Source: Gemmatimonadota bacterium
GTDB taxonomy: Bacteria > Gemmatimonadota > Gemmatimonadetes > Palauibacterales > Palauibacteraceae
DNA length: 64,000 bases
Direction: 5' to 3'
Assembly: GCA_965116475.1 (NCBI GenBank)
Contig: OZ220691.1
Span: 192,001-256,000 of the forward strand
Below the pieces are notes generated by a model that was given only the letters and a program-made list of their open reading frames with translations, was not told the DNA's origin and ran no database searches. Position 1 is the stretch's first letter, and the number at the start of each line of letters is the position of its first letter. Of this stretch, positions 1-64,000 are shown in pieces. The translations under genes and the position numbers were made by a program.

Positions 1-986
1 ACGATGGCGCCGGCCAGGTCGGCGGCCGAAGCGGCGGCGATGTGGCGCCCGTTCAGCCAGCCGAGCTTCTCCAGGTCGAACACCGCGCTCTTCTTCAGCA
101 CCCGACCAAGGGAAAACGCGTCGATCAGGCCTGCGGCATCGAACACCTCCCGGTCGTCTCCCGGCGACCAGCCGAGGAGCGCGAGGAAGTTCACCATCCC
201 CGCGGGCAGATAGCCGGCGTCGCGATAGGCGAGGACGGACAGCGCGCCGTGGCGCTTCGAGAGCCGCTTGCCGTCCGGCCCGAGGATCAGCGGCACGTGC
301 CCGAAGGCGGGGAGCGGCCGGCCCAGGGCCCGGTAGAGGAGAATCTGCTTCGGCGTGTTCGAGAGGTGGTCGTCCCCGCGGATCACGTGGGTGATCCCGG
401 CCTCCGCATCGTCGGAGACGACGGCGAGATTGTAGACGGGCGTCCCGTCGGAGCGAAGGACGATGAAGTCGTCGATCGATCCGGCGGGGAAAGACATCGG
501 CCCGTGGATCTTGTCCTCCCATTCGATCGCCTCCTCCGGCGCCCGGACGCGGAGCGCGAACGGCTCCCCGGCATCGGCCCGTTGGCTTGACGCTGCGGGA
601 TCCAGTCGCCCGCAGCGGCCGTCGTAGCCGTATCCCGACCCGGCCCGCTTCGCCTCCTCGCGCCGCGCCGCGAGTTCCCCGGCGCTGCAGAAGCACCGGT
701 AGGCGGCGCCCTGGCCGAGCAGGTCGATGGCATCGCGCCGGTGGCGCTCGATGCCGTCCGCCTGGAACACCGGCCCCTCATCCACGTCCAGCCCCAGCCA
801 CGCAAGTCCATCCAGGATGGCCCGCGTGTGCTCGGGTCGGGAACGCGCCCGGTCGGTGTCCTCCACGCGCAGGAGAAAGGTCCCGCCCGTGCGGCGGGCA
901 TACAGCCAGTTGAACAGCGCCGTGCGCGCGCCGCCCACGTGCAGGAAACCGGTGGGGCTGGGGGCGAACCGCACTCGTACCGTCAA
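1..986 (-). CDS. gltX: Glutamate--tRNA ligase, 5' part (runs off window start)
   Basis: Not in the ORF track. TTG start at 986 with GAGGAG RBS reads MTVRVRFAPSPTGFLHVGGARTALFNW (class I HIGH-type motif of GluRS), followed by FLLRVEDTDRARS, AYRCFC and HVIRGDDHLSNTPKQ. Confidence 0.95.
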   Translation of the reverse strand, partial: MTVRVRFAPSPTGFLHVGGARTALFNWLYARRTGGTFLLRVEDTDRARSRPEHTRAILDGLAWLGLDVDEGPVFQADGIERHRRDAIDLLGQGAAYRCFCSAGELAARREEAKRAGSGYGYDGRCGRLDPAASSQRADAGEPFALRVRAPEEAIEWEDKIHGPMSFPAGSIDDFIVLRSDGTPVYNLAVVSDDAEAGITHVIRGDDHLSNTPKQILLYRALGRPLPAFGHVPLILGPDGKRLSKRHGALSVLAYRDAGYLPAGMVNFLALLGWSPGDDREVFDAAGLIDAFSLGRVLKKSAVFDLEKLGWLNGRHIAAASAADLAGAI

Positions 987-1088
987 TCTGCGCTCCTCTT
1001 CGTCGGGGAAACCGCCGAACTCCGCGCGCCCGCGCCCCCGCGCGCCGAAGCACCTGGATCGTTCCATCTTGGATGGACGACCGATAGG

Positions 1089-2387
1089 ATGCCACGCATG
1101 CGTCCTGGATCCGCCTTCGTCCTCCCCGGCCTCCGCAGTCCGTTTGCGAAGATCGACCGCGAACTCTCCCGCTTCGACGGTCTGGCGCTCTCCGCCCCGG
1201 TGATCCAGCAGACGGTGGCGGGGGACGGGGGCCCGGGCCGAGACGAGGCGGGCCGGATCGATCTCTTCCTGTGGGGCGCGGTCATCCCCTCGCTCACGGT
1301 GAGCAACTGGGGCCGGGAAGTCTGGTTCGACGCGGGCCTCGACGCGAGCGTCCCGGCACAGGGCATCGTTCAGGCGTGCGCCACGTCGATCGCCGCCGCA
1401 ACTCTCGGCGCGGGTCAGGTGGCCGCGGGACGGGCGGACCTCGTGCTCTGCGGCGGCGTGGAGTCGATGAGCCACGCGCAGATCGGACTCTCGCCGGGAC
1501 TCAGCCGCACGATCCGGCGCGCGGGGAGCGCGGGCAGCCCGCCGCGCATGGTGCGGACGCTGGCGGGGATTCGCCCCCGCGACCTCCGGATCTCTGCACC
1601 GGCCGTCAAGGAGCGGACGACGGGGAAGACCATGGGCCGGCACGCCGAGGAGATGGCGGGCGAGTGGGACATCTCGCGCCAGGCCCAGGACCGTTTTGCG
1701 CTCGCGAGTCACGAGGGCGCCGCCCGGGACGAAGGAGCGTTCTTCCGGCGGCTGCTCGTCACGCCCGGCACCTTCCCCATCGACCGCGACACTCTCCCGC
1801 GCCCGGGAACGTCGCTGGAGAAGCTCGCCGGACTCCGCCCCGCCTTCTCCCGCTCCGGGGGGACGCTCACGGCGGGCAACTCGACCCCGCTCACGGACGG
1901 GGCCGCCGCGTGCTGGGTCGCGTCCGAGGCCGGGCTCTCCCTGCTCCCCGACTCCATCCCCCGCGCGCGCCTGCTCGACTGGCGGCAGGCCGCGATCGAT
2001 CCGGACCGGGAGGGGCTCCTCATCGCCCCGGCCCTCGCGATCGCCGATCTGCTCCACCGCCACGGACTGACGCTCGAGGACATCGGGCTGTGGGAGTTCC
2101 ACGAGGCGTTCGCGGCGCAGGTCCTGTGCACGGTTGCCGCCCTCGAGGACTCCGAGTGGCTTGCCGCGCGCTCCTCCGTGAAGGACGGTCTCGGCGCCTT
2201 CCCGCGCGACCGGGTCAACCCCAACGGCGGCAGCGTCGCGCTCGGGCACCCCTTCGGCGCCACCGGAGCCCGCATCCTCTCCCAGACGGTGCTCGAACTC
2301 GCCGACCACCCGGCCGGGACGCGCGCGATCGTCAGCGTGTGCGCCGCAGGCGGCCTCGGCCATGTGGCGCTCCTGGAGGCCGTCTAG
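1089..2387 (+). CDS. Acetyl-CoA C-acyltransferase (thiolase, FadI/HADHB-like)
   Basis: Motifs ACATS, GGVESMS, TAGNSTPLTDGAAA, HEAF, GHPFGATG and VCAAGG. Start at 1089 or 1098; the upstream ORF extension overlaps gltX. Confidence 0.9.
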   Translation: MPRMRPGSAFVLPGLRSPFAKIDRELSRFDGLALSAPVIQQTVAGDGGPGRDEAGRIDLFLWGAVIPSLTVSNWGREVWFDAGLDASVPAQGIVQACATSIAAATLGAGQVAAGRADLVLCGGVESMSHAQIGLSPGLSRTIRRAGSAGSPPRMVRTLAGIRPRDLRISAPAVKERTTGKTMGRHAEEMAGEWDISRQAQDRFALASHEGAARDEGAFFRRLLVTPGTFPIDRDTLPRPGTSLEKLAGLRPAFSRSGGTLTAGNSTPLTDGAAACWVASEAGLSLLPDSIPRARLLDWRQAAIDPDREGLLIAPALAIADLLHRHGLTLEDIGLWEFHEAFAAQVLCTVAALEDSEWLAARSSVKDGLGAFPRDRVNPNGGSVALGHPFGATGARILSQTVLELADHPAGTRAIVSVCAAGGLGHVALLEAV

Positions 2388-2394
2388 CGCTGCA

Positions 2395-3447
2395 CTAGCG
2401 GCGGAGTTCGAAGGTCAGGCCCAGGAGCGCGGTGAAAAGGACGAGCGCGTTCGCCTGGTGGAGCGCCGCCAGGGAGATGGGGACGAAGAGCAGCAGCGTC
2501 GCGACCCCCAGCGCCGCCTGCACCCACACCGTCGCGAAGCCCGCGTGCGCCCACGTTCTCGCCGCCCCCCGGGCGCGCCGCGCGCAGATCCACCAGAGCG
2601 CCGTGACGCCCGCGAGCAGGAGCATGGCGAGGATACGGTGGTTGAACTGCGCCGTCGTCCGGTCCTCGAAGGGGCTCAGCCACCAGGGGGTCGCCCCGAA
2701 GAGGTCGGGCGGGATCCAGCCGGCCCCCATCCTCGGGAACGTGTTGTAGACGAGCCCAGCGTCCAGGCCCGCCACGAAGCCGCCCGAGAGCAGGGTGAGC
2801 GCGGCGAGGCCGAGCACGAGGGCGGACCCCCGTCGAAGGCCGGTCCCCCGCTCGAACCCCGGGCCGCCGTTCCCCGCCCCGGGGCGCAGCAGCGAGAGCG
2901 CGGTCCAGAGCGTGAGGGCGTAGACGAGCACGGCGAGCGCGAGGTGCGCGGTCAGCCGGTAGGGGCTCACGCGGGGGATGTCGACGAGTCCGCTCCGCAC
3001 CATCCACCAGCCGAGCAGTCCCTGTGCACCGCCCAGCGCGAACAGAATCAGGAGGCGGGGGATGAGGGCTCGGGGAATCATCCGCCGCAGAAGGAAGACC
3101 GCGAAGGGGATGATGAAGACGAGGCCGATCACGCGGCCCAGGAGCCGGTGCGCATACTCGAACCAGAAGATGCGCTTGAACTCGGCCAGCGACATGCCGC
3201 GGTTCACGAGCCGATACTCCGGCGAGTCGCGATAGGCGCCGAACTCGCGCTCCCAGGCCTCGGCGCTCATCGGAGGCACGACGCCGCTCACCGGCTCCCA
3301 ATCGACCATCGAGAGGCCCGACCCGGTCAGGCGGGTTACGCCTCCCACGACGAGCGTCGCCGCGACGAGCGCGCAGCCGACCAGGAGCCAGGCCGCGATG
3401 ATCCGCGCGTGGCGCCGCGATCCGCTCTGAAGAGGAGGCGATGGCAT
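2395..3447 (-). CDS. ctaA: Heme A synthase (COX15/CtaA)
   Basis: GGVTRLTGSGLSMVDW, FWFEYAHRLLGR, GWWMVRSGL, LTAHL, QFNHR and LHQANA; multiple hydrophobic helices. Start chosen at MPSPP. Confidence 0.93.
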   Translation of the reverse strand: MPSPPLQSGSRRHARIIAAWLLVGCALVAATLVVGGVTRLTGSGLSMVDWEPVSGVVPPMSAEAWEREFGAYRDSPEYRLVNRGMSLAEFKRIFWFEYAHRLLGRVIGLVFIIPFAVFLLRRMIPRALIPRLLILFALGGAQGLLGWWMVRSGLVDIPRVSPYRLTAHLALAVLVYALTLWTALSLLRPGAGNGGPGFERGTGLRRGSALVLGLAALTLLSGGFVAGLDAGLVYNTFPRMGAGWIPPDLFGATPWWLSPFEDRTTAQFNHRILAMLLLAGVTALWWICARRARGAARTWAHAGFATVWVQAALGVATLLLFVPISLAALHQANALVLFTALLGLTFELRR

Positions 3448-3559
3448 GAGGCGTTCCGGGGTGCGTTTGCGCCGGTTTCGCGATCCGTGCGAACTTCGGT
3501 CCCTCCCGGAGTCACCGGGGCGCGGAAGATAGACGGGGACGGTGGAGAGGCCAAGCGCG

Positions 3560-5314
3560 ATGTCGGACTCCGGAGAACGCATTTCGATGTTCGCCCTCCA
3601 GCGGCTGGCCCCGAGGCTGCGGGCCCACCGCCCGGCGCTCGTCGGGGCGGGGATCTGCCTCCTTCTCAGCACCGCGATCGGGCTCGCCTTCCCCCTCGTC
3701 GTCCGCTACCTGATGGACGCGGCGTTCGGCGAGGGCGACCCCGCCCTCCTGGGGACGATCGCCCTCGGACTGCTGGGACTGTTCGCGCTCCAGGGCGTGT
3801 TCAACTTCGGCGAGACGTACTGGCTGGGGGCGACGGGCGAGCGGGTCGTGACGCAGTTGCGCGACGAACTCTTCTCGAAACTGGTCGGGCTCTCCCCCGG
3901 CTTCCACGCGGGACGCGCCAGCGGCGAACTCACCTCGCGGCTGGCCTCCGACTGCTCGACGCTCCAGCAGATCATGGGGCACCAGATCGCGGAACTCGTG
4001 CGGCAGGTGCTCTTCCTCGCCGGCGCGGTGATCCTCCTCACGCTCCTGCACTGGCAGTTGATGCTGACGACGCTGGCCGTGGCCCCGGTCGTCGTCCTCG
4101 CGGGCTTCGCTCTCGGCCGCCTCCTGCGGCGGCGGAGCACGGAGGTGCAGGACCGGCTCGCCGCCGCCCACGCCGTCGCGGACGAAGCCTTCGGCCAGAT
4201 CGAAGTCGTGCAGGGGTTCGTCCGGGAGGAGTGGGAGGCGGCCCGCTACCGGGCGGGGATCGCCGCGGCGCTCGATGCGGCGCTCTCGCGGGCGGTGGCG
4301 CGGGCGATCCTCTTCGGGGTGCTCACGGTGGTCGCCTTCGGCGGCATCGTGGCGGTCCTGTGGCAGGGCGGGCGGCTCGTGCTCGCGGGCCAGATCACGG
4401 CCGGCCAACTGGTGTCGTTCCTCCTCTACGCCTTCTCCGTCGCGGCGGCGATCATGGCGCTCGCTTCGCTGTGGGGCAGCTACCAGGAGGCACAGGGCGC
4501 CGCCCGCCGGGTGTTCGACCTCCTCGACCGCGACAGCGAGATCACGGATCCCGAGACGCCGCGAGCGCTCGGGGGAGAAGGACCGCCGGAGATCGCCTTC
4601 GAGGACGTCTCGTTTCGCTACGGCGAGGACGAACCTTGGGCCCTGGAGGGGATCGGGGCGACGATCGCCCCCGGCGAGGTGGTCGCCCTCGTGGGGCCCA
4701 GCGGCGCAGGGAAAACGACTTTCGCGTCCCTCATCCCCCGCTTCTGGGATACGACCGAGGGGCGCGTGCGCGTGCGCGGAACCGACGTGCGGGCCTGCGG
4801 ACTTGCGGACCTGAGGTCGCGGATCGGCATCGTGCCGCAGGACCACCCGCTGTTCGCCGGCACGGTCGGGGAGAACATCGCCTACGGGCGGCCGGACGCG
4901 GACCGTTCGGCAATCGAGGCGGCGGCGGAAGCGGCGCACGCGCGCGAGTTCATCGAGCGCCTTCCCGACGGTTACGACACGCGGGTCGGCGAGCGCGGGG
5001 TCCGGCTCTCCGGCGGGCAGCGGCAGCGGATCGCGATCGCCCGCGTGCTCCTCAAGGAACCCGAGATCCTCATCCTGGACGAGGCCACGAGCGGCCTGGA
5101 CGCCGAAAGCGAGGCACTGGTCGAGGAGGCGCTACAGGTCGCCTCCGCGGGGCGGACGACCGTCATCATCGCCCACCGCCTGCGCACGGTGCGGCGCGCC
5201 CACCGCCTCTTCGTCCTGGATCGGGGACGCCTGGTGGACAGCGGCCCGCACGACGCGCTCATCGGCCGCTGCGAACTCTACGCCCGCCTCTACGAGGGCC
5301 AGCAGCTCGCCTGA
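3560..5314 (+). CDS. ABC transporter fused permease/ATPase (MsbA-like exporter)
   Basis: N-terminal TM domain, Walker A GPSGAGKT, signature LSGGQRQR, Walker B ILILDE, and IAHRL. Confidence 0.93.
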   Translation: MSDSGERISMFALQRLAPRLRAHRPALVGAGICLLLSTAIGLAFPLVVRYLMDAAFGEGDPALLGTIALGLLGLFALQGVFNFGETYWLGATGERVVTQLRDELFSKLVGLSPGFHAGRASGELTSRLASDCSTLQQIMGHQIAELVRQVLFLAGAVILLTLLHWQLMLTTLAVAPVVVLAGFALGRLLRRRSTEVQDRLAAAHAVADEAFGQIEVVQGFVREEWEAARYRAGIAAALDAALSRAVARAILFGVLTVVAFGGIVAVLWQGGRLVLAGQITAGQLVSFLLYAFSVAAAIMALASLWGSYQEAQGAARRVFDLLDRDSEITDPETPRALGGEGPPEIAFEDVSFRYGEDEPWALEGIGATIAPGEVVALVGPSGAGKTTFASLIPRFWDTTEGRVRVRGTDVRACGLADLRSRIGIVPQDHPLFAGTVGENIAYGRPDADRSAIEAAAEAAHAREFIERLPDGYDTRVGERGVRLSGGQRQRIAIARVLLKEPEILILDEATSGLDAESEALVEEALQVASAGRTTVIIAHRLRTVRRAHRLFVLDRGRLVDSGPHDALIGRCELYARLYEGQQLA

Positions 5315-5342
5315 GCCCGGTTCGCCGCCGACGCCGGGACCG

Positions 5343-5906
5343 TCAGTGGAGGAGGGCTTCGATCTCCGCCGTCAGGGAGGCGGCGGTCTGGGGGCCGAGG
5401 AGTTCCTTCCGGATCCATCCCTCCGCATCCACCATCACGGTGGTCGGGAAGCCCACGGCGCCGAAGGTGGCGACGGCGTCATCCATGCCCATCATCCAGT
5501 TGGGGTACTCGACGCCGAACTCCTCGAGGAAGTCGCGGATCTCATCGACATCGCCGGAATCGACGGCAAGTCCCAGGATGACGACGGGCCGGTCATCGTA
5601 AATGCGGGCCAACTCCACGAGTTCCGGCAACTCGTCGCGGCACGGAAGACACCACGTGCCCCACAGGTTCGCGACGACCACGTTGCCCCGCAGGTCGCTG
5701 AGGCGCGCCTCGCCGCCCTCCAGGGTGCGGAAGACGTCGTCGGGCGCCGGTTTCGCGCCCGAGGGCACCGCGTCCGCAAAGGTCGCTTCGCGATCCGCCG
5801 CTCCCCCGCCCGCGGCGGAGGCATCGTCGCCCGGGGCGCACCCGAGCCCGATCAGCGCCACGAGGGCGACCGCACTCCACGCGCCCGTCATCCGGTCAGC
5901 TCGCAT
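5343..5906 (-). CDS. TlpA/ResA-family thiol-disulfide oxidoreductase lipoprotein
   Basis: Lipobox-like LGLGC, WGTWCLPC (CxxC), and GFPTT cis-Pro loop. Confidence 0.88.
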   Translation of the reverse strand: MRADRMTGAWSAVALVALIGLGCAPGDDASAAGGGAADREATFADAVPSGAKPAPDDVFRTLEGGEARLSDLRGNVVVANLWGTWCLPCRDELPELVELARIYDDRPVVILGLAVDSGDVDEIRDFLEEFGVEYPNWMMGMDDAVATFGAVGFPTTVMVDAEGWIRKELLGPQTAASLTAEIEALLH

Positions 5907-7617
5907 CGGCCGCCTCCGGTGTGAGGACGACGCCCGGGAGCTCCCACGTGAGCTCGCCGCCGTCGACCACGAACGTGCCGCCCACCAGTACGTAGTCCAC
6001 GCCCGATGGGTACTGGTGAGGCTCGAAGAAGGTCGCGTGGTCGCGGAGTTCGTCCAGGTCCAGCACGGCGATGTCGGCCACCAGTCCTTCCCGGATGAGG
6101 CCCCGGTCGCCGAGCCCCATGACCTGCGCCGGGAGGCTCGTCATCGAGCGCACCGCGCTCTCCACCGACAGGATGCCGAGGTCCATCGCATAGCGCCTGA
6201 TCTTGCGGGGGAAGGTGCCGTAGAAGCGCGCGTGTACCGGCCCGTCGCCGGGGAGAGCGATGCCGGCATCGGACGCGGTCACGAGCCACGGATGGGCCGA
6301 AAACTCCTCGACATCGATCTCCGACAGCGAGAACCCGCGCACGCGCGCCCCGCCGGGTCGTGCGCGGTCGCCCTCCAGCTGCAGCCGGATCGCCACCTCG
6401 ACCGGGAACGCGTCCCACTCGGCCGCCAACTCCGCCACCGTCCTGCCCACCAGCGACTCGTCGGGGTGGTCCATGACGACGAGGTTCTCGGGCCCGCCGC
6501 GCCGGCTGATCTCGTGCGCGATATCGAGGCGGACCCGTTCACCGCGTTCGGGGTCGGAGAGCGCGTACGTGAGCACCGCGGCGTAGTCGACCGCTTCCCC
6601 GCCTCCCGGACGCGCGCCCGGACCGCCGCCGGGAAAGATCCAGCGGGGGAGGAGCACGGTGTTCCCGTCGCTGCCCGTCGTGTTGTAGGGGTACTGGTCG
6701 GCGAAGATCGGGACGCCGCGCGCCCGGGCCCGCTCGATGAGGTCGACGAGCGCGCGCCCGGCGCCCCAGAAGTCCGCGCCCCGGGCCTTGATGTGGGTCG
6801 CCACCGTCGTCACTCCCGTGCGTTCGGCGACTTCGATGTCCTCGAGGATCGTCTGGATCATGGTCGGCGGCCCCGGATCGTCCTGGCTCGGCCAGAACCA
6901 CATCGGCGTCATGCCGGAACTGCGTTCGTGCACGATGTAGATGCCGCCGCCCCGTCCGGCCGCCTCGACGAGCGGGAAGAGTTCGGAGGTCTCGCTCCAG
7001 ATCCCGGGCACGTACTCGAGGCCGGCGCTGAGGCCGTAGGCGCCCTCGGCCATCCCCTGCTCCACCATCTCCGTCATGCGCTGCACCTCGGCCGGAGTCG
7101 ACGGGCGCATGAAGTCGTCGCCGAGCGCCATGCGCCGGATCGTGTTGTGCCCGATCATGAGCGCCGCGTTGGGCCCATGGCCGCGGGACTCGAGGCGGCC
7201 GCGCTGGTCGGCGATCGGCCACGACCCGCCGCCGTCCTGGTTGATGACGACGGTGGTGATGCCCTGGCTCACGAGGTTCGGGGCGGCCCGGCGGCGCGCT
7301 CCTTCGCTTCCGGCATCTCCTTCCGCGTCGAGTGCCTGGTCCGCGTGCGAATGAATGTCGATGAACCCGGGGACGACGTACCGGCCGTCGAGCTCGATCA
7401 CGCGGTCGGCGGTGGCGTCGGCCAGGTCCCCGACCCGGGAGATGCGCCCGTCGCGGATCCCCACATCCGCGCGGAACCAGGGATTTCCCGTGCCGTCCAG
7501 AACGCGTCCGCCGCGCAGGAGGACATCGAAGGCCGGTTCCTGGGCGGCCGCGGTCGCAACGTGCGGTAACCCGAGGCCGGCGGCGCAAAGGAGCGCGCCA
7601 AGGACTCTGCGGTTCAT
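5896..7617 (-). CDS. Secreted N-acyl-D-amino-acid deacylase (amidohydrolase family)
   Basis: Signal peptide MNRRVLGALL...AAAQ; PGFIDIHSH, GLSAGLEYVPG, HARFYGTFPR and MTSLPA. Confidence 0.88.
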   Translation of the reverse strand: MNRRVLGALLCAAGLGLPHVATAAAQEPAFDVLLRGGRVLDGTGNPWFRADVGIRDGRISRVGDLADATADRVIELDGRYVVPGFIDIHSHADQALDAEGDAGSEGARRRAAPNLVSQGITTVVINQDGGGSWPIADQRGRLESRGHGPNAALMIGHNTIRRMALGDDFMRPSTPAEVQRMTEMVEQGMAEGAYGLSAGLEYVPGIWSETSELFPLVEAAGRGGGIYIVHERSSGMTPMWFWPSQDDPGPPTMIQTILEDIEVAERTGVTTVATHIKARGADFWGAGRALVDLIERARARGVPIFADQYPYNTTGSDGNTVLLPRWIFPGGGPGARPGGGEAVDYAAVLTYALSDPERGERVRLDIAHEISRRGGPENLVVMDHPDESLVGRTVAELAAEWDAFPVEVAIRLQLEGDRARPGGARVRGFSLSEIDVEEFSAHPWLVTASDAGIALPGDGPVHARFYGTFPRKIRRYAMDLGILSVESAVRSMTSLPAQVMGLGDRGLIREGLVADIAVLDLDELRDHATFFEPHQYPSGVDYVLVGGTFVVDGGELTWELPGVVLTPEAADAS

Positions 7618-7659
7618 GATCGCTTCCCGTGTGAGAGGTGCAAGGTCGTGGCCGCACGC

Positions 7660-7694
7660 GGACTGCAAACGTGGACTGCAAACGTGGACTGCAA
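7660..7694. repeat. 13-bp tandem repeat GGACTGCAAACGT, about 2.7 copies
   Basis: Reads ggactgcaaacgt-ggactgcaaacgt-ggactgcaa in the divergent gap between the deacylase and hemE. Confidence 0.85.
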
Positions 7695-7768
7695 GCTACG
7701 AAAGGTCTCGCGCGGGTCCAACGGTGCGGTTTGGCGCGCGGCGGGCGGCGGGGTAACATCGGCAAGCC

Positions 7769-8788
7769 ATGAACGATCTCCTTCTGCGCGCGCTCGCGCG
7801 CCAACCCGTGGAGCGGACGCCGGTGTGGTTCATGCGGCAGGCGGGACGTTCCCTCCCCGCCTACCGCGAACTCCGCCGGGAGCACGGGTTTCTCGACCTC
7901 GTGCGCGACCCCGAGGCGGCGGCCCGGGTCACGCGACTCCCGCTCGATTACTTCGACATCGACGCCCTCGTCCTCTTCATGGACCTGTCGACGCCGTTCG
8001 AGGCGGCCGGGGTCGAGATCGAACTGCGGGCCGGCGTCGGGCCGGTCCCGCTGCCCCCCTGGAACGGCCTCGCGGATGTGGAGCGACTGCGCCCCTTCGA
8101 GCCGCGGGAGCGCCTCGCCTTCGTGCTCGAGGCGATCCGGCTCCTCGCAGACGGGGAACGCCCGATCATCGGCTTCGTGGGCGCCCCCTTCACCCTGTGC
8201 TCGTACCTCGCGCGCGGCACGCGCGACAGCCGGCTCGCGCAGCTGCGGGCCTTCATGCTCCGGTCCCCCGCGCTCTGGGACCGGCTCGCGGGGTTCTGGG
8301 CCGAGCACCTGGCGGAGTTCGCGATCGCTCAGCACGAGGCCGGCGCCGGCGCCATCCAGGTGTTCGACTCCTGGTGCGGCATCCTCGATCCCCTCACGTA
8401 CCGGGCGCACGTGCTTCCCTACTCGCGACGTCTCCTGGAGCGGCTCCGCGAGCAGGGGATCCCTACGGTGCACTACGGCGCCACGCACGCCGCGGTGGCG
8501 GAGGCGGGGGGCGACGCGATCGGCGTCGATTGGCGCACGCCGCTCGACGAGGCGTGGGATGTCATCGGCCCGGAGCGCGCGATACAGGGGAACCTCGATC
8601 CGGCCTGCATCCTGGCGGGCGAGGAGGCGGCGCGCGCGGGGACGCGCGATGTGCTGCGGCGGGCAGACGGGCGCCCCGGCCACATCTTCAACCTGGGGCA
8701 CGGTCTCCACCCGGATTCCGACCCGGAGGTGATCGCCGCCGTGGTCGACGAGGTCCGGTGCCGGAGTCGGCGGGACAGCAACGGCTGA
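7769..8788 (+). CDS. hemE: Uroporphyrinogen decarboxylase
   Basis: PVWFMRQAGR, IIGFVGAPFTL, IQVFDSW, QGNLDP and HIFNLGHG. Confidence 0.95.
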   Translation: MNDLLLRALARQPVERTPVWFMRQAGRSLPAYRELRREHGFLDLVRDPEAAARVTRLPLDYFDIDALVLFMDLSTPFEAAGVEIELRAGVGPVPLPPWNGLADVERLRPFEPRERLAFVLEAIRLLADGERPIIGFVGAPFTLCSYLARGTRDSRLAQLRAFMLRSPALWDRLAGFWAEHLAEFAIAQHEAGAGAIQVFDSWCGILDPLTYRAHVLPYSRRLLERLREQGIPTVHYGATHAAVAEAGGDAIGVDWRTPLDEAWDVIGPERAIQGNLDPACILAGEEAARAGTRDVLRRADGRPGHIFNLGHGLHPDSDPEVIAAVVDEVRCRSRRDSNG

Positions 8789-8790
8789 GG

Positions 8791-8812
8791 ACGTTCCCGC
8801 GGGAACGCGGGC
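8791..8812. repeat. Palindromic intergenic element, copy 1 (ACGTTCCCGCGGGAACGCGGGC)
   Basis: Contains the perfect palindrome CGTTCCCGCGGGAACG; identical 22-mer at 47108-47129. Confidence 0.8.
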
Positions 8813-8825
8813 AGGCGCGACGGCC

Positions 8826-10091
8826 TCAGGCGCGCGCGGCGAGGCGCTCCGCGACCGACTCGGCCTGGGCGATTCGGCTCGATATGCCCAGCCGTCCGGT
8901 GTAGCCGGCGGCCAGCGTGATGCCCGGAGGAAGGTCGAGCCCGTCCAGCGCCGCCCACGAACCGTCATACGCCGGGAGCCGGGGACGGGCCGTACGGATC
9001 GGCGTCGCCGCCACGCCATGGATCGCCTCGTACTCGCCCGCCGCGGTCCGCTCGAGTCGGCCGGTGTCCCAGGCGGCGACATCGGGGTCGAGGCCGCCGC
9101 CCAGATAGGCCGTACACAGGCCATCGCGCCCGAACAGCGAGGCGTTCCATGTCACGCCGCGCGTCCGCCACCGTTCTCCCAGGGCGACCTGGAACCCGAA
9201 CCCTTCGGGCGCGCTCTCCGCGAGGAGCGGCACCACGGTCACGCGGTGATACCGCAGCTCCGCGAGACGGTCGGCCGCGGCCGGCGCGGCGGTCTTGAGA
9301 AGATCCGCGGCGGCGGGCGCCGGCGTCGCGATCGCCACGTGGTCCACGGCCTCGGAGTCCGGCCGCGTGCCCCCGTGGGCGATCTCGAACCGCCGGCCGG
9401 AGCGCCGCAACCCGCCGACCGGCGCCGCGACCCGGACCCGGTCTGCGTGTCGGCGGGCGAGCGCGTGCGGGAGCGTGGCCATGCCGGCCCGAAACGTGAA
9501 CGCGGGCGGCGACGCGGCCGGCTGCCGGCGTCTCGCCGCGGCGAGGAGGCTGCGCTTCACGCCGAGCGGTCCGAGCAGCATGGGAAGGACACGCGCCGCC
9601 GGCATCGTCTCCGGATCGGATCCGAAGGTCGCGGAGATGAGAGGGCCGAAGAGCCGCCGGTACGCCTCGCGTCCGGCCTTGCGGCGAAAGTACCGGGCCA
9701 CGGACTCCCGCGGCCGAATCCCGCCGGTGAGAGGTTCGAGGGCGGCGCGGGCGCGTCCCGCCGGCGAGAGCAGGTCGCCCGTCAGGAGCCCGGCCGGCCG
9801 ACTCGGCACGACCCGCAGGCGACCGCGGACCCAGATGAACAGGCGCGCTCCGGACCGCGCCTCCAGCACCTCCTCCCGAAGCTCCAGTTCATCGACGAGT
9901 CGCCGCACCGGGGGCGAGAGGCGTGTGCGCTGGGGGCCGAGTTCGACGACCCGGTCGTCGTGGCGGGTGGTGCGGATCACCCCACCGACGTCATCGGCTC
10001 CCTCGAACAGGATCGAGTCGATGCCTCGCCGCGCCAGGGCGTGCGTGAGCGCCAGTCCCGTAATCCCTCCGCCGATGATTCCGACCCGCAT
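8826..10091 (-). CDS. hemY: Protoporphyrinogen/coproporphyrinogen oxidase (HemY-type flavoprotein)
   Basis: N-terminal IIGGGITGL FAD motif, ELGPQ and RESVARYF; lies between hemE and hemH. Confidence 0.88.
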   Translation of the reverse strand: MRVGIIGGGITGLALTHALARRGIDSILFEGADDVGGVIRTTRHDDRVVELGPQRTRLSPPVRRLVDELELREEVLEARSGARLFIWVRGRLRVVPSRPAGLLTGDLLSPAGRARAALEPLTGGIRPRESVARYFRRKAGREAYRRLFGPLISATFGSDPETMPAARVLPMLLGPLGVKRSLLAAARRRQPAASPPAFTFRAGMATLPHALARRHADRVRVAAPVGGLRRSGRRFEIAHGGTRPDSEAVDHVAIATPAPAAADLLKTAAPAAADRLAELRYHRVTVVPLLAESAPEGFGFQVALGERWRTRGVTWNASLFGRDGLCTAYLGGGLDPDVAAWDTGRLERTAAGEYEAIHGVAATPIRTARPRLPAYDGSWAALDGLDLPPGITLAAGYTGRLGISSRIAQAESVAERLAARA

Positions 10092-10221
10092 GCCCTCCCC
10101 CCTTCAGCTGCCCCGGCGCTCGGATGGCCGCGGCATTCGAGCGACACCGCACCGGGAGGCGGCAACGTCCGGCACCTTCCCGGCACGGGCAAGCCGGGGA
10201 CCGCGCCGATATGTTCGGGCG

Positions 10222-11286
10222 ATGGCGAACTCCGAACCCCGACCCGCCGTCCTCCTCCTGAACTTCGGCGAACCGACAGGAGCGGACCCGAGCACCGTCA
10301 CCCGCTTCCTGGAGCGGATCTTCCTCGCCAACGCGCGGCTGGAGCCGCACATGGACGCGGCGGCGGCCCGTGCGCGGAGCCGCGAACTCGCGCGGCGCCG
10401 GACACCCGGTCTGCTTGAGGTCTACGACAGAATCGGCGGCTCGCCGCTGGCCCGGCAGGCGGAGGGGCAGAGCGCCGCGCTCGACCGGGCGCTAAAGGGT
10501 CGCGGCCACCCGATGTCCGTGACCGTGGGGATGCAGTTCACGGAGCCGTCGATCGAGGTGGCGCTGCGCCGCCTGCGGGAGACGGGGGCCGCGGCGCTCG
10601 TTCCCCTGCCCGTGTATCCGCTGTGCGGCCCTTCGACCACTGTCGCGGCGCTGGACGAAGTCGAGGAAGCGCTTGAGCGCATCGGATGGCGCCCGGAGGT
10701 GCACGGCGTGACGGGGTGGCACCGCCATCCCGGCTACGCACGGCTTCGCGCCGCCGCGATCCGCCGCGCGGCCGCGGAGGCCGGCTGGAGCCTGTCCGAC
10801 GCGGACGTCCGCCTCGTGTTCAGCGCCCACGGAACCCCGCTTCGGTACATCGAAGCGGGCAGCCGCTACGTGGAATACGTCGAGGAGTGGTGCGCGACCC
10901 AGGCTCGAGCGCTGGGCGTGGATACCTGGACGCTCGGCTACCAGAACCACACGAACCGGGGGATCGAATGGACGCCGCCGGACATCGAGACGACGCTGGC
11001 GCGCCTCCGGGGTGTCGCGAAGATCCTCGTCGATCCGGTCAGCTTCATGCACGAGCAGTCAGAGACGCTGATGGAACTGGACGTGGACCTCGCCGGGCAC
11101 GCCGCCGCACTCGGCTTCGAGTTTCGCCGGGTCGGCATACCGCACGACGATGGCGCGTTCGCCGAAGTGCTGGCCGACCTCGCGCTGGCGGCGCTGGGCC
11201 TCGACGTCCCGGCCCTGCCTCCGAGGACATCGTGCCGGTGTCGCCCGGGAACGGCTGTCTGCTTCAACGGCGGGCCGCTCTCCTGA
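10222..11286 (+). CDS. hemH: Ferrochelatase
   Basis: AVLLLNFGEP, IGGSPL, LVFSAHGTP and SFMHEQSETLMELD. Start at MANSEP. Confidence 0.93.
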   Translation: MANSEPRPAVLLLNFGEPTGADPSTVTRFLERIFLANARLEPHMDAAAARARSRELARRRTPGLLEVYDRIGGSPLARQAEGQSAALDRALKGRGHPMSVTVGMQFTEPSIEVALRRLRETGAAALVPLPVYPLCGPSTTVAALDEVEEALERIGWRPEVHGVTGWHRHPGYARLRAAAIRRAAAEAGWSLSDADVRLVFSAHGTPLRYIEAGSRYVEYVEEWCATQARALGVDTWTLGYQNHTNRGIEWTPPDIETTLARLRGVAKILVDPVSFMHEQSETLMELDVDLAGHAAALGFEFRRVGIPHDDGAFAEVLADLALAALGLDVPALPPRTSCRCRPGTAVCFNGGPLS

Positions 11287-11302
11287 CCTCCGCGTGCCGG
11301 AA

Positions 11303-11326
11303 GGCACGCTGTCGGGCACGCTGTCG
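11303..11326. repeat. 12-bp tandem duplication GGCACGCTGTCG x2
   Basis: Directly visible in the gap between convergent hemH and the hypothetical gene. Confidence 0.75.
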
Positions 11327-11331
11327 GTGGG

Positions 11332-11928
11332 TCAGCCTTCCGGACGTGCGGTCAGGTCTTCTAGCACCCGGCCGCCGACGCTGTCCACCTGCCCGCGAAT
11401 CACGCACGCCAGCATGTCGGCGGCTTCGCGGAGCATGGACGCGGGTTCCCTCCGGTCGCCCTCGAAACGCACGACCTCGCCGAGGAAGATCCCTACGAGT
11501 TGCGTGGACCCGGAATCGTCGCCGGCCGACTTGATCGCGTCGTCGTACGCCGCCCCGGGTACGCTGGCCCTCCACGGCTCATCCCGCTCGGATCCGCCCC
11601 GTGACGCCCGGTCCATCGGCACGAGCGCGAGCAGGCTGCCCTCCACGCCCGGCCCGCCCTTGCGGACGTTCAGCGCGAGGGCGACCGGCTTGTCGAAGAG
11701 CTCCATCTCGAGGAAGTCCTTCACGCTGTCGCGGGGGATGGCGCAGCGCCCGATCGGCCTGTCCTCGTGAAAGGTCCCGATGCAGATGCTGCCTCGGGGA
11801 GTCAGGTGGTGCTCGATCGGCCGGACATCGAGCTTGAGGGGGGTGGCGGTGCCGACGAGGACGTGTTCGCGGCGCTTCTCGGCTTCGGGCGACGGGGGGA
11901 GCATGTCTCCAAAGAACAGTGTCGTCAT
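11332..11928 (-). CDS. Hypothetical protein
   Basis: ATG with GGAGG upstream and high-GC3 codon usage; fills the gap between hemH and the Leu dehydrogenase. No recognised motif. Confidence 0.7.
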   Translation of the reverse strand: MTTLFFGDMLPPSPEAEKRREHVLVGTATPLKLDVRPIEHHLTPRGSICIGTFHEDRPIGRCAIPRDSVKDFLEMELFDKPVALALNVRKGGPGVEGSLLALVPMDRASRGGSERDEPWRASVPGAAYDDAIKSAGDDSGSTQLVGIFLGEVVRFEGDRREPASMLREAADMLACVIRGQVDSVGGRVLEDLTARPEG

Positions 11929-12083
11929 CCCATCGCCTCCCGGTCGGTCGCCGCCGTCTTTCCTCCCGAGCACCGATACGCGATCGCGCCCCGCATGTTC
12001 CCAATGTCGCCCGGGCGGGCAGCGCGCGATAGTCTCACCGCGCTCGCGGACACGATTGCACACGAATCGAATACGGAGAGCGT

Positions 12084-13178
12084 ATGACCCGCGGCTTTCT
12101 CGATGTCATGGAGGCGTGGGACGGCGAGTCCGTCGTCACCGCGTTCGACTCCGAGACCGGGGCCTGGATATTCATCGCCCTGCACGATACGCGGCTGGGA
12201 CCGGCCGCCGGAGGGACCCGGATGGCCTCCTATCCCGCGCCGGTGGACGGCCTGATCGACGCCATGCGCCTCGCCGAGGGCATGACCTGGAAGTGGGCGG
12301 GCGTCGGTATTCCGTTCGGCGGCGGCAAGGCGGTCATCGCCGTGCCGGACGACCTCGGCGACGAAGCCCGCGCAGGGCTGGTCGATCGATACGCGGCGCG
12401 CCTCGTCTCGCTCCGCGGCGCCTTCCAGACCGGCGTCGACATGGGCACGACCCCCGACGACATGGCCCGTATCGGAGCCATCTCCGGGTACGCCGTCGGC
12501 CTCGTGGACGGGAAGCCGGGCGACCCGGGACCGTACACCGCGCGCGGCGTGCTGGCCGGGATCGGGGCCGCGCTCGAGCACCGGTTCGGCGAGGCGGATT
12601 TCGGCGCCCGCTCCGTGCTCGTCCAGGGGCTCGGCGATGTCGGCTTCCCGCTGGCCGGGCTGCTGGCCGAGGCCGGGGCGACCCTCTACCTGACGGATCT
12701 GCGCGAGGAGGCCGCAAAACGGGCGCAGGCACGCTTCGGGGGGACGGTCGTCCCTCCTGACGACATCTGGGAAGCGGAAGCGGACGTGTACGCCCCCTGC
12801 GCCGTCGGGGCCACCCTGAATCCGGACACGATCCCCCGCCTGCGCAGCGGGATCGTCGCCGGTTCCGCGAACAACCAGCTCCTCTCCGAGACGGACGCCG
12901 AACGGCTGCGCGAGCGCGGGATCCTCTACGCCCCCGACTACGTGATCAACGCCGGCGGGGCGGTCGCCTTCGCCGCCATCCATGCGGGCGAGCGCGACGA
13001 AACCCGCCTCCGGGCCCGCGTCGACGGGATCGGGTCGTCGCTGCGAGAGATATTCGAGGAGGCGGCCGCGGCCGGAGCATCGCCGCTGCACGCGGCCCGC
13101 CGGCGAGCCCGGCGGTACCTCGACGCCCAGGGCGGACCGCCTCCAGGTGCCGGCCAGCCCACCCGGGGGACGGCTTAG
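12084..13178 (+). CDS. Glu/Leu/Phe/Val dehydrogenase (leucine dehydrogenase-like)
   Basis: [37 protein letters not shown] and [11 protein letters not shown]. Confidence 0.92.
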
Positions 13179-13849
13179 CGGCGGGAGGCGATGCGGTCCA
13201 GCGGCTTCTTCGTGATGTCGGGGACGAGCGCGTCGTCCGCGGGATAGCCCACGACGAGCAACAGGAAGGGTCGCTCGTTGGAGGGGCGGTCGAGCACCTT
13301 GTTCAGGAATCCCATGGGGCTCGGCGTGTGGGTAAGGGTGGCAAGCCCCGCGCGGTGGAGCGCCGTGATCAGGATCCCGGTGGCGATGCCGACGGACTCC
13401 GTCACGTAGTAGTTCTTGAGCTTCTCTCCGCCGCGCACTTCGTAACTCTCCGCGAAGATCGCGATGAGGACCGGCGCCATCTCCAGGAACGGTTTGTGCT
13501 CGTCCGTCCCGAGGTGGGCGAGCGCCTCGATCCACGCGGCCGGCGCGCGATGCTCGTAGAAGTCCCGCTCCTCTTTCTCCGCTTCGACCCGGATCCGGCG
13601 CTTCACCTCGGCGTCGCGCACGACGACGAAGTGCCACGGTTGCCGGTTCGCGCCGTTGGGAGCCGTTCCCGCCGCCTCGATGCAGGCGTCGATGACCTCC
13701 GCGGGAACGGGCTCGTCGGAGTACTCCCGGACGGTCCGGCGCCGTCGCATCTCGTCGCGAAAGGCCCGCGCGCGACGCACCATCTCTTCCTCCCCGCGCC
13801 GCGTGAACGTGGCCAGCGGGACCGGGCGGTAGGCGCCCCCATCCGTCAT
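13175..13849 (-). CDS. Nitroreductase-family flavoprotein, iodotyrosine deiodinase (IYD)-like
   Basis: [45 protein letters not shown] and TLTHTP closely resemble the IYD subfamily. Confidence 0.85.
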
Positions 13850-13885
13850 CGGATCGACACCGGAGTCACGGAACCGGCGCGCCGC

Positions 13886-15331
13886 TCAACGGACTCCGAC
13901 GAGGCCCCGCGTCGCCTGAATCAGCTCCCGGGAATCGTAGCCGATCCCATCCTTGAACACCCAGCGGACAGCCCGAATCGCGCTCGGATCGCTCCCCGGG
14001 TCACCGTTCAGGACGATGAGGTCGGCGAGCTTCCCGGCCTCCACGGTGCCGAGTTCGTCATCCACGCCGAGGATCTTCGCGCCGTTGGCGCTCACCACCT
14101 GCACCGCCTGCACCGGCGAGAGCCCCGCTTCCAGCAGAAGCTCGAAGTTCCGCTGATTTCCGAAGCCGGGGAGCGCTCCGCCGTTGCCGGTGGGATCGAC
14201 GCCCGAGGCGAGCAGCCCGCCCGCATCGACGAACGCCTTCTCGAAGCGCAGTTCGTTCCGGAAGTTCTCGGGATCGGGTCCCATCTCCTGGATGCGCCCG
14301 CGCTCGTCCAGGTAGGCTTCGCGGAGGTCCGGAGCCATCAGTTCGAGCGTCCGCTCGTCCACGACATCGCGGTCCGGGAAGAAGGCCTCGTAGACCGAGA
14401 GCGTGGCGGTGAGTCCCACTCCGGCCTCTACCATCGCCGCGATCGTTTCGCGCGCGATGGGCCCGGTGGGGTCCGAGCCGCCGGCCCGCTGCATGATGTT
14501 GCCGGGACAGCGGTCGGGCTCCTTCTCCGGCACGAAGTCGGACGCCGTGAGCATCCCGTGCTCGAGGTTGTCGATCCCGAGTGCGACGGCCTCCTGAAAG
14601 CTCACCGAGCACAGGTGTCCGGTGACGCGGAGGCCCAGACGGTGCGCCTCCTCGATCGCGGCCGCCAGTTCGGCGCTCCCGATCGACGTGTACGCCTTCA
14701 CCCACGTCGCCCCCTCCTCCGCCCAGTACTCGACGAAGCGCCGTGCCTGTTCGGGGGATGTCAGGCGGGCCTGGTGCGGCGAGCCCGTCGAGCCGGTGAT
14801 GTACGGCGCCGTGATGTGGATGCGGGGGCCCGGCGAGTCGCCGCGGTCGATCGCGTCCTTCAGATGGACATCCGCGTAGGGGGTGAAGCTCCCGGTCGTG
14901 CGAATCGTCGTGACGCCGGAACCCAGGTAGAGCCGCGGGGCGCTGTAGCCGAGCTGCACGCGCCGTCCCCCGACGGAGGTGTAGAACAGGTGGTCGTGCA
15001 TGCCGACCATCCCCGGGATCACGGTGTGGCCGCCCAGGTCGTGGCGCTCCGCGTCCTCCGGTACGTCGATGGACGCGGCGGGGCCCACGGCGGCGATCCG
15101 CCCGTCGCGCAGCAGCACCGTCTGGTCCTCCAGGACCGGGCCGCCGGTGCCGTCGATCACGCGGACGTGTTCGAGCGCCACGGCCGGCCCCTGCACGGCG
15201 ACGTAGGCGCGGGTTTCCTCGGACAGCCGACCGTAGCTCTGCGCGGCCAGGGGGCCGGCAGGCACCGTCGCGATGGCCGCGAAGGCGGCGAGGACTGCGG
15301 GTGCGGCGCGAATCGCGGAGATCATCTTCAT
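13886..15331 (-). CDS. Secreted amidohydrolase (paralog 1)
   Basis: Signal peptide; PGMVGMHDH, GVTTIRTTG, WVKAY, TGHLCS, LEHG and GKLADL. Confidence 0.88.
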   Translation of the reverse strand: MKMISAIRAAPAVLAAFAAIATVPAGPLAAQSYGRLSEETRAYVAVQGPAVALEHVRVIDGTGGPVLEDQTVLLRDGRIAAVGPAASIDVPEDAERHDLGGHTVIPGMVGMHDHLFYTSVGGRRVQLGYSAPRLYLGSGVTTIRTTGSFTPYADVHLKDAIDRGDSPGPRIHITAPYITGSTGSPHQARLTSPEQARRFVEYWAEEGATWVKAYTSIGSAELAAAIEEAHRLGLRVTGHLCSVSFQEAVALGIDNLEHGMLTASDFVPEKEPDRCPGNIMQRAGGSDPTGPIARETIAAMVEAGVGLTATLSVYEAFFPDRDVVDERTLELMAPDLREAYLDERGRIQEMGPDPENFRNELRFEKAFVDAGGLLASGVDPTGNGGALPGFGNQRNFELLLEAGLSPVQAVQVVSANGAKILGVDDELGTVEAGKLADLIVLNGDPGSDPSAIRAVRWVFKDGIGYDSRELIQATRGLVGVR

Positions 15332-15381
15332 TCCTCTCTCGACGGGTCCTTCTCGAGGCCCCTGTTCGATGGGTCCCTCGG

Positions 15382-16818
15382 TCACCGAATCCCCACCATC
15401 CCCTTCACGGAGTCAATGAGCTTCTCCGAGTCGTAACCCACGCCGTCCTTGAACACGACCGTCACGTTCCTGATGATCGCGGAGTCCGACTCGAGATCAC
15501 CGTCGAGCACAACGAGATCCGCGAGCTTGCCGGCCTCGATCGTTCCAAGCTCGTCGTCCACGCCCATGATGCGGGCGCCGTTGGCGCTCACGATCCGAAC
15601 GACGGTCGAGGCGTCGAAGCCCGCTTCGATGAGAAGCTCGTAGTTGCGCTGGTCTCCGAAGCCCGCGATCGCGCCCCCGATGCCCGTCGGGTCCACGCCC
15701 GCCGCGAGCACCCCCCCGGCCTCGACGAAGCCGCGCTCGAACGCCATGTGCTTCTGGAGGTGCGCCTCCGTCATCGGCCAATCCGGGTTCGCCTCGATCG
15801 CGTCCACGGTCTCGAGGTAATCCTCCCGCACCTCGGGTGCCATCGCCTCGAGCGTGCGCTCGTCGAGGACGGCGCGCCCCTTCGTCATGGGCTCGATCAC
15901 GGCCATCGTCGAGGTCATCCCCACATCGTTCTCGACCATGGAGAGGATGAGCGCCCGGGCGATCTCCCCGGTCGGATCCCCCTCTTCCCCGACCGTGACC
16001 ATCGAGTTGGGCGGACATTCGTCCGGCCGCTTGCGCGGGTCGAAGTCGGTCGCCGTCCCGAAGCCGTGCTCGATGTTGTCCATCCCCATGTCCACGGCTT
16101 CCTGGAAGGTGATCGAGCAGATGTGCCCCGTGACCCGGAGGCCCTGCGCGTGCGCTTCCTCGATGACGGCGGCGAGTTCCGCGCGGCGGATCGTCGTGTA
16201 CGCCTTGATCCAGGAGGCGCCCTCGCCGGCCCAGTAGCGGACGAAGCGGCGCGCTTCCTCGGGCGAGTCCACCTGCGCCATGTCCCCGAGGGCCGGGTTG
16301 GGCCCCGTGACGTACGGCGCGGTGACGTGCATGCGGGGTCCCGGCGCCAGCCCGCGCTCGATGTTCGACTTGACGTTCAGGTCCGCGTAGGGCGAGACGC
16401 TGCCCGTCGTGCGGATCGTCGTGACGCCCGCCGCCAGGTAGAGGCGCGGGGAGGAGATGTTGCCCTGGGCCATCCGGCCCCCGGCCCCCATGAAGAACAT
16501 GTGGTTGTGGAGCCCGATCATTCCCGGGATCACGGTGTGTCCCGGCAGTTCATGGACCTCGGCCCCCGGCGGAATCTCCACCGCGCCGGCCGGACCCACG
16601 GCGGCGATCCGGTTTCCCTCGATCACGACGGTCTGGTTCGTCCGGGCACCCGACCCGGTCCCGTCGATGACCTTGACGCCGGTGAGGGCGACCGTCGGGC
16701 CGGCGACGGACACGAACTCGGAGGTCTGGGGGTCGAGTTCGGCCGCGGACTGCGCGGACAGGTGAGCCGGGGCGACAAAGGCCACGAGCGCGACCGGAGC
16801 CGCGATGAACTTTCTCAT
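15382..16818 (-). CDS. Secreted amidohydrolase (paralog 2)
   Basis: Signal peptide MRKFIAAP...SAQ; PGMIGLHNH, GVTTIRTTG, WIKAY, IEHG and GKLADL. Confidence 0.9.
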   Translation of the reverse strand: MRKFIAAPVALVAFVAPAHLSAQSAAELDPQTSEFVSVAGPTVALTGVKVIDGTGSGARTNQTVVIEGNRIAAVGPAGAVEIPPGAEVHELPGHTVIPGMIGLHNHMFFMGAGGRMAQGNISSPRLYLAAGVTTIRTTGSVSPYADLNVKSNIERGLAPGPRMHVTAPYVTGPNPALGDMAQVDSPEEARRFVRYWAGEGASWIKAYTTIRRAELAAVIEEAHAQGLRVTGHICSITFQEAVDMGMDNIEHGFGTATDFDPRKRPDECPPNSMVTVGEEGDPTGEIARALILSMVENDVGMTSTMAVIEPMTKGRAVLDERTLEAMAPEVREDYLETVDAIEANPDWPMTEAHLQKHMAFERGFVEAGGVLAAGVDPTGIGGAIAGFGDQRNYELLIEAGFDASTVVRIVSANGARIMGVDDELGTIEAGKLADLVVLDGDLESDSAIIRNVTVVFKDGVGYDSEKLIDSVKGMVGIR

Positions 16819-16867
16819 GGGAAACTCCTGTGGGTTGGGCCTCTCGGGGCCCCAAAAACGTACCGCG

Positions 16868-19123
16868 TCACGGCTCCACCGTGAACACCATCTTCATGCC
16901 CGCCTCCAGGTGCTCGGCGATGTGGCAGTGCAGCATCCAGCCCCCGGGGTTCGAGAGTTCGAGCAGGAGGTCGAGCGTACCGCCCACGGGGACCACGGCC
17001 GTGTCCTTCCAGGCGAGGTTGTCGTGCGCCACGCCGTTCGTAGCGAGGACGAGGAAGCGCTGGCCGTGAATGTGGATCGGGTGTTGCATCTGGTGAAGCG
17101 TCTCGCGGCGGCTGCGTAGCCTCAGCTTGACCACGTCGCCCACGCGGAAGGTCCACCGGATCGCCTCGTTCTCCAGCCCCGTGGAGGGTTCGCGCAGCGT
17201 CCACGACACGTTTTCGGGCGTCGAGATCAGGTTCATCATCGGCATCGTTCCCGACCATTCGATCGGGTGGAAGTACGCCGAGTCCACCTGCATGAGACGC
17301 TCGACGACGAGCGGAAGGCCGCGCGTCGTCATGTCGAGTTCCAGCGTGAGGTCAACCGGCCGGTCGAAGTGGGGGCGGTAGGGTGCGATCTCGTCGCGTG
17401 CGCGTCCGTTCTCCCGCAGCGCCTCGAAGCTCGCGTTCAGGTCCGGTGTGGCATCCGCCGCGCCGACGCGAACGACGCCCAGCGTGTCCTGCTCGGGGAA
17501 GAAGCTGCCGCCGATGTGGTCGATCCCCTGGACCCGGTTCAGGAGGGCGTAGCTGCCACTTTCAGGGAAGGCGACGTGTACGATGTAGCGCTCCGCCGGC
17601 GCGATGATCACGCTCTCGACCCACGCCTCCCACTCGAAGTTGCCCACGTCGGCGCCCACGAGCTTCATGGGCGCCCCGCCGAAGGAGAGGTTGAACGTCC
17701 GCGTGTTGGAGGCGTTGGTGAAAAAGAAGCGGACGACGGACCCGCGCTCCACGTCCAGCGCATATTCGGGTTCCCCGTTCACGAGCATGGTGTTGCCGAA
17801 GCGGCCCATGAGCGCGTGCGTGGCGCGCTCGAGACCGAAGGGGACAATCCCGTGCTCGCCCACGAGCAGGTCGTCGAGCATCACGACTTCTTCCCGGTGG
17901 ACGGGGCTGAAGTAGTCGGGATCGTCCGACCGGACCATGAGGTTGCCGGCCAGCCCGAGGTCCTGCTGGACGTCCTCGCGGTGGTGGGGATGGTACCAGT
18001 AGAGGCCGGGGTCGGGGAAATGCACGGTGTAGCGGAAGCTCTCGCCAGGGGCCACGACATCCTGCGTCAGGCCCGGGACACCGTCGAAGCGGTTATCGAG
18101 CCGCAGTCCGTGCCAGTGGATCGCGGTCGGCCAGTCGATGCGGTTCGTGAAATCGATCGTGACCGTCGCGTCCTCGGGGACCCAGAGGAGGGGCCCGGGA
18201 ATCTGTCCGTTGAAGCCGTAGCCGAGGAGTTCGCGGCTCCCGATGCGGCGGCGCACGTAGACGGCATCGAGGGAGAGCGAGTCGCCGTCGGCGAGTTCGA
18301 TCAGCTCGCGGGGACGGGCGTCGACGATCTCGCCTTCCCAGCCATCACCCGGCAACCAGGGTTGCACGTCCGGCCGAAGCTCCATGAGCGACGGGAGCAT
18401 CATGACCCCTTCGGGCATCGGCACGCCGCCCCACGCGTCGTCCATCGCCATGTCCATCGCCATCTCGCCGGGTGGGGTCCGCGAGGCGCCGAGCGCGAAC
18501 TCGAGGAAATCGGCGGGCTGCATGCGGCTGGAGGGCGATTGGGCTCGCAGCACGTAGGGACCCGCCGGCTCCGCGCCCTCTCCCTCGGCCGCTCCGGGTT
18601 CCGCGCCCGCCTCCCGGGCCGCGCCGGATTCCGCCGTCACCAGGATGAGGAACTTGTTGAACCCGACCTGCCCCACCTCGATCCGTCCGCGCGCCGGCAC
18701 CTCTCCGAGCCGCTCGATGGGCCAGAGTACCTGCGTCGACGCCCAGGCGACGTAACGGTCGTACGGACCGAGCGTGGAGGGGGGCGGAAGGTCGGTCGAG
18801 ATCACCGCGTCGTACAGGAGCCGCCCGTCCGGCGCCACCCCCAGCGAGAACGGCCCCGGGGGCCGGCGCAACTCGACCGTGCCGGTCGCGTCCGGGACGC
18901 GGGGCGTCGGAAACAGGGCCATGCAGTACAGATCGGGGCTCGCCGCGCCCCCCTGCTCCGCGCCGGGCGTGCAGGGAGGGGCCTCCTGCGGCGGCGGCAG
19001 CGCCGGGGGCGCCGCGCCCACCCACAGCCAGAGCCCCCCGCACAGCGCCCCGGCGGCGCCGAGCGCGGCGGCAGCGGCCGGGATGGCGCGGCGCTCCGCC
19101 GACCGCCGGGCCCCGGGAGTCAA
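16868..19123 (-). CDS. Multicopper oxidase with long N-terminal extension
   Basis: All four Cu motifs present: HWHG, WYHPH, HPIHIHG and HCHIAEHLEAGM. Probable TTG start overlaps the SDR stop (TTGA); N-terminal hydrophobic segment. Confidence 0.9.
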   Translation of the reverse strand: MTPGARRSAERRAIPAAAAALGAAGALCGGLWLWVGAAPPALPPPQEAPPCTPGAEQGGAASPDLYCMALFPTPRVPDATGTVELRRPPGPFSLGVAPDGRLLYDAVISTDLPPPSTLGPYDRYVAWASTQVLWPIERLGEVPARGRIEVGQVGFNKFLILVTAESGAAREAGAEPGAAEGEGAEPAGPYVLRAQSPSSRMQPADFLEFALGASRTPPGEMAMDMAMDDAWGGVPMPEGVMMLPSLMELRPDVQPWLPGDGWEGEIVDARPRELIELADGDSLSLDAVYVRRRIGSRELLGYGFNGQIPGPLLWVPEDATVTIDFTNRIDWPTAIHWHGLRLDNRFDGVPGLTQDVVAPGESFRYTVHFPDPGLYWYHPHHREDVQQDLGLAGNLMVRSDDPDYFSPVHREEVVMLDDLLVGEHGIVPFGLERATHALMGRFGNTMLVNGEPEYALDVERGSVVRFFFTNASNTRTFNLSFGGAPMKLVGADVGNFEWEAWVESVIIAPAERYIVHVAFPESGSYALLNRVQGIDHIGGSFFPEQDTLGVVRVGAADATPDLNASFEALRENGRARDEIAPYRPHFDRPVDLTLELDMTTRGLPLVVERLMQVDSAYFHPIEWSGTMPMMNLISTPENVSWTLREPSTGLENEAIRWTFRVGDVVKLRLRSRRETLHQMQHPIHIHGQRFLVLATNGVAHDNLAWKDTAVVPVGGTLDLLLELSNPGGWMLHCHIAEHLEAGMKMVFTVEP

Positions 19124-19911
19124 AGGAGCGCTCGTGTGCGCCCCCCGTCGACGGCGATGGAAACGCCCGTCACGTAGCTGGCGCGCTCGGAGGCAAGGAA
19201 GGCCACGACCGCGGCGAACTCGCGCGGGTCGCCGAGACGTCCGGCGGGGATCGCGGCGTGCCACCCGGCTTCCACTTTCTCCGTCGAGATCCCGCCGGCT
19301 TCGGCGCGCACGGCGGCCAGTTCCTCCAGCCTCGCGGTGCGCGTGAAGCCCGGGAGCACGTTGTTCACCGTCACGCCGTACGCCGCGACCTCGTTCGAAA
19401 GAGATTTTGCGAAACCGGTCACGGCGGCGCGCACGCTGTTGGAGAGGATCAGGTCGGCCTCCGGTTCCTTCGCGGCGACGGACGTGATGTTCAGGATCCG
19501 CCCCCAGCCCCGCTCCTTCATGCCGGGCAGGACGGCGCGGCTGAGATCGAGCGCGCTCTCCAGGTTGAGGCGCACGGCCGCCTTCCACGCCGCGCGGTCG
19601 TGGTCCTCGAACTTTCCCGCCGGCGGCCCGCCCGCGTTGTTCACGAGGATGTCCACGCGTCCGAAGCGGGCCATCGCCGCGTCGGCGAGGCCGGCCACCG
19701 CCGCGGGATCCGACAGATCGACCGGGATCCCGATGACGTCGCCCGGCCCGCGTGCGTCCGCGGAGGCCACGGCTTCCGCGAGCGCCGCCTCCCCCCGCGC
19801 GCACATCAGCAGGTGCGCGCCTTCCGCCGCCAGTTCCTCCGCCACGGCCCGGCCGAGGCCCTTCGACGAGGCGGCCACGAGGGCGACGCGGCCCGCGATC
19901 CCCAGGTCCAT
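19120..19911 (-). CDS. SDR family oxidoreductase
   Basis: MDLGIAGRVALVAASSKGLG, DILVNNAGGPP, LSNSVRAA and VTGVSIAVDGG. Confidence 0.92.
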   Translation of the reverse strand: MDLGIAGRVALVAASSKGLGRAVAEELAAEGAHLLMCARGEAALAEAVASADARGPGDVIGIPVDLSDPAAVAGLADAAMARFGRVDILVNNAGGPPAGKFEDHDRAAWKAAVRLNLESALDLSRAVLPGMKERGWGRILNITSVAAKEPEADLILSNSVRAAVTGFAKSLSNEVAAYGVTVNNVLPGFTRTARLEELAAVRAEAGGISTEKVEAGWHAAIPAGRLGDPREFAAVVAFLASERASYVTGVSIAVDGGRTRALL

Positions 19912-20294
19912 CAGTCGTCCGTATCGTGGAAGTAGGAGTCCGTCCCGTCGAGCCAGTCCGTTCGGGGAGGACAGAAAATGTCGAGGTCCAGCGTCCTTTC
20001 GAGCGCGATGGCCTTGTGCGGGACGTGAGAGGGAATGTGGAGAATCTCGCCCGCTCGCACGACGACCTCCTCCTCCTCCCCTTTGTCGCCCAGCCAGAAG
20101 TGCAGCGCGCCCTCGAGGATATAGGTGAACTGCTCGTTCTCGTGCGAGTGCGTGGGGACGACCGCGCCCTTCTCGATCAGCACCTGCGCGATCATGGCCC
20201 GGTCTCCCGTGACCATGCGGCGGCCCAACTGCCCGGTCACGCGCTCCCACGGCAACTCCTCCCAGCGGAAGTGCCGGGGCTTCGCTTCGCTCAT
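19911..20294 (-). CDS. Cupin-domain protein
   Basis: PTHSHENEQFTYILEG and IPSHVPH metal-binding cupin motifs; AGGAGG RBS. Confidence 0.9.
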   Translation of the reverse strand: MSEAKPRHFRWEELPWERVTGQLGRRMVTGDRAMIAQVLIEKGAVVPTHSHENEQFTYILEGALHFWLGDKGEEEEVVVRAGEILHIPSHVPHKAIALERTLDLDIFCPPRTDWLDGTDSYFHDTDD

Positions 20295-20367
20295 GACGTT
20301 TCCTCCTTGCGGGGTAGCTCCCGGACACTGCGACCGGGGCCTGCTCGGGGGACGGACGATGTGCCGC

Positions 20368-21200
20368 CTATGGGTCGCGGGCAAGCGTCCACGCGACGCC
20401 CGCGCGGAGGTTCCAGTCGCCGCTCAGCGCCGTGGTTCCGTGACCGAGCCCGGCGTCGACGGCGAGCGGCCCGCGCCGCCATTCCACGGCCGCGCGGAGT
20501 TCTCCGAGGTCGCCGGTGCCGAGCGGGGACACCCTCCTCGTGCTGGCCCGGCCCCGCGTGCCGACCGACAGCCGCCAGTTTGGAGCCGCGTCCCACAGCG
20601 CTTCGAACGCGTAAGCGAACGCATCGTTCTGCTCGAAGGGCTCGATGGGCACCTCCAGGATGCCGACGCCGAACCAGCCGGTTGCGCGCCAGCGAGCGGA
20701 AACCCAGGAAAACAGGGCCGCGATCGTGACGTCGGTCGTGTTCGTGCCGATTCCCCTCGTTTCGTCGGAGTTCGGCAACTTGACTCCCACGTGCCCACCG
20801 GCCGAGAACCCCGCGGGTCCACCGAGAGGGGCGAGCGAAACGGCGAGTTCGAAGTCGCCCACATCGCGTGTGGTGCCATCTCGAACTGATGGGTCAAGCT
20901 CGATGGCGGGAGCCGGAGCTCGCGCCTCGATCGAGAGCACCTTCCGAGCCGCCCCCTTCAGTTCCAGCACGGCGTGCGGCCCGATCGCCCAGACGGCGTG
21001 AAGCACCGGGAAGGCGTTCAGGTCTCCTTGGAGTCCCGCCAGCGGAAAGGCAGCGTTCGTCGTGCGCGTGAAGCCGACGCCGATCAAGGCTTCGCCGTCC
21101 CCAAGGCCCACGGGCTGCACGAGAGCGTCGCGCTTCAGTTGCGCCGCCGCCGGGCCGCCGATGACGGCGGCGAGCGCCGCGGCAAGAAACGACGAGAGCC
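20368..21200 (-). CDS. Hypothetical secreted/outer-membrane beta-rich protein (start uncertain)
   Basis: The frame stays open upstream of the GTG at 21120 and encodes a signal-like SSFLAAALAAVIGGPAAAQ. Alternating beta-strand patterns; C-terminal AGVAWTL. Confidence 0.6.
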
Positions 21201-21275
21201 CGACGCGTGTCCGCCGGACTCTCGGGAACTGCGGCGAAGCGGACCGCCGGCGGGAAGCCGGCCGGCCAGCGCAAC

Positions 21276-21935
21276 TCAGCTTCGGGCCGCCTGCATGACG
21301 TCGTCCACATAGCCATCCAGCCGCGCCATGACCTCGATCGTATCGGCCTGCGTCTGGGCGTTGGCCACTTCTCGCACGAGGCTGAGGAGCAGTCCGCGGA
21401 CCGCGGCCGCGTCCCCGTCTCCCACTGACGGCGCCGCCGGGGGCGGGGCCGGAGCGGCAGGGGCCGGCGCTGCGGCCGGCGCGGGCTCGGCCACCACCCG
21501 CGCGACCGCTTTCGGAGCCTCCGCGGCGGCCAGGCGGCGCTTCACCTGCAGCGGGTACTTCGCATGGAACTGCCGGGGCGACAACTCGGCGACCGAAGCA
21601 TCGATCTCACGGGCGCCAGCAAACAACTCCGCGTTCTTTACGTCGGGATTCCTCTTGAGCACGCGCGACACGTACGCCAGGACCGCGTCCCCCGCATCCC
21701 CCTTCGGGGCGGGCTGCCGCCGCGGCGCTTTCGCCTTCGCCCGAACCGCGCCTCCCGAGCCGGCACCGGCCAGACGGCGCTTGACCTGCAACGGATACTT
21801 CGCGTGGAACTGCCTCGGGTTCAGCTTCCCGATGGTCTTGTCTATGAGTTTCGCCCCCTCGAAAAGGGTCGCGTTCGAGACACCGGGATCGTTTTTCAAC
21901 TCCAGCTCTATGAACTCCATCACGTGCTCGTTCAT
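21276..21935 (-). CDS. Hypothetical protein with a duplicated ~45-aa module
   Basis: Two copies ending in PRQFHAKYPLQVKRRLA, separated by Ala/Lys/Pro linkers; own RBS and promoter. Confidence 0.85.
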   Translation of the reverse strand: MNEHVMEFIELELKNDPGVSNATLFEGAKLIDKTIGKLNPRQFHAKYPLQVKRRLAGAGSGGAVRAKAKAPRRQPAPKGDAGDAVLAYVSRVLKRNPDVKNAELFAGAREIDASVAELSPRQFHAKYPLQVKRRLAAAEAPKAVARVVAEPAPAAAPAPAAPAPPPAAPSVGDGDAAAVRGLLLSLVREVANAQTQADTIEVMARLDGYVDDVMQAARS

Positions 21936-22024
21936 TATGCCTCACGCCTCCTCGTACGGACCTGTGCACCGGACGATAGATGCCGGCGCACGTTCACGGT
22001 CATGTTTACGGTGTGGAATGATCC

Positions 22025-22053
22025 ATAATCTCCCGCGGTGCATTGCAAGTCAA
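22025..22053 (-). promoter_or_regulatory. Putative sigma70 promoter TTGACT-N17-GATTAT for the 21276-21935 gene
   Basis: Minus-strand -35 at 22053-22048 and -10 at 22030-22025 in an AT-richer intergenic region. Confidence 0.5.
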
Positions 22054-22181
22054 CTGTAAGGCAGATGATAGACGTACGGACCCCGCCAGGAGCGGCGAGG
22101 GCAAGCGCATCCGCGCGACACGGGCACGTGCCGCCGGCGCCTCGCTTTCTGCGGCTACCGCGCAGGCATAGCTTCCCGCCC

Positions 22182-24872
22182 ATGCAACTTCGATCGCTGT
22201 CCACGGGGCTCAGCGTGCTCGCGTGGTGCCTGCTCCCGGCGTTCGCACACGCCCAGGGGTCGCGCCTTCCCGGCGCGATCGAAGCGGGACTCATCCTCCG
22301 GCAGCTCGATGGCGTGAAGAGGGTCCTCGTCGTGGCGGCGCACCCGGACGACGAAGATACCGCCCTCCTGACGACGCTCGCGCGCGGCTGGGGCGTGGAG
22401 GCCGCCTACTTCTCGTTCACGCGAGGCGAGGGAGGCCAGAACCTCATCGGCACGGAACTCGGCGAGGGACTCGGCATCATCCGGTCGGGCGAACTGCTGG
22501 CCGCCCGCACGATCGACGGCGCGCAGCAGTTCTTCGGCCGCGCGTTCGATTTCGGCTACTCGAAGACGGCGGAGGAGACCTTCGAGAAGTGGCCGCGCGA
22601 GCGCGTTCTCTCCGACCTGGTGTGGACCATCCGGCGCTTCCGTCCCCATGTGCTCATCTCGATGTGGAGCGGGACCGAGCGGGACGGCCACGGGCATCAT
22701 CAGGTATCCGGCCTCCTCACGCGGGAGGCCTTCGACGCCGCGGGAGATGCGACGCGCTTCCCGGAACAGTTGGCGGCGGGCGCGGCCCCCTGGGCGCCGC
22801 TGAAACTCTACCGCCGCCCCCTCTTCGAGCTGGGCGCCACCGCGATCGAAATCGAGACGGGCGTACTCGATCCCCTGCTCGGCCTCACGCACCACCAGGT
22901 CGCGATGGACAGCCGCAGCCAGCACCGCTCGCAGGATTTCGGCACGGCTCTGCCGCTCGGACCCCGTGCCGCGCGCCTCTCGCTCGTGTCCTCGCGGGTC
23001 GGCGGGTCTCCGACGGACCCGCTGCTGGCCGGCATCGACACCACGCTGGCAAGTCTGGCGACCGGCCTTGGCGAGACCGCGCAGGCGGACGTTCGTTCGT
23101 ACCGGGAGGCGATCGGCCGCGGCGGCGGGTCGCTGAACGCGACGACCCCGGAGATCGCCCTGCCCTTCCTCGCCGAGGCGCAGCGGCGACTGGAGCGGCT
23201 CCGCGCCGCCGCGCGCACCGGGGGCGAGAGCGAGCTGCGGCGCGAACTCGACCGCCGCGCGCGCCTGCTGATGCGGGCGATCCTCGCGGTGGCCGGCGTG
23301 CGGGTGGAGCTGCGGGCGCGGGACGATGTCCTGGTCCCGGGACAGGTCGTACTCGTCGAGGCGCGCGTCTCAAGCGGGGCCGGCGCCGCCCTCGAACTCG
23401 ATCCGCCGGTCATCGAAGTCGCCCCCGGGTGGTCGGTCGAGGGCCTGGGGCCGGACGTCGAAACGGAGCCTGACGACCTGGGGCCGTTCGCCCGTTTCTT
23501 CCAGCAGGAGGACACCGTCTTCGACCCATCGGCCCGGGCGCGGATCGGGCCGGGGGAACTCGGGCTGTGGCGTTACGCCGTCACGGTGCCCGCGGACGCG
23601 CCGCCGGCTTCCCCGTGGTTCCTCGAACATCCGCGGGACGGCGACCTGTACGACTGGCCCGCGGAGCCCGACCTGCGCGCGCGCCCGTTCCGTCCCCCAC
23701 CCCTTCACGGCCGAGTGGCTGCGGTCGTGTCGGCGGCCGGCGAACGATTCGACATCGAGGTCGAGGATCCGGTGCGCCATCGGGCGGTGGACGGCGTAAC
23801 GGGTGAAAGCTGGCGGCCGCTGCAGGTGGCGCCGCGCGTATCGGTCGCGGCGACGGCGCCTACGCTGATCTGGCCCCGCGGCAACCGGGATCCACGCGTC
23901 ATCGCCTTCCGCATCTCGAGTTTCGCCCGAAACGTCACGGCGGGGGAGATCGGGCTCGACCTGCCGCCCGGATGGCGCGCGGCGCCCGAGACGACGGCAT
24001 TCGAGCTCGCTGGAGAAGGCGCGGTGCAGACGGTCGGCTTCACCGTCGAGCCCCCGGCGGACGAGGCGGATGGGGAGTTCTTCGCGCGGCCGCGGATCCG
24101 GATCGCCGGCGCCGACGTCCCCGCCACGCATGCGGCGATCATCGACTATCCGCACCTCGAGCCCCGGCTCCTGACCGGCGAGGCGGCCGTGCGCATCGTG
24201 CGCTTCCCCGTTCGCGTCGCGGATCGGCGCATCGGATACGTGATGGGTTCCGGCGATGACGGGCCCGAAGCCATCCGGCAGCTCGGGCTGGACGTCGAAC
24301 TCATCGAGCCGGGCGACTGGCAAGCCGGGCGGCTCGACCGGTTCGACACGATCGTGCTCGGGATCCGGGCCTACGAGGTACGCGAGGATCTCATTGCAGC
24401 CAACGCGGAGTTGCTCGCGTGGGCGGAGCGCGGAGGCACCGTCGTCGTCCAGTACAACCGGTACGAGTTCAACCGGGGGGCGTACGCCCCGTACCCGATC
24501 GCGATCGGCCGCCCCGCCCCCCGCGTCACCGAGGAGGACGCCGCCGTGACGCTCGCCGACCCCCGGGCGCCGGTACTCGTCGAGCCCAACCGTCTCGGCC
24601 CAGCCGACTTCGAAGGCTGGGTCCAGGAGCGCGGGCTGTATTTCCCGGATGCCTGGGACGAGAGATACCAGGCGCCGCTGGAGATGGCCGACACGGGTGA
24701 ACCACCGAGCCGCGGCAGCCTGCTCGCCGCCCCGGTGGGCCGCGGACTCTACATTCACACATCACTCTCCTTCTTCCGGCAACTGCGCGCGGGCGTGCCG
24801 GGCGCCTTCCGGCTATGGGCGAACCTGCTCTCCCTCGACGGGAGCCGCTGGCGCGAGATCGCCGCCCCGTGA
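22182..24872 (+). CDS. Secreted PIG-L family deacetylase with C-terminal Ig-like and GAT-like domains
   Basis: AAHPDDED, TRGEGGQN, DFGYSK and GHGHH; C-terminal IGYVMGSGD...WVQERGLY; signal peptide. Confidence 0.9.
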   Translation: MQLRSLSTGLSVLAWCLLPAFAHAQGSRLPGAIEAGLILRQLDGVKRVLVVAAHPDDEDTALLTTLARGWGVEAAYFSFTRGEGGQNLIGTELGEGLGIIRSGELLAARTIDGAQQFFGRAFDFGYSKTAEETFEKWPRERVLSDLVWTIRRFRPHVLISMWSGTERDGHGHHQVSGLLTREAFDAAGDATRFPEQLAAGAAPWAPLKLYRRPLFELGATAIEIETGVLDPLLGLTHHQVAMDSRSQHRSQDFGTALPLGPRAARLSLVSSRVGGSPTDPLLAGIDTTLASLATGLGETAQADVRSYREAIGRGGGSLNATTPEIALPFLAEAQRRLERLRAAARTGGESELRRELDRRARLLMRAILAVAGVRVELRARDDVLVPGQVVLVEARVSSGAGAALELDPPVIEVAPGWSVEGLGPDVETEPDDLGPFARFFQQEDTVFDPSARARIGPGELGLWRYAVTVPADAPPASPWFLEHPRDGDLYDWPAEPDLRARPFRPPPLHGRVAAVVSAAGERFDIEVEDPVRHRAVDGVTGESWRPLQVAPRVSVAATAPTLIWPRGNRDPRVIAFRISSFARNVTAGEIGLDLPPGWRAAPETTAFELAGEGAVQTVGFTVEPPADEADGEFFARPRIRIAGADVPATHAAIIDYPHLEPRLLTGEAAVRIVRFPVRVADRRIGYVMGSGDDGPEAIRQLGLDVELIEPGDWQAGRLDRFDTIVLGIRAYEVREDLIAANAELLAWAERGGTVVVQYNRYEFNRGAYAPYPIAIGRPAPRVTEEDAAVTLADPRAPVLVEPNRLGPADFEGWVQERGLYFPDAWDERYQAPLEMADTGEPPSRGSLLAAPVGRGLYIHTSLSFFRQLRAGVPGAFRLWANLLSLDGSRWREIAAP

Positions 24873-25033
24873 CGGAGCACCGCGACGAGACGGAGGATCG
24901 GGATGAGACGGAGGACCGGATCGGCCTCTTCCGTAGCTGGCGCGCGCTGTACGTGTCGGTGATCGTCTATACGGCCGGGCTGATCTTCCTCCTCTATCTC
25001 GCCACGCGCCTGCTCGACTTCAGGTTGCCGTGA
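24869..25033 (+). CDS. Small single-TM membrane protein upstream of the SSS transporter
   Basis: GTGA overlaps at both ends; FRSWRALYVSVIVYTAGLIFLLYLAT. Confidence 0.75.
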   Translation: MTEHRDETEDRDETEDRIGLFRSWRALYVSVIVYTAGLIFLLYLATRLLDFRLP

Positions 25034-26751
25034 GCGCTCTCGACTGGCTCGTCTTTGCCGTCTATTTCGGCGCCGTCGTCGCCTTCGCCTGGCGGCAGAG
25101 CCGAAAGAACCGCGGCGTCGAGGGCTTCTTTCTCGCGAACCGCCGACTGGGCTGGGGCGCCATCGGCCTCTCCGTCATGGCGACGCAGGCGAGCGCGATC
25201 ACGTATATCGGCACGACCGGACAGGCCTTCGACGACGGCATGGAGTTCGTCCAGTTCTATCTGGGCCAGCCGATCGCCATGGTCATCCTCTGCGTCGTAT
25301 TCATCCCCTTCTTCTATCGCTCGAAGGTCTTCACCGCCTACGAGTACCTCGAACGCCGCTTCGACCCCAGAACGCGGTCGCTGACGAGTTTTCTCTTTCT
25401 CGTGTCGCGCGGACTCTCGGCGGGGATCGTCCTCTACGCCCCGGCCATCGTCCTTTCCGTCATCATGGGTTGGGACGAGCGCGTGACGATTCTCGTCATG
25501 GGGCTGATCACTGTGGCCTATACGATCATGGGGGGCATCACAGCCGTCATCTGGACGGATGTGCTGCAGATGATCGTCATGTTCGCCGGCATCGGGATCG
25601 CGATCGTAGCGCTGTTCGCGACATTGCCCGAGGGCGTGGGCGTCGGCGACGTGGCGTATATCGGCGGGATTCACGAGATGTGGCGCAGCATCGACCTCTC
25701 CTGGGATCCGACGAATCGCTACACGCTGTGGTCCGGACTCATCGGAGGGCTGTTCCTCGCCCTCGGCTACTTCGGGACCGACCAGAGCCAGGTCCAGCGC
25801 TACCTCACGGCGAGTTCGCTCCGCCAGAGCCGTCTTTCCCTCATCTTCAACGCCTTCGTCAAGGTTCCGATGCAGGTCTTCATCCTCGCCATCGGCGTCC
25901 TCCTCTATGTCTTCTACCACTTCGAGCGTCCCCCGCTCGTCTTCAATTCGGCGGAGGCGGCCATGGTCCGGGAGAGTCCCCGCGCCGATGCCTTTGCCGC
26001 GCTGGAGGCCGAACACGAGCGGACACACGAATTGCGCCGGGAAAGCACCCTCGCGGTGCTGGAGGCTCGCCGCGCCGGCGACGACCCCGCGGCGCTGCAG
26101 GGCCGGATCGCGGCGTACGATGACGAACTGGAGCGGCTCAGGGAGACGTCGAAGTCGCTCGTGTCCGAGGTGCGCGGAGCCTCGTCGAACGATGTGAACT
26201 ACGTCTTCCCGTCCTATCTCATTGCCTATGTTCCCGCCGGTATCCTGGGACTGCTGATCGCCGTCATCTTCGCGGCCGCAATGTCTTCGCTGGACTCCGA
26301 ACTGACGGCCCTGTCCAGCGCGACCGTGATCGACTTCTACCGAAGGTACGTGAAACCGGAGGGGACGGACGCCCACTATCTGCTCGTCTCCCGGCTCGCC
26401 ACGCTGGGGTGGGGCGGATTCGCCGTGCTCTTCGCGCTGTACGCCGGGCAACTGGGGTCGCTCGTCGAAGCGGTCAACGAAGTCGGCTCGATCTTCTACG
26501 GCGCGCTCCTGGGGGTCTTCCTGCTCGCGTTTCTGGTGAAGCGGGCGACGGCGGCGGGCGCCTTCTACGGGCTGATCTTCTCGATGCTCGCCGTGCTCGC
26601 CGTGTCGCGCTTCACGGAGATCGCGTGGCTGTGGTACAACGTCGTCGGTACGCTGGCCGTTCTCGCGGTGGGCCTCGCGCTGCGCCGGCGGGAACCCGGG
26701 GAGCCCGGGGCGCCGGGGGCGCGGCGAGGGTCCGCGGCCGCCGCGGGATGA
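25030..26751 (+). CDS. Sodium:solute symporter (SSS family)
   Basis: GLSVMATQASAITY, TAYEYLERRF, GTDQSQVQRYL and IFAAAMSS; about 13 TM segments. Confidence 0.93.
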   Translation: MSALDWLVFAVYFGAVVAFAWRQSRKNRGVEGFFLANRRLGWGAIGLSVMATQASAITYIGTTGQAFDDGMEFVQFYLGQPIAMVILCVVFIPFFYRSKVFTAYEYLERRFDPRTRSLTSFLFLVSRGLSAGIVLYAPAIVLSVIMGWDERVTILVMGLITVAYTIMGGITAVIWTDVLQMIVMFAGIGIAIVALFATLPEGVGVGDVAYIGGIHEMWRSIDLSWDPTNRYTLWSGLIGGLFLALGYFGTDQSQVQRYLTASSLRQSRLSLIFNAFVKVPMQVFILAIGVLLYVFYHFERPPLVFNSAEAAMVRESPRADAFAALEAEHERTHELRRESTLAVLEARRAGDDPAALQGRIAAYDDELERLRETSKSLVSEVRGASSNDVNYVFPSYLIAYVPAGILGLLIAVIFAAAMSSLDSELTALSSATVIDFYRRYVKPEGTDAHYLLVSRLATLGWGGFAVLFALYAGQLGSLVEAVNEVGSIFYGALLGVFLLAFLVKRATAAGAFYGLIFSMLAVLAVSRFTEIAWLWYNVVGTLAVLAVGLALRRREPGEPGAPGARRGSAAAAG

Positions 26752-26857
26752 AGCGCTTCGCGGCGGGAACCATGCGCGGTACGGTTTTCCGCGGGCGGCG
26801 CGGGCGGTAGAGTCCCGGCTCTCGGAACCTCACTGAAACCTCATCGGGATGACACGG

Positions 26858-28525
26858 ATGCTCACGGACGTACAGATCGCCGAGGCTGCGACGCCCCGGC
26901 CCATCGGAGAGATCGGGGAGAAGATCGGGCTGGGGCTCGAGGAACTGGTGCCCTACGGCCACTACAAGGCGAAAGTCGACCCGGAATCCATCTTCAGGCG
27001 CGAGCCCGGATCGGGCCGGCTTGTCCTCGTCACGGGCATCACTCCGACGGCTGCGGGCGAGGGCAAGACGACCGTCTCGGTGGGACTCGCCGACGGCCTG
27101 CGCCGCGTGGGAGCGAACTCGGTGCTCTGCATTCGCGAGCCGAGTCTCGGCCCGGTGTTCGGCGTCAAGGGGGGCGCCGCCGGCGGTGGATACTCGCAGG
27201 TGATCCCCATGGCGGACATCAACCTCCACTTCACGGGGGACCTGCACGCGATCACCTCGGCGCACGCGCTCCTCTCGGCCGCGCTGGACAACCATCTGCA
27301 GCAGGGGAACCGGCTCGGGATCGACCCGCGCCAGATCACCTGGCGGCGCGCCGTCGACATGAACGACCGCGCGCTGCGGAACATCGTCGTCGGGCTCGGG
27401 GGCCGGATCAACGGCGTGCCGCGCGAGGACGGCTTCATGATCACGGCCGCCTCGGAGGTGATGGCGATCTTCTGTCTCGCCGCCAGCCTCGAGGATCTGG
27501 AGGAGCGGCTGAGCAGCATCATCGTGGGATACGACTACGGCGGGGAGCCGGTGCGGGCGCGCGAACTGAATGTGGCGGGCGCGATGACGCTGTTGCTGCG
27601 GGAGGCGATCGGCCCGAACCTCGTTCAGACGCTCGAGGGAACGCCCGCCTTCGTCCACGGCGGGCCGTTCGCGAACATCGCCCACGGCTGCAATTCGCTC
27701 ATGGCGACGCGTGCCGGGTTGGCCTTCGGCGACATCGCCGTCACGGAGGCGGGGTTCGGCTCGGACCTCGGGGCCGAGAAGTTCTTCGACATCAAGTGCC
27801 GGACGGGCGGATTGAACCCGGAGGCCACCGTGCTCGTGGCCACGATCCGCGCCCTCAAGCTGCACGGCGGGGGCGACCGCACGGCGCTCTCGACGCCGGA
27901 TACCGACGCCGTCCGCGGCGGGCTCGCGAACCTCGGCGCGCACGTCGAGAACATCCGGGGCTTCGGGATCGAGCCGGTGGTGGCGATCAACGTGTTCGGG
28001 ACGGACTCCGACGAGGAGATCGAGGCGGTGGCCGAGGCGTGCGAGGAACTGGGCGCGCCCTGGGCCCGCTCCGACGGCCATGCGCTGGGCGGCGCCGGCT
28101 GCGAAGACCTGGCCCGCGCGGTCCTGGCGGCGCTGGACGAAGGGGGCGCCGCCTTCGCGCCGAAATACGATGCGAAGGCTTCGATCCGGAACAAGATCGA
28201 GGCGATCGCCCGGAAGGTGTACGGAGCGGACGGCGTCGATTATGCGGCGCGCGCCGCGAAGGACATCCGGCAACTCGAGGCGGCCGGGCTCGGGGATACG
28301 CCCGTCTGCATCGCGAAGACGCCGAACAGCCTGAGCGACGACCCGGCGCGCCTCGGACGGCCGACCGGCTTCCGCATCACGGTTCAGGACGTGCGTCCCT
28401 CGGCGGGGGCGGGCTTCGTCGTGGCCAGGGCCGGCACCGTCATGACGATGCCGGGGCTCCCGCGCGTGCCCGCCGCGGAGGGGATCCGGATCGTCGAGGA
28501 CGGGAGCGTGGTCGGGCTCTTCTGA
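26858..28525 (+). CDS. fhs: Formate--tetrahydrofolate ligase
   Basis: TPTAAGEGKTT, REPSLGPVFGVKGGAAGGG, NLHFTGD, HGGPFANIAHG, EKFFDIKCR and TMPGLP. Confidence 0.97.
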   Translation: MLTDVQIAEAATPRPIGEIGEKIGLGLEELVPYGHYKAKVDPESIFRREPGSGRLVLVTGITPTAAGEGKTTVSVGLADGLRRVGANSVLCIREPSLGPVFGVKGGAAGGGYSQVIPMADINLHFTGDLHAITSAHALLSAALDNHLQQGNRLGIDPRQITWRRAVDMNDRALRNIVVGLGGRINGVPREDGFMITAASEVMAIFCLAASLEDLEERLSSIIVGYDYGGEPVRARELNVAGAMTLLLREAIGPNLVQTLEGTPAFVHGGPFANIAHGCNSLMATRAGLAFGDIAVTEAGFGSDLGAEKFFDIKCRTGGLNPEATVLVATIRALKLHGGGDRTALSTPDTDAVRGGLANLGAHVENIRGFGIEPVVAINVFGTDSDEEIEAVAEACEELGAPWARSDGHALGGAGCEDLARAVLAALDEGGAAFAPKYDAKASIRNKIEAIARKVYGADGVDYAARAAKDIRQLEAAGLGDTPVCIAKTPNSLSDDPARLGRPTGFRITVQDVRPSAGAGFVVARAGTVMTMPGLPRVPAAEGIRIVEDGSVVGLF

Positions 28526-28565
28526 GCCGCCTGCGACGCGTGGGACGCCTGAGACGCCTGACACG

Positions 28566-30335
28566 ATGATCGAGATCGACCTCTCCGCCGGCCCCCACAT
28601 GGAGGGCGTGGAGCGCCGGCTCCGGGAATGGGCCGCGGAGGACGCGGTGACCCGGCTCTGGCGGCGGGATCCGACGCTGTGGAGCGCGGACCCGGACGCG
28701 CCGGAACTGGCCGACCGGCTCGGCTGGCTGGGCCTCCCGGAGATGTCTCCCGGGGCGCTCGGCCCGCTCGAAGAGTTGCGCGCGGGCGTGCCCTTCTGGT
28801 TCACCGATCTCGTGCTGCTCGGCATGGGCGGCTCCAGCCTCGCGCCCGAGGTGATCGCGCGCACGATGTCGGGCACGATGCCGGGCGAGGGGCTGCCCCT
28901 CACGCTCGTGGATACGACGCATCCCGGTGCGCTCCGCGACCTCGAGTGGCTGCGTCCGGCGAACACGATCTTCGTCGTCTCCAGCAAGTCGGGCACGACC
29001 GTCGAGACCCTCTCGCTATTCCGCCACTTCTGGTCGCGGACGGCGGAGGTCGTGGAGGATCCCGGGGCGCACTTCATCGCGATCACGGACCCCGGGGCCC
29101 GGCTTGCCGAACTCGGCCGCGCGCGGGGGTTCCGCGCCGTGTTCGAGGCGCCTCCCGACGTGGGCGGCCGCTTCTCGGCCTTGAGCCCGTTCGGCCTGGC
29201 GCCGGCCGCGCTCGCGGGCGCCGATGTCGCGGCCCTTCTCGCGGAGGCCACCGAGGCCGCCGATGCCTGCAGGGATGAGGCCCACGACAACCCGGGCCTG
29301 CTCCTCGGCGCGGCGCTCGGAGAACTCGCGCTCGCGGGGCGCGACAAGCTCACCTTCATCGCCGCGTCCGACTGGGGGGCGTTTCCGGACTGGGCGGAGC
29401 AGCTCGTCGCCGAAAGCACCGGCAAGGAGGGCCGGGGCATCGTGCCGGTCGTCGCCGAGCCCCCGCGGCCGCCAGACGAGTACGGCGAGGACCGGGTCTT
29501 CGTCGGCCTCCTTCTCGACGGGGACGCGGCCCGCGAAGCGGAGCAATGGGGGGAGGCCGATGAGTCGCCCGGCCTCCTGGACGCGCTCGACGCGGCCGGA
29601 CACCCGACGCTGCGCATCCGGCTCGAGCGGCCGGAGGAACTCGGCGCGCTTTTCTTCGTCTGGGAAGTGGGCGTGGCCATGGCCGGCGCCGTCCTCGGCA
29701 TCCATCCCTTCAACCAGCCGGACGTACAGCTCGCCAAGCGCTTGGCGCGTCAAGCGATGGGGGGTGAAGCCGCCCCCGGCGAAGGCTCGGTGGACGCGGG
29801 GTCGGCGGAAGACGCGGAGATCTCCGACGCGGACGAGATCGACCTCGTGTGGGAGGTCCCGCAGTTCGGACACGCGCCGCCGCGCACGCCCGTAGCGCCC
29901 GACCTGGATGGGATCCGCGCGCGTATGGGAGATTTCCTCTCCGCGGTCGCCCCGACGGACTACATCGCCGTGCAGGCGTTCCTCGCGGGAGGCGAAGCCG
30001 AGGAGGAGCTGCTCGGTACGCTACGCGCCGCCCTCGCGGGGGCCACGGGCGCGACGACCACACTGGGCCATGGCCCGCGCTTCCTGCATTCGACCGGACA
30101 ATTGCACAAGGGGGGCGCGGACAACGGCGTCTTCCTGCAACTCGTCGACGACGCCGGCGAGCACGTCCACGTCCCCGAGACGGACTTCACCTTCCGCCAA
30201 CTGATCCGGGCGCAGGCGCTGGGAGACATCGAGGCCCTCGGCCGATGCGACCGCCGGGCGCTCCGGGTCCGTGTCGGCGGCCCCGAAGGCCTCGGCCTGC
30301 GTCGCCTCATCCAACTCGTCGAGGAGTCCCCCTAG
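28566..30335 (+). CDS. pgi: Glucose-6-phosphate isomerase (type resembling the PGI half of Tal-Pgi fusions)
   Basis: LLGMGGSSL, SSKSGTTVET, DVGGRFSAL, EQLVAESTGK, HPFNQPDV and HSTGQLHKGG. Confidence 0.9.
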   Translation: MIEIDLSAGPHMEGVERRLREWAAEDAVTRLWRRDPTLWSADPDAPELADRLGWLGLPEMSPGALGPLEELRAGVPFWFTDLVLLGMGGSSLAPEVIARTMSGTMPGEGLPLTLVDTTHPGALRDLEWLRPANTIFVVSSKSGTTVETLSLFRHFWSRTAEVVEDPGAHFIAITDPGARLAELGRARGFRAVFEAPPDVGGRFSALSPFGLAPAALAGADVAALLAEATEAADACRDEAHDNPGLLLGAALGELALAGRDKLTFIAASDWGAFPDWAEQLVAESTGKEGRGIVPVVAEPPRPPDEYGEDRVFVGLLLDGDAAREAEQWGEADESPGLLDALDAAGHPTLRIRLERPEELGALFFVWEVGVAMAGAVLGIHPFNQPDVQLAKRLARQAMGGEAAPGEGSVDAGSAEDAEISDADEIDLVWEVPQFGHAPPRTPVAPDLDGIRARMGDFLSAVAPTDYIAVQAFLAGGEAEEELLGTLRAALAGATGATTTLGHGPRFLHSTGQLHKGGADNGVFLQLVDDAGEHVHVPETDFTFRQLIRAQALGDIEALGRCDRRALRVRVGGPEGLGLRRLIQLVEESP

Positions 30336-30409
30336 CCCTGCACCGATTTCGTCAAAGATTCACCGATATTGCATCTACCCGACGACCGTTGCTGCCGCGT
30401 AGCGTCCAT

Positions 30410-30436
30410 GAGCGAGTCCCGGGAGCGAGTCCCGGG
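30410..30436. repeat. 13-bp tandem duplication GAGCGAGTCCCGG x2
   Basis: Directly visible upstream of the Cys-rich gene. Confidence 0.75.
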
Positions 30437-30466
30437 CAACGACCACCCCACGCCCGGGAGGCATGC

Positions 30467-30976
30467 ATGTCCGTCTTGAGGCTCTTCTCCTCCGTCGCAT
30501 CCTGCGCTTCACGAGTCGGAGAAATACTCGCGGTAATGGCGGCCGCCTCCGTCGCCTTGAGTGCGGGGCGGTTGCGCCGAGGCGTTGCCGCAGGCCTCCT
30601 TCTCACGATGCTGACCCCCTTCGTACCGGCGGGGCATGTTCACGCGGAGGAGGACGAGCACAAGGTCGGCGACGGGCCCGCGATCGAAGCGAAGGCGGCA
30701 TCAGGCATCAACGGAGCGGCGACCGCCCAGGAGGGCGGCTGTCCCCCGTACATTTCGGGAGGTCCCGACAACCCCACCAATGGCGCCCGTACATTCGGCG
30801 CTTGTACGGATGTCCCGGTGCCGTATACCGCCGGCCTCATAAGCTGCGAGGTTTGTACCTGCTGGTACGAGATGCACGACGGCTCAACGGAGAATTTTTC
30901 GACGAGCGGCGGTTGCACTCCGACGATCAGGATTCAGGGGCCCGCTCCAGACCCCTGCACGGGGAACCACTGTTGA
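30467..30976 (+). CDS. Small secreted Cys-rich protein (8 Cys in the predicted mature part)
   Basis: GGGAGG RBS before ATG 30467 (alternative ATG 30536); signal-like RLRRGVAAGLLLTMLTPFVPAGHVHA; stop overlaps the next TTG start. Confidence 0.7.
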   Translation: MSVLRLFSSVASCASRVGEILAVMAAASVALSAGRLRRGVAAGLLLTMLTPFVPAGHVHAEEDEHKVGDGPAIEAKAASGINGAATAQEGGCPPYISGGPDNPTNGARTFGACTDVPVPYTAGLISCEVCTCWYEMHDGSTENFSTSGGCTPTIRIQGPAPDPCTGNHC

Positions 30977-32049
30977 GTGGCATCAGTGGAGCAGGCGCGT
31001 CTGTCCTCCGCCGGCGGCTCGGCCTCGTCGCGATGGCGGCGTTGACGACCTGGGCGTGCGGCGACGGGGGCGCCGACAGGCCGCTTGATGTTGATTCGAG
31101 CAGGCAGGTAGCGGTGAGGGAGCTGGCGCAGGAACTGCCGCCCGCAGGCCTCCTTTCGGACGACCTCTTCCTGGAGACGGCCCGAGGGTTCGATCTGTTT
31201 GGAGACACGGTCGCGGTTGCGGACCGCATGGCGGGGCGGGTCCAGTTGTTTCGCGCGTCGGGGGAGCATATCGCGACCTTGGGCGGCCCGCTGGGGCCGG
31301 GGGATCCCGAGATCCTTGAGTCCCCCTGGCGCGTCCAATTCGCGCCCGATGGCGCATTATGGGTCGGCGATCCCGGGCGGGCAGCGCTCGTACGGTTTCC
31401 TTCCGGAGGCGGCGAGCCGCAGGCCGCACGGCTTCCGGGAGCGGCGGTGGCGACGACCGTTGGATTCGGGGTCGACCATGTCCTCGGCGCCATCGGGCTC
31501 AGCGCCCAACCGGGTTTTCTGCTTGCGGTGTACGGGTTGGCGGACGGGTCCCTGAACATCCCGAACGAAGTTCCGCTTCCCGAGGAGTTGGCGTTTAGTC
31601 CGATAGACCGAATAAGCGCCCAGCATGTCATGATGTCGGTCGGACGGGAGGGGGAGGTGATCCTCCTCGACGGGGTGCGGACGACCCTGTGGCGAATCGA
31701 GCTGGAATACGATCCGCCCAGGATCGTCCGTGTCTCCCGCCTCGCGGTACCCGATTGGCTGGTTCGGAGCACGCGGGCCGAGATGGAGCGGCGCGTCGAG
31801 GGCCGTCCCGGCGTCAGTGCGCCCGGGTTCAAGGATATGCGGGCCGACAAGCGGGGGGTGTGGCTCGTCCCGGCGATCGATCCGGTGGACGGAGTATTCC
31901 TGCCCTACGAGGAGGATGGCCGGGCCACCGTGTTGTGGCGCGATCCGCAGCGCCGGGAGGCTTGGAGCAGCCGCATCCTGGACGACGATACGGCTTGGCT
32001 AATGTTCCCGGAGAGTCTCATGCGGTTCACTGTCGCCGAGGGAGGCTGA
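30973..32049 (+). CDS. Putative 6-bladed beta-propeller (NHL-like) lipoprotein
   Basis: RRRLGLVAMAALTTWAC lipobox-like segment; NHL-like blades VAVADRMAGRVQLF...GEHIATLG and PDGALWVGDPG. Confidence 0.72.
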   Translation: MSGISGAGASVLRRRLGLVAMAALTTWACGDGGADRPLDVDSSRQVAVRELAQELPPAGLLSDDLFLETARGFDLFGDTVAVADRMAGRVQLFRASGEHIATLGGPLGPGDPEILESPWRVQFAPDGALWVGDPGRAALVRFPSGGGEPQAARLPGAAVATTVGFGVDHVLGAIGLSAQPGFLLAVYGLADGSLNIPNEVPLPEELAFSPIDRISAQHVMMSVGREGEVILLDGVRTTLWRIELEYDPPRIVRVSRLAVPDWLVRSTRAEMERRVEGRPGVSAPGFKDMRADKRGVWLVPAIDPVDGVFLPYEEDGRATVLWRDPQRREAWSSRILDDDTAWLMFPESLMRFTVAEGG

Positions 32050-32053
32050 CCTT

Positions 32054-32761
32054 TCATCGGATCGCGGGGGAGCCGAGGAGGTCGGCGCGGCCCTCGATGT
32101 CGAGGAGGGCGCGCTTGTAGCGGAGTCCGCCGGTGTATCCGCCCAGCGTCCGGTCGGCCCGGACGACCCGGTGGCACGGCACGATGATCGGGATCGGATT
32201 GCGGCCGAGCGCATTGCCCACCGCGCGCGATGCTCTTGGACGGCCGATGCGCCGGGCGATGTCGGTGTACGTCACCGTCTCGCCGAACTCGAGTCCGGAG
32301 GCGGCGTTCAGTACGGCGCGCTGAAAGTCGCCCAGTTCCGTGAGGTCGACGGAGAGATCGAAGCGAGGGCGGCGACGGCCGAAGTACTCCGTAAGCTGCG
32401 CTTCCGCGGGCGCGAGCAGGTCGGAGTCGCACACCACGGGCGTCGACGGATGCCGGCGCTCGAGACCGGCGAGGAACGCGCCGTCGCTCTCGTCCTGCCA
32501 TGAGAGCGCGACCAGGCCGGCCGCGCTCGACGCGATGCGCATGGCACCAAACGGAGAACCGAAGCGGTGCCAGCGGATGACCGGGCCACCCCGGAGGCCC
32601 TCCGCGGTGCGATGCAGCATCCGGTATTCCACCGCGCGCTCCCGACAGACGGGGCACGCCGCCATGCGTTCGGCGAGTTTCCGGGCGGCGTCCGCATCCG
32701 GATCGCCCAGGACCCAGGCGAGTACGTCTTCTTCGTGACAGGTCGCGCAACGTCGCGTCAT
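32054..32761 (-). CDS. ogt: Methylated-DNA--protein-cysteine methyltransferase with N-terminal Cys-rich (anti-sigma-like) domain
   Basis: RAVGNALGRNPIPIIVPCHRVV active site. N-terminus CATCHEE...RMAACPVC. ATGA overlap with the upstream sigma gene. Confidence 0.9.
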   Translation of the reverse strand: MTRRCATCHEEDVLAWVLGDPDADAARKLAERMAACPVCRERAVEYRMLHRTAEGLRGGPVIRWHRFGSPFGAMRIASSAAGLVALSWQDESDGAFLAGLERRHPSTPVVCDSDLLAPAEAQLTEYFGRRRPRFDLSVDLTELGDFQRAVLNAASGLEFGETVTYTDIARRIGRPRASRAVGNALGRNPIPIIVPCHRVVRADRTLGGYTGGLRYKRALLDIEGRADLLGSPAIR

Positions 32762-33309
32762 AGCGGCCCCTCCTCGCGCCACACCTCGGCGAGGTCGCGG
32801 CGCAGCTTCTTCATTCCCTGGTAGACGTTGGCGCGGGCGGCTTCGGACGTGCAGCCCAGCCGGTTGGAGATCGTCGCGTAGTCCATCTCTTCGATCCAGC
32901 GGAGCCAGACGGCGTCCCGCTGCCGGCGGGGGAGCGCCGCGACACCCTTCCGGACGCGCGCCACGGCGGCCTCGGAGAGCCGATCCAGCGCCGCATCGGC
33001 CGCCGCAGCCGCGGCAACGGTGCCGGACCTCAACTCGTCGGAGTGGGCCGTGAGCAACGCCGCGCGCCGGCGCCTCATGGCGAGGTGGTCGAGCGCCCGC
33101 CGCGTCACCACCCGGTACAGCCAGGCACGGATGTTGGAGGCGTCCCCCGTCTCGGGCCGGGCACGGATCGCCGTCATCCACAGGTCCTGCACGATGTCCC
33201 GGGCCTCGTCCGCGTTGCCCAGCATCGCGGCCACATGGCGCTGCAATTCAGGCCCGTATCGCTCGGACCAGCGCCGCACCCCGTGTGCCGACTCCGTGCC
33301 TGTGGTCAT
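32758..33309 (-). CDS. ECF RNA polymerase sigma factor
   Basis: Region 2 (EARDIVQDLW...IRAWLYRVV) and region 4 (LPRRQRDAVWLR...YATISNRLG...ARANVYQGMKKLR); 183 aa. Confidence 0.9.
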   Translation of the reverse strand: MTTGTESAHGVRRWSERYGPELQRHVAAMLGNADEARDIVQDLWMTAIRARPETGDASNIRAWLYRVVTRRALDHLAMRRRRAALLTAHSDELRSGTVAAAAAADAALDRLSEAAVARVRKGVAALPRRQRDAVWLRWIEEMDYATISNRLGCTSEAARANVYQGMKKLRRDLAEVWREEGPL

Positions 33310-33531
33310 CTGCCTCGGATCCGCCTTTCAACCCTTGCCAGCGCTCGTTCTCGCTCCTTACAACGTATCGCCCCGGAAACCGTGAAAACGGGCGCGCACC
33401 ACAGGCCGTGCCGCAACTGGCCACGCGAACGCGTGAATCGTACCGTGTGGGCCCGCGACCCACCCGGGCCTGAAGAGCACAGCGGCGGCGGGCGCGCCGT
33501 CCGACATCCAATCCGCAGAACCGAGGCTCCC

Positions 33532-34683
33532 TTGAAATCAGCACATATCGGACCCGTATCGTCCCCGACCCGCATCGCGGTCTCGTTCGCGGCCGCGTTC
33601 CTTGCGACGGCCTGCGCCGCCGACGCCGGAGAGGAAGCCGATGCCGCCACCAATCAGAACGGCATGGAGGACGGCGCCGAGAACGCCGCCGTGATGCACG
33701 ACCCGCTGCCGGAAGAGCGGCGATTCGCCAGCCTCGCCCAACTCACCTTCGAGGGGGAGAACGCCGAAGCGTACTACTCCTCGGACGGGCAGCGCCTGAT
33801 CTTCCAGCGCCGGCACGAGGGCGAGTACGAGTGCGACCAGATCTTCACCATCGGCGTCGAGGGCGGTGAGCGGAATCTCGTCTCGACGGGCCTGGGGCGG
33901 ACCACCTGCTCCTACTTCTTCCCGGACGACTCGCGGATCGTCTACAGCTCCACGCATCATGTGGCGCCCGAGTGTCCTCCGCCGCCCGACATGCGGCGCG
34001 GATACGTATGGGCGCTGTACGACTTCGACATCTACACGGCGAACCCGGACGGTTCCGACGTCCGGACGATCTTCTCGAGTCCCGGTTACGACGCGGAGGC
34101 GACCCTCGCTCCGGACGGTTCGCGGATCGTCTTCACCTCCACGCGCGACGGAGACCTGGACATCTACACGATGAATCCCGACGGCTCCGACGTCCGGCAG
34201 CTCACGAACGAACCCGGATACGACGGCGGGCCCTTCTTCTCCCCCGACGGATCGAAGATCGTGTACCGGGCGAGGTACCCCGAGAGCGCGGAGGAACTCG
34301 CGGACTACCAGGCGCTCCTGGCCGACGGTCTCGTCCGTCCCGGCGTGCTCGACATCTACGTGATGGACGCGGACGGCTCGAACCGGGTGCGCCTCACGGA
34401 CAACGGGGCCGCGAACTTCGCCCCCTTCTTCCACCCGAGCGGCGAGAAGGTGATCTTCGCTTCGAACCTGCACGAGGACGATCCCCGCAGCCGCAATTTC
34501 GACCTCTTTCTCGTGAACCTGGACGGGACGGGGCTGGAGCAGGTGACGTTCAGCGAGGAGTTCGAGAGCTTCCCCATGTTCAGCCCGGACGGCCGTTATC
34601 TCGTGTTCGGATCGAACCGGCACGGGTCCCACGAGGGCAACACGAACATCTTCATCGCCGAGTGGATCGACGACCTGCCCTGA
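33532..34683 (+). CDS. TolB-like WD40/PD40 repeat lipoprotein
   Basis: FLATAC lipobox; repeated SPDGSRIVF/SPDGSKIVY/HPSGEKVIF/SPDGRYLVF blades. TTG start uncertain. Confidence 0.87.
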   Translation: MKSAHIGPVSSPTRIAVSFAAAFLATACAADAGEEADAATNQNGMEDGAENAAVMHDPLPEERRFASLAQLTFEGENAEAYYSSDGQRLIFQRRHEGEYECDQIFTIGVEGGERNLVSTGLGRTTCSYFFPDDSRIVYSSTHHVAPECPPPPDMRRGYVWALYDFDIYTANPDGSDVRTIFSSPGYDAEATLAPDGSRIVFTSTRDGDLDIYTMNPDGSDVRQLTNEPGYDGGPFFSPDGSKIVYRARYPESAEELADYQALLADGLVRPGVLDIYVMDADGSNRVRLTDNGAANFAPFFHPSGEKVIFASNLHEDDPRSRNFDLFLVNLDGTGLEQVTFSEEFESFPMFSPDGRYLVFGSNRHGSHEGNTNIFIAEWIDDLP

Positions 34684-34812
34684 TCGACGACCTGTCTGGC
34701 GGTCCGTGGCCGCCCGTGACCGACATCGCCCGTGGGCCGTCTAGTCTCTGAAGACAGTCCCGGCGGCGAACCGGCCGCCCGGGGCGGAGACCGGAAGACA
34801 CGGGAGCTTGGG

Positions 34813-36954
34813 ATGCGGTTCGCAAACGCGACAGGAAACTCTGGAGCCCCCTGGCGGTTGCGGGGCCGGCGGCGGGTGTGGGCGGTCGGGGTGGCATGGG
34901 GCGTCTCGTTCGCCGCGCCCCCGGTCTCCGCTCAGGAGGCGGAGGTCCCGATCGATTACGACGCCGCGATCGCGCAGAACGGGATCGAGGGCAGCTACGG
35001 ATATCTGCGCGCGCTGGACGGGTCCGCGACGCTCATTCAAGGGGACACCCGCGAGCGCGTCCAGCTCGCCGTGAACGAGCCCGTCCTCGTCGGCGACCGG
35101 ATCTTCGCGTCCGGCGAATCGCGCGTCGAGATTGCGCTCGCCGATGGCAACCTCGTCCGGATCGGGGATCGGGCGGAACTTGTCTTCCGCGCGCTCGCCA
35201 ACTCCGCGGATACGAGCGATCCCGCCTCCATTCTCGAACTCGCGCGCGGGTCGCTTCAGCTTCTGGTGGCCGCGAACCCACCGGGGGCCGAATGGCCCTC
35301 CATCATCACCCCGAACGGGACGATCCGGCCGCGGGGAGCCGGCTCCTTCCTGATCGTCGTCGACGACGAACGCCGTAGCGAGGTCGTCGTGCGCGAAGGC
35401 GTGGCGGAGGTCACGACAGAGACGGAACTCGCCGAGGTTCGGCGCGGGGAGAGCCTCTTCGTCGAGGGTGTGCGAGGGGACCGGCTCCGCTTCGCGGCGG
35501 CCCCGAATCTCGATGGTCTGGAGGCGTGGGGCCAGGGGCTCGGCGACTACGCGGGCGGGGAATACACCGCTCATGTGGACCCGGACCTCCACTACGCGGC
35601 GTCTTCGCTCGGAGGGCACGGGTCGTGGGTCCATGTCGACGCGGGGGTCGCCTGGCGTCCGCGGGTGTCGACGGGCTGGGCGCCGTACCGGCACGGGCGG
35701 TGGCGACACACGCCGAGCGGGATGTTCTGGGTCTCGTACGAACCGTGGGGCTGGGTGCCCTACCACTACGGGTACTGGGACCTCGATCCCGACTGGGGCT
35801 GGATCTGGTTCCCGGGCCGGAGTTTCGCCGTCGCGCACGTGTACTGGTACTGGGGCCCGAGCTACGCGGGCTGGATTCCCTCGGGATACTACTGGCGCCA
35901 CTACCGGAACTATTACGGGAGCAGCTGGGGCTTCCACTTCGGGGTCTACGGGCACATCGGGGGCGGCTTCGGGCGCTATCGGCACTGGACCTTCCTGCCG
36001 CACGGGCGCCTCGGACACCGGCGACAGCACTTTTACTCGGTGGGCGGTTCGGACTTCGGTCGCGGGCGGAGGGCGGTCGAGCGCGGCGTGCTGCTGACGG
36101 ACTCCCGCCTGCTCGGGCGCCAGGCGCAACGGCGACCCGCGCAGACGCTCGCAAGCCTCAGGCGCGCGGTGGCCCGTGACGGGAGAACGGCCGTCGATGC
36201 GAACGGCTTCATCGATCGCGGCACGAACCTGCCGCGTGAAGTCGAACGCGTGGTGCTGCGAGGGCGCGATGGCCGGTCGGCCCGCCCGCGCGACGCGACG
36301 GCCGGGGCGCGGAGCGACCCCTCGCGGGCGACCGGCGCGCCACCGGTACGCGTTACCACGCGGTCGGCGGAGGGCGGCACCGTGCGGCTGGAGCGGCCCG
36401 GAGTGCAGCGAGCGACGCGACCCGGCGTCCAGCGGGCGACGACGCGGACCGGCGTGCAACGGACGACGCCGCCCGCGTCCGAGACCGGCGCCCGCGCGGC
36501 GATCCGGCGGCCCACGACACGGGATGTTTCCGGCGGCGCGAGACGTCCCGCCGTGCGACCCTCGATACGGTCGGGTTCCGGCGGCGTACAGCGCGCATCC
36601 CCGCGGAGGGGCGACGACGGCGTCCGCCGGATCGTCCGTCCGCGGACGGCCCGGGAGCAGCCGGCCGTTCGGCCTACGACGGCGAGGCCGTCCCGGCCGG
36701 TCCTGCGACGTCCGCCGTCGACGACGAGACCCGTGATCCGGCAATCCATCCCGCGGTCACCGCGGCCCGCGGTGCGCCCCCCCGGCTCGTCAAGGTCGAG
36801 CGGCACCGTCAGAAGATCCGGCAGCGGGTCCCGGTCCGGAGGCGCGGTCCGCCGCTCCAGCGGCAGCTCCCGATCCGGGGGCGCGGTCCGCCGCTCCAGT
36901 GGCAGTTCGCGGTCGACCGGTGCGGCCCGCGCCCGCGGCCGGTCCGGGGGTTAG
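34813..36954 (+). CDS. FecR-like + DUF6600-like secreted protein with Arg/Ser-rich disordered tail
   Basis: N-terminal GDRIF...SRVEIALADG..VRIG FecR-like region; W/Y-rich WAPYRHGRW...EPWGWVPYHYGYW; low-complexity C-terminus. Confidence 0.8.
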   Translation: MRFANATGNSGAPWRLRGRRRVWAVGVAWGVSFAAPPVSAQEAEVPIDYDAAIAQNGIEGSYGYLRALDGSATLIQGDTRERVQLAVNEPVLVGDRIFASGESRVEIALADGNLVRIGDRAELVFRALANSADTSDPASILELARGSLQLLVAANPPGAEWPSIITPNGTIRPRGAGSFLIVVDDERRSEVVVREGVAEVTTETELAEVRRGESLFVEGVRGDRLRFAAAPNLDGLEAWGQGLGDYAGGEYTAHVDPDLHYAASSLGGHGSWVHVDAGVAWRPRVSTGWAPYRHGRWRHTPSGMFWVSYEPWGWVPYHYGYWDLDPDWGWIWFPGRSFAVAHVYWYWGPSYAGWIPSGYYWRHYRNYYGSSWGFHFGVYGHIGGGFGRYRHWTFLPHGRLGHRRQHFYSVGGSDFGRGRRAVERGVLLTDSRLLGRQAQRRPAQTLASLRRAVARDGRTAVDANGFIDRGTNLPREVERVVLRGRDGRSARPRDATAGARSDPSRATGAPPVRVTTRSAEGGTVRLERPGVQRATRPGVQRATTRTGVQRTTPPASETGARAAIRRPTTRDVSGGARRPAVRPSIRSGSGGVQRASPRRGDDGVRRIVRPRTAREQPAVRPTTARPSRPVLRRPPSTTRPVIRQSIPRSPRPAVRPPGSSRSSGTVRRSGSGSRSGGAVRRSSGSSRSGGAVRRSSGSSRSTGAARARGRSGG

Positions 36955-36964
36955 TCCACCGGGG

Positions 36965-37534
36965 TCAGGGGTCCGGCCACACGGCCGGATCCCGCGCCAT
37001 CTCGGGCTCCGGTTCGACGCCGAGCGCCTCGACCATGCGGACGTAGTAGTTGAAGAAGCCGACCACCTCGGTCGCGGTGAGGATCTGCGCGTCGGTCCAG
37101 CCGACCTCCCGTAGCTCGTCGATGTCCCGCCGCCCGGTGGAGGTCGGCTCACGCGTGATCGCCACCGCATAGTCCATCAGCCGGCGCGTCTTCTCGTCGA
37201 GCCGGGCCGTGCGGTAGTCGGTACGGATCGCGCGGGCCAGCTCAGCGTCTCCGGTGGCCTGACGGAGATCCTCTCCGTGCGCCTCCGTTCAGTAGAAGCA
37301 GTCGAGTTCGCGCGAGGTCACGGTCGCGAGCATCTCCCGCACGTCCCGCCCCAGCGGTCCCGGCGCCAGCATCAACGCCTCGTAGAGCCGGATCGAGGCG
37401 CGCATGACGGGCGGGTTCAGGCTCTGGATGCCGATCACGTTGAAGACGCGCCCGGCGCGGCGGACGGCCTTCTCGTACTCGCGGGCGAGGAGCCCCTTCG
37501 CTTCGTCGGGAGCTACCGTCTCGATATGCGGCAT
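36965..37534 (-). CDS. AhpD/carboxymuconolactone decarboxylase-like peroxidase-related protein, probable selenoprotein (Sec at codon 82)
   Basis: ORFs 37289..37768 and 36965..37177 are in one frame, joined by TGA (37289-37291) in ELDCFY-U-TEAH. AGGAGG RBS at ATG 37534. C-terminal LREVGWTDAQI...GFFNYYVRMVEALG. Confidence 0.85.
37262..37278 (-). promoter_or_regulatory. Putative bacterial SECIS hairpin
   Basis: mRNA reads UGA, a 10-nt spacer, then ACGGAGA-GGA-UCUCCGU (7-bp stem, G-containing loop). Confidence 0.7.
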
Positions 37535-37595
37535 TTCGCCTCCTGTGGACGATGGATCCGAGGTGCGAATCGGCTCATCGGCGGCCGCGGCTCCC

Positions 37596-38624
37596 TCAGC
37601 GGACGAGGAAACCGTCCCGCCACGGATCCTCCGGATCGACGAGGAACTCGTGGCGGCCCGTGACCCACGCCCGGCCACCCACCTCCGGCACGACCGCCGG
37701 ATGACCGCCGACGGTCGTCGTGTCCACGATCCGTCCGCTGAACCGGCCGCCGATGATGCTCTCGACAACGATCTCCGCGTCCCCGAGGATCTCGCCCCGG
37801 GCGCGAAGGATGGCCAGACGGCCGCTCACGGCGGTCCCGGTCGGGCTGCGGTCGAGTTCTCCGTCCGCGAAGATGCAGACGTGCCGCGAGTGGTGTGCGG
37901 CATCGGCCGCCGCGCCCGTGAACACGGTGCCGTAGAGAAAGCCGAGATCGGGATCGTCCGGATGAGAGATGTCGCCGGCGGCGGACGAAGACACCGCGCG
38001 CGTGATCCGGCGCCCCGCGTCGATGAGGTCGGCCGCGCAGCCGGGGGTGAGGGAGAGCCCGAGGGCGTCCGCATCGACGTAGGCATAGAACGCGCCGCCG
38101 AACGCGAGGTCGTACGGCACCTTGCCCAGCCCCTCGACCTCGACGGCCCGCTCCAGCGCGGGCGCGAAGGAGGGCACGTTGAGGAACCGGACCTCGCGGA
38201 CCCGTTCGCCGTCCAGGATGGCGGTGGCGCGTACGAGTCCGGCCGGCGTGTCGATCGTCACGGGCCGCTCCCTCCCCGATCCGTCGATCCAGCCGGCTTC
38301 GGCGGCGATCTTCGCCACGCCGATGATCCCGTGACCGCACATGGTCGAATAGCCCTCGTTGTGCATGAACAGGACGGAGAAGTCCGATCCGGGCCGCACG
38401 GGCGGCATCACGAGGCAGCCGTACATGTCCGCATGCCCACGCGGTTCCCACATGAGGGCGCGGCGGAGTTCGTCGTGCTCCGCCCGCGCGACGCGACGCC
38501 GTGCGAGGACCGTGTCTCCATCCAACTCCGGGAAACCCGCCACGATGACGCGGAGCGGCTCTCCCTCGGTGTGGGCATCGATCGTCTCGATGCGAAGCCA
38601 GTGTTCGGGCGCGGTCCAGATCAT
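37596..38624 (-). CDS. Proline racemase family, Cys/Thr type (trans-3-hydroxy-L-proline dehydratase-like)
   Basis: DAHTEGEP, EPRGHADMYG, YSTMCGHG and DRSPTGT (Thr in place of the second Cys). Confidence 0.88.
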   Translation of the reverse strand: MIWTAPEHWLRIETIDAHTEGEPLRVIVAGFPELDGDTVLARRRVARAEHDELRRALMWEPRGHADMYGCLVMPPVRPGSDFSVLFMHNEGYSTMCGHGIIGVAKIAAEAGWIDGSGRERPVTIDTPAGLVRATAILDGERVREVRFLNVPSFAPALERAVEVEGLGKVPYDLAFGGAFYAYVDADALGLSLTPGCAADLIDAGRRITRAVSSSAAGDISHPDDPDLGFLYGTVFTGAAADAAHHSRHVCIFADGELDRSPTGTAVSGRLAILRARGEILGDAEIVVESIIGGRFSGRIVDTTTVGGHPAVVPEVGGRAWVTGRHEFLVDPEDPWRDGFLVR

Positions 38625-38765
38625 TGTGAACTCCTCGGTGAGACGGTGGCCCCCGTCGACGGGATCGTCGTATGCTGGCGTCGCTGATCTTACGCCCCGT
38701 CGCCGAAGTCCGCTCCGGAGACGGTTCGCCGCGCCGCACGATGATCGATCGTCAGGGGAGAAGGC

Positions 38766-39386
38766 ATGAGACCGAGGGCTGTCGCCGCCGAACTCGTGGG
38801 CACGTTTGCGCTCGCGCTGTCCGCCGCGATTTCCGTCAATCACCCCGGTTTTTCTGTCCCGGCGCCGGCGATGGCGGGACTCACGCTGGGGGTCCTCGTT
38901 CACCTGGTCGGGCCTGTCTCGGGGTGCCTGCTCAACCCGGCGGTGACGATCGCCATCTGGTCGATCGGCAGGCTCGAGGCGAAGGACGCCGGCTCGTTCA
39001 TCGCGGCGCAGTTTGCGGGGGCCGGGCTGGCCCTCGCCCTCGGAAGCGTCCTGTTCGCAGATCCGGTCCCGCTCCCCGTGGACGCGTCCGCCGGCACCGG
39101 CGTGGCCGAGATGCTGGGAGCTGCATTCCTCGCCTTCACGATCGGGGCCGTCTTCATGGGCCGCATCCCCGACCGGCTGACCGGCGCCGTCATCGGCGCG
39201 GCACTCGTCGTGGGAATCTCCTGGGCCGCGCACGGATCGAACGGAGTGCTCAATCCCGCGGTGGCCCTGGGGATCGGTTCCTTCTCGTTCCCCTACGTGT
39301 GGGGACCGGTCGTCGGCGCCCTGATCGGCGCGCATCTGTCCCGGTACGTGTGCGACCCGGGCGGCCGGACGACCCGGGTCGACTAA
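38766..39386 (+). CDS. MIP family channel (aquaporin)
   Basis: AELVGTF and two NPA motifs (LLNPAVT, VLNPAVA); hydrophobic helices. Confidence 0.9.
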   Translation: MRPRAVAAELVGTFALALSAAISVNHPGFSVPAPAMAGLTLGVLVHLVGPVSGCLLNPAVTIAIWSIGRLEAKDAGSFIAAQFAGAGLALALGSVLFADPVPLPVDASAGTGVAEMLGAAFLAFTIGAVFMGRIPDRLTGAVIGAALVVGISWAAHGSNGVLNPAVALGIGSFSFPYVWGPVVGALIGAHLSRYVCDPGGRTTRVD

Positions 39387-39799
39387 CCGCCCGTGGCCTG
39401 GCGGTCGGAGAGGTTCTCGCCCTCGGGCGGGTCCGGTGTTTCGCCCGCGGCGAGAGCGCGGTAGAAGGTGAGTCCGTTTCTGTCGAGGTCGTAGAAGGCG
39501 AACTCGCGCGTGCCCCAGGGCGTCCGCCGCAGGGCCGTGCGCTCGTGGAAAACCCCCAGGTCCCGGTATTCCTCGAACAGTTCCTCGACGTCGGGCACGA
39601 CGAAACGCAGCATGGGCCGCTCCACGCGGGACCACTCCTCCGCGTCGTGCCACTGCAGGTGCAACTCGATCCCGTCCCGCCGCACGCCGGCGTACCCCGG
39701 GTCGCGAGTCGAATCGGCGAACGCGAGTTCGAAGCCGAGCCGCCCGACGTAGAAGCCGATCGCCGCGGCCACATCCCGCGACGGAAGCACGGGCTGCAC
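39383..39799 (-). CDS. VOC/glyoxalase/bleomycin-resistance family protein (start uncertain)
   Basis: QPVLPSRDVAAAIGFYVGRLGF and TPWGTREFAFYDLDRNGLTF. Confidence 0.82.
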   Translation of the reverse strand: MQPVLPSRDVAAAIGFYVGRLGFELAFADSTRDPGYAGVRRDGIELHLQWHDAEEWSRVERPMLRFVVPDVEELFEEYRDLGVFHERTALRRTPWGTREFAFYDLDRNGLTFYRALAAGETPDPPEGENLSDRQATGG

Positions 39800-39831
39800 C
39801 GCTGCGAGGCGGGCCGTCCGCCCCTCGGCCG

Positions 39832-40905
39832 CTATCGGTAGTTCTCCATCAGGGCGTCCAGCGCCTCGGCGCCCGGGCACAACTCCTCGAAGGGGAGGTT
39901 CCACAGCGGCCGATCGACCGTCCCCAGCACGTCGTGCAGGTCCCTCGACTCCGGATCCACGTAGAGGAGCCCGGTCGGAACCTCGCCTGCGTTCTGCCGC
40001 TCGCGCAGGTAGCCGTACACGGCGTCCCTGTCCGTCGCGTCGTAGTCGCCCTCGACCTGCCGGAAGCGGATCACGCTGCCGTCGTGCATGCGGACGTCGC
40101 GTACGTCCTCGGAGCCGATATCGGCCGTGATCTCATCCGCCGGGGGGACGAAGTCCTTCGGGGCCACGAACGCGGCCTCGACCGCCTCGCGGAAGTGCTC
40201 GCGCGTGTAGGCGTAGCTTTTCGTCGACCCGACGTGGTCGTTGAAGGTCACGCACGGAGAGATGACATCGACGAGGGCCAGGCCCGGGTGCCGGATCCCG
40301 GCCTTGATGATGGGAACGAGCTGGTTCTTGTCGCCGGAGAAGCCGCGGGCCACGAAGGTCGCGCCGATCGAAAGCCCGAGCAGGGCCGGATCGATGGGGG
40401 GCTGTTCGTTCGGCACGCCCCGCTTCGACTTCGAGCCCATGTCGGCCGAGGCCGAGAACTGGCCCTTCGTCAGGCCGTAGACCCCGTTGTTCTCGATGAT
40501 GTAGAGGAGATTGAGGTTGCGCCGCACCGCGTGGCAGAGCTGGCCGAGGCCGATCGAGAGCGAGTCCCCGTCGCCGGAGACGCCTATGTAGACGAGGTCG
40601 CGGTTCGCGGCGTTCGCCCCGCTCGCGACCGACGGCATGCGCCCGTGCACGCTGTTGAAGCCGTGCGATTCGGACATGAAGTAGGCGGTCGTCTTGGACG
40701 AACAGCCGATCCCGCTCATCTTCGCGGCCCGGTGCGTGGGGATCGCAAGCTCCCACGCCGCTTCGATCAGCGCCGCCGTGACGGAGTCGTGGCCGCACCC
40801 CGCGCACAGCGTGGACATCACGCCCTCGTAGTCGCGGCGCGTGAGCCCCAGTTCGTTCTTCTCCAGACTCGGGTGGAAGACCCGCGGCTTCGCAATGTAC
40901 GTCAT
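39832..40905 (-). CDS. korB: 2-oxoacid:ferredoxin oxidoreductase beta subunit
   Basis: LCAGCGH, SGIGCS, HGRMP, TPP motif SGDGDS...NNGVYGLTKGQ, and SPCVTF. Confidence 0.93.
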   Translation of the reverse strand: MTYIAKPRVFHPSLEKNELGLTRRDYEGVMSTLCAGCGHDSVTAALIEAAWELAIPTHRAAKMSGIGCSSKTTAYFMSESHGFNSVHGRMPSVASGANAANRDLVYIGVSGDGDSLSIGLGQLCHAVRRNLNLLYIIENNGVYGLTKGQFSASADMGSKSKRGVPNEQPPIDPALLGLSIGATFVARGFSGDKNQLVPIIKAGIRHPGLALVDVISPCVTFNDHVGSTKSYAYTREHFREAVEAAFVAPKDFVPPADEITADIGSEDVRDVRMHDGSVIRFRQVEGDYDATDRDAVYGYLRERQNAGEVPTGLLYVDPESRDLHDVLGTVDRPLWNLPFEELCPGAEALDALMENYR

Positions 40906-42743
40906 GCACCCACTCCTTCGGCCGTCTCCACCGCGAGACCGAGGCGGTCTTTAACGCCCGCGATGACGTGTCGCGCGCTCAGCGGGAGCCCCCCGTAGCG
41001 GAGGACCGACGTGAGCTTCTCCTTCGAGGCCGGCGTCTCCAGCGTGAGCAGCGACTTCAACTGCGCGTCCCGGTTCTGTTCGATGACGATGTTGAGGTCG
41101 TGGGCCTCGATGAAGCGCGCGATTTCGGGCGCGAACGGGAACCCGCGGATCCGCATGTAGTCGAGCCGGAGCCCGTCCTCCGCCTCCATGCGCTCGATGG
41201 CCTCCCGCGCCGCGCCGTCGCAGGCGCCCACCGTGATGAGTCCGTATCGCGCGTCCGGCCGCGACCGGATCTCGGGGGGAGGCACGGCTTCCGCCGCGCT
41301 GTCGATCTTCTCGCCGATGCGATCGATGACTTCCTGGTATTCGTCCGGATCCTCGGTGTACTTGCCGTACTTCGTGTGGCCGGAGCCGCGCGTGAAGTAG
41401 GCGCCCTTCGGATGCTCGCCCGGGATTGTGCGATACGGAATCCCGTCCCCGTCCACGTCCAGGTACCGATAGAAGGTCTCGACCTCCGCCAGCGCCTCGG
41501 CGTCGAGCACCTTCCCGCGATCCGGCCGGTACTCGTCATCCCACCGGAAGCGGGGCACGACCCAGTCGTTCATCCCGATGTCGAGGTCCGAGAGCACGAA
41601 CACGGGCGTCTGGAAGCGTTCCGCCAGGTCGAACGCCTGTACGCTGAACTCGAAGCACTCCGCCGGATCCTTCGGATACAGGCAGAGGTGCTTCGTGTCC
41701 CCGTGCGAGGCGTAGGCGCAGAGGAGGATGTCGCCCTGCTGCGTGCGCGTCGGCATCCCGGTCGACGGGCCGACGCGCTCGATGTCGAAGAAGACGCACG
41801 GGACTTCGGCGTAGTACGCGAGCCCGATGAACTCGGTCATGAGCGAGATGCCGGCCCCGCTCGTCGCCGTGAAGGCGCGGGCTCCGGCCCACCCCGCGCC
41901 GATCGTGATGCCGGCCGCCGCGAGTTCGTCCTCCGCCTGCAGGATCGCCGCCCGGCTCCGTCCCGTCTCCTCCTCGACGCGCAGACGCCGGCAATAGGCC
42001 GTGAAGGCGTCGACGAGCGAGGTCGAGGGCGTGATCGGATACCACGCCGCGACCGTGGCGCCCGCGTAGACGCAGCCCAGCGCCGCCGCCGTGTTGCCGT
42101 CGATCAGGATCGAGTCGCGCGTGGCATCCATCCCCTCGAGCCGGATCGGCAGGGGGCACTCGAAGTTCTCGGCCGCGTAGTCGTAGCCGAGCCGGATCGC
42201 CTTGAAGTTCGCGTCGAGCAGATGACGCTTCTTCTCGCCGAAGGTCTCCTCGAGCAGTTCCCGGATCACATCCATGTCGATGTCGAGGAGGGCGGCGAGG
42301 GCGCCCGTGTAAGCGATGTTCTTCATCAGGATGCGCGTGCGGCCGCCGTCGAAGGTCTTCACGCACATCTCGGCCAGCGGCACGCCGAGGAAGGTCACTT
42401 CCTCCCGCCGCAGCGTGTCCGCCATGGGCCAGCTCGAGTCGTACAGCAGCCAGCCGCCGGGCACGAGTTCCTCGATGTCCTGCGAGTAGGTCTCCGGGTT
42501 CATCGCCACGATGAGGTCGAAATCCGGGGTGCGCGCGACGTGGCCCGACCCGTTCACGCGGATCTCGTACCAGGTGGGAAGGCCCTGGATGTTCGAGGGG
42601 AAGACGTTTTTCCCGGATACCGGCACGCCCATCCGAAAGATCGACTGCATGATGAGGCCGTTGGCGCTCGCGGAGCCCGTCCCGTTCACGGTGCCGATCT
42701 TGAGCGCGAAGTCGTTCACGCGGTCCGTCTTCATGTCGGCCAT
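40902..42743 (-). CDS. korA: 2-oxoacid:acceptor oxidoreductase alpha subunit (gamma-alpha fusion)
   Basis: WYPITPS, QAEDELAA, TATSGAG and RVGPSTGMPT. Confidence 0.93.
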   Translation of the reverse strand: MADMKTDRVNDFALKIGTVNGTGSASANGLIMQSIFRMGVPVSGKNVFPSNIQGLPTWYEIRVNGSGHVARTPDFDLIVAMNPETYSQDIEELVPGGWLLYDSSWPMADTLRREEVTFLGVPLAEMCVKTFDGGRTRILMKNIAYTGALAALLDIDMDVIRELLEETFGEKKRHLLDANFKAIRLGYDYAAENFECPLPIRLEGMDATRDSILIDGNTAAALGCVYAGATVAAWYPITPSTSLVDAFTAYCRRLRVEEETGRSRAAILQAEDELAAAGITIGAGWAGARAFTATSGAGISLMTEFIGLAYYAEVPCVFFDIERVGPSTGMPTRTQQGDILLCAYASHGDTKHLCLYPKDPAECFEFSVQAFDLAERFQTPVFVLSDLDIGMNDWVVPRFRWDDEYRPDRGKVLDAEALAEVETFYRYLDVDGDGIPYRTIPGEHPKGAYFTRGSGHTKYGKYTEDPDEYQEVIDRIGEKIDSAAEAVPPPEIRSRPDARYGLITVGACDGAAREAIERMEAEDGLRLDYMRIRGFPFAPEIARFIEAHDLNIVIEQNRDAQLKSLLTLETPASKEKLTSVLRYGGLPLSARHVIAGVKDRLGLAVETAEGVGA

Positions 42744-42753
42744 TCCGTCTCCG

Positions 42754-44592
42754 TCAGGGAGTCACCGACACGAAACCGCCCGGCGCCATCTCCTCGATCC
42801 CCAGCCCGGAATAGGGATGGTCCGCATCCTGACCCGCGTAGGGCTTGAGCAGATCGAAGGTCCGCATGTCCCAGGCCGCCGTCGGACAGCGCTCCGCGCA
42901 CAACCCGCAGTGAATGCACAGGTCCTCGTCCTTCACCATGGCGCGGGCCGTGTGCGGCAGCGGCTCGGAGACGTAGATGTCCTGCTCCGTGTTCTCGGCG
43001 GGCGCGAGCAGTCGGGTGCGGAGGTCCGCTTCCTCTCCGTTGTGCGTGATCGTGAGACAATTGAGGGGACAGATGTCGATGCAGGCGTCGCACTCGATGC
43101 ACAGGCTCCCCGTGAAGTGCGTCTGGATGTCGCAATTCAGGCAGCGCTCGACCTCGGTCAGCGTCTGCTCGAGGTCGAACCCCTCCTCGACTTCCGTCTC
43201 GATGCTCCGGAGGCGCTCCTCCAGGCGGACGTGCCGCATCTTCCGCCGGCCGGCGTACTCGTAGTCGTTCGAGTAGCTCCACTCGTGGAGGCCCATCTTG
43301 GCGCTCACGAGGTTCATGTGCTCGGGCGGACGCTTCCGGACGTCCTCCCCGCTGCAGTAGGCGTGGATGGAAATCGCCGCCTGGTGCCCGTGCTCGGCCG
43401 CCCAGATGATGTTCTCGGGCCCCCACGCCGCGTCGCCGCCGAAGAAGACGCCCTCGCGCGTCGACATGAACGTCGTCCGGTCTACGACCGCTTCCCGCCA
43501 CTTGTTGAACTCGATCCCCGCATCGTCCTCGATCCAGGGGAAGGCGGTCTCCTGCCCGATGGCGAGGATGACGGCATCCGCCGGGAAGAACGCCTCGTCG
43601 AGCTTGGTGGACACGAGCCGGCCCTGGTCGTTCTCGTGCCATTCCACGATGTCGAAGTTCATCCCCCTGAGAACACCGTCCTCGACGACGAACTCCGTGG
43701 GCGAGTGGTTCTCGACGATGTCGACGAGTTCCTCCTCCGCATCCTCCAGCTCCCACGGGGAGGCCTTGAAGTACGGCTTGGACTTGCGGGCCATGACCTT
43801 GACGTTCGTCCCGCCGATCCGCTTCGAGGTGCGGCAGCAGTCCATGGCCGTGTTCCCCACGCCGATGACGAGCACGTTCTGCTCGATCGAGTTCGTGTGC
43901 CCGAAGGCGACGGATTCGAGCCAGTCGATGCCGATGTAGATGCGGTCCGTATCGTACCGGCCCGGCAGGCGCAGCTCCTTGCCGCGCGGCGCGCCGGAGC
44001 CGACGAAGACGGCATCGAAGCCCTGCTCCAGCAGCCACTTCATGCTCTCGACGGGCGCGTTGTACCGAATGTCCACGCCCATGTCGAGGATGTAGTCGAT
44101 TTCCTCCCACAGCACTTCAGGGGGCAGGCGGAACTGCGGAATGTTCGTCCACATGAGGCCGCCCGGCCGGTCGTTCTTCTCGAAGATCGTGACCTCGTAG
44201 CCGAGGGGCATGAGGTCGCGGGCGACGGTCAGCGACGCGGGGCCCGCGCCCACGCAGGCGATCCGCTTCCCGTTCTTCTGCTTCGGGATCTCCGGGAAGC
44301 GGGGCGTGATGTCGCCTCGGAGGTCGGCGGCGACGCGCTTGAGGCGGCAGATCGCGACCGGCTTGTCCTCGACCCGGCCGCGCCGGCAGGCGGGCTCGCA
44401 GGGGCGGTCGCACGTCCTGCCGAGGATGCCCGGGAAGACGTTCGACTCCCAGTTGAGCATGTAGGCGTCGTCGTACCGCTCCTGGGCGATGAGGCGGATG
44501 TAACCCGGTACGTTGGTGTGAGCCGGGCAGGCCCACTGGCAATCCACGACTTTGTGGTAGTAGTCGGGATTCTCGACGTTCGTTGGCTCCAC
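42754..44592 (-). CDS. GltD-like FAD/NAD(P) Fe-S oxidoreductase with C-terminal ferredoxin domains
   Basis: GTG start with AGGAGA RBS; CQWACP, GRTCDRPCEPAC, GAGPAS, GVGNTAMD, CIECDACIDICP and CIHCGLCAERCP. Confidence 0.9.
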   Translation of the reverse strand: MEPTNVENPDYYHKVVDCQWACPAHTNVPGYIRLIAQERYDDAYMLNWESNVFPGILGRTCDRPCEPACRRGRVEDKPVAICRLKRVAADLRGDITPRFPEIPKQKNGKRIACVGAGPASLTVARDLMPLGYEVTIFEKNDRPGGLMWTNIPQFRLPPEVLWEEIDYILDMGVDIRYNAPVESMKWLLEQGFDAVFVGSGAPRGKELRLPGRYDTDRIYIGIDWLESVAFGHTNSIEQNVLVIGVGNTAMDCCRTSKRIGGTNVKVMARKSKPYFKASPWELEDAEEELVDIVENHSPTEFVVEDGVLRGMNFDIVEWHENDQGRLVSTKLDEAFFPADAVILAIGQETAFPWIEDDAGIEFNKWREAVVDRTTFMSTREGVFFGGDAAWGPENIIWAAEHGHQAAISIHAYCSGEDVRKRPPEHMNLVSAKMGLHEWSYSNDYEYAGRRKMRHVRLEERLRSIETEVEEGFDLEQTLTEVERCLNCDIQTHFTGSLCIECDACIDICPLNCLTITHNGEEADLRTRLLAPAENTEQDIYVSEPLPHTARAMVKDEDLCIHCGLCAERCPTAAWDMRTFDLLKPYAGQDADHPYSGLGIEEMAPGGFVSVTP

Positions 44593-44807
44593 CGTCTCTC
44601 CTCGGGCCGACCCCGCCCGACAACCCCACGGCTCCCCGACCCGTGAGTCGCTTGGTGAGATAACCGTCCGCAATCCTAGGGGACGAGGGGAATTGTCGCC
44701 AGTTTTACGGGTGGCGGGCGGCTGGCGGCCGGGTGCCGGCCGGGCGGCGGCGGCGTGGCAGCCGGCGGATCGTTGCTGTGGCGGCCGGGGCCGCGGAAGT
44801 TGAACCC

Positions 44808-46052
44808 ATGCAAGAGCAGCCCGTGCACACGGTTGTCGGAGGGGCTCACCTCTTCCGGCGCGATACGGCGGCCAAGCTCGGACGGATCGCGGGACGCTAT
44901 CTCGACCGGTACGCGGCGGACCCTGCCGCCCTCCGGGAGGCCCTCGGGACTCGGCTCCCCTCCGGGACGGCGGAAGCGGTGCACCGGCGCGTGCGCGCCA
45001 AGCTCCAACGCGAACCGGTCGAGAGCTTCCTGATCGACTTCGAAGATGGCTTCGGCGCCCGGTCCGAGGCGGAAGAAGACGAGGCGGCGGCGCTGGCGGC
45101 AGCGGAAGTCGCGGCGGGGGCGGCGGCCGGCAGCCTCCCGCCCTCGCTGGGAATCCGCATCAAGTCGCTGTCCGAAGTCACCGGCGAGCGGGCGTTGCGC
45201 ACGCTCGAGCGCTTCCTGGCGGCACTCGCGCGGACCCGGCGCGACTTGCCGGACGGGTTCACCGTGCTCCTTCCGAAGGTCGTCGCGGCCGGTCAGGTGG
45301 CGAGGCTCGCCGGGGCCCTGGACCGGCTCGAGACGACGCTCGGGCTGCCGGAGAAGCGGGTGGCGATCGACCTCATGATCGAAACGCCGCAGTCACTGGT
45401 GGCGCCGGACGGACGGATCGCCGTGCCCGGGCTGGTCGCGGCGACGGACGGGCGCTGCCGCACCGTGCACCTCGGAGCGTACGACCTCACGGGCGCCGCC
45501 GCGGTCGCGGCGGAAGATCAGACCCTGGGGCACCCGCTGTGCGACGTGGCGAGGCAGCTTCTGCAGCTCTCGCTCGCCGGGACCGGCGTCCAGCTCTCGG
45601 ATGGGGCGACGAACGTGCTCCCCGTCGAACCGCATCGTGGAGAGACCGACGTCTCGCCGGCCGAGCGGGCGGAAAACAGGGCCGTCGTGCACGACGCCTG
45701 GCGCCTGCACTACGCCGATGTGCGGCGGTCTCTGAGCCAGGGGTTCTATCAGAGTTGGGACCTCCACCCGGCCCAGCTCGTCTCCCGCTACGCGGCCGTC
45801 TTCTCCTTCTTCGTCGAAGGACTGGACGCGGCGGCGAGCCGGCTCGACCGCTTCGTGGCCGCCGCGGGACGGGCCGTCCTGACGGGATCGGTGTTCGACG
45901 ATGAAGCCTCGGGCCAGGGCCTGCTGAACTTCTTTCTCCGGGGGCTCGCGAGCGGCGCCCTGACGGCGGAGGAGGCGGCGCGCTCCGGCCTCACCGCCGC
46001 GGAACTCGAGACGCGCTCCTTCCGCAAGATCCTCGAGCGGCGCCGCGGGTGA
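44808..46052 (+). CDS. HpcH/HpaI aldolase/citrate lyase (PEP-kinase fold) family protein
   Basis: QPVHTVVGGAHLF, IDFEDGFG, LMIETP, LSDGATN and QSWDLHPAQL. Confidence 0.75.
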   Translation: MQEQPVHTVVGGAHLFRRDTAAKLGRIAGRYLDRYAADPAALREALGTRLPSGTAEAVHRRVRAKLQREPVESFLIDFEDGFGARSEAEEDEAAALAAAEVAAGAAAGSLPPSLGIRIKSLSEVTGERALRTLERFLAALARTRRDLPDGFTVLLPKVVAAGQVARLAGALDRLETTLGLPEKRVAIDLMIETPQSLVAPDGRIAVPGLVAATDGRCRTVHLGAYDLTGAAAVAAEDQTLGHPLCDVARQLLQLSLAGTGVQLSDGATNVLPVEPHRGETDVSPAERAENRAVVHDAWRLHYADVRRSLSQGFYQSWDLHPAQLVSRYAAVFSFFVEGLDAAASRLDRFVAAAGRAVLTGSVFDDEASGQGLLNFFLRGLASGALTAEEAARSGLTAAELETRSFRKILERRRG

Positions 46053-47035
46053 TCGCGGCCTGGATCGAGCGCGGCGCCGTCCACGTGCGCGACGACCTCC
46101 CGCGGCCCGCTCCAGGGCCCGGGGAGGCCGTCATCCGGGTCCTGATGGCGGGGATCTGCGGGACGGACCTGGAGTTGCTGCGCGGATACGGCGACTTCTC
46201 TGGGATTCCGGGGCACGAGTTCGTCGGACGCGTGGAGGAGGGGCCGCCGGAGTGGGTTGGCGCCCGCGTCGTCGCCGAGATCAACGTGACCTGCCGCTCG
46301 CGAAGCTTCGAACCTCTCTGTGCCAGTTGTGCCAACAGCCGGCCGACCCACTGCCTTCGCCGCGAGGCGATCGGCATCCACGGGCGCGACGGCGCGTTCG
46401 CCGAATGGCTGCGGGCGCCGGTCGCCAACCTGCATCGCGTGCCGGAGCCGGTTCCGGACGAGGTGGCCGTGTTCGCGGAACCGATGGCGGCCGCCTGCCG
46501 CGTCCTGCGCCAGATAGAGACCGGGATCGAGCGTGGCCGCGTGAACCGGGCGCTCGTCGTGGGCGCGGGACGGCTGGGGCAACTCGTGGCGCGCGTGCTG
46601 GCGATCAGGGTGCCGGCGCTGGAGGTCGCCGGTCGTTCGGAGCGGAATCTGGCCCGGGCCCGAGCTGCCGGCCTCGTCGCGGGGCCGGTCACCGCCGTGG
46701 AGGATGCGGCCTACGACCTCGTCATCGAATGCAGCGGCGCGGCGGCCGGGTTTGCGGTTGCCCGCCGAGCCGTTCGGCCGCGCGGAACGATCATCCTCAA
46801 GAGTACATACGAAAACGAGTTATCCGTCGACATCTCATCCGTCGTAGTAGATGAGATACGGCTCCTCGGCTCGCGGTGCGGGCCCTTCGAGGACGCCCTG
46901 TCCGCACTGGAGCGAAGGGATCTTGAGGTCCGCGATCTCATCGACGACCGGCTCCCGCTCTCGGCCGCCCCGGAGGCCTTCGACCGGGCGGCGCAGGCGG
47001 GAATCGCGAAGGTGCTCCTCGTCCCCTGGCTGTAG
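46049..47035 (+). CDS. Zn-dependent medium-chain dehydrogenase
   Basis: GICGTD, GHEFVG, structural Cys cluster C..CASC...C, and GAGRLG. Confidence 0.9.
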   Translation: MIAAWIERGAVHVRDDLPRPAPGPGEAVIRVLMAGICGTDLELLRGYGDFSGIPGHEFVGRVEEGPPEWVGARVVAEINVTCRSRSFEPLCASCANSRPTHCLRREAIGIHGRDGAFAEWLRAPVANLHRVPEPVPDEVAVFAEPMAAACRVLRQIETGIERGRVNRALVVGAGRLGQLVARVLAIRVPALEVAGRSERNLARARAAGLVAGPVTAVEDAAYDLVIECSGAAAGFAVARRAVRPRGTIILKSTYENELSVDISSVVVDEIRLLGSRCGPFEDALSALERRDLEVRDLIDDRLPLSAAPEAFDRAAQAGIAKVLLVPWL

Positions 47036-47107
47036 ATGCCACGGACGTTGGCGGCCCTCACGCCGATCCCCTCCTGCCGGTGCTCGACGCGATCTCAGCG
47101 CCCGAAA

Positions 47108-47129
47108 ACGTTCCCGCGGGAACGCGGGC
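47108..47129. repeat. Palindromic intergenic element, copy 2
   Basis: Identical to 8791-8812 and also lies between convergent genes. Confidence 0.8.
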
Positions 47130-47147
47130 GGCCAGCCACCGCCGGAT

Positions 47148-48458
47148 TCAGTCGGAGAGTCGGACGGCGCCGACGCGGACGGGGCGGACGCGGACGCCGC
47201 CGCCCTCGCCGGGGATCGTCCACGCGAACAGGAGTTCGTCCCCCATCCGCACCATGCGCGGGAACCCGCTCGAGCGCTCGCCGGCAGTCTCGGAGATCAG
47301 AAGCGGCGTCCCGAGCGACCCGTCCGGATCGACCCGCCGGGCGAGGACGCGCGGTGTGTCGTTGGAAGCCTCCAGCCATACCACCACGGCCGAGCCGTCG
47401 TCGAGGCGTTCGATGTCTACGCGCCCCAGCGGCAGCCCCTCATCGACCCGGATCCGCGGGCCGAAGGTTGCGCCACCGTCATCCGAGAACGCGGCGTACA
47501 CCTGCGGGGCGCCATCGACGCCCGTGTACCACGCCGCGCCGAGGATCCGGTCGTCGCCGCTCAACTGCGGTCCGTTCACGGGACAGCCCGGGATGACCCA
47601 GCCGTCGGTGGACAGGGCCACGGGCTCGGTCCAGCGCTCCCCCGCCCCGCGAACGACGGCGATGTCGCGAACCTCGGATTCGCTCCGGTCGCGGTAGGCG
47701 GCCACGAGGCCTTCGCCCACGCGGGCCAGTGCGGTCTGGCAGCACTCGCACGTGCGGTCGTCGAGCAGCACCTCCGGGCCGAGATGGCCATCCGGGGCGA
47801 GCGTGCGGAAGCGGACGGACATCGCCCCGCGCTCGCCCACTCCGCCTCCGGCCACGTGCTCTCCGCCGGCGGCGACGTGGCCCGCCATGGCGCGGGCGTC
47901 GAGCCAGGTCAGCCCCGCGCCGTCACCCCACGGCACCATCGACACGAAGCCGTGCTCGGTCGGCGACGCGTCATCGTGCGCCCGGAACGGCTCCGACCAG
48001 GTCGCTCCATCATCGGAGGAAAGCGCCAGCATCACGTGGTAGGCGTAGGGCGCGTCGGCGACCTTCTCCAGCCAGTGAACGGCGAGCGTCCCGTCCCGCA
48101 TCTCCACCGAGGACGGAAAGTCGGCCCAGTTCACAAACATGTCGTCCGACGCCCACACGGTCCGCGGCTCGGACCAGCCGCCCTCCCCGCGAATCGCCAG
48201 GCGCAACGCGGGTACGCCCTCCTCGGGCTCGATCCACGTCAGGATGGCGCGACCCCCGGCCCCGACCGACAGGTACGGCTCGCCGCTGGGTGTCGGCCGG
48301 TCGAACTCGACGTCGCCCGCCTCCAGCCACACCTGCGCTCCCCCGCCGCCGGAGCACCCGCCCAGGCATGCGCCGAGGAGGGCCGCCACGGCGAGGGAAC
48401 GGATTCGCCCGGGACCGAACCGGACACGGATGCGCGTATCGGCTTCGGACATTCTCAT
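47148..48458 (-). CDS. BNR/Asp-box (sialidase-like fold) lipoprotein
   Basis: Lipobox-like LGGC; Asp-boxes SSDDGATW and SDDGGATF; VNWADFP, TCECCQT and GCPVNGP. Confidence 0.82.
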   Translation of the reverse strand: MRMSEADTRIRVRFGPGRIRSLAVAALLGACLGGCSGGGGAQVWLEAGDVEFDRPTPSGEPYLSVGAGGRAILTWIEPEEGVPALRLAIRGEGGWSEPRTVWASDDMFVNWADFPSSVEMRDGTLAVHWLEKVADAPYAYHVMLALSSDDGATWSEPFRAHDDASPTEHGFVSMVPWGDGAGLTWLDARAMAGHVAAGGEHVAGGGVGERGAMSVRFRTLAPDGHLGPEVLLDDRTCECCQTALARVGEGLVAAYRDRSESEVRDIAVVRGAGERWTEPVALSTDGWVIPGCPVNGPQLSGDDRILGAAWYTGVDGAPQVYAAFSDDGGATFGPRIRVDEGLPLGRVDIERLDDGSAVVVWLEASNDTPRVLARRVDPDGSLGTPLLISETAGERSSGFPRMVRMGDELLFAWTIPGEGGGVRVRPVRVGAVRLSD

Positions 48459-48496
48459 CTCCCCTGGTTGAAGCCGTATGATACATGCCCAACGCG

Positions 48497-48551
48497 CAGC
48501 AGAGAACCAGCAGAGAACCCGCAGAGAACCCGCGGAGAACCCGCGGAGCAC
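48497..48551. repeat. 11-bp tandem repeat x5 (C[A/C]GC[A/G]GAG[A/C]AC)
   Basis: cagcagagaac-cagcagagaac-ccgcagagaac-ccgcggagaac-ccgcggagcac in a divergent intergenic gap. Confidence 0.9.
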
Positions 48552-48568
48552 CAGCGACGGGAGGCCAG

Positions 48569-49657
48569 GTGTCACAACGTGCGTCGGTCATGCCGGGACC
48601 GGGACGACCACTCGAGGTCCGGACCTTCGACGATCCCGACCTCGGACCGGGCGAGACGTGGCTGGAGATAGAGGCGAGCGAGGTGTGCGGAACGGATGTC
48701 CATCTCCACCACGGACGCCTCGCGGGCGTGCCCTGGCCCATCATCCCGGGGCATGTGAGCGTGGGACGCATCCGGGAGACGAGAGGTCCCGGGGTCGATG
48801 CCTCGGGACGGCCGCTGGCGGAGGGGGACGCCGTCACCTTCTTCGACGTGGTGGGCACGTGCCACCGCTGCTTCTACTGCTCCGCTGCCCGGCAGCCGAA
48901 CCTGTGCCCGCACCGCCGCGTCTACGGCATCACGTTCAGCGCTCGGGAGGGATTGCTCGGAGGATGGGCGACGTCCATGCGGCTCACGGCCGACACGTCG
49001 ATCTTCAAGCTGCCCGAGGGGCTCGCGACAGCGGATGTCATCGGCGGCGGCTGCGGACTCTTCACCGGTTTCGGGGCCGTCGAGCGCTCGGAACTCCGGC
49101 CGGGCGACACGGTCGTCGTTCAGGGCTCCGGCCCCGTCGGCCTCGCGGCCGCCGCCTTCGCCCGGGTCCGGGGCTGCGGTCCCCTCGTGGTCATCGGCGA
49201 CCCCGACCCGCGCCTCGAGCTCGCCACCGCGATGGGCGCCGACGTCACGCTTTCGCTGGATCGAACGTCGGGCCGTGACCGGTCGGCAAGCGTGGCCGAC
49301 CTCACCGAGGGCCGGGGCGCCGACGTCGTCATCGAGGCGAGCGGCAACCCGGCGGCGATCCCGGAGGGATTTGCCCTCCTCCGCGACGGAGGCACGTACG
49401 TCGTGGCGGGACACTACACGGATGTCGGTCCCGTCTCCATCAACCCGCACGTCGACATCAACCGGAAGCACGCGACCGTGAAGGGGCGCTGGGGGACCGA
49501 GCTGCCGCACGTCTCGGGCGCGCTCGACCTGCTCGCGCGGCACCGCCTCCCCTTCGCCCGGGTGATCGGGGGTGAATACGGTCTCGGGGCAGCGGGTCAG
49601 GCCCTCGCCGACGTCGAGCGGCTCGCCGTCACCAAGGCGATCATCGTTCCGTCCTAG
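48569..49657 (+). CDS. Zn-dependent medium-chain dehydrogenase
   Basis: EVCGTD, PGHVSVG, CHRCFYC...NLC and GSGPVG; GTG start after GGAGG. Confidence 0.88.
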   Translation: MSQRASVMPGPGRPLEVRTFDDPDLGPGETWLEIEASEVCGTDVHLHHGRLAGVPWPIIPGHVSVGRIRETRGPGVDASGRPLAEGDAVTFFDVVGTCHRCFYCSAARQPNLCPHRRVYGITFSAREGLLGGWATSMRLTADTSIFKLPEGLATADVIGGGCGLFTGFGAVERSELRPGDTVVVQGSGPVGLAAAAFARVRGCGPLVVIGDPDPRLELATAMGADVTLSLDRTSGRDRSASVADLTEGRGADVVIEASGNPAAIPEGFALLRDGGTYVVAGHYTDVGPVSINPHVDINRKHATVKGRWGTELPHVSGALDLLARHRLPFARVIGGEYGLGAAGQALADVERLAVTKAIIVPS

Positions 49658-51435
49658 AAGTCGCCGGCGACCTGTGGGGCGGACTCGACGCGGATCGTGA
49701 GGATGTCGATGTCGTGGTACTGCTGGTGGCGGATGGAGGAGGCGTAGTGCCGCAGCAGCCGGAGCGGCGTCTCCGCCTCGACGGGGACGCCCGCGGCCAC
49801 CTCGCTGAGCATCGCCAGCTGATCCTCGACGTTCTTCTCGTCCGTCGTCGCGATGAACTCGAGGTCCGCCGCGGGACCGTCGCTGCTCGCGATGAGCAAC
49901 AGGCTTCGGGCTTCACCCGTCCCGGCTTCGGTCTCGGCCTCAGCCTCCTCGCGAACGAGGATCTGCATCGTCTCTTCGCCGACCGCGCGCAGACGCGTCT
50001 CCATCTCCCCGCCCCAGCCCCGGCGCGCCGCGAACTTCACGAGGAAGGCGTCGACCTCCGACCACGTGGCCTCCGACAACCGCGTTTTCAGTCGCGCCCG
50101 ACGGCCGCCCGTGACCTCCGAGAAGATGGTGAGCAGGATCACCGTGAGACCGCCGACCGTCATGCCGTTGCCGAGGAACTCCTCCCACGCTCCGACGATC
50201 TGGTCCGGGTAGATCCAGTCGAACTGGAAGACGATGCCCAGCCAGAACGCGACGCCGACGACGAGGCCGTTGCGGTAGTCCAGCCCCTCCTGGAGCAGGA
50301 TCTTCATGCCGAAGACGAAGATCAGCGCCACGACGACGATGAAATAGGCCGCCACGACGGGGCCGGGGATCGCGATAATGAGGGCGAGCAGTTTCGGCAG
50401 GAAGGCGAACGCCGCGAAGACGACGCCGACGCAGATTCCGATGGCGCGAGAGGTGACGCCGGTGAGTTCGGCGACGGCGATGCCCACGCCGTAGGTCGTG
50501 TTGGGGACGGTACCCGCCAGGCCGGAAAGGAGGTTGCCCGCGCCGTCGGCGGCGATCGCTCCCTGGATGGAGCGGAAGTCGATCGCGCGCGGCCGGCGCC
50601 AGGAAACCCTCTGAATCGCGATCGCATCGCCGAGCGTGTCCATGGCGCTCACGAGCGTCACCATGAGGAATGACGGCAGCAGCGCCCAGAACTCGGGGCG
50701 GAAGCTCAGGTCGAGACCGGGGTACGCCAGGTCCGGCAGGCCGATCCACGAGGCATCGTAGACGCTGGACAGCTCGTAGATCCCGAACCCGAGGCCGGCA
50801 ACGAGCGACCCGGCGACGATCCCGAGGGCCGGGGCCCAGAGCCGAAGCGCGCCGGAGAACCGCAGCGGGACGAGCACTGTGACCGCCAGCGTCACGCCGG
50901 CCACGACCGGACCCGCGGCGATCGGGGCTCCGGCGGGCACCTCGGCGAGCTTCCGCAGGATCATCGGAGTGAGCGTCACCGGGATGAGGATCAGCACGGT
51001 GCCCGCCACGGTGGGCGTGAACACCCGGCGCAGGAGCGCCATCCGGGACGCGAGAAGGAACTGGACCATCGAGGAGGCGATGATCAGGACCGCGAGCATT
51101 TCCGGCCCGCCCTGCTCGATGGCGGTGACGCTTACCGCGATGAAGGCGCTCGTGCTCCCCATGACGAGGACGTAGCCGGCGCCGATCCGTCCCACGCTGC
51201 GCGCCTGAATCGCCGTCGTGATGCCGCTGATCACGAGCGCCGCGAACACCGCCCACGACAGGTACTCCGGGCTGCCGCCCGCCACCGTGATCATGACCGT
51301 CGGCGTGAGCACGATGCTGGCGAGGCAGATGAGCGCGTACTGGACGCCGAGTCCGGCCGCCATGGGGAGCGGGGGACGTTCGTTCGGCTCGAAGCGCACG
51401 TCCTGGCGGGCGAGCCCGGGGCCGGAACCCGCCAT
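49654..51435 (-). CDS. NCS2 (uracil/xanthine/ascorbate) permease with soluble C-terminal extension
   Basis: LGVQY, SGITTAIQ, ETLGD-like DTLGD, ADGAGN and PNTTY; about 140-aa hydrophilic C-terminal domain. Confidence 0.85.
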   Translation of the reverse strand: MAGSGPGLARQDVRFEPNERPPLPMAAGLGVQYALICLASIVLTPTVMITVAGGSPEYLSWAVFAALVISGITTAIQARSVGRIGAGYVLVMGSTSAFIAVSVTAIEQGGPEMLAVLIIASSMVQFLLASRMALLRRVFTPTVAGTVLILIPVTLTPMILRKLAEVPAGAPIAAGPVVAGVTLAVTVLVPLRFSGALRLWAPALGIVAGSLVAGLGFGIYELSSVYDASWIGLPDLAYPGLDLSFRPEFWALLPSFLMVTLVSAMDTLGDAIAIQRVSWRRPRAIDFRSIQGAIAADGAGNLLSGLAGTVPNTTYGVGIAVAELTGVTSRAIGICVGVVFAAFAFLPKLLALIIAIPGPVVAAYFIVVVALIFVFGMKILLQEGLDYRNGLVVGVAFWLGIVFQFDWIYPDQIVGAWEEFLGNGMTVGGLTVILLTIFSEVTGGRRARLKTRLSEATWSEVDAFLVKFAARRGWGGEMETRLRAVGEETMQILVREEAEAETEAGTGEARSLLLIASSDGPAADLEFIATTDEKNVEDQLAMLSEVAAGVPVEAETPLRLLRHYASSIRHQQYHDIDILTIRVESAPQVAGDF

Positions 51436-52955
51436 CAGGGGCCGCCTCCCCCGGCGAGCGCTTCGGCGGGCGCGGCGGAGCGCCAGCGTTCGGGGTGGGC
51501 TTCGAGCCGTTCCACGGCCTCCGCGAGAACCTCGAGCGCCAGGTCGATGGTGTCGAGGTGCGTGCGGAAGGCGAGCGCCGCCATCCGCAACCAGAACGTC
51601 CCATCGATCGTCGTCGAGGAGAAGAAGATCCTCCCATCGCGATGCGTCTCTTCCACGAGAGCCTGGTTGAAGGCGTTCGCGTCACCCGACTCCGGCACCC
51701 AGCGGTAGGTCACCACCGAGAGTTGAGGCTTCGGACCCACTTCGAATCCGAGCGCCCCGACCTCGCCGTGAAAATACCGGGCGAGTTCCAGCTTCTCCTC
51801 GAGGCAGGCCCGAAAGGGGGCTTCTCCGTGCAGGAGGAGCGGCAGCCAGACCCGAAGCCCGCGAAAGTGCTTCGTGAGTTCAGGGGATACGGCGGCCGGC
51901 GAACGACCTCCCCACTCGGACTCGACCGTGTCCTGCAGGTAGCTGGCGTAGTAGGCGTGGGCATCCTGGAGCGCCTCGCCGTCGCGGATGAGCACGGCGC
52001 CGGTGCCGTACGGCAGGAACATTCCCTTGTGCGGATCGAGCACCAGCGAATCCGCGCGCTCCATCCCGGTGAGCACGCGCCGGCTGCCCTTCACGAGAGT
52101 GAAAAAGCCCCCGTATGCCGCATCGACGTGGAACCAGAGACCTTCGCGCTCGCACACATCGGCGATGCGGTCCAGGGGATCGACCTGGCCGGTATCGGCG
52201 GTACCGGCCGATCCGAGGACGAGCCACGGTCGAAGCCCCCGTGCCCGGTCCTCCGCGACGAGTTCCGCGAGTGAGTCGGGACACAGCCGGAGGTCCCGGT
52301 CGCGGGACACCTCGCGCCGGACGGCCTCCGCGAGGCCGGCCACGCGGACCGCCTTGTGCAGGCAGTGGTGTGTGTGGGCGGAGGAGTAGACGACGGCCCG
52401 CTCGTAGTCGCGAGCCCGGAGCCCGGCCGCTTCCCGCGCCGTAACCACCGCGATCAGACTGGCGATGGAGCCGCCCGAAGCGAGGTTCCCGTCGGCCCCG
52501 GCGGGGAATCCGACGAGCGACGCCATCCAGTCGAGGATCAGGTCCTCCATCTCGACCGCGCCCGGCCCGGTGAATCGTACGCCCGCGTATTCGTTCGTCA
52601 CCGCGGCCAGATAGTCCCCCAGCGACGAGGCGTAGATGCCTCCGCCCGGGATGTAGCCGAGATGCCCGCCGTGCGAGGGCACGAGGCCGACGCCCACCAC
52701 GGACTCGTCGATCCGGTCGATGAGTCCGGCCAGGGGCTGCGGCCCGCGCCCGAATCCGAGCTTTCGGATCTCCCGGACGGCGGACTTGTCGTGCCGGTAG
52801 GCGAGCCGTTCGGGGAGTCCGTCGAGGAACCGTTGCGCATAGGCGTGCGCCTCGCCCATGAGGCGGTCGCGCTCGCCCGCGTCGGGGTCGAGCGGCCGCG
52901 CAGCCTCCTCCAGTTCCAGGATCCGGGACCGCTGCCGACTTGAGATCGAGCGCAT
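51435..52955 (-). CDS. PLP-dependent group II (aromatic amino acid-type) decarboxylase
   Basis: SGGSIAS, HTHHCLHKA, SAGTADTG, HVDAAYGG and LDPHKG (PLP Lys). Confidence 0.9.
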   Translation of the reverse strand: MRSISSRQRSRILELEEAARPLDPDAGERDRLMGEAHAYAQRFLDGLPERLAYRHDKSAVREIRKLGFGRGPQPLAGLIDRIDESVVGVGLVPSHGGHLGYIPGGGIYASSLGDYLAAVTNEYAGVRFTGPGAVEMEDLILDWMASLVGFPAGADGNLASGGSIASLIAVVTAREAAGLRARDYERAVVYSSAHTHHCLHKAVRVAGLAEAVRREVSRDRDLRLCPDSLAELVAEDRARGLRPWLVLGSAGTADTGQVDPLDRIADVCEREGLWFHVDAAYGGFFTLVKGSRRVLTGMERADSLVLDPHKGMFLPYGTGAVLIRDGEALQDAHAYYASYLQDTVESEWGGRSPAAVSPELTKHFRGLRVWLPLLLHGEAPFRACLEEKLELARYFHGEVGALGFEVGPKPQLSVVTYRWVPESGDANAFNQALVEETHRDGRIFFSSTTIDGTFWLRMAALAFRTHLDTIDLALEVLAEAVERLEAHPERWRSAAPAEALAGGGGP

Positions 52956-53041
52956 GATGCGATCCTATCCCTTTCGTTCGGGGGACGCGAGCGTTCCGGC
53001 CCGGCAGGCAGGGGCCGCCAACCTTTGCCGGAGGATCCCGC

Positions 53042-54811
53042 TTGTATCCGCGTCGAAAGTCATCCTGGAGCTACGGTCTCGCCGCCGCGCTTGCCGCCGC
53101 GCTCGCCGTCGGGCTCGCGTCCGCCGCCGAGGCGCAGCCGCGCGCGGCACGGGCGGAGAGCTATCTCCGTTCCTTCCATGACCTGAGGCTCTTCAACGGC
53201 GCGGCCCTCATCGTCGACGAGGGCGAGGTCCTGTTCGAGGGCGCGTTCGGCCGGGGCGACTTCCCGGACGGCGGCGCCAACACCCCGGGCACGCGGTTCC
53301 GCATCGCTTCGCTGACGAAGCAGTTCACGGCCGCGCTCATCCTGATACTCGAGGAAGAGGGACTGCTGCGGGTCGAGGATCCGGTGGGCCGCTACATCGA
53401 GGAATATCCGCCGGAGTTCGCCGAACGGATCACGCTCCACCACCTGCTCACGCACACCTCGGGACTGCCCAGCTACACGAACATGCCGGGGTTCCTCGAA
53501 TGGGAGGCGGCGACCCCGTTCTCGCCCGGCGAGATCGTCGCCCTCACATGGGAAGACGCCCTCTCCTTCGAGCCGGGCACGGACTTCGAGTACTCCAACA
53601 CGGGCTACGTGCTCCTCGGCTGGATCGCGGCACGCGTGACGGGGCTGAGCTATGACGAGGCCCTTCGCACCTACGTGCTCGAACCGCTGGCGTTGGACGA
53701 TACCGGGTACGACCATGCGCTCCGGCCGCCGGAGGGCCACGCCCGCGGCCACACGCGCGACCTCGTCGGCTACCGGCAGGCGCGCCTGATCGACCCGTCC
53801 GTGCCCTATTCCGCCGGCATGCTCTACTCCACCATCGGCGACCTCGCCCGCTGGGCCACCGGCCTCTTCGCCGAAGGCGGCCTGTTCCGGGACCCGGAGA
53901 CGCTGGCACGCATGACGACCCCCGGCCTCGAGTCCGGGTCGTACGGGTACGGCGTAGGCGTGCGGACGCGGAACATCGAGCGCGACCCCGAAGTGCGCGT
54001 GATCGAACACACGGGGGGGATCTTCGGCTTCTCCTCCTGGCTGCGCGTCTTCCCGGACCACGGACGCCTCATCGTGCTGCTGGACAACACATCCTCCGAT
54101 CTGGGACCGCTCGTGGAGGGGTTGACGAACCTGCTGTGGGGCGCCGAGGCCGCGCGCCCGAAACCGTCGATCGCCGAACGGCTGCTGCCGATCGTCGAGG
54201 CGGGCGGAGTCGAGGCGGCGATGTCCAGGTACGACAACTGGCGGCGCACGCGACCGGAGGAATACGACTACGCCCCCGGCCAGATCCTGAGACTCGCCGG
54301 CCATTTCCGGGAGGACGAACCAGCCACCGCCATTGCGATCCTCGAGGCCTACGCGGCCGGGACGCCGGAGCCTCCCGCGATCCGCTTCGCGCTGTCCGAG
54401 CTTCACGAAGAGGCCGGAGCCCCGGAGGCGGCGTCCGCCCACATTCGGCAGGCGCTCACCTACAACCCCGGCATGCCCCGGCTGCTGGAGCGCCTGTCGG
54501 AGCTGGGCGTCGAGCCCGATCCGGCGCTTCGGCTCCCCATTGTGCGGGTGGAACCCGGGAACCTGTCCCTGTTGGTGGGCGAGTACCGGATCGACCCGGC
54601 CACGACGCTCACCGTCACGCTCGAAGAGGGTGGGCTCATAGCCGCCCGCACCGGCGAGCCCGCGTTCCGGCTCCTCCCCCAGTCCCCGACCGCCTTCCTG
54701 ATGCACGGCGCCGCCGTGCAGTTCGTGTTCGACGTCGCGGACGGCGCCGCGGGGGCGGTCTCGGTGGTGGAGGCCGACCAGCGCCTCGTTTTCCCGAGAA
54801 TCGGAAACTGA
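53042..54811 (+). CDS. Secreted serine hydrolase (beta-lactamase/AmpC family) with TPR-like and DUF3471-like C-terminus
   Basis: IASLTKQF (SxxK), LLTHTSG, YSNTGY and HTGG; signal peptide. Confidence 0.9.
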   Translation: MYPRRKSSWSYGLAAALAAALAVGLASAAEAQPRAARAESYLRSFHDLRLFNGAALIVDEGEVLFEGAFGRGDFPDGGANTPGTRFRIASLTKQFTAALILILEEEGLLRVEDPVGRYIEEYPPEFAERITLHHLLTHTSGLPSYTNMPGFLEWEAATPFSPGEIVALTWEDALSFEPGTDFEYSNTGYVLLGWIAARVTGLSYDEALRTYVLEPLALDDTGYDHALRPPEGHARGHTRDLVGYRQARLIDPSVPYSAGMLYSTIGDLARWATGLFAEGGLFRDPETLARMTTPGLESGSYGYGVGVRTRNIERDPEVRVIEHTGGIFGFSSWLRVFPDHGRLIVLLDNTSSDLGPLVEGLTNLLWGAEAARPKPSIAERLLPIVEAGGVEAAMSRYDNWRRTRPEEYDYAPGQILRLAGHFREDEPATAIAILEAYAAGTPEPPAIRFALSELHEEAGAPEAASAHIRQALTYNPGMPRLLERLSELGVEPDPALRLPIVRVEPGNLSLLVGEYRIDPATTLTVTLEEGGLIAARTGEPAFRLLPQSPTAFLMHGAAVQFVFDVADGAAGAVSVVEADQRLVFPRIGN

Positions 54812-54827
54812 GCGCCCCCCTATCGAC

Positions 54828-55946
54828 ATGCACGACTTCGCCGTCATCGGGCTCGGAGCCATCGGAAGCGCGACCGCGGCCGAACTCGTCCGGCGAGGAC
54901 ATTCGGTGATCGGATTCGACCGCTACACGCCCCCGCACACGATGGGATCGGCGCACAGCGAGACGCGGATGATCCGCGAGGCGTGGTATCACGGGTCTCC
55001 GTACCTGCCGCTCGTCCGTGACGCCCGCCGGCGCTGGAAGAACCTCGAGCGCTCGTCCGGCCGAACGCTGCTGCGGACGGCGGGCGCCCTCATGATGGGG
55101 CCGGAAGATGGCCGCGCGTTCGCGGGGATTCCGCTTCGCGCCGTCGCTCAGCCGGACACCGATCACTTCCTCCTCTCGGCGGAAGACGTCGTCGCGCGCT
55201 TCCCCTGGCTCCGCCCGGATCCCGGGACCGTCACCATCTACGAACCGGGGGCCGCCATCTTCTCGCTGGAGGCCTGCATCGAGGCGATGCTGGAGGCGGC
55301 CGGGGGCGCGGACCTGCGCTTCGACGAGCCCGCCGTTGGGTGGTCCGCTTCGGCCTCCGGCGTCCGCGTCCGGACCAAAGGGGCAACATACCCGGCGCGG
55401 CGGCTTGCGATCGCCGCCGGGGCGTGGACTCCGCAACTGCTTTCCGAACTTTTCCTTCCGCTCGAAGTGGAGCGCACCGTGCAGTACTGGTTCGAGCCCG
55501 CCGGTGAACACGCGGACACGCTCGCGGAGGGTCCCGCCTGGGTGTGGGAACTCGAACGGGAGGGGACGTGGTACGGCTTCCCCCCGACGGCGCGCGGCCT
55601 CAAGGCGGGGATGCACTTCCAGGCCGGACGCGGGACCGATGTCGAGCGGGTCGACCGCGAGGTCGGGGCCTCCGAGACAGAAGCGCTGCGAAGGCTGTTC
55701 GGGCGGTACGCGCCGGGCGTAGCGGGCGCGCTGGCCCATGCGTCGGTCTGCCTCTACACGAACACCGCCGACGAGGACTTCATCCTCGACCGCCACCCCG
55801 ACCATCCCGGCGTGGTGCTGTTCGCCGGCGGCTCCGGGCACGCGTTCAAGTTCGCGCCCGTGCTCGGGTCGCTCATGGCCGACCTTCTCACGGATGAGCC
55901 CCCCGGTCTCGGGCTGCCGATCTTCTCGATCGACCGCTTTCGCTGA
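54828..55946 (+). CDS. Monomeric sarcosine oxidase / N-methyl-L-tryptophan oxidase family
   Basis: VIGLGAIG, GSAHSETRMIR, CLYTNT (flavinylation Cys), and GHAFKF. Confidence 0.88.
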   Translation: MHDFAVIGLGAIGSATAAELVRRGHSVIGFDRYTPPHTMGSAHSETRMIREAWYHGSPYLPLVRDARRRWKNLERSSGRTLLRTAGALMMGPEDGRAFAGIPLRAVAQPDTDHFLLSAEDVVARFPWLRPDPGTVTIYEPGAAIFSLEACIEAMLEAAGGADLRFDEPAVGWSASASGVRVRTKGATYPARRLAIAAGAWTPQLLSELFLPLEVERTVQYWFEPAGEHADTLAEGPAWVWELEREGTWYGFPPTARGLKAGMHFQAGRGTDVERVDREVGASETEALRRLFGRYAPGVAGALAHASVCLYTNTADEDFILDRHPDHPGVVLFAGGSGHAFKFAPVLGSLMADLLTDEPPGLGLPIFSIDRFR

Positions 55947-58900
55947 GGGGGCCGGCGAAGCGCAGGAAGAGCGCGGGCACGACGACCATGTTCAGCGTGG
56001 TGGACGTCACGAGGCCCCCGAGAACGACGACGGCGAGCGGGGCCTGGATCTCCTTGCCGGGTTCGCCGATGCCCAACGCGAGGGGAACGAGCGCGAGGCC
56101 CGCCGTGAGCGCCGTCATGAGGATGGGGCTCAGCCGTTCCATCGAGCCGCGCCGGATGCTCGGGCCGAGTTCGCCGCCCGCCGCACGAAGGTCCTGGTAG
56201 CGGCTCACGAGGAGGATCCCGTTTCGTACCGCGATGCCGAACAACGTGATGAGCCCGACCAGCGTTGCGATGTTCACGGTGCCGCCGATTAGCAGCACGG
56301 CGAGCACGCCGCCCGCCAGCGCCAGGGGCAGGTTCACCATGAGGAGCGCCGCGATCCGGGCGCTCCCGAAGGCCCGGAACATGATGAGGAAGATAGCGGC
56401 GATCGAGAACAGCGAGAGCAGCGTGATGCGCCGCGTCGCCTCCCGCCCGCTCTCGAACTGCCCTCCGTACTGGACGTAGTAACCCGGCGGCAGTTCGACT
56501 TCGGCCGCGACCCGCGCCCGCAGTTCCTCCGCAACTCCGCCCACGTCGCGCCCCGCGACGTTCGCGCTCACGACGATCTTCCGCTGCACGTTCTCCCGGC
56601 TGATCGTGTTGGGGCCCACCGACGGCACAATCGAAGCGAGCTGCGACAGCGGCACCGTCGCGCCCGCCGGGGTCGTCATCAGCGTACTGCCGATCGCCTC
56701 GGGATCCGCACGGTGTTCGTCCGCGTAGCGCACCACGAGGCCGAACGCGCGATCGCCTTCCCGGATGAGGGATACCTCCTCCCCCTGAAAAGCGACATCC
56801 ACGGCCGCGGCCATCTCCGCCGGCGTGACGCCGTGGCGGGCCATGGCCCGGCGGTCGGCGCGGACCTGGAGCTGGGGGATGTCCGCCTGCCGCTCGACGG
56901 AGACGTCCACCAGCCCCGCCACCGTCCCCGCGACGGTCTCGATCTCGCCGGCGATGTCGCGCAGTTGGCGGAGGTCCGGACCGAACAGATTCGCCGCGAT
57001 GGCGGCCCGCGTGCCGGAGAGCATGTGGTCGATCCGGTGTCCGATCGGCTGTCCAATCGTGACGTTCGTCCCGGGGAGTCCCGCCAGGTCGTCCCGGAGC
57101 GCGGCCATGACCTCCTCCAGGTCATGCTCCGATAGGTCCAGCCGCGCGTCGACCTCCGAGGCGTTGGCGCCCTGCGCGTGCTCGTCGAGTTCGGCCCGGC
57201 CGGTCCGCCGCGACGTGGAGACGACGGCCGGGTGCGCCAGTAGCTGGCGCTCCACGCGGGCCCCGATCGCGTCCGACTCCACCAGTGACGTGCCGGGCAT
57301 GCTCGCGACGGAAACGGTGAGCGTCCCCTCCTGGAACTCGGGCAGGAAGCCGCGCCCCAGCAGCGGCACGAGCGCCAGGGAGCCGGCAAGCAGGAGCGCC
57401 GCACCGCCCAGCACGGCCCCGGAGCGGCGCAGCGCCCCGTCGAGCACCCGCGCGTACGCCCGTTCGATCCCGCGCATCAGCCACGGCTCGCGGGGGCGGG
57501 TGATCGCCCGGTCTCCCGGCAGCAACATGTGGCAGAGCGCCGGCGTCACCGTCACCGCGACGAGCAGCGACGAGAGGATGCTCACGATGTACGCCAGCCC
57601 CAGGGGCCGGAGCATGCGCCCCTCCACGCCCGAGAGGAAGAAGAGCGGGACGAAGACGATGGAGATGATGAGCGTGGCGCTGAGGATCGGGTTCCGGATC
57701 TCCCGCGCCGCGTCCCGGACGAGGGCCAGCGGGCGGCGGCGGCCGTCCGGCGGGCGGCGGCGGTCTTCGCGCAGGCGGCGGTACACGTTCTCGACGACGA
57801 TGATCGCGTCGTCCACCAGTGCGCCGATGGCGATGGCCATGCCGCCCAGCGTCATCGTGTTGATCGTACCCCCGAGGAGCCGCAGCACGATGACCGCCAG
57901 CGCCAGCGAGAGCGGGATCGCGAGGGCGGAAATCGCCGTCGTCCTCAGGTTCCACAGGAAGAGCAGGAGCACCGCGATGACGAGCAAAGCACCGTCGCGC
58001 AGAGCTTCGATCACGTTCTCTACGGCGAGCGAGATGAAATCGGCCTGCCGGAACACCGACCGCTCGAAGGCCACGCCCGCCGGGAGTTCCACTTCGATCT
58101 CGTTCAGTTCCGCGTCGATCCGCTCCGTCAACTCCAGCGTATTGGCGCCGGGCTGCTTCTGGACCGAGAGCACGACGGCGGGCTCCGCGTTCACGGAAGC
58201 GGTGCCGAACCGGACACGCGAGCCGATTCGAACCTCCGCCAGGTCCTCGATGAGGACCGGCACCCCCTCCCTCACGGCGACGACGGTCAAGCCGATCTCC
58301 TCCAGGTCGCGCGCGCGGCCGATGCCGCGGATCAGGATCTCGCGTCCGCCCGAGCGATAGACGCCTCCCGACGCGTTCCGGTTCGAACCTGCCGCCGCCT
58401 CCAGCACCTCATCGAGCCCGATGCCGTAGGCGAGCAGGCGCTCGGGCCGGATCAGGACCTGGTACTGGCGGACCTGTCCGCCGATCGACACCACCTGCGA
58501 CACCCCGGGCACGGCGAGCAGCCTGCGCCGCACGGCCCAGTCGGCGGTCGTCCGTGCCTCCATGAGTTGCGGGGCGGGCGCGCTCATGCCGACGAGCAGG
58601 ATCTCGCCCATGATCGAACTCACGGGCGCGAGGACGGGCGCGCTCACATCCTCGGGCAGTTGGGCCGTGGCGAGTTGAAGCCGCTCGTTCACGATCTGCC
58701 GGGCGCGGAGGATGTCCGTCCCCCAGTCGAAATCCACCCACACGATGCTGATGCCCTGCGCCGAACTCGACCGGACCCGGCGCACGCCGGCCGCGCCGTT
58801 CACGGCCGTCTCGATCGGGAAGGTGACGAGACTCTCCACCTCTTCCGGCGCCAGTCCGTAAGCGTCGCTGAGCACCGTCACCGTAGGCGCGGTGAGGTCG

Positions 58901-59019
58901 GGAAAGACGTCGACGGGCAGCGTGGCGGCCACCCATCCCCCGCCCGCCAGCAGGAGCGCCCCGGCGGCCACGGCGAGGAAGCGGTTCTCGAGCGAGGCGT
59001 GGACGAGCCGGTCCAGCAT
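55888..59019 (-). CDS. CusA/CzcA-family RND efflux permease
   Basis: LPVDVFPD, GLAPEEVE, NTMTLGG, GALVDDAIIVVEN and RLSPILMT; 1043 aa. Confidence 0.93.
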   Translation of the reverse strand: MLDRLVHASLENRFLAVAAGALLLAGGGWVAATLPVDVFPDLTAPTVTVLSDAYGLAPEEVESLVTFPIETAVNGAAGVRRVRSSSAQGISIVWVDFDWGTDILRARQIVNERLQLATAQLPEDVSAPVLAPVSSIMGEILLVGMSAPAPQLMEARTTADWAVRRRLLAVPGVSQVVSIGGQVRQYQVLIRPERLLAYGIGLDEVLEAAAGSNRNASGGVYRSGGREILIRGIGRARDLEEIGLTVVAVREGVPVLIEDLAEVRIGSRVRFGTASVNAEPAVVLSVQKQPGANTLELTERIDAELNEIEVELPAGVAFERSVFRQADFISLAVENVIEALRDGALLVIAVLLLFLWNLRTTAISALAIPLSLALAVIVLRLLGGTINTMTLGGMAIAIGALVDDAIIVVENVYRRLREDRRRPPDGRRRPLALVRDAAREIRNPILSATLIISIVFVPLFFLSGVEGRMLRPLGLAYIVSILSSLLVAVTVTPALCHMLLPGDRAITRPREPWLMRGIERAYARVLDGALRRSGAVLGGAALLLAGSLALVPLLGRGFLPEFQEGTLTVSVASMPGTSLVESDAIGARVERQLLAHPAVVSTSRRTGRAELDEHAQGANASEVDARLDLSEHDLEEVMAALRDDLAGLPGTNVTIGQPIGHRIDHMLSGTRAAIAANLFGPDLRQLRDIAGEIETVAGTVAGLVDVSVERQADIPQLQVRADRRAMARHGVTPAEMAAAVDVAFQGEEVSLIREGDRAFGLVVRYADEHRADPEAIGSTLMTTPAGATVPLSQLASIVPSVGPNTISRENVQRKIVVSANVAGRDVGGVAEELRARVAAEVELPPGYYVQYGGQFESGREATRRITLLSLFSIAAIFLIMFRAFGSARIAALLMVNLPLALAGGVLAVLLIGGTVNIATLVGLITLFGIAVRNGILLVSRYQDLRAAGGELGPSIRRGSMERLSPILMTALTAGLALVPLALGIGEPGKEIQAPLAVVVLGGLVTSTTLNMVVVPALFLRFAGPLSESGRSRRSAARDRGAHP

Positions 59020-59048
59020 CCCCTGCAGGAGGCCTGACCGGTCTCCCA

Positions 59049-60554
59049 CTAGTGCGGGTGCCCGTGGTCCGAGACTTCCACATCGCCGAGCGAAGCCAGT
59101 CTCACCTGGTAGGTGCCGACGGCGACCACCTGTTCTCCGACCGCGACGCCGGAGTGCACGATGGTCCACGAACCGTCCGAGGGGCCGGTCTCCACCACCC
59201 GCCGTTGGAACGCCTCGCCGCCGACCTTCACGTAGACTACGGAGAGCCCGTCCTCGTCGAGGATCGCCGGCGCCGGGACGGCTACTCCCTCCACGGGCTC
59301 CCCGAGGAGCAGGTGCCCTTCGGCCAGCATCCCCGCCTTGAGCGCGCCGCCGGGGTTCGCCACCGCGAAGCGCACCGGCAGCGTCCGGCTCCCCGCCTCG
59401 ATGATGCTGCCCACGGACACCAGGCGGTCTGCCGCGTGCGCCCGGGTCGCCCCTTCGACGGTAAACCACGCGCCGCGGACATCGCCGGCCGCTTCGGCGT
59501 AGCGGGCCGGCATCCGCGCGACGAACCACAGGGGATCGGGACGCACCACCGTGAACGCGTGCGTCCCGATGGCGACGTGCGCCCCGGGGGCCACGTGACG
59601 GTCCGCGATCACGCCCCCGATCGGACTCCGAAGCCGGTAGACGTGCGGGCCGGGACCGCCGTCCCCGTCCGCGGAGCGAAGGCCTCCCACGGCCTCGGAC
59701 GCGGCCCGGGCCACCTCGAGGTTGTGGCGGGCCTCCTCCAGGCGGCGCTCGGAGATGGCGCCGGCGGCGAAGAGGCGCTCCGCCCGGTCCGCCTCGCGCT
59801 CGGCCTCCACGACGTCCGCCAGCATGCGGGCATACGAGTCGTCGAGGCTCGTGGGAGCGATCAGCGCCAGCGTCTCCCCCTCCCGCACCGCCTCGCCGGG
59901 GGCCGGCGATGGCCCCTGGACGAGCAGGAGGCCCGCCACCGGCGTCGAGACGTGCGCGAGCCCGCCCGCGGGGGCCGTGACCTCACCGGTCACCGGGATC
60001 GAGTTGGGGATCCGGCGCGTCTCCGCGACCGCCACCTCGAACGGCATCGCCCACTGTTCTTCCTTCGCGAGCGCGATCAGCCCCGGAAGCGGCTGCTCTT
60101 CGTCGTGCGGGAGCGCTTCTTCGCTCTCCCACACCCGCAACTGCCCCACCGGGATCGCGTGGCCCGCGCCGCGGGCCGTAAGGGTCAGGTCCGCCCGCCA
60201 TGTCCCGGTCTCCGTGAGGGTCGGGCTCGCCGTGTAGACGCCCGGGCTCGCCGGAGCCGCGAGCACGATCTCCTCGCGGGCCCCGCCCGGTCCCCGGAGC
60301 AGGAGCACGAGGCGCCCCTCCCGCACCGGCTTCCAGTCCGCCAGCCAGGTGAGGTGGATGGCCCACGGCTCGCTCGCGACGCCCCGCACGTGCGGCGGGT
60401 ACTCGACGAAGAGTTCGAGCGACTCGGTCCAGTGCGTCACCACGCCGCCGCCGGCATGGGAATGAGTGGCGGCCGCCGCCTCGTCGGCGGGCGGCGCATC
60501 GCACCCCGGACTGGAGAGCCCCGCCACCATGGCGACCGCCCGGGTCACGCGCAT
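59049..60554 (-). CDS. RND efflux periplasmic adaptor (MFP) with His-rich ends
   Basis: Lipoyl/hairpin pattern (LRSPIGGVIA, SRTLPVRF, LKAGM); THSHAGG and DHGHPH; directly upstream of the RND permease. Confidence 0.9.
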   Translation of the reverse strand: MRVTRAVAMVAGLSSPGCDAPPADEAAAATHSHAGGGVVTHWTESLELFVEYPPHVRGVASEPWAIHLTWLADWKPVREGRLVLLLRGPGGAREEIVLAAPASPGVYTASPTLTETGTWRADLTLTARGAGHAIPVGQLRVWESEEALPHDEEQPLPGLIALAKEEQWAMPFEVAVAETRRIPNSIPVTGEVTAPAGGLAHVSTPVAGLLLVQGPSPAPGEAVREGETLALIAPTSLDDSYARMLADVVEAEREADRAERLFAAGAISERRLEEARHNLEVARAASEAVGGLRSADGDGGPGPHVYRLRSPIGGVIADRHVAPGAHVAIGTHAFTVVRPDPLWFVARMPARYAEAAGDVRGAWFTVEGATRAHAADRLVSVGSIIEAGSRTLPVRFAVANPGGALKAGMLAEGHLLLGEPVEGVAVPAPAILDEDGLSVVYVKVGGEAFQRRVVETGPSDGSWTIVHSGVAVGEQVVAVGTYQVRLASLGDVEVSDHGHPH

Positions 60555-60718
60555 GACACCTCCTGGATTGCGAACCTGTCCCGTCCGTTCAACGTTGCCC
60601 GACCCCCGGCCGGGGGCCAGAGCGGCCGAAACCTCGGCCCGGGGACGGCCCGTACTGTTCAGTGGCTGCCGGCCTCGCCACGTTGAAGCGTACGCCATGC
60701 GCGGAAGAGGGAGACCTG

Positions 60719-60781
60719 ATGAGAAAGATCGCCATCGCCGTCGCCGTGATCGTCATTCGGAAGCTGCTCAAGAAGCTCTGA
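60719..60781 (+). CDS. Putative 20-aa cationic hydrophobic small protein MRKIAIAVAVIVIRKLLKKL
   Basis: AGGGAG RBS 5 nt before ATG; almost all codons end in G/C; lies in an otherwise empty intergenic gap with a GC hairpin downstream. Confidence 0.55.
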   Translation: MRKIAIAVAVIVIRKLLKKL

Positions 60782-60838
60782 CGGCGGAACGGAACTCCCG
60801 GTGACCCGCGGGTTCCCGGGACACTGCGTTAGTCCGGA

Positions 60839-61609
60839 CTAGTCGGGCGACGGTCCGATCCGTCCCGGCCTCATCGCCGTGAGGAACCGCAGCGGCCTCA
60901 GCGCCTCACGGTCGTACGAGTAGTAGATGAAGAAGGGCCGGCCCCGCATCTTCCCGCGCTCGACGAACCCCCAGTAGCGCGAATCGAGGCTCTCCTCCCG
61001 GTTGTCCCCCAGCATGAAGTAGCGTTCCGGCGGCACCACGAGCGGTCCCCAGTTGTCCCGCGTGGGTTCGTACTCGCCCCGCTCCGGGTCCGGAATCAGG
61101 TGCGCCAGTTGCCACAGCATCCGGGGATCCCCTTCATCCAGTTGTCGCGGATTGCGGCGGACGTACGGTTCGTCGACGGCGACGCCGTTCCGGAAGAAGA
61201 CGCCTCTTTCCATGTGCAGCGTGTCGCCGGGCAAACCCACGGTTCGCTTGACGATGTCCAGCCCCGGGGAATGGTCCGCCCTGAACACGATGATGTCCCC
61301 GTACTCCGGCTCGGCGTATCCCGGCACGCGAGCGCTCGTAAACGGGATCGGCGCACCGAGCGATGTCTTGTTCACGAGCAGAAAATCGCCGACCAGCAGC
61401 GTCCCCTCCATCGACCCCGACGTGATCACGAACGTCGCCAGCAGGAACGTCCTGAAGAAGATGAAGATGAGGAACGCGACGAACAGGGTGCGCGCCCAGT
61501 CGCGGAACCACTCCGCGCTGAACGCCGCCGGAGATGAGGGACGTTCCCGCGCTTCCGCGGCGTCGTCCGCCCCTCCGTTACCGCGCTTCGTTCTGCGACT
61601 TCGTGCCAT
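60839..61609 (-). CDS. lepB: Signal peptidase I
   Basis: TM helix, SGSMEGTL (Ser), IVKRTVGLPGD (Lys) and GDNREESLDSRYWG. Confidence 0.95.
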   Translation of the reverse strand: MARSRRTKRGNGGADDAAEARERPSSPAAFSAEWFRDWARTLFVAFLIFIFFRTFLLATFVITSGSMEGTLLVGDFLLVNKTSLGAPIPFTSARVPGYAEPEYGDIIVFRADHSPGLDIVKRTVGLPGDTLHMERGVFFRNGVAVDEPYVRRNPRQLDEGDPRMLWQLAHLIPDPERGEYEPTRDNWGPLVVPPERYFMLGDNREESLDSRYWGFVERGKMRGRPFFIYYSYDREALRPLRFLTAMRPGRIGPSPD

Positions 61610-61733
61610 GTTTCGGCGTGCTCTCCTGCGGGGGTCGCCGGCGCGCCCGGCGCCCGGCGTGATCGTCGGCTGGGGCGGAGGCTACTCTGCGACCATGTCC
61701 CCCGCCACGCAAACCGCCGACGTTTGAGTGTCG

Positions 61734-63998
61734 TTACATGAGGCCGTCGGAGTATATGTGGAGGCGCCAGATGTTGCCGCCGCGGACGGCGCGGGCGATG
61801 TCGATGCGGAACAGGCCGTCCATGAGCGACAGGCCGAGGCCAACGCTCGACCGCCAGCCCTCCGTGCCGAAGGCATCCACGGGTCCCGCCCAGCCCGCGT
61901 CCCAGAACCCCGTGACCCGGACCGGGCTGCCGCCGATGTCGTACGCGGGATCGCCGATCCGGAAACCGCGCCCCAGTTCGAACCGGCCGAACCAGAAGCT
62001 CTCGCCGCCGTTCGACACCGGGTCGAAGGCCCGGAGCGTGTAGGATCCGCCGAGGTGGAAGCGGCGCTGTGGAGGCGGCTCCCCGAACACCCTTCCCGCT
62101 CCGCCCTCCAGCGCCACAGACCACTGGTTCACGGGGAGCTGCAGCGCCGCGGAAAGCGCGGCGCGCCCGTAGAGATCGAAGTCGCCCGTCGCGGCTTCGC
62201 CCCAGAGGGAGCCACTGAGGATCGGCGTGCCCGGGTCCACCGAAGAAAACGCCCGCAGGCGGCCGGAGACGCCCGCGATGTCGCCGCGCGCGGCCACGAT
62301 GTTGTCCGGGAAGACCGCATCGCCGAAGAGGTTCGGGAGCGAGGCGTCGCTCTGCTTGATGGCGTTCTGGTGGCGCTCCGCGAAGAGCGCCCCCTCCAGG
62401 CGTGTCCGCTTTCCCTGGCGGCTCGCCGAGATCTCGAGGCCGGTCTCCCGGAAGTAGAGGCCTTCATCGTACCCCATGACGAGGCTGTTGAAGGAGTTGC
62501 CGAAGGAGAGCGGACGGCCCCAGTCGCCGAGGTCCGTGAGGCGCCGGTACGCCATGATCCCGAAACCGCCCGTGACCGCCTGGCGCCGCCACCCGACCTC
62601 CACCCCGGGCTCCCACTCCGGGATGCCCACGCGCGGCGTGACCGAAAACTCCGACGTGACGCCCGTCGGCATGGCGAACCGTGCGCTGAACGACAGCCCC
62701 TCGACCCGATTGTAGCGGAGCCTGCGCAGACCCGGAGCCAGATCCAGGCGGGGACCCAGTCCCACGGCGGCGGGGACCTGCAGCGAGGAAAGACGGTCCT
62801 TCAGGTCGTCGAGTTCCGCCTCGGCGAAGGCGTCGACGGTGGCGGAAAAGAGCGGCTCCGGCAGCTCCGGGGACAAGGGGAGTTCCGCGACGGGAGGGAC
62901 GATGATCACGATCGGCCGCACAGCTTCGAGCAGCGAGTCCGGTTCCGCGGTGAGGGGGTCGTCACGCCTGCGCCCGGCCTCGCGCTCCTCCCGGCGCCGG
63001 GTTCGACCTTCCGTCACGGACACGTCGAGCGCCTGTCCCTCGGGCGCGAGGAACTCTTCGTCCCCATCGACCCAGCGCGTCCAGCCCGGTGGCAGATCGT
63101 CTCCCGGATCGAGCAATGGTTCCCGGTCCACGGCGTAGTCCTCGAAGGTCCACTCGTAGCGCACCGGCATGCTCGCGAGATCCGCCATCGTGGCGACCGC
63201 GTCGAAGGCCATGCGATTCGGAAGCCACCAGCGAAGTTCCTGCAGGCCGTAGTCGATCGTGATGAATTCGACCCTGGCGCGGATCGGCTTCACGAAGCCG
63301 GGAACGTCCTCCGCGTCCTCCGGTTCTTCGCGGTCGAAGTCGAACTCGATCGCCGGACGGTAGGCGGCGCGCGTGAGGACCCCTTCGTCGGCGTCGAACC
63401 ACAGCGAGCCGACAATGCGGTCGAAGCGGGCCTCGCGCGGCTCGACGATCGCCTCGATCAGCGTGACCGTGCGGTCGTCCCCCGGGAAGCGGATCCGCAG
63501 CGTATCGCCGGAGCGGTAGCGGTAGTGATAGGCCGCGGTATCGGCCAGGGGATGGAGGGCCCACTCCGAGCCCACCGTCACGTGCTCGCTCGCCGGATCG
63601 ATCATGTCGAAGTCGAGCTCGAACGCGTCGTCGTCGCGCAGGTCGTTCTCGAACTCGACGCCCAGGCCGACGATCGGCACGCCGCGGCGTACCCCCAGCC
63701 AGCGGACGATGTGCTCGCCTTCCGCCGCCCAGCGCAGACGCGCCACCCGCTCCTGGTGGAACATCGCCCGCTCGCGGCGCAGGAACGCGCCGCCCAGCCC
63801 GGCGTAGATGCGCTCGCGGAAGGTCGCCTCGAAGCTCGTCAGCCCTTCGGCCCGAGCCTTGCGCTGCGCCATGGCCCGGTCGATCAGTCCCGCGATCCCT
63901 TCGTCGGCGTAGGCGTCGGACGGAATCGGCCGCGAGACGGGAACAGGCGGCTCCTGGAGGGCGAGCGCGTCGGCTGCGGCGCCCGCGACGGCACCCAT
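61734..63998 (-). CDS. Large hypothetical secreted/outer-membrane protein (5' end probably outside the window)
   Basis: Long high-GC3 ORF; RYNRVEGL and a BamA/TamA-like C-terminus (FHLGGSYTLRAF...FWDAGW...GLGLS...RIDIA). Confidence 0.75.
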   Translation of the reverse strand: MGAVAGAAADALALQEPPVPVSRPIPSDAYADEGIAGLIDRAMAQRKARAEGLTSFEATFRERIYAGLGGAFLRRERAMFHQERVARLRWAAEGEHIVRWLGVRRGVPIVGLGVEFENDLRDDDAFELDFDMIDPASEHVTVGSEWALHPLADTAAYHYRYRSGDTLRIRFPGDDRTVTLIEAIVEPREARFDRIVGSLWFDADEGVLTRAAYRPAIEFDFDREEPEDAEDVPGFVKPIRARVEFITIDYGLQELRWWLPNRMAFDAVATMADLASMPVRYEWTFEDYAVDREPLLDPGDDLPPGWTRWVDGDEEFLAPEGQALDVSVTEGRTRRREEREAGRRRDDPLTAEPDSLLEAVRPIVIIVPPVAELPLSPELPEPLFSATVDAFAEAELDDLKDRLSSLQVPAAVGLGPRLDLAPGLRRLRYNRVEGLSFSARFAMPTGVTSEFSVTPRVGIPEWEPGVEVGWRRQAVTGGFGIMAYRRLTDLGDWGRPLSFGNSFNSLVMGYDEGLYFRETGLEISASRQGKRTRLEGALFAERHQNAIKQSDASLPNLFGDAVFPDNIVAARGDIAGVSGRLRAFSSVDPGTPILSGSLWGEAATGDFDLYGRAALSAALQLPVNQWSVALEGGAGRVFGEPPPQRRFHLGGSYTLRAFDPVSNGGESFWFGRFELGRGFRIGDPAYDIGGSPVRVTGFWDAGWAGPVDAFGTEGWRSSVGLGLSLMDGLFRIDIARAVRGGNIWRLHIYSDGLM

Positions 63999-64000
63999 AC

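Follow-up and report, generated by a model that had tools for sequence, protein, structure and literature searches.

An ECF sigma factor gene overlapping a ZAS-Ogt fusion gene in Gemmatimonadota: a candidate alkylation-response module

Pairs of an ECF sigma and its anti-sigma rank among the main signalling devices of bacteria, and the sigma is known to be released by (i) proteolysis, (ii) redox or conformational change, (iii) partner switching, and (iv) phosphorylation. The locus described here raises the question of whether the self-inactivation of a DNA repair enzyme could serve the same end. Within the window, a stretch of 64,000 nucleotides from a Gemmatimonadota bacterium (contig OZ220691.1), the gene of an ECF sigma factor overlaps that of an O6-alkylguanine methyltransferase (Ogt) with an N-terminal extension resembling a zinc anti-sigma (ZAS) domain. 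The two overlapping genes may constitute a self-contained alkylation-response module, a reading to which we give about an even chance and for which we infer sigma binding, alkyltransferase activity, release upon alkylation, and autoregulation.

Architecture of the gene pair

The features of the locus, in the order in which they are read, are as follows.

33362-33388, minus strand: ECF-type promoter candidate, with -35 TTTCAC (TCAC 33385-33382), a 16-nt spacer, and -10 CGTT (33365-33362)
32758-33309, minus strand: ECF sigma factor gene, 183 aa, with sigma2 at about residues 16-82 and sigma4 at about 121-170 (Pfam and NCBIfam matches)
32758-32761, minus strand: ATGA overlap of the sigma stop (TGA, 32758-32760) and the fusion start (ATG, 32759-32761)
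32054-32761, minus strand: ZAS-Ogt fusion gene (P0001), 235 aa, about 60 N-terminal residues followed by a complete PCHR Ogt
32582-32761, minus strand: N-terminal anti-sigma (ZAS-like) domain, residues 1-60, with helices 10-17, 23-35, and 37-58 in the AF2 model
32342-32578, minus strand: Ogt N-terminal (ribonuclease-like) domain, residues 62-140, PF02870 Methyltransf_1N
32423-32458, minus strand: extra Ogt N-domain loop RRHPSTPVVCDS, residues 102-113, a predicted sigma4 contact
32090-32329, minus strand: C-terminal Ogt domain for catalysis and DNA binding, residues 145-224, PF01035 and TIGR00589
32168-32179, minus strand: PCHR active site, residues 195-198, with the codon of the acceptor Cys196 at 32174-32176

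All of the sequence elements named in the initial annotation, i.e., the sigma factor, the ATGA overlap, the PCHR Ogt, the CxxC, and an additional CxxCH, are present. The sigma factor matches Sigma70_r2 (PF04542; residues 16-82, E 2.7e-13) and Sigma70_r4_2 (PF08281; residues 121-169, E 3.5e-9) in Pfam as well as the NCBIfam family sigma70-ECF (TIGR02937; 64.6 bits against a cut-off of 42.9). It is an ECF (group 4 sigma70) protein of 183 residues that consists of sigma2 and sigma4 domains only. The promoter lies about 50 nt upstream of its ATG, and the overlap of its stop with the start of the fusion suggests that the two genes are translationally coupled.

The fusion is modelled by AF2 with a pLDDT of 91.9. 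Its Ogt part comprises Methyltransf_1N (PF02870) at residues 62-140, with 25.5 bits against a cut-off of 21, and DNA_binding_1 (PF01035) at residues 145-224, with 109 bits against a cut-off of 27 (E 8e-32), the catalytic domain also being matched by TIGR00589. Foldseek identifies the fold as that of M. tuberculosis OGT (4wxc; E 3e-14, TM 0.86 on the target). C196, H197, R198, N188, and E223 are invariant across the 77 orthologues. With both domains and the PCHR acceptor cysteine in place, this part appears to be an intact alkyltransferase (AGT) and is predicted to be active. It is the only Cys-active Ogt of the genome; the other PF01035 gene reads PWHRV and is ATL-like. Ada_Zn (PF02805), AlkB, PF09859, and Tag were not found in this genome, which is assembled as one contig and is 96.3% complete.

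The N-terminus of the fusion reads MTRRCATCHEEDVLAWVLGD...AERMAACPVCRERAVEY. In the window's copy, the CxxC is kept (C36 and C39) within an R32-x3-C36-x2-C39 arrangement that has an arginine where the family has a histidine, and a further C5-x-x-C8-H9 lies near the N-terminus, so that C5, C8, C36, and C39 are the candidate metal ligands. This copy lacks the HxxxCxxC motif of a ZAS/zf-HC2 class I domain, and neither the whole fusion nor residues 1-67 gave a zf-HC2 (PF13490) match with the E threshold raised to 10. The family behaves differently from its member. The N-terminal domain is conserved among the 77 orthologues, of which 66 have H32 and the HxxxCxxC motif, while C5, C36, and C39 are retained by 70, 73, and 71, respectively. 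zf-HC2 is matched by 45 of the 77 at E<=0.01, with a best E of 3.3e-7, which argues for ZAS membership of the family and, by homology, of the window's copy. Thus, the proposal that this N-terminus is a zf-HC2/ZAS domain holds for the family but not for direct matching of the copy at hand. A family-profile search of the PDB is in line with it, although the E-values are weak: the first matches beyond Ogt and Ogt-like (ATL) chains are anti-sigma domains, namely 3hug_B (E 0.033), DdvA 8rlz_A (0.04), and ChrR 2q1z_B and 2z2s_B (0.15 and 0.17). Weaker entries follow, 8rot_B at E 1.1 on the N-terminal part and 9dp1_A at E 1.3 on the Ogt part. Foldseek with the full fusion model returned significant E-values only for Ogt and ATL chains. 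At the family level, the N-terminal domain is, on these sequence signatures, a ZAS anti-sigma domain.

Variation among the orthologues bears on the metal site. Arg32 occurs together with an intact CxxC in six sequences (the window's copy and five others), and all six have the extra C8, i.e., a second CxxC (C5, C8). This gain points to a metal site that is being maintained and suggests that, in the Arg32 group, the zinc site has been rebuilt as Cys4. Six other sequences among the 77 have lost most or all zinc ligands (every one lacks C5 and C39, four lack C36, and four lack H32), the joint loss of C5 and C39 being as expected of one metal site. These six retain PCHR and the N-terminal domain, and in one of them (genome G082, locus L089) the sigma gene is still upstream with the -4 overlap intact.

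Conservation, descent, and promoter of the pair

Within Gemmatimonadota, a sigma gene lies upstream with a -4 overlap for 14 of 14 N-terminally extended Ogts and for 0 of 16 plain Ogts. The conservation of the gene pair across genomes, a check named by the initial annotation, is far beyond chance. Outside the phylum, a scan for the Ogt active-site pattern, which is not a census and among whose listed matches there is no Gemmatimonadota sequence, has a sigma gene directly upstream in 45 of the 80 loci listed, mostly from Actinomycetota. On gene order, the sigma-Ogt arrangement is conserved in two phyla.

The window's sigma factor has 297 homologues at E<=1e-10, and the named ones among the best 120 are from Gemmatimonadota/Candidatus Palauibacter. 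In a quick tree whose background is only the 12 other ECFs of the same genome, 57 Ogt-coupled sigmas fall together on one side of a branch (SH-aLRT 96), with the window's sigma on the same side as 43 actinobacterial ones. It thus appears to group with the actinobacterial Ogt-coupled sigmas and to be of the ECF122 type. ECF122 is a published group that has an O6-methylguanine methyltransferase gene at +1 and is described as "involved in DNA damage repair", with its mechanism unknown (Casas-Pastor et al. 2021 NAR, PMC7826278; PMC8999054).

The descent of the Ogts is less clear. A free, quick Ogt tree places the coupled Ogts in two places, with unsupported deep nodes. A constrained tree in which 59 coupled Ogts form a single clade, one chosen with the tree already in view, is 15.8 log-likelihood units better and is not rejected (p-AU 0.69), so that one origin of the coupled Ogts is possible. 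The actinobacterial partners have no cysteine in their N-terminal extension. No homology of the ZAS domain with the actinobacterial "LxRLHxRL" extension was detected: hhalign aligned the Ogt cores only (residues 63-230 with 41-207). Because no alignment joins the N-terminal extensions of the two phyla, actinobacterial evidence transfers to the window through relatedness of the sigma factors and Ogt cores, not through the anti-sigma domain. Part of that evidence is the company the pair keeps. In 19 of 31 hand-picked actinobacterial loci, a repair gene lies beside the pair (plain Ogt in 11, PF09859 in 8, AlkB-like in 3, and Tag in 1), and such operons are consistent with an Ada-like adaptive response.

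The guess of a TCAC-N16-CGTT promoter has fared well: the motif stands at exactly 33385-33362 on the minus strand, and a TCACGG(T/A/G)TTC...(G/A)(A/T)TACGTT block precedes the sigma gene in every one of the other seven genomes of the genus. TCAC-N16/17-CGT[CT] occurs in 8 of 13 other Gemmatimonadota loci. Among 44 actinobacterial coupled loci, 33 have it close to the start of the sigma gene, whereas the opposite strand yields 6 and shuffled sequence would be expected to yield 0.5. It also fits the ECF122 motif, in that the window's TTCAC-N16-CGTTGTA matches the predicted CTCAC (-35)/CGTCTAC (-10) of that group (PMC7826278 supplement), with the last -10 bases differing.

Genome scans identified no second copy of this promoter, the counts not exceeding those of shuffles. 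TTTCAC-N16-CGTT gave two matches, one of which is the operon's own promoter (0-3 in shuffles), and TTCAC-N16-CGTTN gave 14 (5-10 in shuffles), while the looser T[TC]CAC-N16/17-CGT[TC] combined with an ORF start gave 238 places over the whole genome and no pattern. The regulon in this genome is probably just the sigma/ZAS-Ogt operon.

A run recorded as a sponge metatranscriptome contains a 1345-nt contig from a relative, about 98% identical, that spans 32363-33705 and includes the sigma/fusion junction. This contig extends past the promoter and may stem from DNA carry-over; contigs show no transcript ends and hence give no evidence of a start.

Predicted complex and release of the sigma factor

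A complex of the sigma factor and the fusion is modelled with an ipSAE of 0.79 (0.76, 0.79, and 0.79 in individual runs), compared with 0.43 for the best of three controls. Among solved complexes, 116 of 157 attain that mark, and among mismatched pairs 2 of 215 do; these counts are a rough guide only, as own alignments were used. Contacts agree between runs by at least 93%, and the pLDDT of the partner is at least 86. The predicted interface takes in residues 10-61, 104-111, and 113 (the loop) of the fusion and residues 25-81 and 112-174 of sigma; sigma is seated on the three N-terminal helices and on the Ogt N-domain loop that has no counterpart in plain Ogts. The helix part of this result may reflect likeness to, or memory of, solved ZAS-sigma structures. 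The loop contact appears to be independently supported: residues 102-113 are conserved across the two coupled families, whereas 20 plain operon Ogts have a gap there. The controlled model supports predicted binding of sigma by ZAS-Ogt, as had been proposed, and such binding may take place in the cell. The catalytic C-domain of the Ogt is outside the predicted interface, so any coupling of alkylation to release must proceed via the N-domain or proteolysis.

In the proposed mechanism, the ECF sigma factor and ZAS-Ogt would be made together through translational coupling, with ZAS-Ogt acting as a soluble class-I-type anti-sigma factor that keeps sigma inactive. Its three N-terminal helices would wedge between sigma2 and sigma4, while the Ogt N-domain loop would rest on sigma4. 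The Ogt part would be a functioning suicide alkyltransferase, and once Cys196 has taken up the alkyl group of an O6-alkylguanine, ZAS-Ogt would be irreversibly spent. The two domains of the spent protein would loosen and the protein would be degraded, as in other AGTs; PMC4605297 describes alkylated AGTs as destabilised via the N-/C-domain interface and then degraded. The freed sigma would transcribe its own TCAC-N16-CGTT promoter and the consumed enzyme would be replaced. In Actinomycetota, the targets of this sigma type would further include plain ogt, alkB-like genes, and additional repair genes. The spending of the repair enzyme probably turns on its own replacement.

A more specific form of this mechanism, which we put forward tentatively and at somewhat below even chance, is a stoichiometric "consumption homeostat": each O6-alkylguanine repaired would spend one ZAS-Ogt and free one sigma, and transcription of the operon would count lesions and refill the pool. 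The methyl-accepting N-domain of Ada has a Cys4 ligand set, so the zinc site of the genus, seemingly rebuilt from Cys-His-Cys-Cys to Cys4, could serve as another alkyl acceptor.

The signal could instead enter through the ZAS domain itself, as in RsrA and ChrR, with oxidants, electrophiles, or alkylators acting on the zinc thiolates to free sigma and the Ogt being a mere output enzyme. Redox sensing by ZAS domains is an established mechanism, C5, C36, and C39 are each kept in at least 70 of the 77 orthologues, and the metal site appears to be maintained by the C8 gained in the six Arg32 sequences; the possible Cys4 site of the genus may also be reminiscent of the N-terminal methyl-acceptor site of Ada. 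Yet C196 is invariant in all 77 orthologues, including the six that have lost zinc ligands, the sigma gene stays coupled at ligand-losing L089, and coupling is likewise kept with the Cys-less extensions of Actinomycetota. These observations weaken the thiolate sensor that the initial annotation had offered as its second option, and we regard it as unlikely.

Release might also be independent of the state of the Ogt. ZAS-Ogt would then bind sigma and let it go by general proteolysis, dilution, or another partner, and the fusion would guarantee that Ogt is made along with sigma. The position of the catalytic domain outside the binding model and the absence of a regulon beyond the operon in the genome motif scans both favour such an arrangement, but it leaves aside that a full, catalytically intact Ogt invariably occupies the anti-sigma position in two phyla, that an Ogt N-domain loop specific to the coupled families is conserved at the predicted interface, and that the actinobacterial operon mates are alkylation-repair genes; we consider it slightly less likely still. 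That the two proteins do not bind at all, and that a co-transcribed sigma beside an N-terminally extended repair enzyme is controlled elsewhere, e.g., by transcription, is very improbable given the ZAS signature of the family, the strict -4 overlap, and a complex model that clears its controls, even though the published classification gives ECF122 no anti-sigma factor and the window's copy lacks a zf-HC2 match.

Relation to known systems

The initial annotation knew of no characterised mechanism of this kind, which is fair, but the published catalogue already lists the sigma-Ogt pairing itself under ECF122 and ECF203, and the ZAS-fused form of Gemmatimonadota is a variant outside the published range of ECF122. 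Like ECF122, the window's sigma has an Ogt gene at +1 (coupled by ATGA), a matching promoter motif, and a grouping with actinobacterial Ogt-coupled sigmas. Unlike ECF122, which is given as 100% Actinobacteria with "no putative AS factors" (PMC7826278; PMC8999054), the locus belongs to Gemmatimonadota, its placement resting on tree and promoter, and its Ogt bears a recognisable ZAS domain to which the Cys-less extension of the actinobacterial Ogts could not be aligned. In light of the Gemmatimonadota ZAS-Ogt, the simplest explanation of an ECF122 entry without an anti-sigma factor would be that the Ogt is the anti-sigma factor. In passages from a paper on alkylation repair in M. smegmatis (PMC7432924), "sigma" occurs solely as the name of a reagent supplier.

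With the ZAS factors of RsrA-SigR, ChrR-SigE, and RslA-SigL (PDB 3hug, 2q1z, 2z2s), the fusion shares a soluble, helical N-terminal domain with (C/H)...HxxxCxxC in most orthologues, a gene position directly downstream of an ECF sigma, and a predicted seat between sigma2 and sigma4. It differs in its C-terminal part, a complete suicide alkyltransferase where the known factors carry a cupin, a transmembrane segment, or no further domain. In the window's copy, an Arg also takes the place of the His and the CxxC occurs twice. The PDB sequence matches are weak (E 0.03-0.17). If the mechanism is true, irreversible self-alkylation of an anti-sigma factor would be a further route of ECF sigma release, distinct from proteolytic, redox, and partner-switching control, and the module would amount to a compact, orthogonal alkylation biosensor.

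As an Ogt/MGMT protein, the fusion has the two-domain fold, the PCHR site, and both Pfam domains of M. tuberculosis OGT (4wxc/4bhb) and S. solfataricus OGT (4zye). What sets it apart from the plain enzymes is the anti-sigma domain of 60 residues that precedes the Ogt, together with the conserved loop 102-113.

Its Ogt core is also homologous to the C-terminal part of E. coli Ada, as indicated by a 1sfe match and a partial match to NF011964 over residues 62-224 that covers Ada's C-terminal part only (82.9 bits, where the cut-off is 345). Unlike Ada, the fusion has no Pfam match to the N-terminal Zn(Cys4) domain (PF02805) or to an AraC-type domain, and its output would be a freed sigma factor where Ada's is an activated DNA-binding regulator. 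In Ada the signal is methylphosphotriester repair; in the fusion it would be O6-alkylguanine repair at its C-terminal cysteine. If true, this would be an adaptive response to alkylation that is independent of Ada and, by analogy, like it in principle: the irreversible self-alkylation of a repair protein would be turned into expression of repair genes, its own gene among them.

The ZAS-Ogt fusion and its sigma factor partner

The sigma factor, of the extracytoplasmic function (ECF) type, and the fusion of a zinc anti-sigma (ZAS)-like N-terminus to an O6-alkylguanine alkyltransferase (Ogt or AGT) are encoded by overlapping genes downstream of a candidate promoter:

33385-33362, minus strand: promoter candidate TCAC-N16-CGTT, read in the sequence
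32758-33309, minus strand: ECF sigma factor, 183 aa; Sigma70_r2 and Sigma70_r4_2 (Pfam), sigma70-ECF (NCBIfam)
32054-32761, minus strand: fusion ORF, 235 aa; its ATG is overlapped by the sigma TGA

The sigma factor carries Sigma70_r2 at residues 16-82 (E 2.7e-13) and Sigma70_r4_2 at residues 121-169 (E 3.5e-9) and scores 64.6 bits against NCBIfam sigma70-ECF (cut-off 42.9). The fusion contains an Ogt ribonuclease-like domain at residues 62-140 (PF02870, 25.5 bits, cut-off 21) and a catalytic and DNA-binding domain at residues 145-224 (PF01035, 109 bits, cut-off 27), with the active-site motif PCHR at residues 195-198. The anatomy described in the initial annotation is borne out in every detail, including the sigma factor, the ATGA-type overlap, the Ogt with PCHR, and TCAC-N16-CGTT exactly at 33385-33362.

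Genes for a PGI-like protein, a protein of unknown kind, a PD40 propeller, and a FecR/DUF6600 protein flank the pair. They have no relation to repair, and the unit is therefore a two-gene operon. A convergent plus-strand ORF ends at 32049, only 4 nt from the fusion stop (window 32049-32054), which leaves no space for a separate terminator between the two genes. The 740-aa FecR and DUF6600 protein (34732-36954, plus strand) has a long Arg/Ser/Gly-rich low-complexity tail, and no sigma gene directly beside its gene is seen in the examined part of the window. A contig of a ~98% identical relative, from a sponge metatranscriptome run, spans the sigma/fusion junction (32363-33705), and parts of the stretch are present in several sponge and reef metagenomes; these matches point to a sponge-associated habitat for the window's genus.

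The proposed likeness of the N-terminus to a ZAS domain holds at the family level; taken singly, the first 60 residues of the window's copy match no Pfam domain, even when E values as high as 10 are allowed. At least 120 relatives of the fusion are present in a large protein collection, nearly all 227-246 aa long with at least 91% of the query covered and, where named, assigned to Gemmatimonadota / Candidatus Palauibacter; 10 of the 120 listed have a precomputed match to zf-HC2 (PF13490). When 77 of these, aligned as A3, are scanned singly, 45 match zf-HC2 at E ≤ 0.01 (best E 3.3e-7), the window's copy not being among them. The residue counts in A3 (table) therefore give a family consensus C-x26-HxxxCxxC, the ZAS ligand pattern, as in RsrA and ChrR.

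Table. Residues of the putative zinc site and the catalytic cysteine in A3
Position 32 (four residues ahead of C36), His: 66/77
Position 32, Arg: 7/77
Position 32, Asp: 3/77
Position 32, Ala: 1/77
C5: 70/77
C36: 73/77
C39: 71/77
Catalytic C196: 77/77

Searched against all PDB sequences, the A3 profile retrieves Ogts and, for profile positions 7-61, anti-sigma domains first, with weak matches to 3hug_B (E 0.033), DdvA 8rlz_A (E 0.04), and ChrR 2q1z_B and 2z2s_B (E 0.15 and 0.17). Weaker, later rows are 8rot_B, a CHAT-domain protein, at positions 7-61 (E 1.1) and 9dp1_A in the Ogt part (E 1.3). An AF2 model of the fusion (pLDDT 91.9) places three helices (10-17, 23-35, and 37-58) ahead of an Ogt fold that resembles M. 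tuberculosis OGT (Foldseek E 3e-14, TM 0.86 on target). Viewed through its family, the first 60 residues of the fusion are thus an anti-sigma domain of the ZAS type.

Conservation of the pair and the predicted complex

Some Ogt match occurs in 198 of 201 genomes sampled across Gemmatimonadota (4 of the 201 flagged unpublished), and full-length fusion matches occur in 8/8 genomes of the window's genus, its own included, and in two others (G086 and G105). Conservation of the gene pair, a check that had been proposed at the outset, is evident at 30 fetched loci (L083-L112): all 14 N-terminally extended Ogts have a same-strand ECF sigma gene directly upstream with a -4 overlap, versus 0 of 16 plain Ogts (L100 and L110 among them from genomes flagged unpublished). 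In a generic Ogt scan of species genomes, a sigma homologue lies directly upstream in 45 of 80 loci among the matches listed, these 80 being mostly from Actinomycetota. The actinobacterial coupled Ogts, again among the matches listed, measure 190-224 aa, of which a Cys-less extension (consensus LxRLHxRL...LLDVAYRT) takes up 35-45 residues.

A third kind of sigma-coupled Ogt, of 196-199 aa, is seen in Gemmatimonadota family f7 (L093, L095, and L096, from G128, G155, and G069). Its Cys-less extension of ~35 residues (ERRA..R.V...F..LTGR) is unlike both the ZAS and the actinobacterial types; the loci retain the -4 overlap and carry an upstream motif (G/A)TTTCAC, followed by GGTGTTATAG in L095 and L096. 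Another Gemmatimonadota locus (L097, genome G089) holds an actinobacterial-type pair with sigma and Ogt both inside actinobacterial clades, a placement that suggests movement of the whole module between phyla.

Complex modelling, also proposed initially, favors the pair. One prediction job, fed with A2 for the sigma factor (69 rows) and A3 for the fusion (77 rows), gives ipSAE values of 0.76, 0.79, and 0.79 in three runs, the median of 0.79 standing against a best control of 0.43 (the other two, 0.00 and 0.00). The mark applied is reached by 116/157 solved complexes and 2/215 mismatched pairs, rates that apply here only approximately, own alignments having been used. At least 93% of contacts are common to the runs and partner pLDDT is at least 86. 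The prediction supports binding of the fusion to the sigma factor.

The confident interface in the model comprises sigma residues 25-81 (sigma2) and 112-174 (sigma4) and fusion residues 10-61 together with 97, 101, 104-111, and 113. Since structures of ZAS-sigma complexes exist, similarity to them may account for the pass in the helical part. The second fusion patch belongs to an Ogt N-domain loop. In a joint alignment this loop is strongly conserved among the ZAS-Ogts (R103 89%, P108 96%, V109 88%, V110 89%, D112 98%) and among the coupled Ogts of Actinomycetota (100% for each residue of S-P-R and for L110), and it is gapped in the 20 plain operon Ogts. This coupled-family-specific loop, set on sigma4 by the model, lends binding support independent of likeness to solved ZAS structures.

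Candidate sensing mechanism

The window's genome, a single contig, has a second PF01035 gene outside the window (L082, G000:C1:1946413-1946652, minus strand) with PWHRV where PCHR is expected. By this motif its product lacks the acceptor cysteine and counts as alkyltransferase-like (ATL), which leaves the sigma-coupled fusion as the genome's only Cys-active Ogt. Ada_Zn_binding, an AlkB-type oxygenase, the PF09859 oxygenase, and Tag were not found in this 96.3% complete genome.

According to PMC4605297, AGTs are permanently inactivated upon alkyl transfer, and alkylated AGTs are destabilised via contact of the N- and C-domains and degraded in vivo. Because the Ogt N-domain contributes to the predicted sigma interface, alkylation of the acceptor C196 could have a direct loosening effect on sigma4, or the spent protein could be removed by proteolysis. 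Once free, the sigma factor would transcribe from its own promoter and the ZAS-Ogt pool would be refilled. In this favored reading the fusion would be a soluble anti-sigma factor that senses by means of a suicide enzyme. Its anti-sigma role alone is quite probable, and the whole chain to the refilled pool has roughly even chances.

In the window's clade Arg32 replaces the His, and Cys8 is present in 6/6 Arg32 sequences with intact C36 and C39 (C5-x2-C8 ... C36-x2-C39) and additionally in five His32 sequences, which looks like a ligand exchange from His to Cys giving a Cys4 site. C5 and C39 are lost together in 6/77 sequences, four of these lacking C36 and four lacking the His, and the domain and PCHR are kept in all six; some lineages thus appear to do without zinc, which speaks against the thiolates as a conserved sensor. 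A sensor role of the zinc site, including alkylation of the Zn thiolates as the release trigger (the other option in the initial annotation), is unlikely, weakened by these losses and by the Cys-less actinobacterial extensions. Binding of the fusion to the sigma factor with no signalling through Ogt is unlikely too and ranks slightly below the zinc site in probability, the Ogt N-domain loop being part of the predicted interface. That sigma and fusion do not bind is very improbable beside the predicted complex.

Coupled Ogts in Actinobacteria and relation to ECF122

Hand-picked flanking ORFs, 54 in all from 31 actinobacterial coupled loci, were identified by Pfam (table).

Table. Neighbours of actinobacterial coupled pairs
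Second, plain Ogt: 11 of 31 loci
AlkB-type 2OG-Fe(II) oxygenase, directly downstream: 3 of 31
PF09859 "oxygenase of damaged DNA", downstream: 8 of 31
Tag: 1 of 31
At least one of plain Ogt, AlkB-type, PF09859, or Tag: 19 of 31
Clp_N proteins (mycobacterial loci): 5 of 31
PNPOx-like proteins: 3 of 31
Small methyltransferases: 3 of 31
Remaining flanking ORFs: unrelated genes

In the Ogt tree a separate starred clade unites the plain operon Ogts, apart from the coupled ones, so the coupled Ogt is a specialised paralogue, more than a local repair enzyme. The Clp_N-domain protein lies directly upstream of the pair in five mycobacterial-type loci (L003, L015, L020, L024, and L037), and the PNPOx-like protein downstream in three; a gene for a Clp adaptor-like protein at this place would be in keeping with spent Ogt being cleared by proteolysis.

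Sigma-ogt adjacency, which the initial annotation thought might occur elsewhere, is already catalogued in the PMC7826278 supplement, though these terms are absent from the paper's main text: ECF122, ascribed to DNA damage repair, has Ogt at +1, "no putative AS factors", a range of 100% Actinobacteria, and a predicted promoter CTCAC (-35) / CGTCTAC (-10), and ECF203 has Ogt together with Ada_Zn and TetR. The review PMC8999054 lists ECF122, with a representative from Cellulomonas, among groups without an anti-sigma factor and with conserved 6-O-methylguanine DNA methyltransferases, and gives its mechanism as unknown. The ZAS-Ogt form and the reading of Ogt as the anti-sigma factor are absent from the accessible literature; in the literature searched, subscription journals apart, neither an account of an anti-sigma-Ogt fusion nor experimental work on ECF122 was found, and "ECF sigma" is absent from the alkylation damage and ogt literature among the matches listed.

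TCAC-N16/17-CGT[CT] occurs at -150..+60 of the sigma start in 33/44 actinobacterial coupled loci among the matches listed (opposite strand 6, shuffles 0.5) and in 8/13 Gemmatimonadota loci, the window's own excluded (opposite strand 0, shuffles 0.1). This motif, found independently, reads as the same as that of ECF122, and a second copy lies upstream of the plain ogt in several actinobacterial loci. In a quick ML tree with 70 sigma sequences, a starred branch (SH-aLRT 96, length 0.71) separates the 57 that are Ogt-coupled, 43 of them from Actinomycetota and 14 from Gemmatimonadota, from one long-branched Binatia row and 12 other ECFs of the window's genome. That genome is the sole source of background ECFs, and the rows were collected with a profile from the window's own family. 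The free Ogt tree sets the ZAS and actinobacterial types apart with weak deep support; holding together 59 coupled Ogts, a group chosen after tree inspection, improves on it by 15.8 log-likelihood units (p-AU 0.69), so a single module origin is compatible with the data. Attempted alignment of the ZAS-type and actinobacterial-type N-terminal extensions gave none. With promoter, trees, published range, and unalignable extensions taken together, the window's sigma factor is classed as ECF122-like, short of a proven member.
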